A DNA stretch of 60,708 bases, filler included, from 5 parts of 5 records of this genome joined end to end with filler, not necessarily neighbours in it; one strand, 5' to 3'. Shown: positions 1 through 60,708, counted from the first letter of the whole stretch. The notes: generated by a model from the sequence alone, not told the origin. Made by a program: numbers and translations.

Positions 1-72
1 AGAAATGGACTCCGCCGGAAGGGCGCGCTTGAGCGCAATCTTAATCTTTCTCTTCTTCCCTCTTTCCCCCAC

Positions 73-113
73 AAAAAAAGCCCCGCTTGAATTTACTTCG
101 AGCGGGGCTTTCT
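73..113. terminator. Bidirectional intrinsic terminator
   Basis: Stem AAAGCCCCGCTTGAA / TTCGAGCGGGGCTTT with an A-run on the left and Ts on the right, just downstream of the minus-strand CMD gene. Confidence 0.8.
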
Positions 114-145
114 CTTAATCTTGCTTCGCAAGAGGCAGACAAACT

Positions 146-475
146 TTAATCAAAAAGTTTCTCTGCTTCTTCATATACATACCGCATGTACATCATCTTG
201 GGAGAACCACCCATTGCAACGGCCAAGAGGCCTGCATCGATGATTTCGTCCTTGGTTGCGCCGTGCGTGGCCGCATTCTGTACGTGCAGGGAAATACACA
301 TGTCACATTGGGACAGGATGGAGCAGGCAATCAAAATAAGGGACTGATATTTGTCCTCAATCGCACTGCCTTTCTTGATGGTTGCGGTGAACCCCTGGTA
401 GGCCTTGAAGACATCCCGGCGGTTCTTGTTCATCTGTCGGAAGAGATCGGTAGCTTTTTCAGCAGGTTCTTTCAT
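146..475 (-). CDS. Carboxymuconolactone decarboxylase / AhpD-like protein
   Basis: SQCDMCISLH CxxC motif and GATKDEI segment typical of the family. Start moved to MKEPAEK (ATG at 475, AAGGAG RBS upstream). Confidence 0.85.
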   Translation of the reverse strand: MKEPAEKATDLFRQMNKNRRDVFKAYQGFTATIKKGSAIEDKYQSLILIACSILSQCDMCISLHVQNAATHGATKDEIIDAGLLAVAMGGSPKMMYMRYVYEEAEKLFD

Positions 476-719
476 ACCATACTCCTTTAATAATACAGCG
501 CCGGTCCAAGAGAACATCTCTTGGGCCGGGCGCTATGAGAGGGAGAGAGTCCCGATTGGGTTAGACGTTGGGTACATCCAAAAAAAATGTCTGTAAAGCG
601 GAAAAATGACGTTTTTTTTGTCGTTTTGGCGAACTTTTTTGCGTGTTTTATCAAAAAAGCAACCGATACCACGTTCTTGGGCCTCAAAAGTGGTTTTCGG
701 TTTCGTTTTTGAAAGAAGA

Positions 720-1148
720 TCATGCGGGTGGTGCTTCGTTTTGCCTGAGTTCATGCCATTTATGTATACCCCGAATGGAGTTGATAAATGCGAGAATAAA
801 GAAAATAGCGAAAAACCCACTGATGAGAGCTTGAATTGGTATAAAGGTCATTTTCAAGATAAATACGGAAAGGTACAGAATAAGCCCGGCAATGGCGGCA
901 ATTTTGTATTTTTTATGAATGCCTATCCCGATCAGGGCGAACAGGGCGACATCCACAAGGGGCAGCAGGTCTACTGACTGCCCCGGATAATCGAGGATGA
1001 ACATCACTGTGTTAAGTATTGTGAAACCACAGATGACACCGCAGGCCCAGACGCCCTGTGATGCAGCATAGTGGGCAATCTCGGAATCGGTTATTTTGGG
1101 CCAGAACTTGTTGAAGTCCTTTCGTGGTTGTGTGTTCTTTTCAGACAT
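720..1148 (-). CDS. Hypothetical membrane protein (about 4 TM helices)
   Basis: 142-aa hydrophobic ORF 17 bp downstream of the ABC gene, same strand. Confidence 0.6.
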   Translation of the reverse strand: MSEKNTQPRKDFNKFWPKITDSEIAHYAASQGVWACGVICGFTILNTVMFILDYPGQSVDLLPLVDVALFALIGIGIHKKYKIAAIAGLILYLSVFILKMTFIPIQALISGFFAIFFILAFINSIRGIHKWHELRQNEAPPA

Positions 1149-1165
1149 TCTGAATCACCGTAGGT

Positions 1166-3697
1166 CTAATCCTCGTTGCCATGAATGAGCGTGTAAAGTG
1201 CGCCCTTTTGTTCGAGCAACTCTTCATATCCGCCTTGTTCGACAATACGGCCCGCTTTGAGAACCACGACCTTGTCATAGTATGGGAGCATATCCAGCCG
1301 GTGAATGACGGCCAGAACAGTGGATTTGCCTTTCCAGTTGTTGGTCAGGATATTTTGCACACGACCTTGTGATTTGTTGTCCAGCGCGGCGGTGGCTTCG
1401 TCCAGAATGAGGACCGGCGGGACTTTGAGGAATGTCCGTGCAAGAGCGACCTTCTGCCGTTGACCACCGGACAGCCTGTCGCCCATGGAACCGACTTCAA
1501 AGTTCAATCCCATTTCGGCCACAGGCTCCAGTGCGCCCTGCATGATAAGGGCCTGCATGATGCGATGGTTGATCTCGTCTTCAGCACCTTGAGCGTCGGC
1601 GCGAACACGGCCAAACAGGATGTTGTCCTGAATGTTCAAGGAGTCGATGTATTTGTCATGAGCGAAGAATTTGAATGAGTCAGGGTGCTCCTGCATTACT
1701 TTGTCCATGAAATCCTGACGGGAGCGGACCACGCGGTTGACGAATCCCTTGTCCAGTTCAATCTGGCCATGAATGCCGGGAATGTAGGCCAAGGCAAGTT
1801 TGAAGATCAGGCTTCGTTCTTGCTCGGAAAGAGGTTCGCCTGAATCCAACCGGTTGGCGACTTTTTGATATTCACCGTATTGGGCTTCCGGGATCGGGCA
1901 CCCAGAGAAGGCTTCATGATCAGGTTCCGGTCCCAATTCGTCGGTGACCATTCGTGCCAGAGTTTCTCCAAGAACGGTCAGGTGAGCGACAAGGCCATGT
2001 TCTTCAAGGAATTCGAGGAATTGGTCGTGTTCATGTAAATGTTCTTGATCAAATTTTTCGTCGACAGCCGCGCCGAATGCGATGTTTTCAGCCACTGTCA
2101 TGTATCGGCTGTAGTTATCTATATCGAAAAATTCGATGTGCTCGGCCACGTCTGCATACATACCGGCTTCGCCTTCTTGAAACTCCTGTCGTGAGGCGAG
2201 GATTGCTTCCTTGAGAGACTCGTCCGGGTTTTTTGTGTCCAATTTTGAGCGCAGTGCAAACGAGAGGATGTCCGTGAACAGGCCGACCTGTTGTGTGATT
2301 TTGATCAGGTCGTCACGGGTAGGTTCTTCACCTGATTGGGTGCAGCTGCCCCCTTGCATGGCCAGAGATTGGCAGGAATAGAGCAGATTCTCTTTGACGG
2401 TACCGTCGAAAATGAATGGATGCTGGGCCACCATTCCGAGATTGTAGGAAATATCCTGTTTGGTCAGCTCGGAAACCTCGCGACCGCCCACAAGTATACT
2501 TCCACCAGAATACTTATAGAGTTGAGCCACGCAGAGAGCCAGGGTCGATTTGCCGGAACCCGAGAACCCGACCAGAGCCACGTGTTCGCCGCCTTTGACT
2601 TTCACGGAGACGTTGTCGAGCAAACGAATATTACCGCCGACGACGAATGAAAGGTTGCGGACTTCGATATCGTTATCCAGTGCATAAGGTTCGCGACCTT
2701 CAGTAACTTGCCGGAATTCTGGAGCATGGTCGAAGGCGCGCATGATTTGGCCGTAACGGACAGAACTGTCCTGATATACCTGCCAGAATTCCATCAGCTC
2801 TTTCCAAGGGTCGTAAAGCTTTTCATACGCGGACAGGAAGGCCACGATGGCACCCACGTCAAAGTGTCCCTGAATGGCATAGTAACCACCGATGAGAAAG
2901 AGGACGAACGGCCCGAGGCTCATGAAGAAATTATTGACGAACTTGATGCCGAATTTGATGCTGTTCTGTGTCACTGTTGCTTTGTAAAGCTTGTCAATGA
3001 CAGCGGAGAAGCGCGCTTTTTCCAACGGAATTGATGCGTTGGAATGGACTTCGTGTACACCGGAGACGGCTTCGCCTACCAAACCGGATAATTTTTGGGT
3101 GTGCTCAATGCGTTGACGATTGGCTCGCCGGAAGTACTTCTGAATGCGGGGCAGGATGAGCAATTCTATCGGATAAATGGCAATTGAAATGAGGCCAATA
3201 GTTGGATTCAGGTGAATCATATATCCGGCCATTGCCAGAAAAGTCAGTACGTTGACCGCAGGCACGGCCACGGCTTGGCCGATAAACGTGGCCACAGGGA
3301 TGAATTCGGTGATAAGGTAGGAAATGACATTGCCCGGAGAAGTACGGCGATAGAACTGGACCGGTAGGGAAAGCAGGTGCTCATAAAGTCGTTCACGAAC
3401 AACCTTGAGTGTCTTTTCACCGATATACACCTGCATCAGGTTGATACAGTATTTGAGTATGCCCGCCAGGGTCACGGCGCCGATGTATAAAGCGCAATAT
3501 CGCCATAAGGCCGGGAGATCTTTTAGGCCGATGGCTTCGTTGATGATCCTCTTTTGCATCTCAAGTGGCAGGACACGCATGGCAACGGTGACCACGATGA
3601 TGCCCACAACGGCGAGTTGAAGAGGAATATTTTTATAAAGAACCCACGAATACAGTGCTGTTTTCGTGATGCGTTTATTATCGTTGGGATGCGGCAT
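1166..3697 (-). CDS. Fused ABC exporter permease/ATPase with a large insertion in the NBD
   Basis: N-terminal TMD, Walker A GFSGSGKS, LSGGQ signature, ILDE Walker B and H-loop. Start uncertain (3697, 3709 or 3763). Confidence 0.85.
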   Translation of the reverse strand: MPHPNDNKRITKTALYSWVLYKNIPLQLAVVGIIVVTVAMRVLPLEMQKRIINEAIGLKDLPALWRYCALYIGAVTLAGILKYCINLMQVYIGEKTLKVVRERLYEHLLSLPVQFYRRTSPGNVISYLITEFIPVATFIGQAVAVPAVNVLTFLAMAGYMIHLNPTIGLISIAIYPIELLILPRIQKYFRRANRQRIEHTQKLSGLVGEAVSGVHEVHSNASIPLEKARFSAVIDKLYKATVTQNSIKFGIKFVNNFFMSLGPFVLFLIGGYYAIQGHFDVGAIVAFLSAYEKLYDPWKELMEFWQVYQDSSVRYGQIMRAFDHAPEFRQVTEGREPYALDNDIEVRNLSFVVGGNIRLLDNVSVKVKGGEHVALVGFSGSGKSTLALCVAQLYKYSGGSILVGGREVSELTKQDISYNLGMVAQHPFIFDGTVKENLLYSCQSLAMQGGSCTQSGEEPTRDDLIKITQQVGLFTDILSFALRSKLDTKNPDESLKEAILASRQEFQEGEAGMYADVAEHIEFFDIDNYSRYMTVAENIAFGAAVDEKFDQEHLHEHDQFLEFLEEHGLVAHLTVLGETLARMVTDELGPEPDHEAFSGCPIPEAQYGEYQKVANRLDSGEPLSEQERSLIFKLALAYIPGIHGQIELDKGFVNRVVRSRQDFMDKVMQEHPDSFKFFAHDKYIDSLNIQDNILFGRVRADAQGAEDEINHRIMQALIMQGALEPVAEMGLNFEVGSMGDRLSGGQRQKVALARTFLKVPPVLILDEATAALDNKSQGRVQNILTNNWKGKSTVLAVIHRLDMLPYYDKVVVLKAGRIVEQGGYEELLEQKGALYTLIHGNED

Positions 3698-3866
3698 GTG
3701 ACCGTCCATTGTGCTGATTGTGAAGATTTTGCTTTGTATAAACGGAATAGGATGTTTTTCCAAGTATTATATAAGGGAAAAGCGGTTTCGCGGTGGACAA
3801 TTGGCCCTGTTGTATGGTCAAACTGCGAGTGGTGAACAAAAGGACGGCCTCATTGGGGAATAAGGT

Positions 3867-6455
3867 ATGAAATTTTCCATCCGTATTAAAATATTCGTTG
3901 TACTTCTGGCGTTCAGTCTGGGGCCACTTTTCCTTTCGCGTGGGCTTATGGGCAAAGCTTCCTCCGAGGCTGTACGAGATATGGCCGAAGAGCTGCGTAA
4001 GGAACTGCTCTTTATCGTTGCCTCAGAACTTGAATATAACGCTACGTCATTGTTGACCCTTCTTGAGCGCGGTGGGGAGACTATGAAATTAGCAGTGCGC
4101 GCCCTTGCCATTGATACTGGACGGGTTTTTGATCACAAAAAGCCTGCTGCTGAATCAAAAATTTATTATTCCATTGATTTTGCCGATCCCGACGAAGCTC
4201 CACCGGATGCAATGCCGCATATCGGCTATGTGCGAAAGACCATGTCCGGGCGAGAGCGGCCCATCAAAGTCAGTTTTGAGTATCCAGCAGTTCATTTATC
4301 CCATCGTGTGCGGGGAAAAGATGTAAAAAAGGATCTGCAACTGTTGCAGCAGTTGACCCCGACATTGCGTGGCCTCATTCAAGACATGACCGATGCTCCA
4401 TTCTGGATCAATGTCGGTCTTGAATCTGGTGTATTTCTGACCTATCCGGGGCATGGTGGACTTCCTTCCATGTACGACCACAGGGATCAGGATTGGTATC
4501 AAGAGTCCAAGGAATCAAACACATGGAAGTTTTATCTGACTGTTGATCCTGTCACACGGGCGACTGTGTCTACGATAGCTTTTCCCATTCGATCAAATGA
4601 CGGAACATTTCTTGGCTGCGCATCTTTGGATCTGCCTGCTTTTGCCATAATGGGTGAGGAGGAGTTGAAAGAACGGTGGGATGGAGAAATCCTTTCTTTC
4701 ATGGTCACCCGGGATTCTTCCGGAGATACTCAGAACAAAGGACTACCGATTCTTGCACAGAAAGACCCTCGTGCTGGCGGCCATCGTCATTGGATGTCCG
4801 GCGTCGAACAGGAGTGGTTAACCTTTGATGATCCTATTGGTACGGAAGTCCTATTGCACGCCATGGACATGCAAAAGTCCGGCACGGTGCCGCTTTCCTA
4901 TAAAGGGGAAGATTCTTTGTGCGCCTTTGCTTCCAACAGTTTTTATTCTTTTATTATCATCGCCCCTAAAAAGGTGGTTTCCAAATTACCAAATGCTGTG
5001 GCCGGCTCATTGGATATTCTGTTTGATGAAATGCGTTCTATTTCCTTCATAATTTCCGGTATAATGTTGATTTTTACCGGGGTAATCGCCTGGTTTGGTT
5101 CACGGGCAATCACCCGGCCTCTTCTCGCCATGACTGATGTGGCCCGGCGATTGGCTGGCGGTGATTTTTCGGCTCGCATGACGCAGAAAACCGGTGATGA
5201 GCGCGATGATCTTATAGAGTCCTTTAATGAAATGGGACCACAGCTTAAGGAATTGATGCGTCTCAACAAGGACATGGAACTCGCACAGGAAGTGCAGCGC
5301 TTGCTGCTGCCTCACTCCGAGCCATGTCTTGATGGATTCGATATTTCCGGTGGTATTTCCTATTGTGATCAGACCGGTGGTGATTATTACGATTTCCTGA
5401 ATGTTAAATGTCAGGATGGAGAAGCATTGGGAGTGGTCGTCGGTGACGTGTCTGGTCATGGCCTTCCGTCTGCCATGGTCATGGCCGCTGCCAGAGGACA
5501 GTTTCACACCCTGTCTAAAGTCACCATGGGGCCGCACGAACGGATGCAATCCATCAATGAAGTGTTGAGTCGTGATTTGGATGGGACAGGTCGATTCCTG
5601 ACGATGTTTTATCTGCGACTCAAGAAGAATGATGCTTCGGTTAAATGGGTACGCGCAGGACATGATCCGGCCATTCGATACAATCCGGACACCGATAGTT
5701 TCGGCGAGTTGCTCGGTGCAGGACTTCCGCTTGGGGTTTTAGAAGAGTATGAGTACGAATCCCATGAGACCCAGTTGGAGAACGGCGAGATTCTGGTGTT
5801 GGCCACGGACGGAGTCTGGGAGGCCCGGAATGATGAAGGCATAATGTTTGGAAAGAAGAGAATGCTTGCCATCATCAGAGAGAGTGCGCATAAAAACGCA
5901 GAGGGAATCCGTTTGGCGTTGATGGACGCCGTGGATCGCTATCAGGTCAATGGGCAGGAAGATGATATTGCAGTCGTTGTTATCAAAAAAACCAGCGGAA
6001 AGTGCATGCCTGGAGATACCGTCTCATTTCGTATGACCAATAAGGAAAACTGCTTTCGGTGTTTTCAGCCGAAAGTAGAGGCCTTTGGTGAGGCCAACGG
6101 TTTGTCGGGGAAAATAATTTTTCACCTGACATTGGTACTTGATGAATTGGTTACGAATATCATTGATTATGGGTACGCCGATTTCGACGAACATCCTATC
6201 GACGTTTCTTTGTCCATGGACGGAGATGTTTTGACTATCAAAGTGGAAGATGATGCCGAGCCTTTCAATATTTTGAAGGCCCCTGAACCTGAGTTGGATG
6301 TGCCATTGGAAGACCGTGATCGCCCCATCGGCGGCATGGGTATTCATCTGATCAAGAACATGGTGCATGGTATTGAATACGTGCGTGAAGGCGGCAAGAA
6401 CGTCCTTACATTGAGAAAAGATACAAGCAAGTCCTGCACTTCTGCGAAGGGGTAG
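3867..6455 (+). CDS. Membrane sensor: Cache-like periplasmic domain, HAMP, SpoIIE/RsbU PP2C phosphatase, RsbW-like kinase
   Basis: Two TM segments and HAMP; PP2C motifs GGDYYD, GDVSGHG, AGH, TDG, DDI; C-terminal ELVTNII...GGMGIHLI HATPase. Confidence 0.9.
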   Translation: MKFSIRIKIFVVLLAFSLGPLFLSRGLMGKASSEAVRDMAEELRKELLFIVASELEYNATSLLTLLERGGETMKLAVRALAIDTGRVFDHKKPAAESKIYYSIDFADPDEAPPDAMPHIGYVRKTMSGRERPIKVSFEYPAVHLSHRVRGKDVKKDLQLLQQLTPTLRGLIQDMTDAPFWINVGLESGVFLTYPGHGGLPSMYDHRDQDWYQESKESNTWKFYLTVDPVTRATVSTIAFPIRSNDGTFLGCASLDLPAFAIMGEEELKERWDGEILSFMVTRDSSGDTQNKGLPILAQKDPRAGGHRHWMSGVEQEWLTFDDPIGTEVLLHAMDMQKSGTVPLSYKGEDSLCAFASNSFYSFIIIAPKKVVSKLPNAVAGSLDILFDEMRSISFIISGIMLIFTGVIAWFGSRAITRPLLAMTDVARRLAGGDFSARMTQKTGDERDDLIESFNEMGPQLKELMRLNKDMELAQEVQRLLLPHSEPCLDGFDISGGISYCDQTGGDYYDFLNVKCQDGEALGVVVGDVSGHGLPSAMVMAAARGQFHTLSKVTMGPHERMQSINEVLSRDLDGTGRFLTMFYLRLKKNDASVKWVRAGHDPAIRYNPDTDSFGELLGAGLPLGVLEEYEYESHETQLENGEILVLATDGVWEARNDEGIMFGKKRMLAIIRESAHKNAEGIRLALMDAVDRYQVNGQEDDIAVVVIKKTSGKCMPGDTVSFRMTNKENCFRCFQPKVEAFGEANGLSGKIIFHLTLVLDELVTNIIDYGYADFDEHPIDVSLSMDGDVLTIKVEDDAEPFNILKAPEPELDVPLEDRDRPIGGMGIHLIKNMVHGIEYVREGGKNVLTLRKDTSKSCTSAKG

Positions 6456-6472
6456 GCATACGGAGGCATACA

Positions 6473-6805
6473 ATGGCAATGAATCAGGAAAATGAGAATG
6501 GTGTCATCATTCTTGCGGTAGACGGTAATCTTGATGCCGAGGGTACTCAGGCCATGGAAGAGAAAGTCCTTGCCTTGCTTGAGAGTGGTGAAACTAAATT
6601 GCTTTTTGACTTCACGGGGTTGGACTATATCAATAGCTCGGGCTTGCGTGTGCTCGTGCTCGCTTATCAGCGACTCAAAAAAGCCTCTGGCACTGTCGCT
6701 ATCTGTGGCGTCAAGGATTACATTCAGGAAGTTTTCGAAGTATCCGGTTACGACAAGATTTTTCCGTTGTATACCGTACGGGCTGATGCCTTGGCGGGAA
6801 TGTAG
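6473..6805 (+). CDS. STAS-domain anti-anti-sigma factor (RsbV/SpoIIAA-like)
   Basis: LDYINSSGLRVL phosphoacceptor motif; GGAGG RBS. Confidence 0.9.
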   Translation: MAMNQENENGVIILAVDGNLDAEGTQAMEEKVLALLESGETKLLFDFTGLDYINSSGLRVLVLAYQRLKKASGTVAICGVKDYIQEVFEVSGYDKIFPLYTVRADALAGM

Positions 6806-6988
6806 ATTCGATTCGTGATAAGGTCATCTGCGTCGCTGTAGGGTGTAATTTAATCGCTCTAATGGAGCGAGGTACGCCAGCGGTTAAATTACACACGCCA
6901 TCGACACATCTGATTTCTTTTTGAAAGTCTGCACCGTGTTGGGCAGAGCATCTTGTTGCTGCCTCATGTGAATATGAAAATATAAGAA

Positions 6989-7038
6989 GGTCTCATCTTT
7001 TTTCGTGAATACGGAAAAAGATGAGACCGGTTTTTTTT
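6989..7038 (+). terminator. Long hairpin / intrinsic terminator
   Basis: GGTCTCATCTTTTTTCGT-GAAT-ACGGAAAAAGATGAGACC (17/18 paired) followed by a T-run, between convergent genes. Confidence 0.7.
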
Positions 7039-7060
7039 ATCATGCAACTCACGAAAAGAC

Positions 7061-7131
7061 GCCGAAGGCACATTAAAAAGTTTTGGAGATTCTCAAGAAC
7101 TTTTTGAAAAAGGTTTTTGAGCCTTTGGAGG
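7061..7131. repeat. Putative REP-like palindromic element overlapping the 3' end of the EamA gene
   Basis: GCCGAAGGC mini-hairpin plus imperfect hairpin CTCAAGAACTTTTT/AAAAAGGTTTTTGAG. Resembles, from memory, interspersed repeats of Desulfovibrionaceae; single copy here. Confidence 0.45.
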
Positions 7132-8037
7132 CCTTCTCCTGAATTTGAGCCGTCCGTCAATAAGAATGGCCGCGGCTGAGACAATGAGCATGCCGATTAT
7201 GAGGCGCATGGTGAACGGTTCCCCGAGGAAGGAGATGCCGAGTGTTGATGCACTGAATGGGATGAGCAGGGTCACAAGGCTGATGTTGGTTGCTCCGGCT
7301 GACGTGAGTATGCGGAAGAAGATGAGAGAAGCAATCGTCGAACAGAGCAACCCCAGTCCTGTGATGGCGGCGAGGGTTTCGAGTCCCGGCATGGGTAATT
7401 CCCATGGTCTGGTCATAATGAGGACAACGGGGGCCATGACCAATGAGGCCGCAGAGAGCTGAAGACATCCCATGACTGTGGGGGACATGCCGGTCAGTCG
7501 TCTGGCGTAGGTTGCCGCACAGGCGTAGGACAGGGCTGCTCCCATGATGGCTATTTGTCCGAAAACGTGGTCGCCGAAACCCATGAGCGCGTCAGTGCCG
7601 ATGAGAGTCGCCACGCCGCCTAGACCGAGGGCCGCGCCGGAGAGTTTGCGCATGGAGAACCGTTCGTCCGCCGTGAAAAAGTGGGCCACTAATATGGTGA
7701 AGGCTGGAGTCGTGGCATTGATGACCGCGGCCAGGCCGCTTTCGATGTACTGTTGTCCCCAGACAATGAGGAAGAATGGAAGTGCCGTATTAAATGTACC
7801 GAGAACAGCAAGCTGTCGCCATCGGTGTAGATGAACACGGGCCTTTTGTCGGGTAATGAAAACCACGGCTATCAGGCCGAGGCTCCCAATTGAGATACGC
7901 CCGAACACGACCAGCATCGGCGGCAGTTCCCGCAGGGCTATTTCGTTGAAGAAGAATCCGCCACCCCAGATGATGGAGAGGGTTATGAGCATCAGCCATT
8001 CAATGAGGGTCATATTTTGTATGCCGCGTGCTTTCAT
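7093..8037 (-). CDS. DMT/EamA family transporter
   Basis: About 10 TM, IWGGGFFF start motif, ESGLAAVINATTP, two EamA halves. Confidence 0.9.
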   Translation of the reverse strand: MKARGIQNMTLIEWLMLITLSIIWGGGFFFNEIALRELPPMLVVFGRISIGSLGLIAVVFITRQKARVHLHRWRQLAVLGTFNTALPFFLIVWGQQYIESGLAAVINATTPAFTILVAHFFTADERFSMRKLSGAALGLGGVATLIGTDALMGFGDHVFGQIAIMGAALSYACAATYARRLTGMSPTVMGCLQLSAASLVMAPVVLIMTRPWELPMPGLETLAAITGLGLLCSTIASLIFFRILTSAGATNISLVTLLIPFSASTLGISFLGEPFTMRLIIGMLIVSAAAILIDGRLKFRRRPPKAQKPFSKSS

Positions 8038-8112
8038 GGTGCCTTTGTGCCTGTGAATTGGTGCTTGTTCAAGCGGATATCGGCGTTGGCTTTTACGAAA
8101 GCTATATGCCTG

Positions 8113-8151
8113 AAAATAAAAATCCGCCTGTCCCGATAAGGACAGGCGGAT
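8113..8151 (-). terminator. Intrinsic terminator of the LysM gene
   Basis: 12-bp stem ATCCGCCTGTCC/GGACAGGCGGAT with a U-tract on the minus strand. Confidence 0.8.
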
Positions 8152-8174
8152 ATGTATGTCTGGTGAGGCTAGCC

Positions 8175-8645
8175 TTAGAAGCTATAACCGAGAGCCGCGC
8201 GCATTTCTGCGGGGATCATGGCATCCTGTCCAGGCTCAAGAGCCTTCCAGGGAGCACCGGCTTCCTTGCGGGATGCCTTGACTTCTTCGAGGTCGAAACC
8301 GTAGCGGGGCACGTCAAACTGCTGACCGGGGTAGATCATGTCAGGATTGTTGATCTTGTCACGGTTAGCCTTGAAAATCAGGGGCCACATGAAGGGATCG
8401 TTGTACACGTGCTTGTACTCGGAAATCCACCACAGGCATTCGCCCTTGGTCACAGTGTGTGTCACCGGCAGAGAATCGTATTCAGCCTTGTAGACCTGCA
8501 TGGGGTCGACAATAACGACTTCTTCTTCAACGATGACTTCTTTTTCCTCAACGACAACCACTTCTGGCTCGGTTTGGACTTTTTTGGCGCAGCCCCAGGC
8601 AAAGACAAGGCACAGGGCGATTGCGAGTAAAATCAGCTTCTTCAT
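8175..8645 (-). CDS. LysM peptidoglycan-binding lipoprotein
   Basis: Lipobox AWG-C; HTVTKGECLWWIS...NPDMIYPGQ LysM domain; GAGGAGG RBS before MKKLILL. Confidence 0.88.
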   Translation of the reverse strand: MKKLILLAIALCLVFAWGCAKKVQTEPEVVVVEEKEVIVEEEVVIVDPMQVYKAEYDSLPVTHTVTKGECLWWISEYKHVYNDPFMWPLIFKANRDKINNPDMIYPGQQFDVPRYGFDLEEVKASRKEAGAPWKALEPGQDAMIPAEMRAALGYSF

Positions 8646-8698
8646 TGTGGGCCTCCTCAAAAAGATCGCATTTTGCAGATTCCAGTGTGAAAACTGGG

Positions 8699-9469
8699 TC
8701 AAGTATTTATTCTAGTTGCCCAATTATCAATAATTTTCTTTTCTTGCAACACTATTTTGCTGGTTGGGTTCTCGGCGAAGGCTTTCTCTATTGCCTGACT
8801 CGCTTCTTTCATCCATCCTCCCATACGAAGACTCTCACTGGCAAGGACGAACATGCGTTCCGGTTCATTTTCATAAATGGCGGAAATAAGGTGGTCGTAT
8901 TCAGTGCCGAAAACAGCCTTAACCAATTCGTTTTGTGAGAAAATATACCGTGCTAGTAACACATTCTCACTGTATCTATGAAGGTAAAATGGAAGAAGTT
9001 GTCGGCACTTGTCGATAATGAACCGGATACGGTCAATTTCGCGACGCATGGATTCTTCGGTTTGATTAAGAATTTGAAAAAGTTGATCCGTGATATCTTT
9101 TTCCGACTCGCTCAAATCTCCTTCGTGGAGTTTGTGAAACCATGGCGCGTAGTTTTGTTTTTGATAAGCGTCTTCCTTGAGCTTAGTGGCTTCATGGAAG
9201 ATGTAGCCGAGCGCCCAGTCGAGAAATTTTCCGCCCAATTGAGAATGAGGGTCGTTGCGGAAGACGTGGTGAGCTGTGTCTTTCATGCGCCAGAGCAAGC
9301 CCTTGTTCATTTCAAGACCGACGAGGTCTTTGATTACTTCAAATTCCACAGTCCCGTTTTCGTCGAACCCGATGAATTGAAGTTCAAGTTGTTCACAGGC
9401 CTGGCAGAAGAATTTGAACAAGTCCCGCACGAATTCGGGATGCTTTGTTTGTATCCATGCTTTTGACAT
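8699..9469 (-). CDS. Hypothetical protein (helical, possible C-terminal TPR-like repeat)
   Basis: 256-aa ORF tightly co-oriented between the kinase and the LysM gene. Confidence 0.7.
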   Translation of the reverse strand: MSKAWIQTKHPEFVRDLFKFFCQACEQLELQFIGFDENGTVEFEVIKDLVGLEMNKGLLWRMKDTAHHVFRNDPHSQLGGKFLDWALGYIFHEATKLKEDAYQKQNYAPWFHKLHEGDLSESEKDITDQLFQILNQTEESMRREIDRIRFIIDKCRQLLPFYLHRYSENVLLARYIFSQNELVKAVFGTEYDHLISAIYENEPERMFVLASESLRMGGWMKEASQAIEKAFAENPTSKIVLQEKKIIDNWATRINT

Positions 9470-9478
9470 GTCTATTCC

Positions 9479-10900
9479 TTATGCAGGGAAGATGACATCT
9501 ATGCGTGCGCCGCCGTTTTCGCCGTTGCTCAGATGCATCTCGATGCCGTGGCTTTCGAAGATGGTGGAAACCAGTGCCAGACCGAGGCCTGTGCCGGAAT
9601 CCTTGGTTGTGAAGAAGGGGTCGCGGACTTGATCCAGATGATCGGGTGAAAATCCAGGTCCTGTATCGAGAAGGATGATGTGGAGGCGTCCGTGCCCTCG
9701 TGCCGCGTTGATGGACAATTCTCCAGCACCGTTCATGGCCTGGAGTGCGTTGGCCACGAGGTTGTAAAAAGCGCGGTATAGAAGATCCTTGTCGCCTTTA
9801 ACAGACATGTCATCGCAGTATTTCCGTTCAATGGTCACACCGAGTTTTTCGCATTCCGGTTCCATGAAGACGGAGACCTGTTCAAGGATGGAGTCCATTT
9901 TGACAGGTAACATGGATGGCTTCTTGGGACGGGCGTAATCAAGAAATTCTGTTACGGTTCGTGAGAGTCGTTTGGCTTCTTCGTGAAGGGCTTCCAGAAT
10001 ACGGGTAGAGGAACTGCCTTCCTTTTTTGCCCGTTTCAAAATGAGTTCGGAGCTGGAGCAGATGATACCGAGCGGATTGCGAATTTCGTGCGCAACTCCT
10101 GCAACCATACGCCCCATACCTGCCAGTTTTTCCTGCTGTTGTAATTCGAAGATGAGTTTTTCCTTTTCCTTGAGCTGTTTGTTGCTTAACCGCTCTGCGC
10201 GTCGCAGCACTGTGAGGACGAGGAAAAAGAGCACCAATGAGGTGATGAGGGAAAAGGCGATGACGAGTCGTTCAAAGTTGAGCATGGACAAATAGTCATC
10301 CGTGATATCCTGTTCAAATTCCAGAATGCCCATGATTGGGTTTCGGTCGATGTTGGTCAGACTTCGTTCGGCGCGGAGTGGATTATATGCTCTGAGGGTC
10401 ATGCTGCCGGGCTTGAGGTCTACCATGAACAGGGCTGCGACTTTGGAGACGCGGGCCAGGATCTCGGCACTGAAATCTTCAGATTCCCAAGTTTCCGTAA
10501 CCTTGTATATGGCGTTGCCCGGTTTACCGATTTCATCCTTCGCCATGGAATAGATGACAGTCCCTTTGGCGTCATAGATGCGCAAGGTCGAGACATGAAA
10601 GCTGTGGACCGTTGACCTGATCACTTTGTCCATGGCTTTGTACTGGTCATCGTTTCGCAGTTGGATGTGACCGAATTTGACTACCGTGGGGATTACGAAT
10701 CGGGAAAAGAGCTGATGGCTGACATTTTCGGCCAAGAGCAGAGCAAAGGCCTCCTGTTTTTCAAGCAGGGTCTGCTCGGCATATTTCGATATGAACAGTG
10801 ACAGCAGCAGGCTGAAGCTCAAGATGATAACCAGTAGCGTCCAGGATATGACCTTGACGAACTGGAGTGGTTTGCCGCCGTCGGCGTCGGATATCTGCAA
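9479..10900 (-). CDS. Membrane sensor histidine kinase (NtrB/ZraS/PilS type)
   Basis: VAHEIRNPL H-box, NLVANALQA N-box, DTGPG, PFFTTK, GTGLGL. Confidence 0.92.
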   Translation of the reverse strand: MQISDADGGKPLQFVKVISWTLLVIILSFSLLLSLFISKYAEQTLLEKQEAFALLLAENVSHQLFSRFVIPTVVKFGHIQLRNDDQYKAMDKVIRSTVHSFHVSTLRIYDAKGTVIYSMAKDEIGKPGNAIYKVTETWESEDFSAEILARVSKVAALFMVDLKPGSMTLRAYNPLRAERSLTNIDRNPIMGILEFEQDITDDYLSMLNFERLVIAFSLITSLVLFFLVLTVLRRAERLSNKQLKEKEKLIFELQQQEKLAGMGRMVAGVAHEIRNPLGIICSSSELILKRAKKEGSSSTRILEALHEEAKRLSRTVTEFLDYARPKKPSMLPVKMDSILEQVSVFMEPECEKLGVTIERKYCDDMSVKGDKDLLYRAFYNLVANALQAMNGAGELSINAARGHGRLHIILLDTGPGFSPDHLDQVRDPFFTTKDSGTGLGLALVSTIFESHGIEMHLSNGENGGARIDVIFPA

Positions 10901-10904
10901 CGGA

Positions 10905-12245
10905 TTAAAACTCCCGTAAATCTCTGTCTGCAGTGAGGAAAGCGTTTAAATCCGCTTTTTCACCTTCAAGGCCATCCGCGTTCATACGCGCCTTAGCCAG
11001 TCGTTTTCCAAGTTCCACTGCGGGCTGGTCCAGCGGGTTGATACCCATGAGCCAGCCAGTCAGAATGGTGGCCGCGCCGAGCAGGGCTATCAATTTGCCA
11101 GCTTGTCTCGGGCTGTCCGCGCCCATGCGCAGTTCCACCAGCGGTACACCGTTGGCAGACAACGCCATGCGCGTGCCGAGGCCCTCCGCCTGAATCAATT
11201 CACCAAAATCCTTGTCCCGAACATAACAGAACTGGTCCGGGAGGTCTTCTGGGAATTTGGGGCCGGCCGGAAGATTTGGGCAGGTCAGGAACAGGCACGC
11301 CTTGTTGCGTACACCATCCATAAACATCTGGTTTACGGAGTGCTGGTCCGTTACGCCAATAGCGGGGACAGGCTGACTCCCTTTCCCTTCCTTGCCAAGC
11401 GATTCGGCCCAGAGTTGAGCAAACCAATCTCCAAAACTGGCCCACAAGGGGATATAGGCGAAAAAGATCATCTCATCAAACCCCTTGTCCATCAGGGCCG
11501 CGCCCCACGCCGCTAACTGGAATGATCCGTGTTCGGTCAGGGTCTCACCAGTGAGGTTCGGGGCGGTCAATTGGTCGGCGACCTCTTGTGCCCCGGCCAT
11601 GAGCGAATCGACATCCATGCCCAGAAAGAGGGCTGGGACCATGCCCACGGCAGACAGAACAGAATATCTTCCACCAAGATTGTCGGGGACCGGCAGGGCC
11701 GTGATGCCGTAGGTTTCTACTTCCCCGCGTAGGAATCCGTGTTTCTCATCGGTAACGAGCAGCATGTTTTCATACCACGCGTCTCCCAGATGGCGTTGCA
11801 TCCATTTTTTGAGAATAAAATACTGGCCCACTGTTTCGATAGTGCCGCCGGATTTGGAAACTGTCACGACCACGGTCTTTTCGGGCGGGAGTTTGGCAAG
11901 ATACGCTTCAAGGGCATAAGCATCCACGTTGTCAGCAATCCAGAGGCTCGGTCCGGAGTGTCCCGGCTGATCCTGCTGGGGGAAGAAAGCTTGTTGTAAC
12001 GCACGAGCGCCTAAGGCAGAACCACCTATACCAAGCAGGAGCATGTGATCAAATTTCTTGAGAAAAGGTTTGAGTTCTTCCAGTTGTTTTTTGAGGGCTG
12101 AGGCATAAGGCATGGTAAGGAAAGGAAGCTTGCCTGCGCCAGTTTCCTCACGAAGGCGTTCCGCCATTTCTTCGGCTCGAGCTTCGAAGCTCGCCATGTC
12201 TAGGTTTTCCAAACTTGAATTGGTCCAATCAAGAATATCAGCCAT
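10905..12245 (-). CDS. pgi: Glucose-6-phosphate isomerase
   Basis: GIGGSALG, SKSGGT, GGRYSV, QLWAESLGK and DQPAVELGK motifs; start at MADILDW after a GGGAGG RBS. Confidence 0.95.
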   Translation of the reverse strand: MADILDWTNSSLENLDMASFEARAEEMAERLREETGAGKLPFLTMPYASALKKQLEELKPFLKKFDHMLLLGIGGSALGARALQQAFFPQQDQPGHSGPSLWIADNVDAYALEAYLAKLPPEKTVVVTVSKSGGTIETVGQYFILKKWMQRHLGDAWYENMLLVTDEKHGFLRGEVETYGITALPVPDNLGGRYSVLSAVGMVPALFLGMDVDSLMAGAQEVADQLTAPNLTGETLTEHGSFQLAAWGAALMDKGFDEMIFFAYIPLWASFGDWFAQLWAESLGKEGKGSQPVPAIGVTDQHSVNQMFMDGVRNKACLFLTCPNLPAGPKFPEDLPDQFCYVRDKDFGELIQAEGLGTRMALSANGVPLVELRMGADSPRQAGKLIALLGAATILTGWLMGINPLDQPAVELGKRLAKARMNADGLEGEKADLNAFLTADRDLREF

Positions 12246-12387
12246 GATGTCCTCCCGGTCAGTGTCGTCAATGTGCCGAGCACCTTTTTGGCATCGTCTG
12301 TGCCGTACAGAAAATCTCATTTCCCTGTCATGTACAGAGATTCGTAGAATACCATGATTTCCAGAAAAGGAAAGTCATGGCCTGTCA

Positions 12388-13710
12388 TCAATTCCGCTTG
12401 CCGAACAGGACGCGTTGCAGGTCGGCCAGTGTTGCAGCGGTGCCGGAATGGCAGACAGGGTCATGCCCCAGGCGGTCAGCCTGTTTGAGTCTGACATCAT
12501 GGGCGGCCACAGGGCGTACTTGCCCGTTGAGATCTATCTCGCCCCAGAAGACTGCGGATTCCGGCAGAGGTTGATCATAAAATGACGACATGATTGCCGC
12601 CACCACGGCCAGATCAAGGCCGGGGTCTTTGGAGGCCAGCCCTCCTGTGATCTTGGCATAAATGTCATGACCACTGAGATTCAGGCGTAATCTTTTTTCG
12701 AGCACGGCCAACAATAAGTTGAGTCGGTTTGTATCAAAGCCGAGCGCTGTACGCCGGGGAATGGTCAGGAATGACTTGGAAACCAAAGCCTGTACTTCCA
12801 CGGCAAAAGGTCGCTGGCCGTCTACAGCCAAGGCCATGGCCGTGCCGGAAAGGGATGGGTCTCGTGCTCCGAGGAAAAATGTGGCCGGGTCTGCGACGAC
12901 TTCAAGCCCTTTCTCCTTCATAGTGAAGACCACCAGTTCATCACTGGGGCCGAATCTGTTCTTGAGTACGCGCAGGATGCGGGAAAAATGTTTACGGTCG
13001 CCTTCCAGATATAGGACCGTATCCACCATATGTTCCAGCAGTTTTGGACCGGCAATTTGGCCGTCCTTGGTTACATGGCCCACGAGTATAAGGGTCGTGC
13101 CTGTTTTTTTGGTCTTTTCTACCAATTCGCCGGATACGGCGCGCACCTGACTAACTGAGCCGGGAATGCCGTCGGCCAGAGGGGACGCCAAGGTCTGTAC
13201 TGAATCAACAATGAGCAGTTCCGGCGGATTGGGGCCGTCCAGCACGGCCAGAGCATCTTCTACTTTGTTGGATGCCATGGCGAGCAGTCCCGGCCCGAGC
13301 AGGCCGAGGCGTTCCGCACGTCCACGGAGCTGCGGCAGGGATTCTTCGCCTGAAAGATAGACTGCGGTGTGTCCCAGTCTGGCCTGACTTCCGGCCAGTT
13401 GTAGAAGCAGGGTGGATTTGCCGATACCCGGTTCGCCGCCGAGGAGGATGGCTGCTCCCGGTACCAGCCCGGAGCCGAGCAGTTCATCCAGAGAGTCCAT
13501 GCCTGAAGTGCGGGTGGTATATTGTTCACTGTGCAAATCTTCAAGTGGTTGTGGCCTGTCCTGAGCTGTCGCCCTCACGGATGAGGCACGTTTTTTGTTA
13601 ACAGTGATGGATTCCAGCGTGTTCCATTCCTTGCACGAAGGGCATTGCCCTTGCCACCGGGGAGATTGTGCGCCACAGGCCGCGCATCTAAAGACGTCTT
13701 TGGTTTTCAT
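12388..13710 (-). CDS. radA: DNA repair protein RadA/Sms
   Basis: C4 zinc finger CAAC...CPSC, GEPGIGKST, KNRFG motif; true start at MKTKDVF. Confidence 0.95.
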   Translation of the reverse strand: MKTKDVFRCAACGAQSPRWQGQCPSCKEWNTLESITVNKKRASSVRATAQDRPQPLEDLHSEQYTTRTSGMDSLDELLGSGLVPGAAILLGGEPGIGKSTLLLQLAGSQARLGHTAVYLSGEESLPQLRGRAERLGLLGPGLLAMASNKVEDALAVLDGPNPPELLIVDSVQTLASPLADGIPGSVSQVRAVSGELVEKTKKTGTTLILVGHVTKDGQIAGPKLLEHMVDTVLYLEGDRKHFSRILRVLKNRFGPSDELVVFTMKEKGLEVVADPATFFLGARDPSLSGTAMALAVDGQRPFAVEVQALVSKSFLTIPRRTALGFDTNRLNLLLAVLEKRLRLNLSGHDIYAKITGGLASKDPGLDLAVVAAIMSSFYDQPLPESAVFWGEIDLNGQVRPVAAHDVRLKQADRLGHDPVCHSGTAATLADLQRVLFGKRN

Positions 13711-13827
13711 GCGTGTGAGTATCCCGCTTTTTACCGGAAAAAGTCCAGCCCGGAAAATGTGTGACACACAATAAAAATGTTGACGATATGTATGGGCCGT
13801 CAGTACCCATGCTGTACGGAAAAAAGT

Positions 13828-14523
13828 ATGACAGATAGAAAATCGACATTTCTTCAAGGCGCTCGTGACATCAGCCCTATATTGGCAGGCGTGATGCCGT
13901 TTGGCCTTATCTGCGGTGCCGTGGGAGTCTCTGAGGGGATGCCTGAATGGGCTTCCTCCATGATGTCTGTCATCGTCTTTGCCGGAGCCTCTCAGTTGGC
14001 GGCCATTCAGCTTATGAGTGAAAATGCATCTGTTGCCGTGGTTATTCTTACCGGGCTGATAATCAATGCGCGTTTTTTCATGTACTCTGCATCCATCGGT
14101 CCGCACCTCAAGGGCGTTCCACCGTTGCAGAAGGCTGGATTGGCTTATTTGCTGACGGATGGAGGATACGCCGTGTCCGTGGCCCATTATCTTCGAAACG
14201 AGATCAGCAACGTCAACAAGGTCTGGTATTATTTGGGAACCAATGTTGTCATATGGCTGGGGTATATTTCTTCAACCATCATTGGTGCGTATGTTGGCGC
14301 GGTCATTCCCCCTGAGTGGCGACTTGATTTTGCTGTCCCGTTGACTTTTACGGCTGTGGTTATGCCCGCCATTGTCGACAGGCCCATGGTTCTGGCTGCG
14401 CTTGTTTCTGGCGGCATGGCTGTTGCCGCATCTTCTCTTCCATATAATCTTGGGCTGATGGTTGGTGCCGTCAGCGGCATGGTGGTTGGCTATCTCGCAG
14501 AGAGGAGGCTTGCCAATGCTTGA
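13828..14523 (+). CDS. azlC: AzlC family branched-chain amino acid exporter
   Basis: FAGASQ, INARF, LLTD and LDFA motifs; start at MTDRKST. Confidence 0.9.
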   Translation: MTDRKSTFLQGARDISPILAGVMPFGLICGAVGVSEGMPEWASSMMSVIVFAGASQLAAIQLMSENASVAVVILTGLIINARFFMYSASIGPHLKGVPPLQKAGLAYLLTDGGYAVSVAHYLRNEISNVNKVWYYLGTNVVIWLGYISSTIIGAYVGAVIPPEWRLDFAVPLTFTAVVMPAIVDRPMVLAALVSGGMAVAASSLPYNLGLMVGAVSGMVVGYLAERRLANA

Positions 14524-14845
14524 TATGTCCATTTACTGGCCGGTTGTATTGGGGATTGGTATAGGGGTCTTTTTGATCCGGTATTCGTTTATCCTGATTA
14601 TCGACAAAGTGACGTTGCCGGAGATGGTGCAACGGATGCTTCGCTACATTCCCGCCTCAGTGCTTCCCGCGTTGATTGTCCCGGCGGTGCTTCTGCATAA
14701 GGAAGGCGGCGTGACAACGTTTGCCGGCTGGGATCAACTGACCGCTGCGCTCGTCGCTGTTTTGGTTGCATGGAAGACACGGAATATGCTGGCGACCATT
14801 GCTTCCGGTATGGTCGTCTTGTGGGGTATTCAGTTCTTTTTGTAA
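14516..14845 (+). CDS. azlD: AzlD family protein
   Basis: LRYIPASVLPAL motif; overlaps the azlC stop; GAGGAGG RBS. Confidence 0.88.
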   Translation: MLDMSIYWPVVLGIGIGVFLIRYSFILIIDKVTLPEMVQRMLRYIPASVLPALIVPAVLLHKEGGVTTFAGWDQLTAALVAVLVAWKTRNMLATIASGMVVLWGIQFFL

Positions 14846-14943
14846 GTGGTGTTTTCAACTTCGTCTTTGATTTGATTGTCGTTTCTTTTTTCGTGCTGCC
14901 TGCACGTCCATTTCTCTTCAATTCCATGTGAAAATATTAACGC

Positions 14944-15066
14944 TTGACTCTTGGCGAACAGAGGTATTTAGTCTGCCCCTTTCGCGTGATTCTCCAGCCC
15001 CTGGCCTCCTCCCATAGGTTCGACCACTGACTGTGACCACGAAGAACCACCAAACCAAGGAGGTCT
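14944..15066 (+). promoter_or_regulatory. Putative sigma70 promoter and ~90-nt leader of sulP
   Basis: TTGACT at 14944 with an AT-rich -10 region near 14965-14972; AAGGAGG RBS at 15057-15063. Confidence 0.45.
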
Positions 15067-15070
15067 TTCA

Positions 15071-16783
15071 ATGGCTTTTTCATTGCGTGCGCAGTTTGAA
15101 GCGTTCGCTCCCAAAAGTTTTATCTATTTGAAATCCTACTCGCTGACTGCGTTGCAGCGGGATTTGGGTGCAGGTGTTACGGTCGGTATCGTCGCGCTGC
15201 CGTTGGCCATGGCATTTGCTATCGCGTCGGGGGCCAGCCCTCAAACCGGACTGTTTACCGCGATTGTTGCTGGTTTTGTCATATCGGCATTTGGAGGCAC
15301 TCGATTTCAGATCGGTGGACCGACCGGTGCATTCGTCGTTATCATCTCTGGTGTAATTGCCCGGAATGGCTTTGAAGGCTTGATGCTCGCCACGATTCTG
15401 GCCGGTCTGCTTCTCGTCGTCATGGGGCTTCTTCGACTCGGACGGTTATTGCAGTATATTCCTTATCCGGTAACAGCCGGGTTCACTTCCGGCATAGGTC
15501 TCTTAATTTTTACATCCCAGCTGAAAGACTTCCTGGGATTGCAGGTCAGCGCTATGCCGTCTGCTTTTGCTGAGCAGATAATGGCATGTGCGCACGCCTT
15601 GCCAACGGCACTGCCTGCAACTCTTGGTATCGGCGCATTGACATTGGCAATCATGCTGATTGTCCGCCGTTACATTCCGCGTATCCCGGCTCCTTTTGCC
15701 GGAATAGTTGTCGGTTCGATCGCGGCGTGGTCTTTGGGGCTACAGATTGAGACTATTGGAAGCAAGTTCGGCGGTATTCCTTCGACCATGCCTGATTTTG
15801 TCCCTTTGACCGGGATCAGTCTGGCAACGATTCGAAATATCCTTCCCGATGCTTTGACCATTGCAGTGTTGGCGGGCATGGAATCACTGTTGAGTGCCAC
15901 TGTGGCCGATGGCATGAGCGGTGACAGACATAATTCTTCTACGGAACTGGTCGCGCAGGGGCTGGCGAATATTGCTTCTCCGTTGTTCGGGGGGCTGCCC
16001 GCCACAGGAGCCATTGCCCGTACTGCCACCAATATCCGAGCTGGAGCATTCACACCTATGGCCGGTATTTTTCATGTCCTGACATTGGTGGTTTTTATTA
16101 AATTCATGGCACCGGTAGCGTCTCTTATCCCTCTATCCAGTCTCGCCGCTGTCTTGATGGTCGTGGCTTGGGACATGAGTGAACCCCATCGCCTAAAGCG
16201 GCTTTTTTTGGCACCGAAATCCGACTCCATGGTCATGCTGAGCACGTTTTTGCTGACGGTATTCGTTGGTCTGACTGTGGCAGTAGAGATTGGTGTTGTG
16301 CTGGCCGCCGTTCTGTTCATGAAACGTATGAGTGAACTAGTGGACATTCATAGCCTCGATACGGGCTTGCCGGAGGATGCGATCATCAGCCGTCGAACTG
16401 GAAACCCCAGAGTGGTTGTGTACGAGATTGCAGGCCCGCTCTTTTTCGGCATGACGCAAAGGTTTATCGACATCATGCGATTCACTCGCAAGAAACCAGA
16501 GATTCTCGTGCTCTGCATGCGGCTTGTTCCCATCATTGATGCGACAGGTCTTGAAGGACTTGAGACGGTTATCCGCAAGGGACAAGCCCGTGGTATCCGC
16601 GTCATTCTTTCAGGGGTTAACCCTAGAATCATGAAGATCATGACACGGCTTGGTACGGACAAAGTCGTTGGTAGTGAGAATATCTTTCAGGATTTCTCAA
16701 CGGCCGTTGCCGCAACATTGCCTTATTTTGAAGAAGAAGCAGAAGCGGACGAAGTTGTGGGTAAGGTCCCGCATTGCGCGTAG
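15071..16783 (+). CDS. sulP: SulP/SLC26 anion permease with C-terminal STAS domain
   Basis: VALPLAMAFAIASG, QIGGPTGAF, ESLLSA, TGAIARTATN; STAS segment GPLFFG...IDATG. Confidence 0.93.
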   Translation: MAFSLRAQFEAFAPKSFIYLKSYSLTALQRDLGAGVTVGIVALPLAMAFAIASGASPQTGLFTAIVAGFVISAFGGTRFQIGGPTGAFVVIISGVIARNGFEGLMLATILAGLLLVVMGLLRLGRLLQYIPYPVTAGFTSGIGLLIFTSQLKDFLGLQVSAMPSAFAEQIMACAHALPTALPATLGIGALTLAIMLIVRRYIPRIPAPFAGIVVGSIAAWSLGLQIETIGSKFGGIPSTMPDFVPLTGISLATIRNILPDALTIAVLAGMESLLSATVADGMSGDRHNSSTELVAQGLANIASPLFGGLPATGAIARTATNIRAGAFTPMAGIFHVLTLVVFIKFMAPVASLIPLSSLAAVLMVVAWDMSEPHRLKRLFLAPKSDSMVMLSTFLLTVFVGLTVAVEIGVVLAAVLFMKRMSELVDIHSLDTGLPEDAIISRRTGNPRVVVYEIAGPLFFGMTQRFIDIMRFTRKKPEILVLCMRLVPIIDATGLEGLETVIRKGQARGIRVILSGVNPRIMKIMTRLGTDKVVGSENIFQDFSTAVAATLPYFEEEAEADEVVGKVPHCA

Positions 16784-16808
16784 ACAAAGTGCTGTTATAA
16801 AGCAGATG

Positions 16809-16836
16809 AGGGTCGCCTGAGGGCGGCCCTTTTTTT
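16809..16836 (+). terminator. Intrinsic terminator after sulP
   Basis: AGGGTCGCC-TGAG-GGCGGCCCT followed by a T-run. Confidence 0.8.
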
Positions 16837-17614
16837 AGACGTCTACACCCTGTTTTTTGTATTCGTTGAGCTTGTTGCGAAGGGTGCGGACCGAGATGCC
16901 GAGAAGCTCGGCGGCGCGAGTGCGGTTGCCGGTGGTTTCTTCAAGACTTTTGAGAATGAGCCGCTTTTCCATTTCGTGAATGGGCATGACAGACAAGGCT
17001 TCGTCCGGGGTGGATGGCGGTGCGGCTTCGGATGCAGCCTGCTGGTCGGCGTCAATGGATGACAGATCATCGGGTGTCCATTGTTCGTCGCCCATGAGAA
17101 AGTGCTTGGTCTGGATGGGACCTTGTCCGGCGAGAAGCACGGCGCGCTCCATCAGATTTTGGAGTTCACGAACATTGCCCGGCCAATCATAAGCCATGAG
17201 CCATTTCTTGGCGTCTTCTGCAAAAGCAAGCGGATCAAGGCCGTAGGTAGCCGTAAATTTGTTGGTGAAGTATTCTGCGAGCAGAACAACGTCGTCGCCT
17301 CGTTCCTTGAGAGCTGGCAGGGCGAGCGGGATGACGTTCAAGCGATAGAACAGATCCTGACGGAATTTCCCTTCCTTGACCGTGGTTTCGATATCGCGGT
17401 TGGTGGTCGCGAGTACGCGTACATCAATATTGACTGTTTCCACTCCACCGACACGATCAAATTCCGATTCCTGCAAGACACGTAATAGCTTGGCCTGAAG
17501 GCCGAGGTCCATTTCCGTGATTTCGTCGAGCAGAATGGTGCCGCCGTCAGCCAGTTCAAACTTGCCAAGTTTGCGGTTGATGGCCCCGGTGAACGCACCT
17601 TTTTCATGGCCGAA
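16835..17614 (-). CDS. Sigma54-dependent activator (NtrC family, possibly FlrC/FleR-like), 5'-truncated by contig end
   Basis: Frame runs to the contig edge through [11 protein letters not shown] and [12 protein letters not shown]; Fis-type [15 protein letters not shown]. Confidence 0.9.
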
Positions 17615-17615
17615 A

Positions 17616-17715
17616 NNNNNNNNNNNNNNNNNNNNNNNNNNNNNNNNNNNNNNNNNNNNTTAATTAATTAANNNNNNNNNNNNNNNNNNNNNNNNNNNNN
17701 NNNNNNNNNNNNNNN
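17616..17715. other. Artificial contig spacer
   Basis: N-run with central TTAATTAATTAA. Confidence 0.99.
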
Positions 17716-18089
17716 ACGACATGCTCGATATGGTCGATTACATGGTCAACCTCATAGGGGTGGACCATGTCTCCTTTGGTATTGATTACGATGCGACCAC
17801 CCATGGTGCAATGCCGGAAGAAAAAATCAAGGCGCAATACGAAGCGATGGTAGCCTCGGGGGCCTGGGACCCAAGCGCCTATCCGGCACCGCCTTATTAC
17901 TATCCCGAAGGTATTGAGCTGCCGAACACGCTGTATAACCTGACAGGGGCATTGCTGAAACGTGGCTACAGCAAAGAAGATATTGCCAAGTTGTGGGGCG
18001 GAAACTGGATGCGTGTCATGAAACAGGTTTGGGGGGACAAAAGCGCAGAGCCGGTGATTGATGAAGATGAACAATTCCATATGCGTTAA
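17716..18089 (+). CDS. Membrane dipeptidase (peptidase M19), C-terminal fragment
   Basis: GVDHVSFGIDYD and LLKRGYSKEDIAKLWGGNWMRV motifs; 5' end lost at contig edge. Confidence 0.85.
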
Positions 18090-18137
18090 CGTCAATATAT
18101 TTTAAGGTTTCTCAGCTGAAAATGGTATTTAATCTGT

Positions 18138-19853
18138 ATGCATGTATTTCGTTCGTTATTCGCCTGTTTTACGGCTGCTTTTGCAACTTTTGTTTTCTCG
18201 TTTTCCATGGTTACGCCAGCAATGGGGCATCCTCTGGACGATTTGACCATTAGAAGGATCAATCAATATTTTATTGTTGATGCCCGCGGGAGGCAACCAA
18301 CCGTTTTCTATCTGCTTAAAATGGCTGAGATTCCCTCTTTTGACGAGATGAACAAAATTGATCCGGATTACAACCGGGATGTGACCGGAAAGGAGGTCAA
18401 CGCCTACCTTGATCATCGGATATCTGGATTACTTGAGAACCTCCATATGGCAGTCGATGGTTCCCCTGTCCCGCTGAATGTTAAAAAGCGGCGTCTTAAA
18501 CTGAACAAGGGCAAGGGAGGAATGTCGGTCATAAGTATTTATATGACGCTGACTCCTGGTTCGTTTGCGTGGCCGGCACCAGGACAAACCTTTGAGTTGG
18601 TCATACGCAGTGACAATTTCACCGGGGTGTTGGGCGAACGTGAGTGCAAGGTGCTTCACAATGGGCGGCTTGGGGATCCGTATTCTGAACCGGACAAGAG
18701 CAGGAACGGATTTCAGAAACTCATTTATAGAGACGATCTGGCCAACGCAGTCTATCAGAATACCAACGCACATTTCGTTTTCAAGCTGACGGCTTTGAAA
18801 GATCCTGTAACGGCCATCCCTTTGGAACCGACTTTCGGCTGGATTACGAAAACAAAACTAACGACAGTGGACCAGGACAAAGCCCGGCGTTCGGACTCCA
18901 GGCAGACTTGGGCACCAAAAGTCCAGGGCCAACCCGGGGGAGTTGCTGACATTGACAAATCTGAAAATAGAGGATCAGCGGTAACCGGGCCGTTGTCTTT
19001 TGATTACGGTGCCGGCATTTTGAGCGTAATGTTCGAGCAGGTCGCCGGCACAATCAGGGCTAAAGAATTAACTACCAGAATGTTCCTATCCGGATTGCTG
19101 ATCGCCATGTTCCTTGGCATAGCCCACGCGTGGTCGCCAGGACATGGTAAAACTGTGATGGCAGCTTACCTGATAGGGGAGCGTGGGACGGTTTGGAATG
19201 CAGTTATCCTGGGGGTGGTGGTCACAATTACACATACCTGGAGCGTTCTGGGGATAGGGGCTGTGGCCCTGTACGCACAGGAAGTTATCTCCAGTGAAAA
19301 ATTAAATTTCTGGCTTTCAATGGCATCTGGAGGGCTCATTCTTTTGATAGGCGTAATGCTTTTTTTCCGACGATATACAGCTTTTATCCTTGAACGCCAC
19401 AAAAGGTCGTCAGGTGATCACTATCATGGGCATGATCACGATCACCTGCATGACGGTGACCATACCCATTGCCACGGCCACCACAGGCACAGTCATGTGG
19501 TCAAAACCAATGATGGCAGTCCGCCTGGCATCTGGAGCATTCTTGGGTTGGGGATCTCGGGCGGTATTGTGCCGTGCGCTTCCGCTTTAATTGTCCTGCT
19601 GCTGGCGATCCATTTCAAGCGGCCGGCATACGGTCTTGGGCTAATCCTCAGTTTCAGTCTGGGACTTGCGTTTGTGTTGATTTTTCTTGGCATTATTGTT
19701 GTACGTGCAAAAGGCGTGGTGCAAAAAAGAATTGGCCGAGGCCAGGCCCTGGTTATACTGCCCGTGGTCTCGTCGGCGTTGATTGCCATGATGGGCCTGG
19801 CGCTATTGCTCGGAACTCTTGTTCAATACCGGTTTATCGTGTTTCAGCTATAG
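18138..19853 (+). CDS. RcnA/NicO-type Ni/Co permease with an N-terminal exported domain
   Basis: Signal peptide ending AMG-HP; HAWSPGHGKTVMAAYL; His-rich loop; GIVPCASAL. Confidence 0.85.
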   Translation: MHVFRSLFACFTAAFATFVFSFSMVTPAMGHPLDDLTIRRINQYFIVDARGRQPTVFYLLKMAEIPSFDEMNKIDPDYNRDVTGKEVNAYLDHRISGLLENLHMAVDGSPVPLNVKKRRLKLNKGKGGMSVISIYMTLTPGSFAWPAPGQTFELVIRSDNFTGVLGERECKVLHNGRLGDPYSEPDKSRNGFQKLIYRDDLANAVYQNTNAHFVFKLTALKDPVTAIPLEPTFGWITKTKLTTVDQDKARRSDSRQTWAPKVQGQPGGVADIDKSENRGSAVTGPLSFDYGAGILSVMFEQVAGTIRAKELTTRMFLSGLLIAMFLGIAHAWSPGHGKTVMAAYLIGERGTVWNAVILGVVVTITHTWSVLGIGAVALYAQEVISSEKLNFWLSMASGGLILLIGVMLFFRRYTAFILERHKRSSGDHYHGHDHDHLHDGDHTHCHGHHRHSHVVKTNDGSPPGIWSILGLGISGGIVPCASALIVLLLAIHFKRPAYGLGLILSFSLGLAFVLIFLGIIVVRAKGVVQKRIGRGQALVILPVVSSALIAMMGLALLLGTLVQYRFIVFQL

Positions 19854-20017
19854 ACCGGAGAAGTCTGTTCTTTGCCTGATGTTGCGATAACAACTCTGTT
19901 TCGAGTTAACAGTAGTTCGTAAAAAACGGCAAAGCCATGGGTTCAGTATTGTAGATACATGTATTCACAATAGCTTGTTTGTAATTGATAAAAATATATT
20001 TTACGGAGGGTACACAC

Positions 20018-21361
20018 ATGATCAAACGCATAACTCTATTTTTAACCCTTTTGTTTTGCACGGTCGCAGGTATGGCAGTTGCAGCAGAGCAGCCCAAAGA
20101 GGATAAATTTATAATCATACAGCATGTAAACATTTTTAACGGTACAAATGATAGCCTGGCCAAAGGACAGGACGTTCTGATCAAAGGAAACCAGATTGAA
20201 GCCATTGGTAAAAACATCACGCCCCCGGCTGGTGCCACGGTCATCGACGGTGGAGGCAGAACGCTTACCCCGGGCTTTATTGATGCCCACACCCATCTGC
20301 AATGGAATTTAGGTGTCCAGGATCATATGGCGACGCCGCTTGATTACCAGGGGGCCATTGCATTGGTTGACGCAAAAAATACATTGATGCGGGGATTTAC
20401 CACCATTCGGGATGTTGCGGGTACAGTTTTTGGGGTCAAAAGAGCCATTGATGAAGGGTATTTTCCCGGGCCACGCATCTATTCCAGTGGGGCTGCCATC
20501 GGCATGACCACCGGCCACGGCGACTTCAGATCGGAACACACGCTGCCGCGCCAAATGGGCGGTCCTGGAGAAACACCACTTGAAAAGGCCGGTTTCACCA
20601 TACTGGCAGACGGAGTGGATGAGGTGTTGACAGCCAGTCGCATGCAGTTTCGCAAAGGGTCGCACTTTCTGAAATTGTTTGTCGGCGGGGCTGTATCCGG
20701 GATGTATGATCCACTTGATATTATGGAATACTCTTTGGAGGAGGTCAAGGCTGCAGCGGATGAAGCAAAACGCTGGAATACCTACCTGGCCGTTCACACC
20801 TATACCGACCTTGCCACCCAGGCGGCCATCAAAGCCGGTGCAAAGACCCTTGAACACTGCAACTTGATAACCGATGAAACCATGAAGATGGCGGTTGAGA
20901 ACGACTGTTATATCAGTGCCCAGACCGGTGTTTATCTCAGCCCTGCGCCGGACAGTTTCACCCCCGGCCAGAAGGCCCGTCAGCAGCAGGCGGCCGAAGG
21001 GTTAGACAATCTGATGAATCTTTGCAAAAAGTACAAAGCCAAGGTACTTTTCGGTGCTGATATGGTCGGCTCACTGGAAAACAAGCGCATGCATCTTACC
21101 GAGTTCACCAACCGCACCAAATGGTTTTCCAATGCGGAAATTCTCAGACAGGCAACCGCTGTAAATGGTGACGTGCTGGCCTTAAGCGGCCCGCGCAATC
21201 CGTATCCGGGCAAACTCGGCGTTATTGAGAAAGGGGCTCTTGCTGACCTGCTGTTGGTTAACGGCAACCCCCTTGAGGATATCTCCATCCTGCTGAAGCC
21301 CGAAGAGAATCTGGCCCTGATCATGAAAGACGGCAAGATCTACAAAAATACAATCAACTAA
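20018..21361 (+). CDS. Exported metal-dependent amidohydrolase (Xaa-Pro dipeptidase-like)
   Basis: Signal peptide; PGFIDAHTH, GFTTIRD, AVH, EH, GAD, GALADLL; GGAGG RBS before ATG 20018. Confidence 0.9.
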   Translation: MIKRITLFLTLLFCTVAGMAVAAEQPKEDKFIIIQHVNIFNGTNDSLAKGQDVLIKGNQIEAIGKNITPPAGATVIDGGGRTLTPGFIDAHTHLQWNLGVQDHMATPLDYQGAIALVDAKNTLMRGFTTIRDVAGTVFGVKRAIDEGYFPGPRIYSSGAAIGMTTGHGDFRSEHTLPRQMGGPGETPLEKAGFTILADGVDEVLTASRMQFRKGSHFLKLFVGGAVSGMYDPLDIMEYSLEEVKAAADEAKRWNTYLAVHTYTDLATQAAIKAGAKTLEHCNLITDETMKMAVENDCYISAQTGVYLSPAPDSFTPGQKARQQQAAEGLDNLMNLCKKYKAKVLFGADMVGSLENKRMHLTEFTNRTKWFSNAEILRQATAVNGDVLALSGPRNPYPGKLGVIEKGALADLLLVNGNPLEDISILLKPEENLALIMKDGKIYKNTIN

Positions 21362-21443
21362 TCACAGAGTTATAGGCGGTTGGTATTTAAAAGAACTCTG
21401 ACACCCAGGCAAACCACTTATATAGAAATTATGTGAAAAGCCC

Positions 21444-23042
21444 ATGCAAACGACCTTATTAAACCGTTTTTCCCTTACTGTTATGTTGCTGGTTATCTAC
21501 ACCGCCCCGATGTATGCGGATACTCGCATCACTTCATGGGATGACCTGCGGCCAAGCAAAAACATCGAGTTTAACGACCCCATTGCCCAATTAAGCCCGG
21601 AACAGTTACGGGAACTGCGCATAATCGTGCGTATCCGCTGGCTGATAGCCAATCATAAAAGTGAACCAAACGGTGTAAGTGCCAGGGAAGAGCAGCGGCT
21701 TGTCAAGCATCTGGCCGATCAGGGCGTCGATGTGGAGTGGCTGCTGTCCCAACGGAAACAAGTGGCCGATGAACGTCGCAAGAAGCTTGAATCGACTGCC
21801 TCCGGGGTTGTTGGTACGGTCATTCGCATTCCGGGCTATGTGATGCCCTTGTTTCCAGAACAACAGAAGGTGACCGATTTTCTCCTGGTACCCTGGGTGG
21901 CGCCCTGTGCCCATTTTCCGCCGCCTGCTGCTAATCAGGTCATACATGTGACCATCGCACCGGCAATGGCACCTAAAGGCCGCTTTGATCCGGTCTGGAT
22001 TGAGGGAATTTTGCACCGCAATCCGGCTGAATATACCCTATATCTTGTGGACGGCATCAGTCACATTGAAGCCGATTACAGGCTTGAGGGCAAATTCATA
22101 GCCGATTATTCGGCCAATGAGTCGGATGTACTGACAAAGGGAATGGCAGCCGTTGATCCAGAGCAATCCTGGTACAGGAAAATGCAGATGCGGGTGACCA
22201 TCCTTTTTACCCAGGCGATGACAGCCATCCGTGATCGCCACTCCGCCGGCCCTCTCTGGTTTGGTCTGTTTCTGGCCTTTGCCTATGGAGCGCTGCATAC
22301 TGTGGGGCCGGGCCACGGTAAGGCTGTGGTTGTCTCGTACTTTGCCGGTCACGGCGGCAGTCTTGGGCGGGGTGTTCGCATGGGCGCAATCATTGCCGTC
22401 TGCCATGTGCTGTCGGCCGTGGTTGTCGTGGGCTTGACCGGCTTTGCCATTCGCCAGGTAACCGGCCACGCCCCTGCTGATTTCAGGATCGTCAAGCTGA
22501 TAAGCTATGCAGCAATCGGGGGGATTGGGGCTTTTATGCTATGGCGTACCTTACGCGATATGCGGACCAAAGAAGCACCTGTTGGCCTGTGTACCATCGC
22601 GGAGCATGTTCACGATCATGGCGAACATCACCATGGCTGCTGTGCCTGCAGTTCCATCTCCGAGCACAATGACACGCCCATGGGCTGGCTGGCCCTGGCT
22701 GCCGGTGCGGTTCCATGCACCGGTGCAATCCTTGTTTTGCTGTTCGGTCTGTCCCATAACCTGCTGGGCCCGGCCATTTTAATGGTAATGATGATGTCGC
22801 TGGGCATGGCTATTGCCATCTCAGGCATCGGTATTCTTGCCATTTTGGGGCGCAATTTGGCCGAACGAAAGTTCATCAAAAACAGTGTCATGGCTGAACG
22901 TTTCAACCTGGGCCTCAAGGTGACTACAGCGTCAGTCATTCTGCTTATCGGAATCGGTCTGTTCACCCTGACTCTGGGTGAAAAGGCAAATGGAAATGCC
23001 CGGCTCTTAAATACAAACGCGACAATGTTATATCAAAAGTGA
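21444..23042 (+). CDS. DUF3299 domain fused to an RcnA/NicO-type permease
   Basis: WDDL...IPGYVMPL...FLLVPWVAPCAHFPPPAANQVIHV, then HTVGPGHGKAVV, a His/Cys-rich loop and VPCTGAIL. Confidence 0.85.
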   Translation: MQTTLLNRFSLTVMLLVIYTAPMYADTRITSWDDLRPSKNIEFNDPIAQLSPEQLRELRIIVRIRWLIANHKSEPNGVSAREEQRLVKHLADQGVDVEWLLSQRKQVADERRKKLESTASGVVGTVIRIPGYVMPLFPEQQKVTDFLLVPWVAPCAHFPPPAANQVIHVTIAPAMAPKGRFDPVWIEGILHRNPAEYTLYLVDGISHIEADYRLEGKFIADYSANESDVLTKGMAAVDPEQSWYRKMQMRVTILFTQAMTAIRDRHSAGPLWFGLFLAFAYGALHTVGPGHGKAVVVSYFAGHGGSLGRGVRMGAIIAVCHVLSAVVVVGLTGFAIRQVTGHAPADFRIVKLISYAAIGGIGAFMLWRTLRDMRTKEAPVGLCTIAEHVHDHGEHHHGCCACSSISEHNDTPMGWLALAAGAVPCTGAILVLLFGLSHNLLGPAILMVMMMSLGMAIAISGIGILAILGRNLAERKFIKNSVMAERFNLGLKVTTASVILLIGIGLFTLTLGEKANGNARLLNTNATMLYQK

Positions 23043-23102
23043 TGACACCGGGATTGGGCCGTCTTGCTTTGATATTGCTGGTGACATTATTACAGGAGAG
23101 CC

Positions 23103-23309
23103 ATGGATAAAGCAGGTGTGTACCGCATTACCGTCAGGGGAACGCTGCCTGAAAGCTTTCTTGACCGGGTTGGCGGTATGCAAATCGTAAAAGGCACATC
23201 TTCGACACCCCTGCTGGAAGGGCTGTTACCCGACCAGGCTGCCTTAATGACATTGATGAGTACTTTAACAATAAGATTGCTTTCCTCAAAAATTAACAAG
23301 GAAATTTAA
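23103..23309 (+). pseudogene. Small YRITVxG...LPDQAA protein, probably 3'-truncated paralog of 26855..27136
   Basis: Aligns with the paralog up to LPDQAAxM, then loses similarity and overlaps the convergent dcuC end. Confidence 0.55.
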
Positions 23310-24689
23310 AATTACAACTGTAATCATACCGCCGGCAATAGGAACAGATGTTCGTTTTACCAGCTGAATAGGTTCCACCTTGGCCAGGCCGGAAACAGCT
23401 ATAATCACAGCGGTAATGGGAGATATGGTTCGTGCAAGTGATGAAGTTTCCTGCATTGGCAGAAGCATTTTGGCAGCGTTAATGTTGTATTTTGTCGCAA
23501 TTCCTGGTATCAGTTCACCAAATGACATAAAAGAGGCATTACCAGACCCCATCAAAATGGCAGAAACACCAATAACCGCTACAATTACGAGTGTCATCCC
23601 AGTGGGGGTTAAACCTGCCGATGCGGCCGATTCCAGTATCAGGTCGATGATTCCCACCTGCTTGAGACCATCGGCGAAAAGAGCCGCAGCAATAACCAGT
23701 GTAACCACTGAACTAAAGACCTGCCCCATACCATCCATGAAAGCTTTAGCATTTTGAAAAGCCTCTACAACACTGCGTTTATCGAGAATATCTACAAAAA
23801 CACAGATGGAGACACTCACCAAAATAGCTGTCACAAGATGAATCGAATAGCCAATACTGGTCATTTTACTAAAAACAATAACCAACACCAGTGGAATTAT
23901 ATTTAAAAGGGCTAGATAGCTGGGAGTCTCTTGCATCTTTTCAGCCTCATCCCCCTGTGAAAGCTCCTCATAATCAACGGAAGAGTTTTGCCCAGGCATA
24001 GAGTCTTCACGCATATCCATAAACCTCTGCCACAGAAAGTGTAGTACAGCCATAATCACTATGGCTGGCAAGACAACCGGTACCTGGTAACCGAAAACAT
24101 ATTGCGCGACTTCCATTTCGGCTCTTCCCGCGGCATAAATAACATTTGATTGAGTGGGGCCAAGCTCCAGCGCTCCTGTTGTGGCTATCGGTGCTGCTGC
24201 TGAGAGACGGCTCAGTCCAAGCCCGCGGAATACAGGGTACATGGTGGCCATCAACAGCAAACCAAGACCAGTTGCACTGGTAATAAACATGTTGAGAAAG
24301 GCTCCGATTATATAACCAATGGCAATAACCACATAGGGAGACTTGAGTTTACTCATGGGGGCAGTTGTTATTCTAACCAGTGCATGGGAAGCTCCCATAC
24401 TGGACATATAGGCAGCAAATCCGCCGACTGCCATGATATTCATACCAAGCTTGGCAGCCGTGGAACTGAAAAGACCGTGTAATTTTTCAAAAAGATCAAA
24501 AAACCAGAACGCCGAGGGTTCCACGCCACCCACTGCGCCTTCTGGAATGATGGTGCTGTTACCTGTAAGCCAGCCAGCAATGAGCAATACAAAGCCAGCA
24601 ACAATAAGAACCGCCTGAGTGTACCAACCTTTGGCGATGCCATAAACAATGAAGGCAATAACCGGAAGGGTAATAGCAATTTCAATCAT
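23286..24689 (-). CDS. dcuC: DcuC family C4-dicarboxylate transporter
   Basis: IMAVGGFAAYM...GAS, SATGLGLLLMAT, MGSGNA, RTISPITAVII, VKRTSVP. Confidence 0.88.
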   Translation of the reverse strand: MIEIAITLPVIAFIVYGIAKGWYTQAVLIVAGFVLLIAGWLTGNSTIIPEGAVGGVEPSAFWFFDLFEKLHGLFSSTAAKLGMNIMAVGGFAAYMSSMGASHALVRITTAPMSKLKSPYVVIAIGYIIGAFLNMFITSATGLGLLLMATMYPVFRGLGLSRLSAAAPIATTGALELGPTQSNVIYAAGRAEMEVAQYVFGYQVPVVLPAIVIMAVLHFLWQRFMDMREDSMPGQNSSVDYEELSQGDEAEKMQETPSYLALLNIIPLVLVIVFSKMTSIGYSIHLVTAILVSVSICVFVDILDKRSVVEAFQNAKAFMDGMGQVFSSVVTLVIAAALFADGLKQVGIIDLILESAASAGLTPTGMTLVIVAVIGVSAILMGSGNASFMSFGELIPGIATKYNINAAKMLLPMQETSSLARTISPITAVIIAVSGLAKVEPIQLVKRTSVPIAGGMITVVILNFLVNF

Positions 24690-24707
24690 ACAAATCTCCT
24701 CCTCAAA

Positions 24708-25859
24708 TTAGAATATGGTGTACTCCCCATCTTTCATGAGCTCCAGTGAACCGCCATCTGGATAAGAGAGCTGTACACTGTCAACATGGATACGCGGGGC
24801 AGTTTCAGGTATATATATTCGATCAATATGCACCACCGCCTCTGGGGTGGTGAAGTCTTGGACACCAACGTCTCCACCGAAATGATCTGAGCGGCCAAAG
24901 GCAATATGCAAACCAAGCTTTTCATCGAGTAGAATTACACCAATGGGTTTGAGGCCGAAATCTCCCAAGACACCGAAGCCGATTTCTGAAATGTTTGCAT
25001 AGGCAGGCTCATCCTGGATGTAGCGCGCTTCTTCAGAAGAGTGTGTGCCCTGACTGACAATCTCCACAGCCCGATTTTGTTCAATACGGTAAAGAACAAC
25101 TTCTTCTCCCAGCTGGACAGGTAATGTTCCCGTAGACAGTGATACCTCATCCAGTTCACCTTCATAGGGAACGATATAAGATTCTCCTGATGGCAGATTA
25201 CCGGCAGAACCATTCACTGGAAATCGGCCACCGGAGGCATGTCCTTTACGATGTCTCAGATCAAAGAGAACCTCGTATGATTTTTGACCATCAACAGTAA
25301 ATTGAATTGTGGCGGAATGTGCTCGGGTCAGTTCATCTTTAACCCGGTTCACACGATCATTGACTAGCTGGTAGTCAATTCTAAGTGCAGGTATCATGGC
25401 CTCAGAAAAACCGGGCATGGTGGCTGCACGAAAATTGTATTTTTTAGAAAGAATTTTAAGAGGTGCAGTTGTGGAAAGCTGTGTGAGGGCCATTACAAGA
25501 GTGACTTCTTTCAACACCTCTTCGATAACCACCCGCCCATCAAGGTCTGATAACTGCTCAACCGTGAGTTGTTCAGCCTCTTCCACAATGACCCCCCAGG
25601 TGGGAAGATCGGCATTGTTGGTATGAACATTAGAGTAAGCAAGTAAACGCACACTCTCCAAACCCAAATCTTCCTTCACTTGTTCTAAAAGCCTACGCCA
25701 TTGCTGAGCAATGCGTCTACGGCTACTCCATAATTTTGTTTCAGGCAGGTGTTCATCAGGTATATCCACCAAGAGCAGCATATGCCGATCATCAGCTGAA
25801 AGTGAAAAAACGGACTGTACAAGAGCAATAAGTTCTTCTGTTTTCAGGCTGTCATCCAT
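24708..25859 (-). CDS. M29-like (thermophilic metalloprotease / aminopeptidase T-type) protein
   Basis: GNLPSGE, NISEIGFG, DEKLGLHIAFG, HID; start at MDDSLK after AAGGAG. Confidence 0.75.
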   Translation of the reverse strand: MDDSLKTEELIALVQSVFSLSADDRHMLLLVDIPDEHLPETKLWSSRRRIAQQWRRLLEQVKEDLGLESVRLLAYSNVHTNNADLPTWGVIVEEAEQLTVEQLSDLDGRVVIEEVLKEVTLVMALTQLSTTAPLKILSKKYNFRAATMPGFSEAMIPALRIDYQLVNDRVNRVKDELTRAHSATIQFTVDGQKSYEVLFDLRHRKGHASGGRFPVNGSAGNLPSGESYIVPYEGELDEVSLSTGTLPVQLGEEVVLYRIEQNRAVEIVSQGTHSSEEARYIQDEPAYANISEIGFGVLGDFGLKPIGVILLDEKLGLHIAFGRSDHFGGDVGVQDFTTPEAVVHIDRIYIPETAPRIHVDSVQLSYPDGGSLELMKDGEYTIF

Positions 25860-26240
25860 GTTGTTCTCCTTTATCATGGACAGAAGTTATTTTCAAAAAC
25901 TCCTCTTGGTGAAAACGGTTTATATTGTAACGGAATTGTCTAAGGAAGAGGAGTTATGGATCAGAAATTTTTCATAACATGAACAGGTTTTATTGACAAG
26001 GAATTTTGAGGGAATGTTATTCGATACCGACTAAACTGAGGTGGAAATCGTGCTTCAGATTATAAAACTAAATGGTGGGGCAAAAAAAATTATATTTTTT
26101 GTGGCAAGGTCACACCTTTTTTCTTGTGTCATATATTATGACTTCAAAGAGGATTAAGCTCCTCAAATGTATATCAATGTCATTAACTTAACGGATCGGT
26201 TGATACCCATAATGGAAACGACCGACCAATCCGTTACCCC

Positions 26241-26348
26241 CGGGAAAGGGAAATTTTCCCCCTGCTGGCAGATGGCTTAAGTAATAAAAAGATCGCCTCC
26301 AGACTTTGCATTTTGGGTTTCAGGGACCATAGGCTGAAACATCAATAA
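26241..26348 (+). pseudogene. LuxR/MalT-type HTH remnant
   Basis: Manual translation REREIFPLLADGLSNKKIASRLCI matches the first half of a LuxR HTH; upstream LT is out of frame and the recognition helix is missing. Confidence 0.75.
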
Positions 26349-26601
26349 CCCCTCCCGCCTGACGCCATTGTCTTCCCATTTTTCAGCCGAATACATATCT
26401 GTCTACGCCATATGGAGTAGATAAAAAACGTAAAAATACGCCTCTCGGTCGATTTTAAATTCCATTGATTCTTTGTATGTTCCTGAACAGTTTCAGATCC
26501 AACTTGTTGGCCTTCTGGATCAACAGACGGCAGCATTATAACTAAAGCAATGATTTTCTGGTTCATGCTGTTTGATTTCAGCAGTCCGTCAGCATGATTA
26601 G

Positions 26602-26841
26602 GCCGGATATTTCACGAGTCAAATTTGCTTTAGATGCAAGTTGCAGGACGCGCCGCTGTAATCGTTTACCGCAAGCGGCCTGCAGCGAAGCAGATGAAGT
26701 AAATTTGGCTCGCCTGAAAGGTGAAAATTTAAATTCACCGGTTACACTTTGTATTTTTTAAAACAGTCGCAAATACAAGATAAATATTTGATATTAGAGC
26801 TAAAAGTCCGATTGAATTTGAATTTTCATGAAATATCCGGG
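26602..26841. mobile_element. 240-bp MITE-like element
   Basis: Terminal inverted repeats GCCGGATATTTCACGA / TCATGAAATATCCGGG, flanked by TTAG direct repeats (26598-26601, 26842-26845); internal long palindrome ~26617-26712; no ORF. Confidence 0.8.
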
Positions 26842-26854
26842 TTAGAGAGGTGCC

Positions 26855-27136
26855 ATGGATAAAGCGGCCGTTTACCGTATCACAGTCAAAGGAGTGCTGC
26901 CCGAAAGCTTTGTGGACCGGATGGGTGGACTCAAAATTTTGAAACGCACTGACACTTTAACCGTTCTTGAAGGCCGGCTGCCTGACCAGGCAGCCGTGAT
27001 GGGTGCCCTGGATGCACTATACGGATTTCATCTGCCTTTAATTGAAGTGGTCTGCATTGAAAACTGTGAATGCAAAACAACCAAAACAAATCAAGGCGCA
27101 AACGTTGGCCTTGCGCATAAGAGATTACATCCATGA
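26855..27136 (+). CDS. Small hypothetical protein (YRITVKG...LPDQAAVMGAL family)
   Basis: AGAGG RBS; paralog at 23103. Confidence 0.75.
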   Translation: MDKAAVYRITVKGVLPESFVDRMGGLKILKRTDTLTVLEGRLPDQAAVMGALDALYGFHLPLIEVVCIENCECKTTKTNQGANVGLAHKRLHP

Positions 27137-27264
27137 TCAGGTCAATCTTTAAAAAAGGCGCATCTGCAGGAACCATTGCAATTGAGCCCGAGGCAAAGCT
27201 TGCAGGAGAAGTTTCCGAAAAGTTTGTGCCTGCAAAACCCTTCAAATGGTAAAGAAGCAAATCC

Positions 27265-27537
27265 ATGGGAAAAGAGACAAGATTATTTAAAAGCCGGGAC
27301 CAAAAGAGCCGCACAGATGTCAGTACTTTTTTACATCAGTTTGCCCACAAAATTGCCCAGGGGAACGTCACGCTAAGTCAGGGCGCAGACGACCTGATGC
27401 TGCAGTTGCCGGACAATGTCGTGCTTGAAGTACAGGTGGAAGACGAAGAAAAAAAGACCAGGGGCGTCCAGCACAGTCTGGAAATCGAAATCAAGTGGTT
27501 CGATAACCTGCAGGCAGGCATACTGGAACTTAAGTGA
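27265..27537 (+). CDS. Amphi-Trp domain protein
   Basis: LVLP-like core LMLQLPDNVVLEVQVEDE and terminal SLEIEIKW. Confidence 0.8.
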   Translation: MGKETRLFKSRDQKSRTDVSTFLHQFAHKIAQGNVTLSQGADDLMLQLPDNVVLEVQVEDEEKKTRGVQHSLEIEIKWFDNLQAGILELK

Positions 27538-27568
27538 CGTAATTTCATAGAAAAATAAAGAGGCGAAG

Positions 27569-28179
27569 ATGACCGGAGACAGATCAAATTTTGCAATTGC
27601 TGCAGGTTCTTACATAACATTCATGCTTGCGGCCTGTCTTATCATGCTGACGGCAGCACCTGTTTGGGCTCAGTTGCCCAAGGCCATCATTGACACCCCG
27701 GAGGAACTGGAACGGGTGAAAACACAACCGGACAGCCAATCGGTGGATGACCTGTCAAGGGAGCTTTCCAATCCAAACACCCCTTTGGCCAAGCTGACCC
27801 TTGAGAACACCACCACCTTTTATGACGGCACCCTGCCTGACAGTGATGATCAGGTGGTCAACCTGACACTTTTTCAGCCCATATTCCCCTTTCCCCTGGT
27901 GGAAGACGGTACGACCAATCTTTTTGTCCGGCCCGCGTTCACATTTATTGCCGGACAGCCCTCGTATGATCCTGTTGAAGGAAGATTCAGCGACTCAAAC
28001 GGGTTGAGAGATATGGGGTTTGATGTGGCACTGGGGCAAACCACGGCCAGTGGATGGATCTTTGTCGCCGGGCTGCAGGGCACGGTTCCCATTGCCTCGG
28101 AAAGTGAGCTTTCCTGCGGTCAATTTCGTCTGGGACCGGAATTTGCCGTCGCTTATATAAATAAAAAGGGGTTTGTGGG
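27569..28179 (+). CDS. Exported, probably outer-membrane protein, 3'-truncated
   Basis: Signal peptide, LSRELSNP, FQPIFPF, amphipathic beta strands; runs into the contig edge. Confidence 0.6.
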
Positions 28180-28279
28180 NNNNNNNNNNNNNNNNNNNNN
28201 NNNNNNNNNNNNNNNNNNNNNNNTTAATTAATTAANNNNNNNNNNNNNNNNNNNNNNNNNNNNNNNNNNNNNNNNNNNN
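28180..28279. other. Artificial contig spacer
   Basis: N-run with central TTAATTAATTAA. Confidence 0.99.
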
Positions 28280-28318
28280 TCCGCTCCGCAACATGTACCA
28301 ACCGTTAACTGTAATGGT
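28280..28318 (+). repeat. Right end of an upstream attC-like site, including the core GTT at 28304
   Basis: CCGCAACATGTACCAACC-GTT resembles CGGCAACAAAACTTACCACCACC-GTT at 34002-34027; cut by contig edge. Confidence 0.6.
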
Positions 28319-28547
28319 GAAAAAAAGTGCATACAATAAAAACAAATGTAAGGAGGTGTAAAACATGAAATAACATTAACTGCCAAACAAATCAAGGATT
28401 CTATTTGGCATGGAAGTTTGGTATCTGCTAATTCCAGTAGTCTTTCCATTAATTGAAACTACAAAAAACCTCACCCCATAGTTGACGGCAATCTACGCAG
28501 GGATGAGGCTGCAAAACAATTAAGTTTTAACTTTCAAAAATAAACAA

Positions 28548-29255
28548 ATGAAAAATAACAAATTAATTTACATTGCCTTTTTTAGCTTAATTATTACAAC
28601 ATTTTTTGTCTCATGTTCTAAAAACGATGACAATATTCCAGAAGATGAATCTCCAATTCTTTTTTCAAAAGAAATTGAAGTATTCGACCTAAACAATGAA
28701 TGTTCTGCAGTAATGAAAATTTCTTCTGAAGATGCAAGTCTACTGGACTTTTACACGGAAAAGAATTTTGAAATTATTCCGGTAAAAGAAGGACAAACTT
28801 TTGACGAAGCTGTTGATGCATATTATGCCCTTTATCCAATACCTGAGGATGAAGACTTAACAGCAGAAGAAGACGATGATGAAAGTATCATTGAAGATTC
28901 TGATGCACCAACTGTTAATATTGAAAAGGTAAGCGAGAGGTTAGTGGAAGGAGTGAAATATTTGGCAATTACGAGTATCGCTCCCGATTTTGGAGATGTA
29001 AGAGGCTGGAATATTTCTACTTATTGGGACTTTAGTGGTTCTTTATATTGTGATTTCAAAAGAACCTCATGGCTTAATAATGTCTATTTTGGAATAAAGT
29101 GTAATGATAATCCATATGATTGGCTTGTTGAATATCCTAAGTGGGCTAAAAATAATAAGTTATATTCCTACTCACAACCAGTCAATTTTGAATGGTGGGA
29201 TTTAAAAGTTAAGTACCGTAGAACAAAGAATTTTACTTATTCATTTCATAACTAA
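28548..29255 (+). CDS. Hypothetical surface lipoprotein with acidic middle and Trp/Tyr-rich C-terminal domain
   Basis: SPII signal FVS-C followed by SKNDD; A-rich translation start typical of Bacteroidota. Confidence 0.85.
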   Translation: MKNNKLIYIAFFSLIITTFFVSCSKNDDNIPEDESPILFSKEIEVFDLNNECSAVMKISSEDASLLDFYTEKNFEIIPVKEGQTFDEAVDAYYALYPIPEDEDLTAEEDDDESIIEDSDAPTVNIEKVSERLVEGVKYLAITSIAPDFGDVRGWNISTYWDFSGSLYCDFKRTSWLNNVYFGIKCNDNPYDWLVEYPKWAKNNKLYSYSQPVNFEWWDLKVKYRRTKNFTYSFHN

Positions 29256-29261
29256 CAGAAT

Positions 29262-29295
29262 ATTTTAGGGTGTATGATTACATACACCCTAAAAT
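29262..29295 (+). terminator. Perfect 15-bp intra-operon hairpin
   Basis: ATTTTAGGGTGTATG-ATTA-CATACACCCTAAAAT, 6 nt after the lipoprotein stop. Confidence 0.7.
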
Positions 29296-29310
29296 TATAA
29301 TTTATATAAT

Positions 29311-30216
29311 ATGAACATAAATGAAATATCTTTCAAAATCATTAGAAATATTCTGGGTCTGTCAATAATTGGTTTAATAGCCTGTCAAGAAATTGAGATT
29401 GACATCAATACGTTAATATCTTCCAAAGAAGCAACTCAATATGAGATTGCAATAGAAGGAGGTATCGTATCCAAAATGGGAAAACAGTTTGTAAGATTAT
29501 CAAAACCAATACAAATCAACGAACAAAGGGGAAGTAGTCCTATTTCTGATGCTACTATAACATTATATGATGGAGATACATATTATGTATATGAAGAATC
29601 TGAGGAGGTGGGGATTTATTTTACTCATGATAGTATTCGCGGTGAAGTAGGTAAATTATACACGCTAACAGTTGAATATAACAACAAGAAATATTTTGCG
29701 TCAGACTCGCTTGTGAAAGTTTTCTTTAATCAGGATGATAAACTACCAATTAAAAATGTTTATGAAGGGAAACATGATAGAGTGTATTTTGATTCAGACT
29801 TTCACAATTTCGGATACCCAGAAGCAAATAAATGGATTTTCAAATTGCCTGGACAAGATGATAATAGGAATTATTATATTAAAGAATTTAATACCGATGA
29901 GCTGGTAAACTGGAGAAATTATATATACACACATAATAATGCATTGCCCCAAGGTTTATTCCCAAATGGTGGTATTGGCACCGGAGCAGGCGGTGATGCC
30001 GATGCCGAGATTGAATTTGTTAAATTCTCCTTGTCAGATAAATACTATAAATATCTATTGTCATATTTTGATGAAACAGTGTGGCATACTGGCATTTTTT
30101 CAACCTATCCCGGTAATACCTATACAAATGTAAGCGACGGCGGTACCGGATATTTCTTTGCATCTGATATAAAAGAAATAAAAGTAAAATTTAGCGATTT
30201 GGCTAATTATGAATAG
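29311..30216 (+). CDS. DUF4249 family lipoprotein
   Basis: Lipobox LIA-C then QEIEID; IAIEGGI...VRLSK; YTLTVEY; C-terminal TNVSDGGTGYFFAS. Confidence 0.8.
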   Translation: MNINEISFKIIRNILGLSIIGLIACQEIEIDINTLISSKEATQYEIAIEGGIVSKMGKQFVRLSKPIQINEQRGSSPISDATITLYDGDTYYVYEESEEVGIYFTHDSIRGEVGKLYTLTVEYNNKKYFASDSLVKVFFNQDDKLPIKNVYEGKHDRVYFDSDFHNFGYPEANKWIFKLPGQDDNRNYYIKEFNTDELVNWRNYIYTHNNALPQGLFPNGGIGTGAGGDADAEIEFVKFSLSDKYYKYLLSYFDETVWHTGIFSTYPGNTYTNVSDGGTGYFFASDIKEIKVKFSDLANYE

Positions 30217-31579
30217 AAGCTTTCTCGTAATAATTATTTATATGCTATCAATATCAGCAGGGTTAAGGGCGCAAGAAGCCATCTCATATTATAACCTCGA
30301 AAAAATTCAAGCATTTGAATCATGGAAAATGCTCGATAATGCCATAAAAAATGATACAAAAAATATTGTAATTGCAGTAATTGACAAAGGCATAAATTTC
30401 AACCACGTAGATTTAAAAGATAATCTTTGGACAAATAAAAATGAAATCCCAAACAATTTAATAGATGATGACCAAAATGGTTTTATTGATGATTATTATG
30501 GATGGAATTTTGCAAATAACACAAATGACATAACAATATCAGGGGTTGGGAATTGGCATGGAACTCCTGTTAATGGGATAATTGGTGCTGTTCATAATAA
30601 CGTAGGAGTAAATGGTGTGTGCCCTAAAATAAAACTTCTAAATGTTGTGAAAGGTGATGATATTGAATCAATAAAAAAATCGCTCAATTATATCTATAAT
30701 TTAAGAAAAAGGTATAACCAGACAGACGGACTCGAAGGTGCTTTTGTGGTTGCAATAAATTGTTCATGGGGAAAGGATTCATTATGGGCAGCCGATTACC
30801 CTGAATGGTGTGAAATTTACAACAAATTAGGAAAAGTTGGAATATTATGTGTTACATCAGCGCCTAATGATAATATTGATGTTGATTTATACGGTGATAT
30901 GCCTTCCACATGTTTAAGCGATTTCTTAATAACAGTAACGAATACCAATCAATTCGACGAAAAAATCTATGATTCCGGCTATGGTTCTTCTTCTATTGAT
31001 TTAGGTTCGCCCGGGGAAAATAGTTTTACCACACTTAATCCGGGAGGATATGGTTATTTTAACGGGACGTCAGCAGCTACTCCCTATGTTACAGGGGCAG
31101 TTGGAATAATGTATTTTTTGCCTTCATTAATTTTTCAGGCTGATATTAAAAATACCCCACAAGAAACTGCTTTACTAATAAGGAAAGTATTATTAGATGG
31201 GATTGATAAATCAACTTCTCTTTTAGGAAAAACAGTTACAGAAGGAAGACTTAATATTTTTAACAGTTTAAAATTATTATGTGATTATTATGGTATTCAA
31301 AGTTTGTACTCTGACAACTTTGCAGAGTTAGAAATAATATCAATTTACCCAAATCCCATTTTAACTGATGCAATATTAACCTTAGAAAGTAATTTAAAAC
31401 AACAGGTAAGTTTATACGTGTCTGATATGATGGGACATATTGTACTTTCACTACAAATAAAACAAAAGGAGGGAATTGATTTACACAGCATTAATTTTTC
31501 TGGGTTAACTCCAGGAATATATATTCTTTCTGTTTCGGATAATAGAATAAGAAAATCAATAAAAATAATAGTACAATAA
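30209..31579 (+). CDS. S8 subtilisin-like serine peptidase with T9SS C-terminal sorting domain
   Basis: Triad motifs AVIDKG, WHGTPV, NGTSAATP; CTD IYPNP...DMMG...GIYIL...KIIVQ. Confidence 0.9.
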   Translation: MNRSFLVIIIYMLSISAGLRAQEAISYYNLEKIQAFESWKMLDNAIKNDTKNIVIAVIDKGINFNHVDLKDNLWTNKNEIPNNLIDDDQNGFIDDYYGWNFANNTNDITISGVGNWHGTPVNGIIGAVHNNVGVNGVCPKIKLLNVVKGDDIESIKKSLNYIYNLRKRYNQTDGLEGAFVVAINCSWGKDSLWAADYPEWCEIYNKLGKVGILCVTSAPNDNIDVDLYGDMPSTCLSDFLITVTNTNQFDEKIYDSGYGSSSIDLGSPGENSFTTLNPGGYGYFNGTSAATPYVTGAVGIMYFLPSLIFQADIKNTPQETALLIRKVLLDGIDKSTSLLGKTVTEGRLNIFNSLKLLCDYYGIQSLYSDNFAELEIISIYPNPILTDAILTLESNLKQQVSLYVSDMMGHIVLSLQIKQKEGIDLHSINFSGLTPGIYILSVSDNRIRKSIKIIVQ

Positions 31580-31589
31580 AGGTTAAACT

Positions 31590-33875
31590 ATGAGAATTAA
31601 ACTAGTATATATAATTCTATTCATAATTAAAAGTCAAATACTTATAGCCCAAGATGTTTTTACAATCAGCGGACATGTTTTTGATAAGAATAATGGAGAA
31701 TATTTAGTAGGGGCAACAATTTACAACCAGTTAACCAGTGATGGAACAACTACTAACGAATATGGTTTTTTTTCAATAAGTATTCCCGTTGGCAGATGTA
31801 ATATTGAATGTTCATTTATTGGATATACAACACAAGAGATTTCTATGCCCATTGGGAAAGATTCTATACTAAACATCGGATTAGACAGAAGAAGCATTGA
31901 TTTAAACGAGGTTCTTGTAACAGAATCAACTAATAGTAATTTGAAAAATAACGAATTTACCGTTGAACGCATTTCTACAAAAGATATAAGGCAGCTACCA
32001 AGTGTTATTGGGGAACCAGATTTAATAAAAACATTGCAACTTCAGTCTGGTGTAAAAACAATTGGAGATGGTTCATCGGGGATGTTTATTCGAGGTGGCA
32101 GTTCTGACCAAAATTTAATTATTATTGATGAAGCCCCTATTTACAATCCCTCTCATTTATTTGGATTAATTTCGGTTTTCAATACAGATGTTTTAAGTGA
32201 TATTAAGTTTTATAAAAGCAATATGCCGGCACAGTATGGAGGAAGGGCTTCTGCGGTAATTGATTGCAAGATGAAAGAAGGTAATTTGAAACAAACACAA
32301 CTTACTGCCGGAATAAGCCCCTTTTCTGCAAACGTTTCTATAAACGGACCAGTAATAAAAGATAAATCGTCCTATTTATTTTCATTAAGAAAAAGCTATT
32401 TAGATATATTTTTAAATACTGGTGCAAATCTGGCTTTATTACCGGCATTTTATGATTTAAATGCAAAAGTAAACACTAAATTAGGTGAGAAAAACAGGTT
32501 ATATTTTTCAGTTTACAATGGTCTTGATAAATTAAGGTCTGTAGATGGTTTTTATAATAAGTGGGGAAATAAAACCACAACTTTAAGATGGAACAGCATA
32601 TTAGATGCAAAACTGTTTTCAAATTTTTCATTTATATATAGTGACTATAACAATTACCTCGAATTTGAAGAAGAAAAACAAAATTACAAATGGCTTACAG
32701 GAGTTAAAGATTTAAATGCCAAAATAGATTTGTCATGGTATATGAAACCAGAAACAGTTCTTAAATTTGGTGGCGGTACAATTTATCATCGTTTTATCCC
32801 GGGGGAAACCAAAGACAGTACTCAAAACATTCCACGTATCCAAGCTATTGAAACATCAGCATATATACTAAATGACATAACATTTTCAAAGTGGTTAGGT
32901 GTAAACTATGGACTCAGACTTTCGGTTTTTCAGAATATTGGGGAAGCTAAAATTTTTAACTACAATAATGATAATGAATATATTTCAACAACGGTGAATC
33001 AAAAAGGGATTTACAATACTTATTGGAATCTTGAACCAAGGGTCAACTTAAATTTTAGAATGAAAGAAACATTATCATTAAAACTGGCTTATGCTCGTAA
33101 TGCCCAGTATATGCAAGTCCTTCAAAACAATTCATTGTCATATTCATCTTTAGAAACATGGTTTCCTGCAAATAAAAATATCAAACCATTACTTGCAGAT
33201 ATATTCTCTTTAGGTGTGTTTAGAAGTATTCCATCAGGCTATTCTGTTTCGGTAGAAACTTATTATAAAAACTTTGAAAATCAAATTGATTATGTTAACC
33301 ATGCAGCTTTGATAAATAATCCATATATAGAAAGCCAAACATTAAGCGGTAAAGCAAAAGCGTATGGAATTGAGTTTAATCTTAAAAAAGAAGTTGGCAG
33401 TTTAACGGGTAGTATTAGCTATAATTACTCAAAAGCAAAGCGCACAATAAAAGGCATTAATAATGGCGATGAATATGACTCCCCTTACGATATTCCGCAT
33501 GACATTAAGATAATTGGAAACTATTCGATAAATAAAAACTGGAATTTCAATTCAGCTTGGGTATTTCAAACAGGGAGACCAGTAACGTTACCCGTGGGTT
33601 TTTATTTTTATCAGGGAGATGCCGTACCTATTTATACTAAACGAAACAGCAGCCGATTTCCTAACTATCACCGTCTTGATATTTCTTGCACCTATCAAAC
33701 AAGAAGAGAAAATAAATCCAATTGGTTTTTAACTTTTGCTATTTACAATTTATACTCAAGGAGAAATCCTTTGGGTTACAAATTAGTTTATGACTATTCT
33801 GCTAACTCAATTAAAGGATATGAATATGCATTATTTACAATTCTCCCAAGTATATCAATTCGATTTGAAATATAA
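31590..33875 (+). CDS. TonB-dependent outer-membrane transporter with CarboxypepD_reg-like N-terminal domain
   Basis: ISGHVFD...GTTTNEYGFFSI; plug GEPDLIKTLQ...IRGGSSDQN...YNPSHLFG; YHRLD; NLYSRRNP. Confidence 0.92.
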   Translation: MRIKLVYIILFIIKSQILIAQDVFTISGHVFDKNNGEYLVGATIYNQLTSDGTTTNEYGFFSISIPVGRCNIECSFIGYTTQEISMPIGKDSILNIGLDRRSIDLNEVLVTESTNSNLKNNEFTVERISTKDIRQLPSVIGEPDLIKTLQLQSGVKTIGDGSSGMFIRGGSSDQNLIIIDEAPIYNPSHLFGLISVFNTDVLSDIKFYKSNMPAQYGGRASAVIDCKMKEGNLKQTQLTAGISPFSANVSINGPVIKDKSSYLFSLRKSYLDIFLNTGANLALLPAFYDLNAKVNTKLGEKNRLYFSVYNGLDKLRSVDGFYNKWGNKTTTLRWNSILDAKLFSNFSFIYSDYNNYLEFEEEKQNYKWLTGVKDLNAKIDLSWYMKPETVLKFGGGTIYHRFIPGETKDSTQNIPRIQAIETSAYILNDITFSKWLGVNYGLRLSVFQNIGEAKIFNYNNDNEYISTTVNQKGIYNTYWNLEPRVNLNFRMKETLSLKLAYARNAQYMQVLQNNSLSYSSLETWFPANKNIKPLLADIFSLGVFRSIPSGYSVSVETYYKNFENQIDYVNHAALINNPYIESQTLSGKAKAYGIEFNLKKEVGSLTGSISYNYSKAKRTIKGINNGDEYDSPYDIPHDIKIIGNYSINKNWNFNSAWVFQTGRPVTLPVGFYFYQGDAVPIYTKRNSSRFPNYHRLDISCTYQTRRENKSNWFLTFAIYNLYSRRNPLGYKLVYDYSANSIKGYEYALFTILPSISIRFEI

Positions 33876-33893
33876 TAATGAAAATATAAGAAA

Positions 33894-34031
33894 ACCACTA
33901 CAGTTAACACGTGGTAAATTTAATTGCCGGGGCAGTGGCAAATTCAACGTTTGTAGCTCGCATAAAAATCACAGCAACTTGACAGTGAAACCGCCCGTAA
34001 TCGGCAACAAAACTTACCACCACCGTTACCA
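33894..34031 (+). repeat. attC-like recombination site
   Basis: TAAC (33905-33908) and GTTA (34025-34028) ends enclose inverted arms GTGGTAAATTTAATTGCCG (33911-33929) and CGGCAACAAAACTTACCAC (34002-34020), 16/19 complementary; begins 18 bp after the last stop codon. Confidence 0.7.
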
Positions 34032-34051
34032 AACATATTGAAGAAAAGAAA

Positions 34052-34151
34052 NNNNNNNNNNNNNNNNNNNNNNNNNNNNNNNNNNNNNNNNNNNNTTAAT
34101 TAATTAANNNNNNNNNNNNNNNNNNNNNNNNNNNNNNNNNNNNNNNNNNNN
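34052..34151. other. Artificial contig spacer
   Basis: N-run with central TTAATTAATTAA. Confidence 0.99.
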
Positions 34152-34333
34152 ATTCAGCGAATAACAAATAACCTCGCCTTAACCTCGATCTATAACTGTT
34201 CGGCAGGGTTCCAGATGCGTACAGGCAGACTGGTAAACTATAGTAATGCTATGTTTCCCTGCCAGATCGTCCGTGGAGGTAATCGCACACTCCGTGGGGG
34301 AGGGGCTGAATGGTTACAAAAATCCTTATATTA

Positions 34334-35332
34334 TCAGGTTGTAACAGGCAACGCATTTTCAAGTTCGTTGTTATTTACACAAGCAGTACCAACCTTACCC
34401 ACAACTATACCTGCCGCATAATTTGCAAGCGCTGCGGCATCTGCCATACTACAACCAGAGGCCAACCCAAGCGCGAGGGTTGCAGCTACGGTATCCCCTG
34501 CCCCAGTCACATCATAGACCTCTTTTGCCATTGTAGGGATGGTAACCATTGGCTGCCCTTGCTGAAACAAAGCCATACCTGCTTCTCCACGGGTAATGAG
34601 TACAGCCTCACAGCCTATATCTTCAATAATATGATGAGCCGCAGCAAGGAGTGTGTGTTCATCATGAATGGCAATACCACTCATCAATCCTGCTTCATGG
34701 TGATTTGGGGTAATAACTGTTGCTCCAACAAAACAATGCATATTGGACGGCTTGGGATCGACAATCAACGGGAGTTTATTCCCTGATCTGCGGTAAACAT
34801 CGTCAAGTACCTGACGAAGTTTAATCATCATCTGTTCGTTCACGACCCCTTTGGCATAATCAGAAACCATGATTGCATCAAAGGTCTCCACATTGTGCTC
34901 AAGATACTCAACAAATTGAGCATAGGTCGGCTTGGAAGGGTCTCCGGTCTGCTCCCGGTCAAAACGAACAACCTGCTGCCCCTGGGCAACGACCCTGGTT
35001 TTTACAGTTGTTGGTCTTTTCCCACAGACAATCCCATCTGTGCCAGCGCCGAGAGCATGCACCAAGTCCTTTATCTGCTGGCCCATTGCATCTGCTCCGA
35101 TCAGTCCACAGATTGCCCCCCGTCCGCCAAGTGAAATTATATTTCGAAGAACGTTTGAACTACCGCCGAGCAGAAGCTCCTCGCGCCGGACATTGACCAC
35201 CGGCACCGGAGCTTCGGGCGATATCCTGGTCACTGATCCCCACACAAAATGATCAACAATGATATCACCGATGACCAGCACCCGTGCCGAGGAGAACCTG
35301 CTTACCAGGTTACGTAATGAATGTACAGACAT
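34334..35332 (-). CDS. rfaE1: D-glycero-beta-D-manno-heptose-7-phosphate kinase (RfaE domain I / HldA)
   Basis: RISPEAPVPV, SDYAKG, VDPK, TPN, YDVTGAGDTV. Confidence 0.93.
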   Translation of the reverse strand: MSVHSLRNLVSRFSSARVLVIGDIIVDHFVWGSVTRISPEAPVPVVNVRREELLLGGSSNVLRNIISLGGRGAICGLIGADAMGQQIKDLVHALGAGTDGIVCGKRPTTVKTRVVAQGQQVVRFDREQTGDPSKPTYAQFVEYLEHNVETFDAIMVSDYAKGVVNEQMMIKLRQVLDDVYRRSGNKLPLIVDPKPSNMHCFVGATVITPNHHEAGLMSGIAIHDEHTLLAAAHHIIEDIGCEAVLITRGEAGMALFQQGQPMVTIPTMAKEVYDVTGAGDTVAATLALGLASGCSMADAAALANYAAGIVVGKVGTACVNNNELENALPVTT

Positions 35333-35363
35333 GATAATATAAGGTTTAAACAGTATCCACAGA

Positions 35364-35897
35364 TTACTTCATTGCCTTATTCAAGGCTTTAGTGACGCTT
35401 TCGGTAAGATCAGCATTATCGCTGGCATATAAGATGACATTATGCGGCAAAACCAGGGTAAAACCTTCGTCTTTTGCAACCTCTTTGACAACGCCTTGAA
35501 GTTTCTTCAAGATAGGTCCGACATTATCCTCCCGCAGCTTTTTCAATTCCAAGTTGGCATCTTCCTGCTTAACAGCCAAGTTACGGCGCATTTTCTGAAA
35601 TGCAATGCCCTTTTCCTGCTTCATTTCATCGCTCCAGGCAGAGCTTTTCTTCTCTATTTCCTGCTGCAAAGCAATGAGTGCCTTTTCGTCTTTCTGAAAA
35701 TCAGCTTGTAATGCTTCCATCTTTTTAGCAACCACTGCCTGTGCGTCTTTTCCTGCATCGGAACCGGCAAGCACTTTCTGCATGTTGATAACACCGATTT
35801 TGACATCAGAAGCCATTGCGCCATTAACACCTACCAGCATGCATCCCATAAAAAGCACTGTCCATATCAAACTCAAAACACTGATTTTTTTGCTCAC
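35364..35897 (-). CDS. skp: OmpH/Skp periplasmic chaperone
   Basis: Signal peptide, KIGVINMQKV, coiled coil, DLTESV; GTG start. Confidence 0.88.
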   Translation of the reverse strand: MSKKISVLSLIWTVLFMGCMLVGVNGAMASDVKIGVINMQKVLAGSDAGKDAQAVVAKKMEALQADFQKDEKALIALQQEIEKKSSAWSDEMKQEKGIAFQKMRRNLAVKQEDANLELKKLREDNVGPILKKLQGVVKEVAKDEGFTLVLPHNVILYASDNADLTESVTKALNKAMK

Positions 35898-35946
35898 GTT
35901 AATCTCCTCTCATGTTATTATAACGTACGTTTTCTGATCAAAAAAT

Positions 35947-35979
35947 AAAACCGGACAGGTTACTCACCTGTCCGGTTTT
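35947..35979 (-). terminator. Intrinsic terminator after pal
   Basis: AAAACCGGACAGGT-TACTC-ACCTGTCCGGTTTT. Confidence 0.8.
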
Positions 35980-35999
35980 GTGTTAAAAAACAAATGGGA

Positions 36000-36509
36000 C
36001 TACTTTACAATGACAAAATCATCCCGACGGTTTTGTGCCCATGATATTTCGTCATGCCCGAAAAGAAGAAGTTTTTCTTCTCCCCAGCTAATAGTAGAAA
36101 GTCTTTCCGGGGCTACCCCCAGATTAACAAGATACGTTTTTGCACTCTGTGCTCTTCGCTCGCCAAGGGCCAGGTTGTACTCTCTTGTCCCACGTGGATC
36201 ACAGTTCCCTTCGATGCGCACATGAATTCCAGAGTCCTTCTTAAGAAAATCAGCATTCCCTTCAATACGCTGCACTTGCTCTCCAACCAAACCAGATCGA
36301 TCAAATTCGAAGTATACTGGTAACATCGGGCCGGAGGTCCTTCCTTCCATAATTTCAGTTTCTTTGCTTTCCAAAGATTCTTCAGGACCTAGCCCTTCGC
36401 TTTTCATTTCGGCTGAAGCATCAGGTGCCTTCTTACCACAACCACTCAAGCCGAGCCCTGTCAAAAGCACCATCATGGCGAGCAGACAAAATGTTTTATC
36501 AACGCGCAT
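36000..36509 (-). CDS. pal: Peptidoglycan-associated lipoprotein (OmpA C-like)
   Basis: Lipobox LSG-C; VYFEFD, IEGNCDPRGTREYNLALGERRA, NRR; GAGGAGG RBS before MRVDK. Confidence 0.92.
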   Translation of the reverse strand: MRVDKTFCLLAMMVLLTGLGLSGCGKKAPDASAEMKSEGLGPEESLESKETEIMEGRTSGPMLPVYFEFDRSGLVGEQVQRIEGNADFLKKDSGIHVRIEGNCDPRGTREYNLALGERRAQSAKTYLVNLGVAPERLSTISWGEEKLLLFGHDEISWAQNRRDDFVIVK

Positions 36510-36693
36510 TACGCCCTCCTCGAACAATTTTATAAAATAACTGGTAACAGTGTACATATTAATGTTGCGATTTTACTCAACCCGTGGAGGAATACAAGAT
36601 TTTTTTCCAGGAAAAGGAATTCACTTGCAAAACCAAACCAGCCTTTCTACACTCGACTGACATCAGTTATAATTATCTTTTGAGAAATAGACA

Positions 36694-38901
36694 GTGAACA
36701 CTAAAAATAATACCCATACCGTCTCAACGGCAGACCCAGCGAAAGAATTACTGTGCTCCAATCAGTTTGGCACCTTTTTCGGCGTATCCCAAGAAGTATT
36801 TGATACTGTGTGGCAGAAATTTTCTGCACCAGAAGGCAATTCAGTGGGCTATGTCTCCATGGAAATTGGTGCTGACCCAGATGTCTTTCAGCCACTAAAA
36901 AAAGAACTGCTAAAAAAGGACATACAGCAGAGCAAGCACCTTTTCGCCAACACAATTCTTCAGAAATATCTCACCGGTCCACGTAAAATTCCAAATTACA
37001 GCGGAGGACTGGGTGTGCTTGCCGGAGACACCCTCAAAAGCTTTGCAGATCTTCATATGCCTGTCTTTGGCATAAGTTTGCTTTACCGCGGCGGCTATTT
37101 TTCACAAATTGTTGATTCTAAAGTTGGTCAAATTGATCATGCCACACAGTGGATACCAGAAAACACTCCGACCCTCTTTCCTCTTTGCGACCCAAAGGCC
37201 CCAGAGCAACCCCTGGAGATTGACATACCTTTTTTCAATGGCCAGCCAGAACCTCTTCAGGTCAAAGCCCAAGTCTGGATGAAAATGGAAATTTCCGAGC
37301 AACTGGACTATTTCACTCCGGAATTTCTTTTTGATTACAGTCTGCCCGGTGCACCTGACTGGATTACCGAAGCTGCGCGTCAACTTTACAACGCCACTTC
37401 AGACGTTGTAAAAGCCAATCAGCGCCGGATGCTTGGCAGTGCCGTTTTACCTTTATTCTCCGCTCTAGGATTCACCTCACAAACAATTCATCTCAACGAA
37501 CAGCATGGGGTAACAGTTACCCTGCACCTTATTTTACAAGAGCTGGAAAACATTTTTGGCATCAACTTCGCCTCTATTGTCACAGATGCCGATATTTTAG
37601 CGGCAGCAGAGCGAGTCTCCCAAAAAATTGTCTATACCATCCATACACCGGTAAAAGCAGGCCATGATCGGTTTTCCAGGCAAATGTATTCCTCCATTAG
37701 TCACGCCCCCTTTCAGCGGATACTCAACCTCGCAGCTCTTGACGATGAAAATGTCCATGAATACAATTTCACCGCCATGGCCATGCGCATCAATCGCAGT
37801 ATAAATAGTGTCAGCAGGTTGCACAGAGATGTCACAAGACAACAGTTTCCTGCCTTTGCTAAAAAAATCAAAGCGATTACCAACGGGGTCCATCATCTCA
37901 CTTGGATTAGCGATGCACGGGCTGCCTTGTTTGACGCGGTGCCCTCCATTCGAAAATGGCGCGAGGTTCCAGGTTGTTTCAGTTCCCTCGCTATTGACGA
38001 TTACCCAGAGCTAACCACTGGACTTCAGCATGCATGGGAAGAAGATAACCGTCACCTCATTACTTATCTCAACCAAATGCTGGAACAGCATCGTACACAG
38101 ATGACGGAGACTTGGATTGATCCGCCCAACTTCCTTTCCAGGCTCAACAGACCAGACTGGCTGCAGCCTAATGTCTTCACCATTGGTTTTGCCAGACGCT
38201 TTTCTACTTACAAGCGTGCCGACCTTATTTTTGACGACATTCCGGCTTTAGCGAAAATACTTGTCGACAATAACTGGCCAGTTAACTTCATTTTTGCAGG
38301 GAAAGCACACCCTGAAGATGAACCAGGAAAATCAGTGCTCAAACTGATTCTTGACTGCCAGGAAGAGTTGTACAGCTTAAGTAATGGGTTAGGGAAACTC
38401 GTTTTCGTACCTGGGTACGACATGCTCATTGCCAAGCGCATGGTAGCAGGTGTTCATGCTTGGCTTAACAGCCCCAAAAGGCCACTTGAGGCAAGCGGCA
38501 CCAGTGGCATGAAAGCCGCCATGAACGGTGTGCCTAATATCAGTGTGCTCGATGGCTGGTGGGCTGAAGGCTACCATGAAGGAAAAGCAGGATGGAAGTT
38601 CGGTTATGATGGTCCTGTAAATGAAGCAGACTTAAGTGAAGACCCCAGCACGTTGCTTTATGCCGAAGACTCAGATTCCTTTTACCAGCTGTTACCAACA
38701 ATTCTTGAAACATTTTATACGCAGCCGGAGGCGTTTCTCACTAAAGCAGTCAATAACCTCAAACTTAATGTTCCTATTTTCAATACCCATCGTATGACTG
38801 CTGAATACGTTCACACCTATGATCTCAAACTTGACAAGCAGGAAACAACAAAGATTGACATCTTTCGCAGCTTATATCAAAGTGAGTCTGCTAAAGAATA
38901 A
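36694..38901 (+). CDS. glgP: Alpha-glucan (glycogen) phosphorylase
   Basis: YSGGLGVLAGD, ITNGVH, FARRFSTYKR, AGKAHP, PLP motif EASGTSGMK. Confidence 0.93.
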   Translation: MNTKNNTHTVSTADPAKELLCSNQFGTFFGVSQEVFDTVWQKFSAPEGNSVGYVSMEIGADPDVFQPLKKELLKKDIQQSKHLFANTILQKYLTGPRKIPNYSGGLGVLAGDTLKSFADLHMPVFGISLLYRGGYFSQIVDSKVGQIDHATQWIPENTPTLFPLCDPKAPEQPLEIDIPFFNGQPEPLQVKAQVWMKMEISEQLDYFTPEFLFDYSLPGAPDWITEAARQLYNATSDVVKANQRRMLGSAVLPLFSALGFTSQTIHLNEQHGVTVTLHLILQELENIFGINFASIVTDADILAAAERVSQKIVYTIHTPVKAGHDRFSRQMYSSISHAPFQRILNLAALDDENVHEYNFTAMAMRINRSINSVSRLHRDVTRQQFPAFAKKIKAITNGVHHLTWISDARAALFDAVPSIRKWREVPGCFSSLAIDDYPELTTGLQHAWEEDNRHLITYLNQMLEQHRTQMTETWIDPPNFLSRLNRPDWLQPNVFTIGFARRFSTYKRADLIFDDIPALAKILVDNNWPVNFIFAGKAHPEDEPGKSVLKLILDCQEELYSLSNGLGKLVFVPGYDMLIAKRMVAGVHAWLNSPKRPLEASGTSGMKAAMNGVPNISVLDGWWAEGYHEGKAGWKFGYDGPVNEADLSEDPSTLLYAEDSDSFYQLLPTILETFYTQPEAFLTKAVNNLKLNVPIFNTHRMTAEYVHTYDLKLDKQETTKIDIFRSLYQSESAKE

Positions 38902-39057
38902 GCTACCCAAGAAAACAATAAACCTGCAGCTAGCAATTCTTAAATAGTCCGTACGCACAAACCAAAAGACAATTTAAGAGCGTTGTGAAGAAATCACATT
39001 TGTTTTATCAGTTTACCGACTGTAATTACCCAGTCGATTGTACAGGAGTACACAACC

Positions 39058-39480
39058 ATGGCCCGTCATATAAATCCAAGTAACTCAACCAACAAGACCA
39101 TTGACGCTATTGACCGTAAGCGAGACCGGGAACGTCTCTTTATGCTTAAAAAAGCGAGAGAAAATAGCAATGAACTTTCTGTGGCTCTGGTACAAAGGCT
39201 ACTCGACCAGCACATTATTGAGACAAATGATGTCAATTCAATCCAGGAATCGATTGACAAGCAGCTCCGTGCCATGAGCGACATGGAAGAGTTTGAAATG
39301 CGCTACAAGATTGCTCCCATTCGCAACCTTACCCAAGACCCCAACATTGCCAGCCTGTTTATCACCCAATTCATCATTGAGAACCTGATAGACCACCCAA
39401 ACATACAGGACATATTCGGTGACGACCTAGATGTTTACCGTTCAGTGGACTCCGTCCTCTCTGCAATCCGTCCACGGTAA
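39058..39480 (+). CDS. Hypothetical protein
   Basis: 140-aa ORF with AGGAG RBS, 11 bp upstream of the radical SAM gene. Confidence 0.75.
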   Translation: MARHINPSNSTNKTIDAIDRKRDRERLFMLKKARENSNELSVALVQRLLDQHIIETNDVNSIQESIDKQLRAMSDMEEFEMRYKIAPIRNLTQDPNIASLFITQFIIENLIDHPNIQDIFGDDLDVYRSVDSVLSAIRPR

Positions 39481-39491
39481 ATTTACAGCAC

Positions 39492-40787
39492 ATGCGGCCT
39501 CAACATCCCAAAGGAACGCCTTCGCTTGTTTTTGCTAACAGTAAAGGAGAAATAGAAGAGTACCAAGGGTTGCAGATGGCCGCTCAATCTGCAGCAAAGT
39601 ACTACAAGCCAAACCTGGAAGACTTGATAGAACTTCCAGAAGGCAGTGAGCTGTTTACCCTACCAGGAAGACTGCCGGTGGGCTTTGAGGCCGAAAGCGG
39701 AGCCCCAGCTCTGTTGGAGACTAATCCATATGATGAAGCCGATACTGTCCAGGCAGTTGCCGCCTTCATGGCACCGGCATACACCTCTCTCTACACCACA
39801 GCTTATCAGACCCAGGATCAAAACAGTCCCCAGTTACCACTTTTCGCCTACACTGCGGTTGGCTGGTATGATGGGAAATTCTGGGTCACTGGTTTTCGAA
39901 GTGACCGTGATAAGCGACAGGACACTGTCAATTTTGACCAGGACCTTATTACACAGAGAACCCGAAAAAAACTGCAGCAGCACCCTCACAACAGACTCAT
40001 CCAACATCTTGGAAAGTGTTGTTTAACATATTGCTGCCCTGCAGCGAGAAACTATTTCCTCAACCGATGGGAAGCCCCTCTGCCCTGCTCACCTGCATGT
40101 AATGCAACATGCATCGGCTGTATATCCCTTCAGCCATCAGGCTGCTGCGCATCAACTCAGGATAGGATCGCCTTTGTTCCCACGGTCAAAGAGCTTTCAG
40201 AAATAGCCATTGAACACCTCAATACTGCTCCCCTACCTATTGTCAGTTTTGGGCAGGGCTGCGAAGGAGAACCTTTGCTGCAGTCTGATGTTATGGAACG
40301 GAGCATTAAAGCAATGAGGAAAGCAACAACCAAGGGGACTATCAACCTTAACACCAACGGCAGCTTACCTGGAGCCGTTGAGCGACTCGCCAAAGCAGGT
40401 CTAGATTCGATCCGTATTTCCATGAACAGCGCACAAGTGGAGAAGCACGCCCTTTACTACAGGCCAAAAGGGTTCACGTTGGAAGATGTTGAGCAATCGA
40501 TACAGGTAATGAAGCGCTACCAACGCCATGTCTCCTTAAACTACTTCATCTTTCCAGGTTTCACCGATGACCCGGATGAATTCGAAGCACTATCAGCGCT
40601 TATCGACAAATGTCACCCTGATTTTATTCAACTGCGTAACCTCAATATAGACCCCGAAGTATATCTCCGAGCAATCCAGCATCAGCCGACACAGGAGCCG
40701 CTCGGCATTCGAAACTGGCTAAGAAAGCTGCAATCCGCTCACCCCGGCCTCCAGTTTGGATATTTCAATCCGCAGATAAAAAAATAA
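39492..40787 (+). CDS. Radical SAM protein of unknown function
   Basis: CNATCIGC CxxxCxxC motif; SFGQGCEGEP; NTNG. Confidence 0.9.
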   Translation: MRPQHPKGTPSLVFANSKGEIEEYQGLQMAAQSAAKYYKPNLEDLIELPEGSELFTLPGRLPVGFEAESGAPALLETNPYDEADTVQAVAAFMAPAYTSLYTTAYQTQDQNSPQLPLFAYTAVGWYDGKFWVTGFRSDRDKRQDTVNFDQDLITQRTRKKLQQHPHNRLIQHLGKCCLTYCCPAARNYFLNRWEAPLPCSPACNATCIGCISLQPSGCCASTQDRIAFVPTVKELSEIAIEHLNTAPLPIVSFGQGCEGEPLLQSDVMERSIKAMRKATTKGTINLNTNGSLPGAVERLAKAGLDSIRISMNSAQVEKHALYYRPKGFTLEDVEQSIQVMKRYQRHVSLNYFIFPGFTDDPDEFEALSALIDKCHPDFIQLRNLNIDPEVYLRAIQHQPTQEPLGIRNWLRKLQSAHPGLQFGYFNPQIKK

Positions 40788-41835
40788 GTTTTCCACCCAA
40801 CTCTTGCTGAAGCAAAGCAAACGCCTCTGTATCGCTGCGGCCAAAAAAATCAGCTGCTCTTTCAAAGGCCTCTTCCACAGTGCTACTTGACTGTACTCTG
40901 CTCGCCAGGTGGTGCCCAAAGGCGTAGTTGGTAGCAAAATAATGGGTGAACTCCTTCAAGCGACCTAAACGCCTTTCCACACGAAACCTCTCCTGCAAAG
41001 CCTGACAAAAATCGTGGTACACTCTTGGCAAAGACAGCATATGGATAGATTCTGACTTAACCCCATACACATCTCTAGCAATTGCTGAAAATATCCAGGG
41101 TTTAGCTGCAGCTGAACGACCAATCATAAGACCATCGGCACCACTTTCCCTCAGACACCTCCTAGCGGCATCGACACCATCGATGCCGCCGTTGGCAATT
41201 ACTGGTATGGAGAGCTTCTTTTTAATACTCGCTATCGCTCCCCACCGAGGTTTACGGCAAAATGCTTCCTTCTCCAGTCGAGCATGTATTGTCAACATAT
41301 CCACCCCTTCACCTTCAAGCATCAGGCAAAAATCACTAAGAGCATCTGCATCTAGCTGCCGACCTAATCGAATTTTTGCAGTCAAGGGCAAGGCTGTTTC
41401 TTTTCTCGCTTCCCTGATGATAGCCCTAACCAATTGACCGTTAGCTGCTAACTGTGAACCGCCCCCAGCCTTTCGAACCCTTGGCGCGGGGCAGCCTAGA
41501 TTAATATCAATAGCATCGGCAGAAAGAGACTCAAGAGCTGCGACAGCAGGTTTGAGAACCTCAGGCTCACTTAATAATAACTGGTAGGAAAGAGGTGATT
41601 CGTGTTCAGTTCGTATGAGATAAGGGGAAACTTTTGCATTTTCCTTTGGAAGGCAACGCGCTGCAAGCATTTCGGTACTGAGCAACCCGACACCTCCAAA
41701 TGAAAGGATAGTGGTCCGCAGTGCTGAGTGGGTCAATCCTGCCATAGGTGCAAGAAAAAGAGGAGGCCAGACATTAAGACCGCGAATGTTCAGACTTTTC
41801 TCCTGGCTAAAAACTGGGGTTTGCGTATCCGTCAT
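40765..41835 (-). CDS. dus: tRNA-dihydrouridine synthase family protein
   Basis: LAPMAG, DINLGCP, TAKIRLG, IHAR, IANGG, MIGR. Confidence 0.92.
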   Translation of the reverse strand: MTDTQTPVFSQEKSLNIRGLNVWPPLFLAPMAGLTHSALRTTILSFGGVGLLSTEMLAARCLPKENAKVSPYLIRTEHESPLSYQLLLSEPEVLKPAVAALESLSADAIDINLGCPAPRVRKAGGGSQLAANGQLVRAIIREARKETALPLTAKIRLGRQLDADALSDFCLMLEGEGVDMLTIHARLEKEAFCRKPRWGAIASIKKKLSIPVIANGGIDGVDAARRCLRESGADGLMIGRSAAAKPWIFSAIARDVYGVKSESIHMLSLPRVYHDFCQALQERFRVERRLGRLKEFTHYFATNYAFGHHLASRVQSSSTVEEAFERAADFFGRSDTEAFALLQQELGGKLIFLSAD

Positions 41836-41869
41836 TTGATCCTTGAAAAAAAAAAGGGGTCGGATTAAT

Positions 41870-41892
41870 ATTATGAGAATAATTCTCTTATT
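41870..41892. promoter_or_regulatory. Fur/PerR-box-like palindrome between divergent dus and fur
   Basis: TATGAGAAT-A-ATTCTCTTA inverted repeat about 26 bp upstream of the fur ATG. Confidence 0.65.
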
Positions 41893-41917
41893 TAATAACT
41901 ATTACAAGTAAAAGATA

Positions 41918-42340
41918 ATGAATGCACCAACACCTATGCTCCGGTTGACGACCCAGCGACAGGTTATCCTAGAAGAGCTGAACAAAGTGAAGACACACCC
42001 CACTGCAAACGAACTATATGATATGGTTCGCAAACGGTTACCACGGATAGGCTTGGGAACAGTATACAGAAATCTTGAATTAATGGCCGAAAACGGCATG
42101 ATTCTTAAAATCGAAGTTGGCGGTTCTCAAAAGCGTTTTGATGCAACCACTGATAACCACTATCATATTCGCTGTTCACGGTGCGGCAAAGTTGATGACA
42201 TTGACGTACCCGTCATAACTGATCTTGTTAAAGAAGCCTCTTCAACAAGTTCTTACCAAATAATTGGTCACCACATCGAATTCACAGGTATCTGCAGTGA
42301 GTGCCAAAAATTGGTTACTGAAGGTGTAAATCACCACTAA
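41918..42340 (+). CDS. fur: Fur/PerR family transcriptional repressor
   Basis: RLTTQR, HPTA, TVYRNL, HYHIRCSRCG, CSEC. Confidence 0.92.
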   Translation: MNAPTPMLRLTTQRQVILEELNKVKTHPTANELYDMVRKRLPRIGLGTVYRNLELMAENGMILKIEVGGSQKRFDATTDNHYHIRCSRCGKVDDIDVPVITDLVKEASSTSSYQIIGHHIEFTGICSECQKLVTEGVNHH

Positions 42341-42378
42341 TTACCATACGCTGTCAACTTCTGTAGCGAAACACAAAT

Positions 42379-42413
42379 AAAAAGCGGCAATCCTTTCAAA
42401 GATTGCCGCTTTT
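42379..42413. terminator. Bidirectional intrinsic terminator
   Basis: AAAAAGCGGCAATC / GATTGCCGCTTTT between convergent fur and rny. Confidence 0.85.
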
Positions 42414-42685
42414 AAATATACCTGCGTTGCAACTCTACATACGGGCAAACAGCACCTGCACAATCTATTCTTGCCTATATTGAGAACATCTCCCCCTCGG
42501 GAGAAATAATTACTTCACGGCCTGCGACTGTTTCTTTATCGCTGCAGCCCCTGCCCTGTTCAGCTACTTTCTCACCCAAAGGCACCCGACAAATCGGTTC
42601 TGTAGCCAACAGGATTGCCGCGAAACTGTCCCGTACTTAATGTCAGAAACGCGCTCTTTGAGTAATTTGACTCTACTACTTTATA

Positions 42686-44251
42686 CTATTTTGCAAACTC
42701 AATTGCTCGAGTCTCCCGGATAACTGTTACTCGTATTTGGCCAGGATATGTTAGCTGCTCTTCAATTTCTTTGGCTATATCACGGCTCATAAGTGTCGCT
42801 TCATTATCCTTAATTTTTTGGCTATTTACTATAATCCGCAACTCCCTACCTGCCTGAATGGCGTAAGATTTCTCAACTCCACTGAAATTATTCGCTATAT
42901 TCTCAAGGTCCTCAAGGCGTTTCACATAGCTCTGCAGCATCTCCTTACGGGCACCGGGCCGCGCACCGGACAATGCGTCGGCAGATTGTACCAGTACGTC
43001 AAGAACACCCTTAGGAGGCTGGTCCTCATGATGGGCCCCAATGGCGTATACAATATCCTCTGGCTCACCATATTTTTTTGCAAGATCACGACCAATGACA
43101 GCGTGTGACCCTTCGACCTCATGATCAACAGCTTTGCCTATATCATGCAGCAAGCCGGCACGCTTAGCCTTTTTAACATCCAATCCAAGCTCAGCTGCCA
43201 TAACCCCGCAAAGAAAAGCGACCTCAAGAGAGTGCTGCAATATATTCTGCCCATAGCTTGTCCGGAACTTGAGCCTACCAATCAGGTTAATAAGGTCAAC
43301 GTGCATCCCATGAGCCCCAACATCAAAAGTAGCCTGTTCTCCTGACTCACGAATTTCTACTTCAAGCTCCTCTGTTACCTTCTGCACTACCTCTTCTATA
43401 CGTGCGGGATGAATGCGTCCGTCTGAAATCAACTGCTCCAGCGCAAGTCGGGCAACTTCTCGCCGAATAGGGTTAAACCCAGAAAGTATAACGGCTTCCG
43501 GAGTGTCATCAATAATAATATCGATACCGGTCGCGGCCTCAATGGCCCTGATATTCCGCCCTTCTCTCCCAATAATACGCCCTTTCATGTCATCGTTAGG
43601 CAAGGGGACCATGGAAACAGTTTTGTCAGCTACGTAATCGCCAGCATATCGGGCGATGGCAAGGGCAAGTATATTTTTGCCTTTCCGATCAGCCTCAATT
43701 TTCATTTCATTTTCGATACGGGACAATCGCTTTGCACAGTCCATCCGTGCCTCACTTTCGATGGACTCCATTAACTGTTTTTTTGCCTCGTCCCTATTTA
43801 TTCCTGCTATTTGTTCGAGCTTATATCGCTGTTCATCTACAAGGGCTTCATAGTTCTTTTTTCGTTCAGCCACATATTTTTCAGCTGAATCGACACTCCC
43901 TTCTCTTTCGCGAAGTTCAGACTGTCGGTCTTCCAACAACTGAAAATCCTTTTGGACATCATCAAATTTTCGACTTAGCCGACGCTGATCATCCTTTAGC
44001 TCCTGACGGCTTATCTTAATCTCCCGCTCAGCTTCCTGCTTCGCTTGGTAGGCCTCTTCTTTGGCCAAGAGAAATGCTTCTTTTTTTATCTGTTCAGCTT
44101 CACTTATGGCGTTTTCAATGATCTGTCGTCCCTGGGACTCCAAATTCCGCTGATTGCCTTCGACGAGTCGTTTCCGTAGATATATTCCAATCCCAAGACC
44201 GGCAAAAAAATTTACCACCGCCAGAAACATGGTCATCATATTGAGTTCCAT
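42686..44251 (-). CDS. rny: Ribonuclease Y
   Basis: N-terminal TM and coiled coil; KH domain [15 protein letters not shown] domain [15 protein letters not shown]. Confidence 0.96.
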
Positions 44252-44664
44252 GAAAGTACCTGTATGTTGCGCAGTTTGTTACTAAAAATAACAAGTAACA
44301 AACAACTGCAGTAAAAAATGTAAAGGGAGGGGGGGTAGAGCGGAATTCGATGACAATTACCGCTTAGAGGGGCACAGTCAGACTAAACAGTTACAGGAAT
44401 GGTAACAAAACTGCCAAAACACGGCAGCGGCCTGGTCCTCTTCAGTTCAAACGTTGACGAGAGAATAGAAATGGTATTCGATCAATTTTCTCGTAAAATC
44501 TGCCCGGCGGAGAGTTTCACATCTATAATAAACCTGATCTCATCAGAGTTGTCTTCTTTCACTGGACCAGTTCGCGTCCGCTTCTGCACTTACTTCCATC
44601 CCATTTCAGTACGTCAGATGGCTAATGCGTCGCAGCAGATTCCGGCCCGCTGCGATTATATAAA

Positions 44665-44835
44665 AAACCCCCGCGCTGCCGTGTTAACGCAATGATTAAA
44701 CCTAAGCAAATAGGTGGGCAATGCTAATTGCCGCCTCAGGGAATCAGTAAAGTTTCCTATCGTACGACAAGACAGCTACCCTAATCATGAGAGTTGGCTC
44801 AATACTCCGTTAATCACAAACAGAGCAGGGGTATC
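44665..44835 (-). ncRNA. ssrS: 6S RNA
   Basis: Canonical position downstream of zapA and upstream of rny; ends pair (ACCCCTGCTCTG / CAGCGCGGGGGT) to give a ~170-nt rod with central bubble; boundaries approximate. Confidence 0.85.
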
Positions 44836-44897
44836 ATCACTTGTTTAGATGTAGTATAGCAGAACACTACATTAAACTAAATAATAATCTCTTTGGT

Positions 44898-45185
44898 TCA
44901 GTCCATTGCCCCTGATATTTTTTCAGAAAGCTTATCTATGGTTTGATCCTGGTGATTTTTAAAGGCCTGGAAATCGTGTTCCAGCTGCACATACTTTGCC
45001 GCCAGGCGCAGGCAGCCCAATACAAGCATTTTACTCGAAGGGATTGCACTACGACTGAGCTTCTCGTCTCCTTCCAATTCTTGACGAAGCAGACGTATGG
45101 CCAATTCCACTTCGGTGTCCGAAGCCTCGCTGTAAAAAGCAAACTCCTGGCCGAACAAATTAAAACGAACGAGACGATCTTTCAT
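44898..45185 (-). CDS. zapA: Cell division protein ZapA
   Basis: VRFNLFGQEF start, C-terminal coiled coil, synteny with 6S RNA and rny. Confidence 0.8.
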   Translation of the reverse strand: MKDRLVRFNLFGQEFAFYSEASDTEVELAIRLLRQELEGDEKLSRSAIPSSKMLVLGCLRLAAKYVQLEHDFQAFKNHQDQTIDKLSEKISGAMD

Positions 45186-45199
45186 TCGATCCCGTAACT

Positions 45200-45526
45200 T
45201 TAACCCTGATGCTCTTCGTGCTCACCATTAAACAATGAGCCCTGGCTTCCAACTTGATTGTCAGATTCTCCCTCATCGTTTCTTGAGTCATCGACCTGCT
45301 CGTTTTCCCATTGAGTAATACGATCCAACAGGCCTGAAACGCGACCACTTACAGCGGCTCTTTCGTCGCTGAGGTTTTCTATGGTTCCTTTAAGCTCTGC
45401 ACATTCCATATCGCGTTCCTGCAACATTTCTTCCAGAGCCTGATAATCGGATTTCAGCTGATTATATTTATTTAAGACTTGATCAACAAGTTCTTCCAAC
45501 CGCAGTAATTCCGCATTTTGCTCCAT
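45200..45526 (-). CDS. zapB: Cell division protein ZapB-like coiled coil
   Basis: LEELVDQVL...RVSGLLDRI coiled coil directly upstream of zapA. Confidence 0.75.
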   Translation of the reverse strand: MEQNAELLRLEELVDQVLNKYNQLKSDYQALEEMLQERDMECAELKGTIENLSDERAAVSGRVSGLLDRITQWENEQVDDSRNDEGESDNQVGSQGSLFNGEHEEHQG

Positions 45527-45922
45527 ATCTATCCCTCAATTTAACTTTTCGAAAAAACTATAAAAAAACCTTCCGTTATTAAGCTGTAGTTTACACGTGT
45601 CCAACTATACAGATGACCAACTCCAAGCGCAAGTTTTTTAGCCCTGATTTATTTCTGCGCTTGAGGCCTGATTTCACACCAGTTCAGACGAAGTCAGATT
45701 CATAGTTTTCGACTATGAGTTGTAGCAGCCTACATGCTGTAAAAATCCTGAAGGAAGTGGCGCAGGAAGAACTCACCACTAATCATCCTTTCCCCTCATC
45801 TCAACAAAAAAATTCTCTAGCATACAATGCCTATACCGCAACTACTTTTTCAAGTAAAACGAGGTGAACGAATTCCCCGAGAGATTGGCCCTAAAAACAA
45901 TTAGGCAAAATGGCCTATTGAC

Positions 45923-46408
45923 TCAGCACCGACTAAAATGCCACGAAATTGGGCGACCGCCATCATAGGGCATAAAGCCGTGAAAAGCACGGGGGTCATC
46001 GTCAAAAACTAGAGGGAGAAAAAAACGATCTCCTTCCCACATAGGTAAATCCTGCATTTTTTCCACCAAATGCCAATCCAGTTCGCCTTCGTTGTTGATT
46101 TTCTTCAGCTCACCTGTAAACCGGGTAATTAAAAAAATAAATCCCAGCCAATCTTCGCCATTAGGACCGAAACCGGTCCAGTTTACAGTCCCACGCAAGG
46201 TCATTTCTTCGCACAGTAGCCCTGATTCCTCTAATATTTCTCGTTGCATACAGCTTACAACATCCTCGTTTGCCTCCATCTTTCCACCTAGACCATTATA
46301 CTTACCTAAGTGCTGATCATCTTTACGAGCATTTCGATGAACCAACAACGTTTCCGTCCTGTCAGGAGAAAGAATATATCCCAAAGTTCCAATAATCGGT
46401 TTGTACAT
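45923..46408 (-). CDS. Nudix hydrolase, 8-oxo-dGTP diphosphatase (MutT/MutX-like)
   Basis: GGKMEANEDVVSCMQREILEESGL Nudix box; EGELDW; MWEGD. Confidence 0.9.
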   Translation of the reverse strand: MYKPIIGTLGYILSPDRTETLLVHRNARKDDQHLGKYNGLGGKMEANEDVVSCMQREILEESGLLCEEMTLRGTVNWTGFGPNGEDWLGFIFLITRFTGELKKINNEGELDWHLVEKMQDLPMWEGDRFFLPLVFDDDPRAFHGFMPYDGGRPISWHFSRC

Positions 46409-46565
46409 AATAGGGTAACTCTATTTTTTTGTAGTTATTAATTTTGAAGATGGTTGTTTCACTGTATAATGAAAGACAAAAGATATTTTGCAGCTGTCTC
46501 AAAGCTTCGTGGCATAAGAGCCATACGCTTGAAATCATAAGCTTCTACAAGTTACCTTTACCTAT

Positions 46566-47954
46566 ATGCTCAATGCTCTTAGTTGTAATAATCGGGTTAC
46601 GTTCACCAAATGCGGCATAAGCTTTCTCGCCATATGCATGGTGTTAGTTTTCATTTTTGCCTCCCCTGCGGCGGCTAAAAATTCTTTTCCTGTTTACCAG
46701 GTAATACAACCCAATGTTGCTTTCTGGGAAGACATCTACGGCACCTATAGCTCGCGAAAAGGTATTTTGCATGATCGCAATAACCTCCGAATCGTTTACA
46801 CTGTTATAGATCTTGTTAGCTGGGATGCGCCTGGATCGCGGCAAATTAACCAAAAATTAATAAAATTTGCCAGACAGCGTATTAAAAATATCCTTTCAGA
46901 ATTAGGCCATGGGAAAAAACCTAGTACAGCAGAAGAGAAACGGATTGCTGCTCTATTTCCCAAAAAAAGGCATACACGTTACCTCAAAGCGAGGGAGAAT
47001 ATCCGCCTCCAAATTGGACAAAAAGACAGGTTCAAGCAGGGTGTTATCCGTTCAGGAAAATACATTGCCCGAATCAAGACCGTTTTTCGCCATTACGATT
47101 TACCCCTCGAGTTAGCTTACTTACCTCATGTTGAATCTTCTTTTAACCCGCTGGCAAAAAGCAAGGCGGGAGCGGCAGGGCTCTGGCAGTTTACCCGAGC
47201 GACGGGAAAAGAGTACATGAGCATTAATCAGTTGATAGATGAACGACTTGATCCTTACCTTGCAACCCATGCTGCAGCAAAACTTCTCAAAGAAAACTAC
47301 AGCCAATTGCAGACCTGGCCCCTGGCGTTAACAGCATACAACTATGGACGCTCAGGTATGCTGCGAGCTGTTAAGGAACAAAAAAACTATGCCTCTATTT
47401 TCACCAACTACAGAAAAGGGCACTTTAAATTTGCATCTAGAAACTTTTACTCCGAATTTTTGGCAGCAGCCAAGGTCGCTCGTAAGTTGGGCCGTGATCC
47501 CAAAATAATCACAGACAGACCAGAAGCGACAAAAACACTCCGTTTGCAAGGCTATGCTTCCAGTCAAAAACTGCGATCTTTCTTCCGCGTTTCCAAACAG
47601 GACTTTGCTCGCTTAAACCCTGCACTCAAAAAGCCCCTGCTCGATGGGACCAAACATATTCCAAAAGGATACCTACTGCGTTTACCTGCTACGAAGCAGG
47701 TACGGTTAAGAATCAGCCAATGGAAAAAGTCAATGTACGCGTTGCGGCAACGTCCTGATACTCTTTACACAGTGCAAAAAGGAGATACAATAAGTACTAT
47801 TGCAAAAAAATACAAAACAACCACAAAACAACTTAAACTGCTCAATAATCTCAACCGTGATTCAGTCATCAAAATTGGTCAAAAACTGGCACTCCCCTCC
47901 TCAAAGGGCGGGATTGTTATCTTAAAAAAAATCTCTAAAAAGAGACCTATCTAA
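46566..47954 (+). CDS. Lytic murein transglycosylase (MltD-like, SLT plus LysM)
   Basis: LPHVESSF, AGLWQF, ALTAYNYG, C-terminal YTVQKGDT LysM. Confidence 0.9.
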   Translation: MLNALSCNNRVTFTKCGISFLAICMVLVFIFASPAAAKNSFPVYQVIQPNVAFWEDIYGTYSSRKGILHDRNNLRIVYTVIDLVSWDAPGSRQINQKLIKFARQRIKNILSELGHGKKPSTAEEKRIAALFPKKRHTRYLKARENIRLQIGQKDRFKQGVIRSGKYIARIKTVFRHYDLPLELAYLPHVESSFNPLAKSKAGAAGLWQFTRATGKEYMSINQLIDERLDPYLATHAAAKLLKENYSQLQTWPLALTAYNYGRSGMLRAVKEQKNYASIFTNYRKGHFKFASRNFYSEFLAAAKVARKLGRDPKIITDRPEATKTLRLQGYASSQKLRSFFRVSKQDFARLNPALKKPLLDGTKHIPKGYLLRLPATKQVRLRISQWKKSMYALRQRPDTLYTVQKGDTISTIAKKYKTTTKQLKLLNNLNRDSVIKIGQKLALPSSKGGIVILKKISKKRPI

Positions 47955-47964
47955 ATTTAAATCC

Positions 47965-48327
47965 ATGGATATCACAAAAACTATTCAATCTCTAAAAAAA
48001 AGACCCGATTTCAACGATAATGTTGGAATGATTCTCATTCACAACGGGACTGTACGAAACTGGTCCAGAGCTGACAAACAACAGGTCAATGAACTGGAGA
48101 CAGTGGTCGACCACGATAAAATCGACAAACTTCGTCATGAATACCTGGCGAAAGAAGGGATTTACGAAATTATTATCGAGGCCCACTCCGGTAAATTCCT
48201 ACCTGGCGATGATCTTCTTTTTATTATTGTTGCTGGTGATTTACGCGAAAACATTAAGCCAGTACTCGCAGAATTGCTTGACCGCATCAAGGCAGAGGCT
48301 ATAACAAAAAAAGAATTCAAAGGCTAA
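47965..48327 (+). CDS. moaE: Molybdopterin synthase catalytic subunit MoaE-like
   Basis: GMILIHNGTVR, VAGDLR, terminal KKE. Confidence 0.8.
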   Translation: MDITKTIQSLKKRPDFNDNVGMILIHNGTVRNWSRADKQQVNELETVVDHDKIDKLRHEYLAKEGIYEIIIEAHSGKFLPGDDLLFIIVAGDLRENIKPVLAELLDRIKAEAITKKEFKG

Positions 48328-48667
48328 AGCCCCTTTTAAATTTGTTTTTCTTTCCGATCTAAACGTAACAGGATAACTTTATCCTTGGGATATTAACTAA
48401 CTGGCTGTGGAATAACTATCCCAAAGCCTCGGCATCGCGGCTTACCTGGCATTAATAGAAAAATCAATTTTTTCAAGTTATCCTAAGGTGTGACATGCTT
48501 CCAGGGTATCCAAGCACCCAAACAATCACACAAGGCGAACTGTGGTTGACATCACATTCAACCACAGTTGTCATTGTATGAGCATTGCCCAACAGCAGCC
48601 AGAGAACACCCAGAGACCCCACAACCCACTTACAGTTGGATAAAATCCCAGCACAAGGAGATGTACA

Positions 48668-49510
48668 ATGGATGCGGCTGATAAATTCATTCAACAATTT
48701 AAAAAAACAAAGACGCTGCCGCATATTGTAACCAGGCTGGCTCAACTCATTAATGATGAGGACTCAACCCTCCAAGATTTTGAAGAAGTCATTCGCCTGG
48801 ACCCCGCCCTTGTTGCAAGACTCCTGACCCTTGTCAACAGTTCCTTTTTTGGAATGTCACGTAATGTAGACTCCATTTCCAGAGCCGTTGCATTGCTTGG
48901 AATGAAAAACTTGCATAATATTGCAGTTACCGACGCGATACAGGGAATGATAGATACAGATATAGACACTCCTGGCTTTGAACCCAAGCGCTTATGGTCT
49001 CACAGTGCGGCTGTAGGTCTTTGTTGCAAAATGATTGCAGAACGAATCCTGTCAATAGACGGTGACGACGCCTATCTTACTGGAATTCTACATGATATTG
49101 GGCTAATTGTTGAATTTGAGACAGCGCGAAATTCTTTTTTTAAGATAATCGACCAACTGGAACCGACTTCCCCGGATATTGTTGAACTTGAGCAGCAGGA
49201 ACTAGACACAAATCATTGTCAAATAGGTTACCTGCTTGCACTGGAATGGCAAATCGCCGAACCTTTAGCTGAGGCAATAAGGGATCATCACCAGGAAAAC
49301 AATGAGCCTACACCTACTTCCCCCACTGCAATTTTGCAGATTGCTGAATATATAGTAAACCAACTTGGCTTTTCCCTCAAAGATGATCAATGCACACAGC
49401 TTTCCCCCGGACTTTCATCCCATGTACAAAAAAATATAGCCGAATATAAAGTACTTGCCGAAGACCTGCCAGAAGAGCTTGAAAAAATTACCAGCATGTA
49501 CGGGAGTTAA
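48668..49510 (+). CDS. HDOD domain protein
   Basis: [44 protein letters not shown]. Confidence 0.9.
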
Positions 49511-49514
49511 GTCC

Positions 49515-51671
49515 ATGGCTCTCAACAATTTATTTGCTGATCTGGTTGACCCCGCTCAGACAATCTCCAACCTGTGCAGCCACCTTGAGCAGGAGACTGA
49601 ACAGTTACTTTTTTTCTGCGCTGATCATGACGGTAACCATAAAGCATCTAAAAATTTCCCTATTTCCTCTGATGAAGCCCAGCAACTCATCATAGACAGC
49701 CTTGAAAAATCTTCGGAAGTAAGAATTCAACACAAAAGGCATCATTTTACCCTGCACGCTGTCCCTGATCTGCAATGCGTCATTCTGGCAACCCCGACAA
49801 CACTCAAGGACACACCTGACCCCCATTGGCTGACAAGTGTCGTTCGATTAAGTCTCCGCCTCTTCCTTGCCCATAAAGAGACCGAAGACACTATTAGTCG
49901 CCTGCGAATACAAAAAAAGCAATTCGACCGCAAGTCTGGAGTACTGGAAAAAAAATTCCAGGACATAATGGTCGAAAACGAACAAAACTACAGAAAGATA
50001 CAGGAACAGCAGCACAACTATTCCAAGACCCTCCAGGAAGAGATTAAACAACAAACTGCAGAACTGCGCAGTGCAAAAAAGGCCGCCGAATCTGCAAATA
50101 TAGCCAAGAGTGAATTTCTTGCGGCAATGAGTCACGAAATACGGACCCCAATGAATGGTATCATTGGTTTTACTGACATGCTGCTAGACTCCCCTCTTAA
50201 TGAAGCACAAAAAGAATTTGCACAAACCATACACCGCAGCGCTGACGCACTCCTCTCCCTTATCAACAACATCCTTGATTTCTCAAAAGTAGAGGCTGGC
50301 AAACTGGACCTGGAATGTATTGACTTTGATCCTGAAATTACCGCCCAGGATGTCTGTGACTTAATTCGGCCAAAAGTGGATAATCGTCCAATTGAAGTGC
50401 TTTGCCGAATCGACAACAAACTTCCCGCCAATGTTATGGGGGACCCTGGACGATTTCGTCAAGTTCTTGTCAACCTCATGGGTAATGCTGTAAAATTTAC
50501 CAAACAGGGTGAAATAGAGTTGGCAATAAGGGTCGACCAGGAAACTGAAGACCAAATCGAAATCCATGCCTGTGTAAGAGACACGGGCATAGGATTACCG
50601 GAAAACAAGGTTGAATCCATATTCGAAGCTTTTCGTCAGGCAGACGGTTCAACTACACGTGAATACGGCGGCACAGGATTGGGCCTTTCTATATGCCGTA
50701 AAATTGCCTCGCTTATGGGGGGACATGTGTGGGCAGAGAGTCAGATAGGCAAAGGGAGTACCTTTCATTTCACCACCAAACTTAAAAAATCTAAACAGCA
50801 GCGCATCAAAAATTTTAACAAAGTTTCCCTTACGGGTAAAAGGGTACTGGTTGTTGATGACAACCTTACAAACCTGAATATCCTCAAGCATATCCTTGAT
50901 ACTGCAGGCCTTGAGGTCGTCGCAACCCATGAAAGCAGCCAGGTTCGTGCTACCATAGAAAAGTCTGCCGCTCAAGACAAACACTTTGACCTGATCATCC
51001 TTGACATCCAAATGCCGTCACCCGATGGGTATGCATTGGCACATGTGATCCGCAACGAAATACCTACCGCCAAAAGAACACCGTTACTTGCCTATACCTC
51101 ATCAAATGATCGTAATGCCCATAAATGCAACGAGGCAGGATTTAATGCGTTTCTTACCAAACCGACCCGTCGTGAAATTCTTTTCAAAACAATGGAAAAA
51201 CTGCTGGGAGAAGGGCAAAAGGAAGTCGTTGGAGGTCCATCAAAAGAGAAGCTGATTACCCAATACAGTGTTCGCGAGGAGCTTAAACAGTCGATAAGAA
51301 TTCTACTAGCTGAAGACAATCCAGTAAACCAGAGGCTTGCCACCCTGATTCTCACAAAGGCTGGATACAATGTGCAAGTAGCAGCAAATGGAAAAATAGC
51401 CATCGACACCTTTACCGCCGCTCCAGATGACTTTGATCTCATCTTTATGGATATTCAGATGCCGGAAACCGATGGACTTGAGGCGACCAAAATCATCCGA
51501 GAACGAGGATTCAATACCATTCCCATCGTCGCAATGACCGCAAATGCAATGAAGGGTGACCGTGAAATATGTTTAAATGCAGGAATGAACGATTATATAT
51601 CTAAACCTATTAAAAGAGAAATCGTCTTTGAGATTATAGAAAAGTGGCTTTTCCGGGAGAGGGGAAAATAA
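49515..51671 (+). CDS. Cytoplasmic hybrid histidine kinase with two receiver domains
   Basis: [28 protein letters not shown], two REC domains (LDIQMP, MDIQMP); start at MALNNLF. Confidence 0.92.
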
Positions 51672-51721
51672 ACGAATAAGGATGCCATCAATTTAACGGG
51701 ACATTATTTCAGTGAAAGACA

Positions 51722-53104
51722 ATGACAGGTAACCATCAACACTGGTCAAACCCAATCATTAAATGGGCCTTTACAGAAACAGATAAGAAAAATACCGTGA
51801 GCAGCGGAATACGCTGTTATGCACGCATCCTCTTCATTGTTTACCGAGAAGCAACCAGAGCAAAAATCTCCATTAGAGCGTCTGCCCTAACTTACTCTGT
51901 CATCTTGTCAATGGTGCCCCTACTTGCCATGAGCACCGCTGTTCTCAAGGGGATGGGAAGCGGAGATCAATTGAAAATTGCGGCTGTTCGTTTTATTGAA
52001 CAGGTGGAACCGCGACCAGAGACAGAGCATGCACGACATGAGTCCACCAGTCTTGATCAGGTTGAAGAGCCTGTGCAAAACACGCTGACGGCACATCTTT
52101 ACCGTGCAGTCGACACCATATTTGACTACGTCGACAAAACTAATTTCGCAGCACTGGGTATTTTCGGCATTGGGGCTACTCTCATAGTTGTCATAATGGT
52201 TTTCAGCACCATCGAAGATGCCATGAATGATATATGGCGGGAAGATAAAGGGCGGCCTCTTTTTCGCAAGGTGATGGATTACCTAGCACTGCTTATCCTT
52301 CTTCCTGTTTCCATCAATATGGCTCTTGCCGGAGAAACCATCCTGGCAAGTGACAGGATAATGAGTTACATCCAAACAGTTATCCCGTTTGATTGGGTGA
52401 TAGCCGCCTTGTTTAAATTTTTCCCTTTTGTCTTTATCATCATCACCTTGATGTTGGTTTACCTGTTTTTTTCCAGGGCAAGGGTTACGACTTCAGCTGC
52501 ATTCATCGGCGCCCTCTTTGCGTCTATCTTCTGGTTCCTGACCCAAAAAGTATATATTGTACTGCAAGTAGGGGTGGCTAAATACAACGCGATTTACGGT
52601 TCTTTTGCCACAGTACCTCTATTTCTTGTATGGGTATATTTAGGATGGACTTTTATACTCTCAGGGGCCGCCCTTGCTTACGGAGTACAACATCGCAATG
52701 ACTACTACCCGTTCAATGCGAACATTGCCGCCCAACGTAAGCTACAGATTGCTTTTGACATTCTTCACCAAGTCTACATTGATTTCCATGCTCGACGCCC
52801 AACTACCATTGTCTCCCTAGCAGGCAAACTCACGGATGTACCTACTCTTGAAATTAAGGCAATAACAACAAGCCTGATTGAAGCAGATCTCTTGCATAGA
52901 AGCAATAATAACGGCAAGGCTGCCTTTTTGCCGACGACAGCCTCCGAGTTACTCAAGTCAGGTGAAGTGCTTGACGCAATAGTAGGCCATACCGATAACT
53001 CTACATACGGATCTCGCCTCGCGGACGTGGCACTCAAGGGAGCGCATAGGGCGCTGGCTCCACTAACTTTACAGGTTCCAGTAAACGAAGAAGATGAATA
53101 CTAG
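51722..53104 (+). CDS. YihY/BrkB family membrane protein with C-terminal winged-helix-like extension
   Basis: RASALTY, IEDAMNDIW, YNAIYGSFA. Confidence 0.88.
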   Translation: MTGNHQHWSNPIIKWAFTETDKKNTVSSGIRCYARILFIVYREATRAKISIRASALTYSVILSMVPLLAMSTAVLKGMGSGDQLKIAAVRFIEQVEPRPETEHARHESTSLDQVEEPVQNTLTAHLYRAVDTIFDYVDKTNFAALGIFGIGATLIVVIMVFSTIEDAMNDIWREDKGRPLFRKVMDYLALLILLPVSINMALAGETILASDRIMSYIQTVIPFDWVIAALFKFFPFVFIIITLMLVYLFFSRARVTTSAAFIGALFASIFWFLTQKVYIVLQVGVAKYNAIYGSFATVPLFLVWVYLGWTFILSGAALAYGVQHRNDYYPFNANIAAQRKLQIAFDILHQVYIDFHARRPTTIVSLAGKLTDVPTLEIKAITTSLIEADLLHRSNNNGKAAFLPTTASELLKSGEVLDAIVGHTDNSTYGSRLADVALKGAHRALAPLTLQVPVNEEDEY

Positions 53105-54824
53105 CCAACAAAAGAATAGATCGATCCACACCTTCCTCGGCAATAATAATATCCTGCTCCTTGTACCTAATGGTTTATCCAGTCCGCAAAAAAAGGATGG
53201 GAAACACCACCTCACCCAACTCGCCCTGTTGGTTGCGCAACAGCTCGGTTGCTATACGATTATTAATAATCGGTACAAAAAGACACTTATTGACCTGACA
53301 GACATGCAGGTTGTGAAAACACGAAAAAAAATCACAGATACGTTTCTTGTTCACATCAAACGGTTTGTGGATGAGATATTAGAAAATGATCTTTCCCCAC
53401 TAGTCCTTATTGTTCAGGTCAGCAGTATACCTTTACCAAAAGGGAAACAAATTCTATTCGGCTATGGCCAGGGTGAGCGGGGCAACCCGTTAAAACCTCA
53501 TAACCCAACCATTTCCCCTTCACGGATCAGCAAATACAGGGTTGTTATTGAAGACCAGGGCCTTATTACAGACCTGGCGCAGCCGGGATCAATCCACTGC
53601 GGCCATTCTCCTGACCATCTCAACCAACTCTTTCGGCAAAAAAACTATCTTGAGGGTTTTTATAATACTCATGTTGACTCACTTCTACTCACCCTTGCCC
53701 CCGAACTTGTGAGCGAACAAGGGATGGCAGAATTTACTGCAGAAAAAATGGGACGGGCATTCCACCAGTTTCAACAGAAAATGCCGTTGGTCAGGAAAGT
53801 ACAACTCAACAGTATAGAGACACGAGATGTGGAAGACTTACAATATATCTTCCGCATCCATAATGACGCACAGTACGATGAACTTACAAGAGAATCGTAT
53901 ATAGATGAGCTCGCTGGATCCATTGATAAAAATGGTTTGCTCCACCCATTAGTATTACTGCGAAAAAATGATGGTTATTATAAAATTCTGTGCGGCTTTA
54001 GGCGGTTTCAAGCAGTAAAGCGCATTGGCAGAGAGTGGATAGAGGCAAAAATTTTTCAGGAACAGGATTTTTCCACTGAAGATTTCTTTAATATTTCACT
54101 TGCTGAAAACACTAAAAGAAGGAACCTCAACCCGGTTGAAATAGGAAACTTTCTAGATACTGCCAGCGATACCATGCAACTGAACAACACCATGCTCGCT
54201 GAAAAATTTGGAGAGACATTGGGTATCGGTGTTCCTGGACAGAAAGTATCCCACACTACTATCCATAAATACCGTAAAGTAAACCAAATTAGAACGCGTG
54301 GCGAATCACCGGAAATTATCAACGATGTGATCAATGAGAAACTGCAGTTCTCAATTGCAGCGGAAATTCTCGCCCCAATTAAAGATCCAGGTGATCGTGA
54401 CAGCCTCTACTTGGAGATAATAAAGACATTAGCTCCCACAAGACCACAACTCCAAAATATACTCACCCTGTTAAAAGAGAGAAAAACAGGCTTAAGCACA
54501 ACCATTGCCCACAAAGAAGTTCAACAGATGCTAACCAAGGCTATGGATGCACCGCAAAAAGCAGCAACCTTTATCCGTCTCATGCAGCAAAAAGGAACAA
54601 AATTAGCCGGTGCGGAGCAAAAGCAGTTTACTAAGAAAATCACAAAAATCCGGCAGCAATACTTCGGTGAACGTACAAGCAAGAAGGATTTCAACCTTAC
54701 CGCTGATCCAGGAACAGAAAAGAGCGAGTTGACTCTCAATCTGCGGGTCAATAAGGAAAATTACCAGATAATGCTTGATAAAGTTACCCAACTCCTCCAA
54801 CAGGAAGATCTGTTCATAGAATAA
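53094..54824 (+). CDS. ParB/Srx-domain protein with a long N-terminal extension
   Basis: ELAGSIDKNGLLHPLVL...ILCGFRRFQA...ENTKRRNLNPVE; overlaps the yihY stop. Confidence 0.8.
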   Translation: MNTSQQKNRSIHTFLGNNNILLLVPNGLSSPQKKDGKHHLTQLALLVAQQLGCYTIINNRYKKTLIDLTDMQVVKTRKKITDTFLVHIKRFVDEILENDLSPLVLIVQVSSIPLPKGKQILFGYGQGERGNPLKPHNPTISPSRISKYRVVIEDQGLITDLAQPGSIHCGHSPDHLNQLFRQKNYLEGFYNTHVDSLLLTLAPELVSEQGMAEFTAEKMGRAFHQFQQKMPLVRKVQLNSIETRDVEDLQYIFRIHNDAQYDELTRESYIDELAGSIDKNGLLHPLVLLRKNDGYYKILCGFRRFQAVKRIGREWIEAKIFQEQDFSTEDFFNISLAENTKRRNLNPVEIGNFLDTASDTMQLNNTMLAEKFGETLGIGVPGQKVSHTTIHKYRKVNQIRTRGESPEIINDVINEKLQFSIAAEILAPIKDPGDRDSLYLEIIKTLAPTRPQLQNILTLLKERKTGLSTTIAHKEVQQMLTKAMDAPQKAATFIRLMQQKGTKLAGAEQKQFTKKITKIRQQYFGERTSKKDFNLTADPGTEKSELTLNLRVNKENYQIMLDKVTQLLQQEDLFIE

Positions 54825-54851
54825 ATGCACTGTCTTTTCGCATGCGAAAAG

Positions 54852-54951
54852 NNNNNNNNNNNNNNNNNNNNNNNNNNNNNNNNNNNNNNNNNNNNTTAAT
54901 TAATTAANNNNNNNNNNNNNNNNNNNNNNNNNNNNNNNNNNNNNNNNNNNN
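54852..54951. other. Artificial contig spacer
   Basis: N-run with central TTAATTAATTAA. Confidence 0.99.
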
Positions 54952-57378
54952 TCCGTATGGTACTGTTAGTGTAATTGTTTTTACTGACTCGTCAACGGTA
55001 CCATCAACGGCAGGGTTTGTAAAACCAAAAGCTATTATTGAAGGTCTGACTTTGAAAGTCCATGAGTAAGAGATTTGCTGTCCACTATCAGTAGAAGCTA
55101 CTACAGAAACCTCATGTTCTCCACCTTGGTATGGATCTGCTTTGTTATATTCTATTTTGTATCCATCAGTTATTTCCTGAATATTGAGTGGAACAGTTGT
55201 GCCATCAATGTTCATCTGTATGGAATCCCTGTTCACCCCATTGGGATGTACAACATTCGTAGATACTGTAGTTGTAATACTTTCTGCATAGGATTCTGGT
55301 GCAGGATATTCATCATTGTCACATGTGAATGAAAACACAAGTGCAAAATTCTGTGGTCCTTCCTGGATATTAAAGGCGTCTACTTTCATTGTGTAGTCGC
55401 CTTCTGTTGTACTATCCAGTTCGATCCCTTCCACATTGTTCACATGGTCCGGCCCATCATTTCCATAATATGTCCCCGATGGACCTGAAAGAACCAGGTC
55501 AAGATCATTGTACAGGTTCTTTGAAGAAGCCGGAGATGAAGGATAATCTGTCCATACAAGTGTTGCCCTTGCAGGATGCCCGCTTTCTATGCATTCGTAT
55601 GTGTGCTGCCATGATTGTGAATTAGAGAGGGGTACGTAATCATAGTATGCTATAACTTCGGGATAGGATACAAAGATAGAGTTTCCAACATCAACACGCC
55701 CCCAGCCCTGAGATGTGTCAGGTCTTCCACTGATCTCTTCATAAGATCCGGTCCCATACTGCCCTGGGCTCATGTCATGTGCGCCATTTATGAGTGTTGC
55801 TTTTAGAAGTGCTGCACTGGGACTTCCAAGCTGTTCAACATCAGTATAGTATTCTCTTACAAGAGCAGCTGAACCTGCTACAAGTGGAGTGGCAAAGCTT
55901 GTTCCTACTTCGTATGCATAATATGAGTTAATAACACCCCAGTTGTATTCAGAATTACTTACGATACTGGATTTTGTAGAGGCAATAAATGTTCCTGGAG
56001 CCACAAGATCAGGTTTTATTCTCCCATCATCAGTGGGTCCTCTACCACTGTTTGCATACATGCCCCCTATATTATTGGCAACTAAATCAGTATTTATAGG
56101 GTAAGTAGAGATGCCAAGGTCTATGTAACGAGTCCTTTTGTCAGGCCTGTTATTTTCCGATGCACCAACTGAAATTGTGTTTTTGGATGTTGCAGGAGGA
56201 GTTACTGAGTTCTTATCGATAACTCCGTTGTTATCCGAATCAGTGGCTTCGTTGCCTGCTGAAAAAAGTATTAGCATATCCGGATTGTTCCAGACAAAAT
56301 CATCAACCTGCTGGGAAACAGAGCTGTATGCACCCAGATCTGAGGTATAGCCCCAGCTACAGGTATGAATACGCGCTCCCAGGTCATATGAATTCTCAAA
56401 AATCTCATTCAGGTTATTCTTGTCTATTCCACTAAGACTTCCGTTGTCATCCATTATTGCTTCAAAGACAAGACCTGCTTCAGGAGCCATTCCGGCATAC
56501 TGTCCACCTGACATTGCACCGTTTCCCATTACTGCTCCGGCTACAACAGTTCCATGCCCTCCGTTATCCTCCGCTCCATCCCCATTGTAATCTATTATTG
56601 ATACTATTCTTCCGCGGATGTCAGCATGCATGGAATCATCATTGACTCCTGTATCAAGTCCGGTATCACATACTGCTACAATTTGCCCGTTACCTTTTAA
56701 GCCGTTGTCTTCATGAAAAGCATTGACATTTATGATCCCGGCAGCAACATCACTTGAAAGAGCAGGCTCTGAGTCAATCTCTATCCAGCAAATACCATTG
56801 ATTGCTGCTATTTCAGCTATTTTCTCAACTGGTATTGAAACGCTTATAATTTCATCCGAACTGCCGGATATGGTTCCACCAATTGATTCAATTTCCCAGA
56901 TGATTTCTTCTTCATCACTTTCTTCAAAAAGGACAACTAATAGATTAATGGAGATATCTCGTTCCTGAATTATCTCCTTATCAAATTCATATTTGTATTC
57001 AGGCAGGTATTCTCCTGTCCACCGGATGAAGTCAAATGAGTCCAGATTGTTCTTCTCGGTTGCGTTCATCCGAATTATATAGGTGTTTTCAGGGATGTAA
57101 TCAAAAAATTCAGCTCCAATGGCTGTGGCCTGATCCTTCCACTCCTGACTAACGTGTCCATCAAACTGCACCAGATAGTATTTTTCATATTCTTCAATAG
57201 GTTCGGATGCAGAGGATAATTTGGCACTTGCAAGATCAGATTCCCCTTGTTCCATCAATGCGTCAGTTTCTATGATGCCTGATTTCATGTAAATTGTGTT
57301 TTCATCGCTTGCTGTTGCCATGAGGGAAGAAAGCAGGATCAATACTAGGGAGATAAAAACAACTGTTTTTCGATTCAT
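54952..57378 (-). CDS. Secreted S8 subtilase (Kp43-like), C-terminus cut by contig end
   Basis: Signal peptide and propeptide; CDTG, HGTVVAG, SAGN, GRIKPDLVAPG, GTSFATP, QGWGRV. Confidence 0.9.
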
Positions 57379-57706
57379 GGAATAGAGTCCTGTTTTACGC
57401 GTGGATATAAAAATAGATTATAGTTCTATTAAATATATTCATATTAACTTCTATATAAAACATAACACCAATTTAAAAAAAAATATAATTACAAATGCAT
57501 AAAAAAATAGATTTGCAGTTACTGAACAATATTTTCGAGATACTAAATGCAAAATATCCCTACATATTGATGACAAATACCCATTTAACCAAAAATATTT
57601 GACTTACATTAGAACTAATAGTATATCTGCACTAATATTTATTAGGGACAGTTTCTGCTTATAAGTATTGATTTCTACGACCTTTAGCTCTGGCAAGTTG
57701 TGCAAT

Positions 57707-57741
57707 TAAAATAAAAAAAGGGCGCTTAGTTAAAGCGCCAA
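57707..57741 (-). terminator. Hairpin plus T-tract after the cobN-like gene
   Basis: Minus strand GGCGCTT-TAACT-AAGCGCC followed by CTTTTTTTATTTT. Confidence 0.6.
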
Positions 57742-57749
57742 CAAATTTA

Positions 57750-60708
57750 TCACTTCTTCCTCTTCAGGAATCCCATATATATAGCTCCGACACCTGCAAG
57801 CACAAGGATAGAAGCAACAATATCCGAACCAGAGAATCCGCTTCCAGCTTCTGTTTCAGGCACATTTTCCTGTGTCATTTCATATCCTTCAACGTAGTTG
57901 TTGTCAGATGTGGATTTTGATGCATCCTGTACAGGAGTTTCAGTATCCATTCCAGCTCCGGAATCTGACATCATGGTCTGGTTCGATGAACCGGAACCTG
58001 TCTCTTTGACCTTTAGATCAGTTCCTGTAGAGCTGCTGCTACGACTTGAACTGCTACCGGAAGTAGCAGTTGCTTCGGGAATCGTTTTCTGTACTGAGGT
58101 GGTTGTTTCCACCATGGTTTTCTGGTATTCTGCCATGGTAACAGGATCAACAACACCTGTCGTCATCATCTTATTCTGTACGAAATCATCAAGGAGTGGG
58201 TTTCCACAGGTATGGTGGCAGCATGTAGCACCGTTCTCTGCAACTGATTCCGCATACTCTTTCACAAGATCGTTGACAACATCATCAGGAAGATCGATGT
58301 ATCCTTTACGCACGCCTTCAAGCATTCTTCCGGTTATGGACTGGTAGGCTCCCGGGTTGTTCTCATTGAAGAACTTCTCCATATCATCGTTGACGTATGT
58401 ATTGTACACATTTTCCCACATCTGGTCGTCGACAAGTTCAGGATTGGTGACTTCCCAGCCCCAGAGATTATCCACGAACTCAGACATCATCCTGGCGCCT
58501 GCATACTCGTATTTCATCATACCATCTATCCACTTGTCATTGAAATACCTGGAACGGATGTTCACATTTATGTACCTTCCAAGCTCAACTATCTCTGCCT
58601 GATTAGGGTTTCTTGTATCAGAAACATACATATCAGGCGTGCTTCCACTCACGTATCTTGTTGCAAGGTTAAGACCACCGAAGTACTGGTAGAAGTCATC
58701 ATTGTCCAGGGTATCGTACAAGTTGGATGAATCTGAATGAACTGAAGCATCCACATTCATCAGATTACCTTCAAGTAATTCAGATGAATCGAATCCCCAG
58801 AGCTCACTTCCATATGCATATCCCATTTTATCAAGATATATCTCAGCAATCTCTGATTCATTTTCCCATGATCCACTTGAGTCAACCGCATTTCCAACAC
58901 CTATTTCATAGGTTCCGTCACGAACGGCAAAGCAGCGCATGGTGGACAACTTTCCTGCCATCTCCGCAGAGTATGTTTCGTTACCTGTACTGTTCAGGAA
59001 AGAAGCGTACAGGTCAGTGTAGATTGCCTGTGTACTGCTGTTGACATAGTTCGGGTAGTTGCCGGGTTCTGCAAGGTTTGCCAGTTTAGAGGCTTCATCA
59101 AGCATCTTCAGCTTGTCAGGGAATGCATCACGCATACCTGCTGTGGTGTATACTATGTCAATGCGTGGTCTGCCAGGGGTAGAATCATCATATACTGGAA
59201 GGAGTTCTTCCTCAGGAATCAGTTCCACACCTATGACCTTACCGTTCCTGTCCCATACAGGCTGGACACCCAGGAGGTAAAGAGCCTCTGCTTCCAGTGT
59301 GCCGTGGTCCCTGATGAACTCCACACCAAATCTTGAGAATGAAACCTTCTCAGGATATTCACCGTGGTTCTGGTAATAGTCATCTATGAGTTGTTGTGCA
59401 AGCATCTTTCCAAGCTTCCAAGTGGCTTCTGAAGGATAAAGCTCAGGGTTTACACCGTAGAAGTTTCTTCCTGTTGGCACGGAATTCGGATTCATCACAG
59501 GATCTGTTCCTGGTCCTGCAGGAATGAAACCTGCACTAAGTGCGGATATCACACGATCCATTTCAATGGAACTGTCCAGCAGGTTCTGCCTGCAGTCAAG
59601 ACCAAATTCAAGGTCGATGTTCAGTGATTCATTAACTTCGCCGTAGACCAACATCTGTGCGTCAGACGGTGTAGTGCCGTTGGTGACGATCTCCCATACC
59701 AGCTGGTCTACTTTTGTATCGTTGAAGGGGATTCCAAGAGAATATTCATCAACCGGGTAGTAAGCCGCTGTGATATTCTCCTCAAAGTAGCTTCCCATCA
59801 TTGACCTGACCATAGCTGAAAGTTCATCGGAGGCCGGATCAGTTGAATTGGTGGAAGGGACTTCTCCAAGGATGTGCATTCCATAAGGAATGTTCTCGCC
59901 TTCGATGTCTTCCAGATACTCATGTAGTATGTCCTTGACAAACAAATCGAACTGTGATTCATTGTACAGGTATAATTCGGATCCGTTAATGTCCAGATCA
60001 GTATCAACACCTGCTTCTATCACCTCATCAACTATGGCCATCTGATATGCCTGTTTAGTCTGCAACGACATTTCAGGTCCGTAGTATTCCTGTATGAAAC
60101 GTGACATGTTCTCAAGCTGGCCATAGGTTCCTGACCTCTCAAGGGTTGGGGTCAGATGGTCGATGATAAGCGCATTACCACGATATTCTGCAGTAAGACC
60201 TTCACCCACGTTTGCAACAATGTATGGGTAAATGTTTGGCAGGTCCTGTAACAGTACAGGTGCCCACTCAGAAGAGCGATTCATTCCGTATGACTGTCCA
60301 GGGAGCCACTCATGAGTACCATGTGTACCAAGGTGGATTATTGCATCGGGGTCCCAGTCATTATTGAGCCACAGATAAAATCCGATATACTGGTGGGGTG
60401 GTGGAACAAGGCTGCTGTGGTAGAGAGTGTCATCATTCTGCATGAATCCTCTTGCAGGCTGTGGCATAAGCCAGACATTACCAAACTGCACCGTTGGGAT
60501 TACAAGGTATTTCTCACCGCTGTCATCTTCCCATATCATCAGGCTCTTGTTTTGAGGCAGGTCTTCTTCCCAGGGTGCACCCCATTCTGTTATAACCTGT
60601 TCCTGGAGATCTTCGGGAATTTCCTCTTCAAACCATTGTTTGTAAGTATCCATTGGTATGAGCTGGAGTCCCCATTCGGTCCTGTTCTCAACCATTTCGT
60701 ACATAACA
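57750..60708 (-). CDS. cobN: CobN/Mg-chelatase H family protein with C-terminal membrane anchor, 5'-truncated
   Basis: PPPHQY, HLGTHGTHEWLPG, YGMHILG, PTGRNFY, RPRID, DNDDFYQYFGG; Ser/Thr-rich linker, TM helix and KRKK end. Confidence 0.88.
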   Translation of the reverse strand, partial: VMYEMVENRTEWGLQLIPMDTYKQWFEEEIPEDLQEQVITEWGAPWEEDLPQNKSLMIWEDDSGEKYLVIPTVQFGNVWLMPQPARGFMQNDDTLYHSSLVPPPHQYIGFYLWLNNDWDPDAIIHLGTHGTHEWLPGQSYGMNRSSEWAPVLLQDLPNIYPYIVANVGEGLTAEYRGNALIIDHLTPTLERSGTYGQLENMSRFIQEYYGPEMSLQTKQAYQMAIVDEVIEAGVDTDLDINGSELYLYNESQFDLFVKDILHEYLEDIEGENIPYGMHILGEVPSTNSTDPASDELSAMVRSMMGSYFEENITAAYYPVDEYSLGIPFNDTKVDQLVWEIVTNGTTPSDAQMLVYGEVNESLNIDLEFGLDCRQNLLDSSIEMDRVISALSAGFIPAGPGTDPVMNPNSVPTGRNFYGVNPELYPSEATWKLGKMLAQQLIDDYYQNHGEYPEKVSFSRFGVEFIRDHGTLEAEALYLLGVQPVWDRNGKVIGVELIPEEELLPVYDDSTPGRPRIDIVYTTAGMRDAFPDKLKMLDEASKLANLAEPGNYPNYVNSSTQAIYTDLYASFLNSTGNETYSAEMAGKLSTMRCFAVRDGTYEIGVGNAVDSSGSWENESEIAEIYLDKMGYAYGSELWGFDSSELLEGNLMNVDASVHSDSSNLYDTLDNDDFYQYFGGLNLATRYVSGSTPDMYVSDTRNPNQAEIVELGRYINVNIRSRYFNDKWIDGMMKYEYAGARMMSEFVDNLWGWEVTNPELVDDQMWENVYNTYVNDDMEKFFNENNPGAYQSITGRMLEGVRKGYIDLPDDVVNDLVKEYAESVAENGATCCHHTCGNPLLDDFVQNKMMTTGVVDPVTMAEYQKTMVETTTSVQKTIPEATATSGSSSSRSSSSTGTDLKVKETGSGSSNQTMMSDSGAGMDTETPVQDASKSTSDNNYVEGYEMTQENVPETEAGSGFSGSDIVASILVLAGVGAIYMGFLKRKK

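Follow-up and report, generated by a model that had tools for sequence, protein, structure and literature searches.

The third contig of the window raises the question of whether a whole operon can travel as a single gene cassette and, if so, in what kind of array. The window, i.e., the entire stretch of DNA analysed (60,708 nucleotides), consists of five contigs joined by N spacers. The contig under study occupies positions 28280–34051 (5,772 bases) and has a GC content of 32%, whereas the other four contigs have 43–51%. The initial annotation described a unit at 28304..34031 that contains four genes, has GTT and AAC at its ends and shows 14/15 complementarity between them, and this architecture was confirmed. 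We consider the region 28304–34025 to be one gene cassette of a recombinase-associated, integron-like array of Bacteroidales, most probably of the rAID-1 kind; the probability of this reading is about 0.8.

Borders and cargo of the cassette

The contig begins with the last 24 nt of an upstream folded site (28280..28303, plus strand), truncated by the contig start. This 3' arm contains CCGCAACATGTACCAACC, the consensus of the family, and its 20-mer has exact matches within complete sites of ~126 nt in 3 of 401 Bacteroidales genomes. The transition to the cassette reads ...CAACATGTACCAACC followed directly by GTTAACTGTAATGGT, with GTT at 28304–28306. The cassette start (28304..28318, plus strand) comprises the exchange triplet GTT, six cassette-specific nucleotides AACTGT, AAT, and GGT, which corresponds to the family form GTT-N6-AAT. 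At the right end, ACCACTACAGTTAAC (33894..33908, plus strand) is composed of ACC, ACT, the cassette-specific ACAGTT, and AAC; it is followed by an imperfect hairpin and by CACC adjoining GTTACCAAACAT, where GTT is located at 34025–34027. The last bases of the contig (34025..34051, plus strand) contain this triplet and the beginning of the next cassette, GTT-ACCAAA-CAT..., in the family form GTT-N6-CAT, truncated by the contig end. The distance from one GTT to the other is 5,721 bases, and the GC content of the cassette is 31.6%.

A pattern search with the 15-mer of the right end found 33894–33908 on the plus strand (no mismatches) and 28304–28318 on the minus strand (one mismatch, the A.C pair at 28314/33898 that is usual in the family). 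The GTT that now adjoins the hairpin in GTTACCAAACAT pairs with the AAC arm over GTTA only. With a repeat finder, the inverted pair of the 28304 and 33894 regions grows to 26 nt at 81%, and three perfect 15-nt inverted pairs were found elsewhere in the same AT-rich contig in the same run; therefore, the length of the pair does not exceed chance expectation. What does exceed it is the position of the pair at both GTT/AAC borders, recurring across the site family.

The cargo, according to its predicted domains, is a four-gene outer-membrane uptake operon with all genes co-directional on the plus strand. Gene 1 (28548..29255) encodes a predicted lipoprotein of 235 aa that belongs to no known family, with only a sub-threshold match to DUF4972; its homologues precede the same operon in the L001, L008, L010, L012, and L039 loci. 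Gene 2 (29311..30216) encodes a DUF4249 protein of 301 aa (PF14054, E 1.2e-17), and gene 3 (30209..31579) encodes an S8 subtilase of 456 aa with a type IX secretion C-terminal sorting domain (PF00082, E 3.6e-28; PF18962, E 4.2e-10). Gene 4 (31590..33875) encodes a TonB-dependent receptor of 761 aa with CarboxypepD_reg, plug, and barrel domains (PF13715, PF07715, and PF00593), whose nearest homologues (45–62% identity) are found in Bacteroidales MAGs.

Gene 1 is preceded by a leader (28319..28547, plus strand), so that the distance from GTT to the first start codon is 244 nt. This is the longest leader among 25 cassettes with a forward ORF, including the cassette of the window; in the 24 others, the median is 30.5 nt and the range is 3–162 nt. 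Given a leader of this length, the operon may bring its own putative promoter. Near-matches to the motif TAnnTTTG are located in the leader at 28521 and 28528. The initial annotation considered the cargo unusually large and credited it with a regulatory region of its own (240 bp). The large size is borne out by the length of the cassette, the second largest of 26 measured; however, the L143 locus contains a four-gene cassette of 6.9 kb with its signature intact, thus the size of 5.7 kb is unusual and not unique.

The folded site and its distribution

Each cassette of this family ends in an imperfect hairpin of ~126–130 nt, which opens with AAC and closes with GTT. In the window, the complete attC-like site is 128 nt in length (33903..34030, plus strand) and represents a divergent subtype of the family. 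It was detected with the covariance model R1, for which 51 other copies were used and the site of the window was left out; R1 matched 33903–34030 over model positions 1–130 with 71.7 bits and an E value of 6.4e-15. This is the only significant match in the 60.7 kb, the next one having an E value of 1.1. With an nhmmer profile of 73 common-type copies, the site of the window was missed at E < 1e-3, i.e., only the covariance model based on the more diverse set of copies detects it. A BLAST search with the site against 401 genomes of the phylum of G001, the complete genome nearest to the rest of the window, returned 19–27-nt matches in genes and short unrelated hairpins, which were regarded as chance.

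Predicted folds place the outer stem of the site at 33911–33917/34014–34020. A conserved 5-nt bulge (33997..34001, plus strand), GTAAT here and GAAAT in most copies, is unpaired on the 3' arm in the folds of both strands, and the columns CCG-A/T-AAT-C around it are at least 90% conserved in the 51 copies. This is the only conserved bulge seen, single-base bulges being uncertain in predicted folds. A consensus fold of seven copies contains 30 pairs, 13 of them with compensatory changes. The hairpin alone is only modestly stable (−19.8 kcal/mol and z −2.1 for the bottom strand, z −0.9 for the top strand). When the circle junction is constructed in silico (33894–34027 joined to 28307–28318), 14 of the 15 bases of 33894–33908 become paired, now with the cassette start 28304–28318, and the energy shifts from −16.0 to −24.9 kcal/mol for the top strand and from −19.8 to −29.6 kcal/mol for the bottom strand.

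Copies of the site were found in at least 120 metagenome contigs, its sequence is highly conserved across many genomes, and the most similar copy seen is L183:1332-1462. At least three other contigs of the source run, X1, carry copies that are ~86% alike. Among 80 sampled Bacteroidales genomes, 59 contain sites, often arranged as arrays on one strand, and homologues of the recombinase described below (41–62% identity) are encoded by 145 of 401 Bacteroidales genomes; the rarity of integrons in Bacteroidota that the initial annotation mentioned does not extend to this system. In the G001 genome, neither a match to the contig nor a folded site was found, and the contig may be specific to a strain or have been misassigned in binning. 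No sites were detected by R1 in 52 loci with homologous operons (739 kb), which indicates that the distant homologues of the operon are not cassettes. A blastn comparison of the site and the left end with these 52 loci and with the other contigs of the window yielded chance matches only, including one at 44199–44222 in a coding region.

Exchange at GTT and the array-heading recombinase

Arrays contain up to four same-strand sites located 0.5–1.4 kb apart (L125, L175, L101, L191, and L103), and one genome, G402, contains 38 sites. Their GC content is 32–33% whatever the host; thus, the L205 array has 32.1%, whereas its host has 52.5%. With exchange at GTT, a cassette carries, just past its leading GTT, six or seven bases that pair with those before its own AAC. 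Among 26 pairs of adjacent sites, 21 have at least six consecutive complementary bases between the sequence after the upstream GTT and that before the next AAC, and 18 have at least 7/9 complementary bases at the GTT/AAC borders; hits not spanning profile positions 3–124 and 15 sites lacking AAC/GTT where expected were left out of this count. The same signature was found for 1 of 118 sites when the two flanks of the same site were compared and in 1.35% of random pairings. The five pairs without it are all long intervals (1.2–4.2 kb), and inside one of them, the 3.1-kb interval of L078, R1 found a further site. The cassette of the window fits the family signature, A.C mismatch included. These comparisons place the exchange point at GTT, the exact base being somewhere within GTTA(C).

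Comparison with other samples points in the same direction. Two marine sediment metagenomes from another study (X2 and X3) contain a near-identical operon (~92–97% over the compared pieces), which aligns from exactly 28304 to as far as 34029, while the DNA outside is unrelated. Mat, hot-spring, and soil runs (X4–X17) contain small shares of the sequence words of the contig and were left out of this comparison. In run X1, other contigs match 28280..28325 and then diverge, with a summed depth of 767 versus 15.5, and the flanking repeats run on into many different sequences. In the G772 genome, one cassette start occurs in two contexts. The pair signature, together with the near-identical operon and the different DNA outside both GTTs, indicates that the unit is a mobile cassette. 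Thus, a cassette bounded by folded AAC...GTT sites and exchanged at GTT, as the initial annotation proposed, is borne out by the 21 of 26 pairs and by the X2 and X3 breakpoints, and a repeated element with variable neighbours by the divergence in X1 and the arrays of the family. The contig breaks, which had been taken to fit such an element, do fall within repeats.

As the initial annotation had it, no integrase is visible; no recombinase was found on the contig or in the whole 60.7-kb window. Since neither a recombinase nor a second complete site is located there, we infer the place of the contig in an array from its two ends. The suggested tyrosine recombinase was found elsewhere. Homologues with 48–100% identity head co-oriented sites in all seven loci with downstream sequence (L078, L202, L203, L204, L205, L101, and L143), at least two co-directional genes following the recombinase in L078, L101, L143, and L205. 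In four of the seven loci, the first junction (GTT and N6 matching the first site) occurs once, 84–126 nt past the recombinase stop codon. In the three others, it is not found or is ambiguous: L078 has two candidates, 543 and 739 nt past the stop codon, the L203 candidate is on the wrong side, and none was found in L202. No sites were found in L207, where the recombinase is at the contig start, or in L208, whose recombinase has 29% identity. Of 40 genomes with the recombinase, 38 contain sites, versus 21 of 40 without it (Fisher p 2e-5, though related genomes are not independent).

We infer the link between the recombinase and the cassettes from position. The Xer/IntI-like tyrosine recombinase heading the arrays, co-oriented with the cassettes and with the first junction ~100 nt past its stop codon, would then be the enzyme and would cut at GTT. 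Like attC, the sites would be active in the form of folded single strands, and the cassette would pass through a circle, whose junction would read ...CACCACC-G/TT-AACTGTAATGG, the slash marking the joint.

It is also conceivable, if unlikely, that the cassettes are moved by another enzyme, either host XerC/D or a recombinase paired with the IS91-family transposases that adjoin some sites. Pairs of an IS91 transposase and a Xer-like recombinase are indeed located ~100 nt from a site in L130, L196, L146, and L198, and the 21 genomes that hold sites without an array-type recombinase could be explained in this way. However, in seven loci the IS91 modules end in their own hairpin and TTAGTTC directly on the AAC of the site, an arrangement that looks like insertion into the sites and not service to them. 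In addition, the 40 genomes in which no homologue was detected include many drafts made up of many contigs, and contigs of such drafts often break right after the recombinase gene. The array-type recombinase, in turn, is at the head of all seven loci, with the first junction beside it in four.

Comparison with rAID-1 clusters and integrons

Arrays of this build are not new, having been described in 2019 as rAID-1, recombinase-associated clusters for acquired interbacterial defence in gut Bacteroidales (Ross et al. 2019, bioRxiv 10.1101/471110). According to that report, they occur in about half of Bacteroidales genomes, were described from gut isolates as arrays of short (100–300 codon) orphan immunity genes, and are recognised by a 5' XerD-like recombinase sharing 44% identity or more with BF9343_RS08045, at least two co-directional genes downstream, a GC content of array genes of at most 41%, and repetitive intergenic sequences. 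The arrays considered here have the same build: a recombinase at the head, sites in 59 of 80 genomes, and a GC content (31.6% in the cassette, 32–33% in arrays elsewhere) below that limit. Repeats are likewise present between the genes. Unlike the immunity genes of rAID-1, the cargo of the window is a 5.7-kb uptake operon, and unlike the gut isolates, the sources of near-identical DNA include marine sediment metagenomes. Compared by build and description, the array is most probably of the same kind as the rAID-1 clusters. In the accessible portions of the 2019 report and its 2025 follow-up (PMC12247911), no hairpin anatomy, exchange point, or cassette signature is given, and literature searches on integrons and attC in Bacteroidota and Bacteroidales and on rAID-1 yielded no attC-level description beyond Ross et al. 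2019.

The likeness to sedentary chromosomal integrons with ~125-nt VCR-type attC sites (Cury et al. 2016, PMC4889954; Bouvier et al. 2009, PMC2727003) is close. In both, imperfect AAC/GTT hairpins bound the cassettes, exchange at GTT leaves the cassette's own R' at its 5' end, R' and R'' pair over 9–10 bp, there is a junction proximal to the integrase, and the centre of the large sites is branched. In outline, the sites correspond to attC (imperfect hairpin, R''/R' boxes, spacer, L boxes, and variable centre) within 126–130 nt, and the 9–11-nt pairing of R' and R'' that is expected with the cassette's own R' at its 5' end is seen in the window (14/15) and in the family (21/26). A classical integron, with ordinary attC sites and an IntI with the extra domain elsewhere in the genome, would account for this outline, and genomes with attC clusters and no integrase are common among integrons (PMC4889954). 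However, a classical integron needs an integrase whose extra domain near patch III is specific to IntI (Messier and Roy 2001, cited by PMC4889954), and the recombinases heading the arrays lack this intI_Cterm domain and are co-oriented with the cassettes. Against the TIGR02249 model (cut-off 265), they score 226, 201, and 187, in two blocks that skip model positions 178–242. The comparison with V. cholerae IntI4 (2a3v) also gives two blocks, between which 17 residues take the place of 59 in IntI4, while the C-terminal G-x-x-G-x-x-SP motif aligns with that of IntI4. None of three site-bearing genomes, one of them complete, encodes a protein above the IntI cut-off. In the predicted folds, the 5-nt bulge (GAAAT/GTAAT) is on the L'-R' arm, whereas the extrahelical bases of attC are on the R''-L'' arm (PMC2727003). 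Further differences from integrons are the high conservation of the site sequence across genomes and the ability of cassettes to carry long leaders and several genes. A classical integron is thus very improbable; the integron reading of the initial annotation holds in the sense of integron-like and not in the strict sense.

The array-heading recombinase has its best matches in NF040815 (233 bits, cut-off 220) and the PDB entries 4a8e and 5hxy, i.e., archaeal XerA and bacterial XerC/D, and in a protein atlas it falls among generic integrase clusters only. The role of Xer enzymes is to resolve chromosome dimers, at a single dif site, and they are not known to head cassette arrays, unlike this recombinase. 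The contig also resembles a CALIN, a cluster of at least two attC sites without an integron integrase, defined via the IntegronFinder attC model (Cury et al. 2016; PMC4889954), since it has sites and cargo without an integrase nearby. It contains one complete and one cut site, with both ends in or next to sites, and the contig breaks are the simplest explanation for the missing integrase.

If the repeats were structured RNAs or terminator-like (REP-like) gene-end elements, the operon would be immobile and the complementarity accidental. The sites are indeed located behind stop codons, at a distance of 18 nt in the window, and contain strongly conserved unpaired stretches, as RNA motifs do, and 15-nt inverted repeats arise by chance in the contig. 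However, the window has no Rfam match at gathering thresholds, and L059–L061 have none at E up to 1; the complementarity ties the two ends of one cassette together in a neighbour-specific manner (21/26 versus 1/118), which an RNA element does not explain, and the breakpoints between samples lie at the GTTs. This explanation is very improbable. Least credible is a non-autonomous transposon with 15-bp terminal inverted repeats, which would fit the 14/15 repeat near both ends and the lack of a transposase inside, since no target-site duplications were seen, the right repeat lies inside and not outside a 128-nt site common to hundreds of unrelated cassettes, and the repeat sequence varies by cassette while the GTT/AAC frame is fixed.

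The reading of the region as one cassette of a rAID-1-like array bears on how such arrays are built. rAID arrays are abundant in Bacteroidales, and the authors of the 2025 follow-up (PMC12247911) name the mechanism of their biogenesis as open. Here a testable mechanism would be exchange at GTT of a folded AAC...GTT site in the GTT-N6/N6-AAC register, with insertion ~100 nt past the recombinase stop codon. The cargo is not limited to immunity genes, as a protease and TonB-receptor operon forms a single cassette and four-gene defence-like modules do so elsewhere; such arrays can move entire operons besides single small genes. Low-GC contigs ending in these sites would represent array fragments, which binning tends to lose or to misplace, and integron finders that require the IntI domain would probably not report such arrays as complete integrons. 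The additional domain of IntI is considered essential for reading folded attC sites, and an integron look-alike without it bears on the need for this domain and on the origins of integrons. The odds seem to us about even that most Bacteroidales possess a second gene-capture system, analogous to integrons. Its IntI/Xer-like recombinase would dispense with the IntI domain and use a hairpin of ~126 nt that has a conserved 5-nt bulge, in the GTT-N6/N6-AAC register, and the system would take up, besides small immunity genes, operons of 5.7–6.9 kb along with the regions that control them. Such a system, which would account for the assembly of rAID arrays, would represent either a separate origin of the integron principle or a surviving relative of the integron ancestor.

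Anatomy of the site family

The window consists of five contigs with N spacers between them, and the unit described here takes up the whole of the third (28280–34051), whose GC content is 32%, compared with 43–51% in the others. Its four co-directional genes encode a lipoprotein of 235 aa outside any known family, a DUF4249 protein, an S8 subtilase bearing a type IX secretion (T9SS) sorting tail, and a TonB-dependent receptor that contains a CarboxypepD_reg domain. The contig begins with ...CAACATGTACCAACC|GTTAACTGTAATGGT and closes with ACCACTACAGTTAAC, followed by a hairpin and CACC|GTTACCAAACAT. The initial annotation described complementarity between the termini of this unit and a hairpin at its end, and both were confirmed. 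Pattern and repeat searches indicated that the 15-mer at 33894–33908 is the reverse complement of 28304–28318 with one mismatch. The repeat search also revealed three perfect 15-nt inverted pairs arising by chance in this AT-rich contig (28280–34051); therefore, the weight lies on the placement of the 15-mers at both the GTT and AAC borders. The junction of an excised circle would read from the site end through G and then TT-AACTGTAATGG. In the modelled junction, 14 of the 15 bases of the 15-mer are paired on folding, and the fold energy drops to −24.9 kcal/mol for the top strand (from −16.0) and to −29.6 kcal/mol for the bottom strand (from −19.8).

Each end of the contig is one copy of a repeated element. 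Contigs from four public sequencing runs were aligned onto it. In X1, the probable source run, other contigs match 28280..28325 with no more than five differences and then diverge into different sequences; the summed depth of this segment is 767 vs. 15.5 for the cassette. Copies of the segment from 33901/33905 to 34028/34030, about 86% alike, are present on at least three more contigs of X1. A repeated element with contig breaks at its sites, as previously proposed, is thus borne out. A gapped pattern made from the opening bases of the contig was found in three of the 401 genomes of the Bacteroidales order, with an identical 20-mer each time and no matches for the reversed controls. Each match is the end of a conserved element of about 126 nt, which starts with TAAC and finishes with ACC-GTT. 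The pattern of the element centre matched at least 120 stretches of metagenome sequence. With an nhmmer profile made from 73 copies, 180 matches were obtained in the loci examined, where up to four sites form same-strand arrays with a spacing of 0.5–1.4 kb. This profile did not detect the 3′ site of the window, which is a divergent subtype of the family. The covariance model R1, built from 51 diverse copies with that of the window excluded, found it over the full length at 33903–34030 (71.7 bits, E 6.4e-15), the second-best match in the window having an E value of 1.1. Elsewhere, the two subtypes share arrays (e.g., in loci L183 and L078). The consensus fold of seven copies contains 30 pairs, with compensatory changes in 13 of them, and nothing similar to the site family was found in Rfam.

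When comparing these sites with the attC features given in PMC2727003, the AAC and GTT triplets, the R′/R″ pairing of 9–10 bp, the asymmetric spacer (AAA vs. CAACC), and the long imperfect stem are alike, and the branched centre resembles that of VCR-size attC. Unlike attC, the Bacteroidales sites have unpaired blocks with strongly conserved sequence (GGATTCTCGCAT, GGACAGGAACG, CCGAAATCCGC) and a conserved 5-nt bulge on the L′-R′ arm, whereas that text places the extrahelical bases of attC on the R″-L″ arm.

Modules consisting of an IS91-family transposase and a Xer-like recombinase are located directly 5′ of a site in L130:2025-3182, L196:1415-2550, L146:978-2098, and L198:1651-2729. Further modules of this kind were noted in L086, L095, and L101:3513, and at a loose X3 end (window position 33906). 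In seven loci, the module end, consisting of a short GC hairpin and then TTAGTTC, lies directly against the site AAC, as if the AAC side of sites were a target for IS91 insertion sequences.

Exchange signature and mobility of the cassette

For 26 pairs of adjacent same-strand sites, the nine bases that follow the upstream GTT were checked against those preceding the downstream AAC, the latter nine being read as their reverse complement; the count excludes matches that do not cover the profile, along with 15 sites lacking AAC/GTT where these are expected. The match is unbroken over the first 6–7 bases in 21 of the 26 pairs, and at least seven of the nine bases match in 18. The corresponding values are 1/118 for the two flanks of one site and 1.35% for 20,000 random pairings. 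All five pairs without the signature are long intervals (1.2–4.2 kb), and R1 found an extra site inside one of them (L078, position 17253). Cassettes start with GTT-N6-AAT (or CAT, AAG) and finish with ACT-N6-AAC (or CGA, CCA/ACA) in a fixed register, so an A.C mismatch recurs at the eighth base. The sole mismatch of the window cassette, 28314 vs. 33898, is this recurrent mismatch. The cassette signature is general across the site family.

The same operon is present in X2 and X3, marine sediment runs from a different study, with roughly 92–97% identity over the pieces aligned. The alignment begins at exactly 28304 and reaches 34029, with unrelated sequences upstream and downstream. Therefore, the exchange lies inside GTTA(C) on both sides, and at this resolution the breakpoints agree with a predicted exchange at G|TT. 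In X18, from a third study, a copy of the cassette (about 92% alike) has an upstream site of the same kind, and contigs of this run likewise break at and inside sites. Judging by these alignments, the cassette 28304–34025 has moved.

In the complete genome G772, one cassette start (GTTGTGTG and a shared stretch of about 30 nt) is present twice, from L078:18226 and from L081:6197 onward. One copy lies behind a site; the other has no site in front and comes after clustered tRNA-Gly/tRNA-Leu genes, tRNA-fragment repeats, and a GIY-YIG gene.

The lipoprotein, DUF4249, S8 protease, and TonB receptor genes form a conserved operon, found at 28548–33875 in the window and, with the gene order kept, in L001, L008, L010, L012, and L039; its hosts are Bacteroidales MAGs whose sources include rumen and sediment. 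The protein identity of these distant homologues is 45–62%. No site matches were found near distant homologues in 52 loci (739 kb), while their genomes have sites elsewhere (38 in G402, 5 in G403, 2 in G404, and 4 in G405). Thus, the operon looks like ordinary chromosomal cargo, apparently captured whole.

The initial annotation considered the cargo unusually large, with its own regulatory region. From GTT to AAC, the window cassette is 5,605 nt long, compared with a median of 1,065 nt for 25 signature-bearing cassettes from elsewhere, and a search with R1 with filters off found no internal site in it. Its leader (244 nt) is the longest, the others having a median of 30.5 nt and a maximum of 162 nt. 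The large size was therefore upheld, as was room for a putative own promoter; such an operon-sized cassette is real and rare. It is not unique, being second to a cassette of 6,948 nt with four genes adjoining the L143 recombinase. The latter, the first cassette of its array (L143:795-7740), contains four large genes, among which visual inspection of the first residues pointed to SMC/DndD-like ATPase and Schlafen/AlbA_2-like candidates. The four genes resemble a phage-defence module that may move as a single cassette.

The array-heading recombinase

As stated in the initial annotation, no integrase is visible in the window, which has no recombinase. The protein of G772 that best matches the integron-integrase model is encoded next to a tRNA-Asp gene and heads an array of four sites. 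Homologues of this 314-aa recombinase (48–100% identity) have co-oriented sites downstream in all seven loci with downstream sequence (L078, L202, L203, L204, L205, L101, and L143). Four of these loci each contain, exactly once, the GTT+N6 predicted from the AAC flank of the first site; it lies 84–126 nt past the recombinase stop, and this junction is attI-like. Of the other loci, L078 has two candidates, L203 a wrong-side match alone, and L202 none.

Recombinase homologues with an E value of 1e-60 or better are encoded by 145 of the 401 genomes of the Bacteroidales order. Among the first 40 homologue-bearing genomes, 38 have sites, compared with 21 among the first 40 that lack a homologue (p 2e-5, a value inflated by the relatedness of the genomes, with genes also hidden in draft genomes). 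In draft genomes, dozens of homologues are separated from a contig end by 100–350 nt and have their stop on the side of that end, which fits assemblies systematically breaking where the array has its first site.

The recombinase passes the NCBIfam XerA/integron-integrase model (233 vs. 220) and is below the cut-off of the IntI model (226 vs. 265, in two blocks). Its C-terminal tail is alignable to that of V. cholerae IntI4; elsewhere, it has 17 residues against 59 of IntI4, which include the IntI-specific domain. Integron integrases are defined by this domain in PMC4889954. Because it is absent, the array-heading recombinase is not an integron integrase.

Relation to known systems

The core of the initial annotation, an array cassette exchanged at GTT, proved right, with a tyrosine recombinase as the probable agent; because of its integrase, the system does not qualify for the label "integron". 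Examples of complete integrons are scarce in this phylum: Salinibacter ruber is the only one named in the consulted part of the IntegronFinder 2 paper. The supposed rarity in Bacteroidota does not hold for the present system, which is widespread in Bacteroidales and partly described as rAID-1, acquired interbacterial defence clusters associated with a recombinase (Ross et al. 2019). The build of rAID-1 fits our arrays, and judged by it, the arrays are probably rAID-1. According to a 2025 follow-up, the mechanism by which rAID clusters arise is open, and attC, hairpins, and integrons go unmentioned in its available text (PMC12247911). In the literature searched, the attC-like anatomy and register of exchange of this system appear unpublished, as do its integrase-proximal junction and its operon-sized cargo other than immunity genes.

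A 6S RNA gene was identified in the fourth contig at 44664–44834 on the minus strand (Rfam RF00013, 56.1 bits). Neither contig 28280–34051 nor any site was found in G001, the complete genome nearest to the other window contigs. The cassette contig may come from another organism than the other contigs of the bin. Its odd GC content is no longer a worry, since arrays are low in GC whatever the host: array GC is 32–33% in any host, and that of the window cassette is 31.6%. In L205 (G624:C113), the values are 52.5% for the host, 50.4% for the recombinase, and 32.1% for the array; L078, L101, L143, and L081 likewise carry arrays of 32–33% GC in hosts of differing composition. This uniformity suggests a common cassette pool across hosts of very different GC content.
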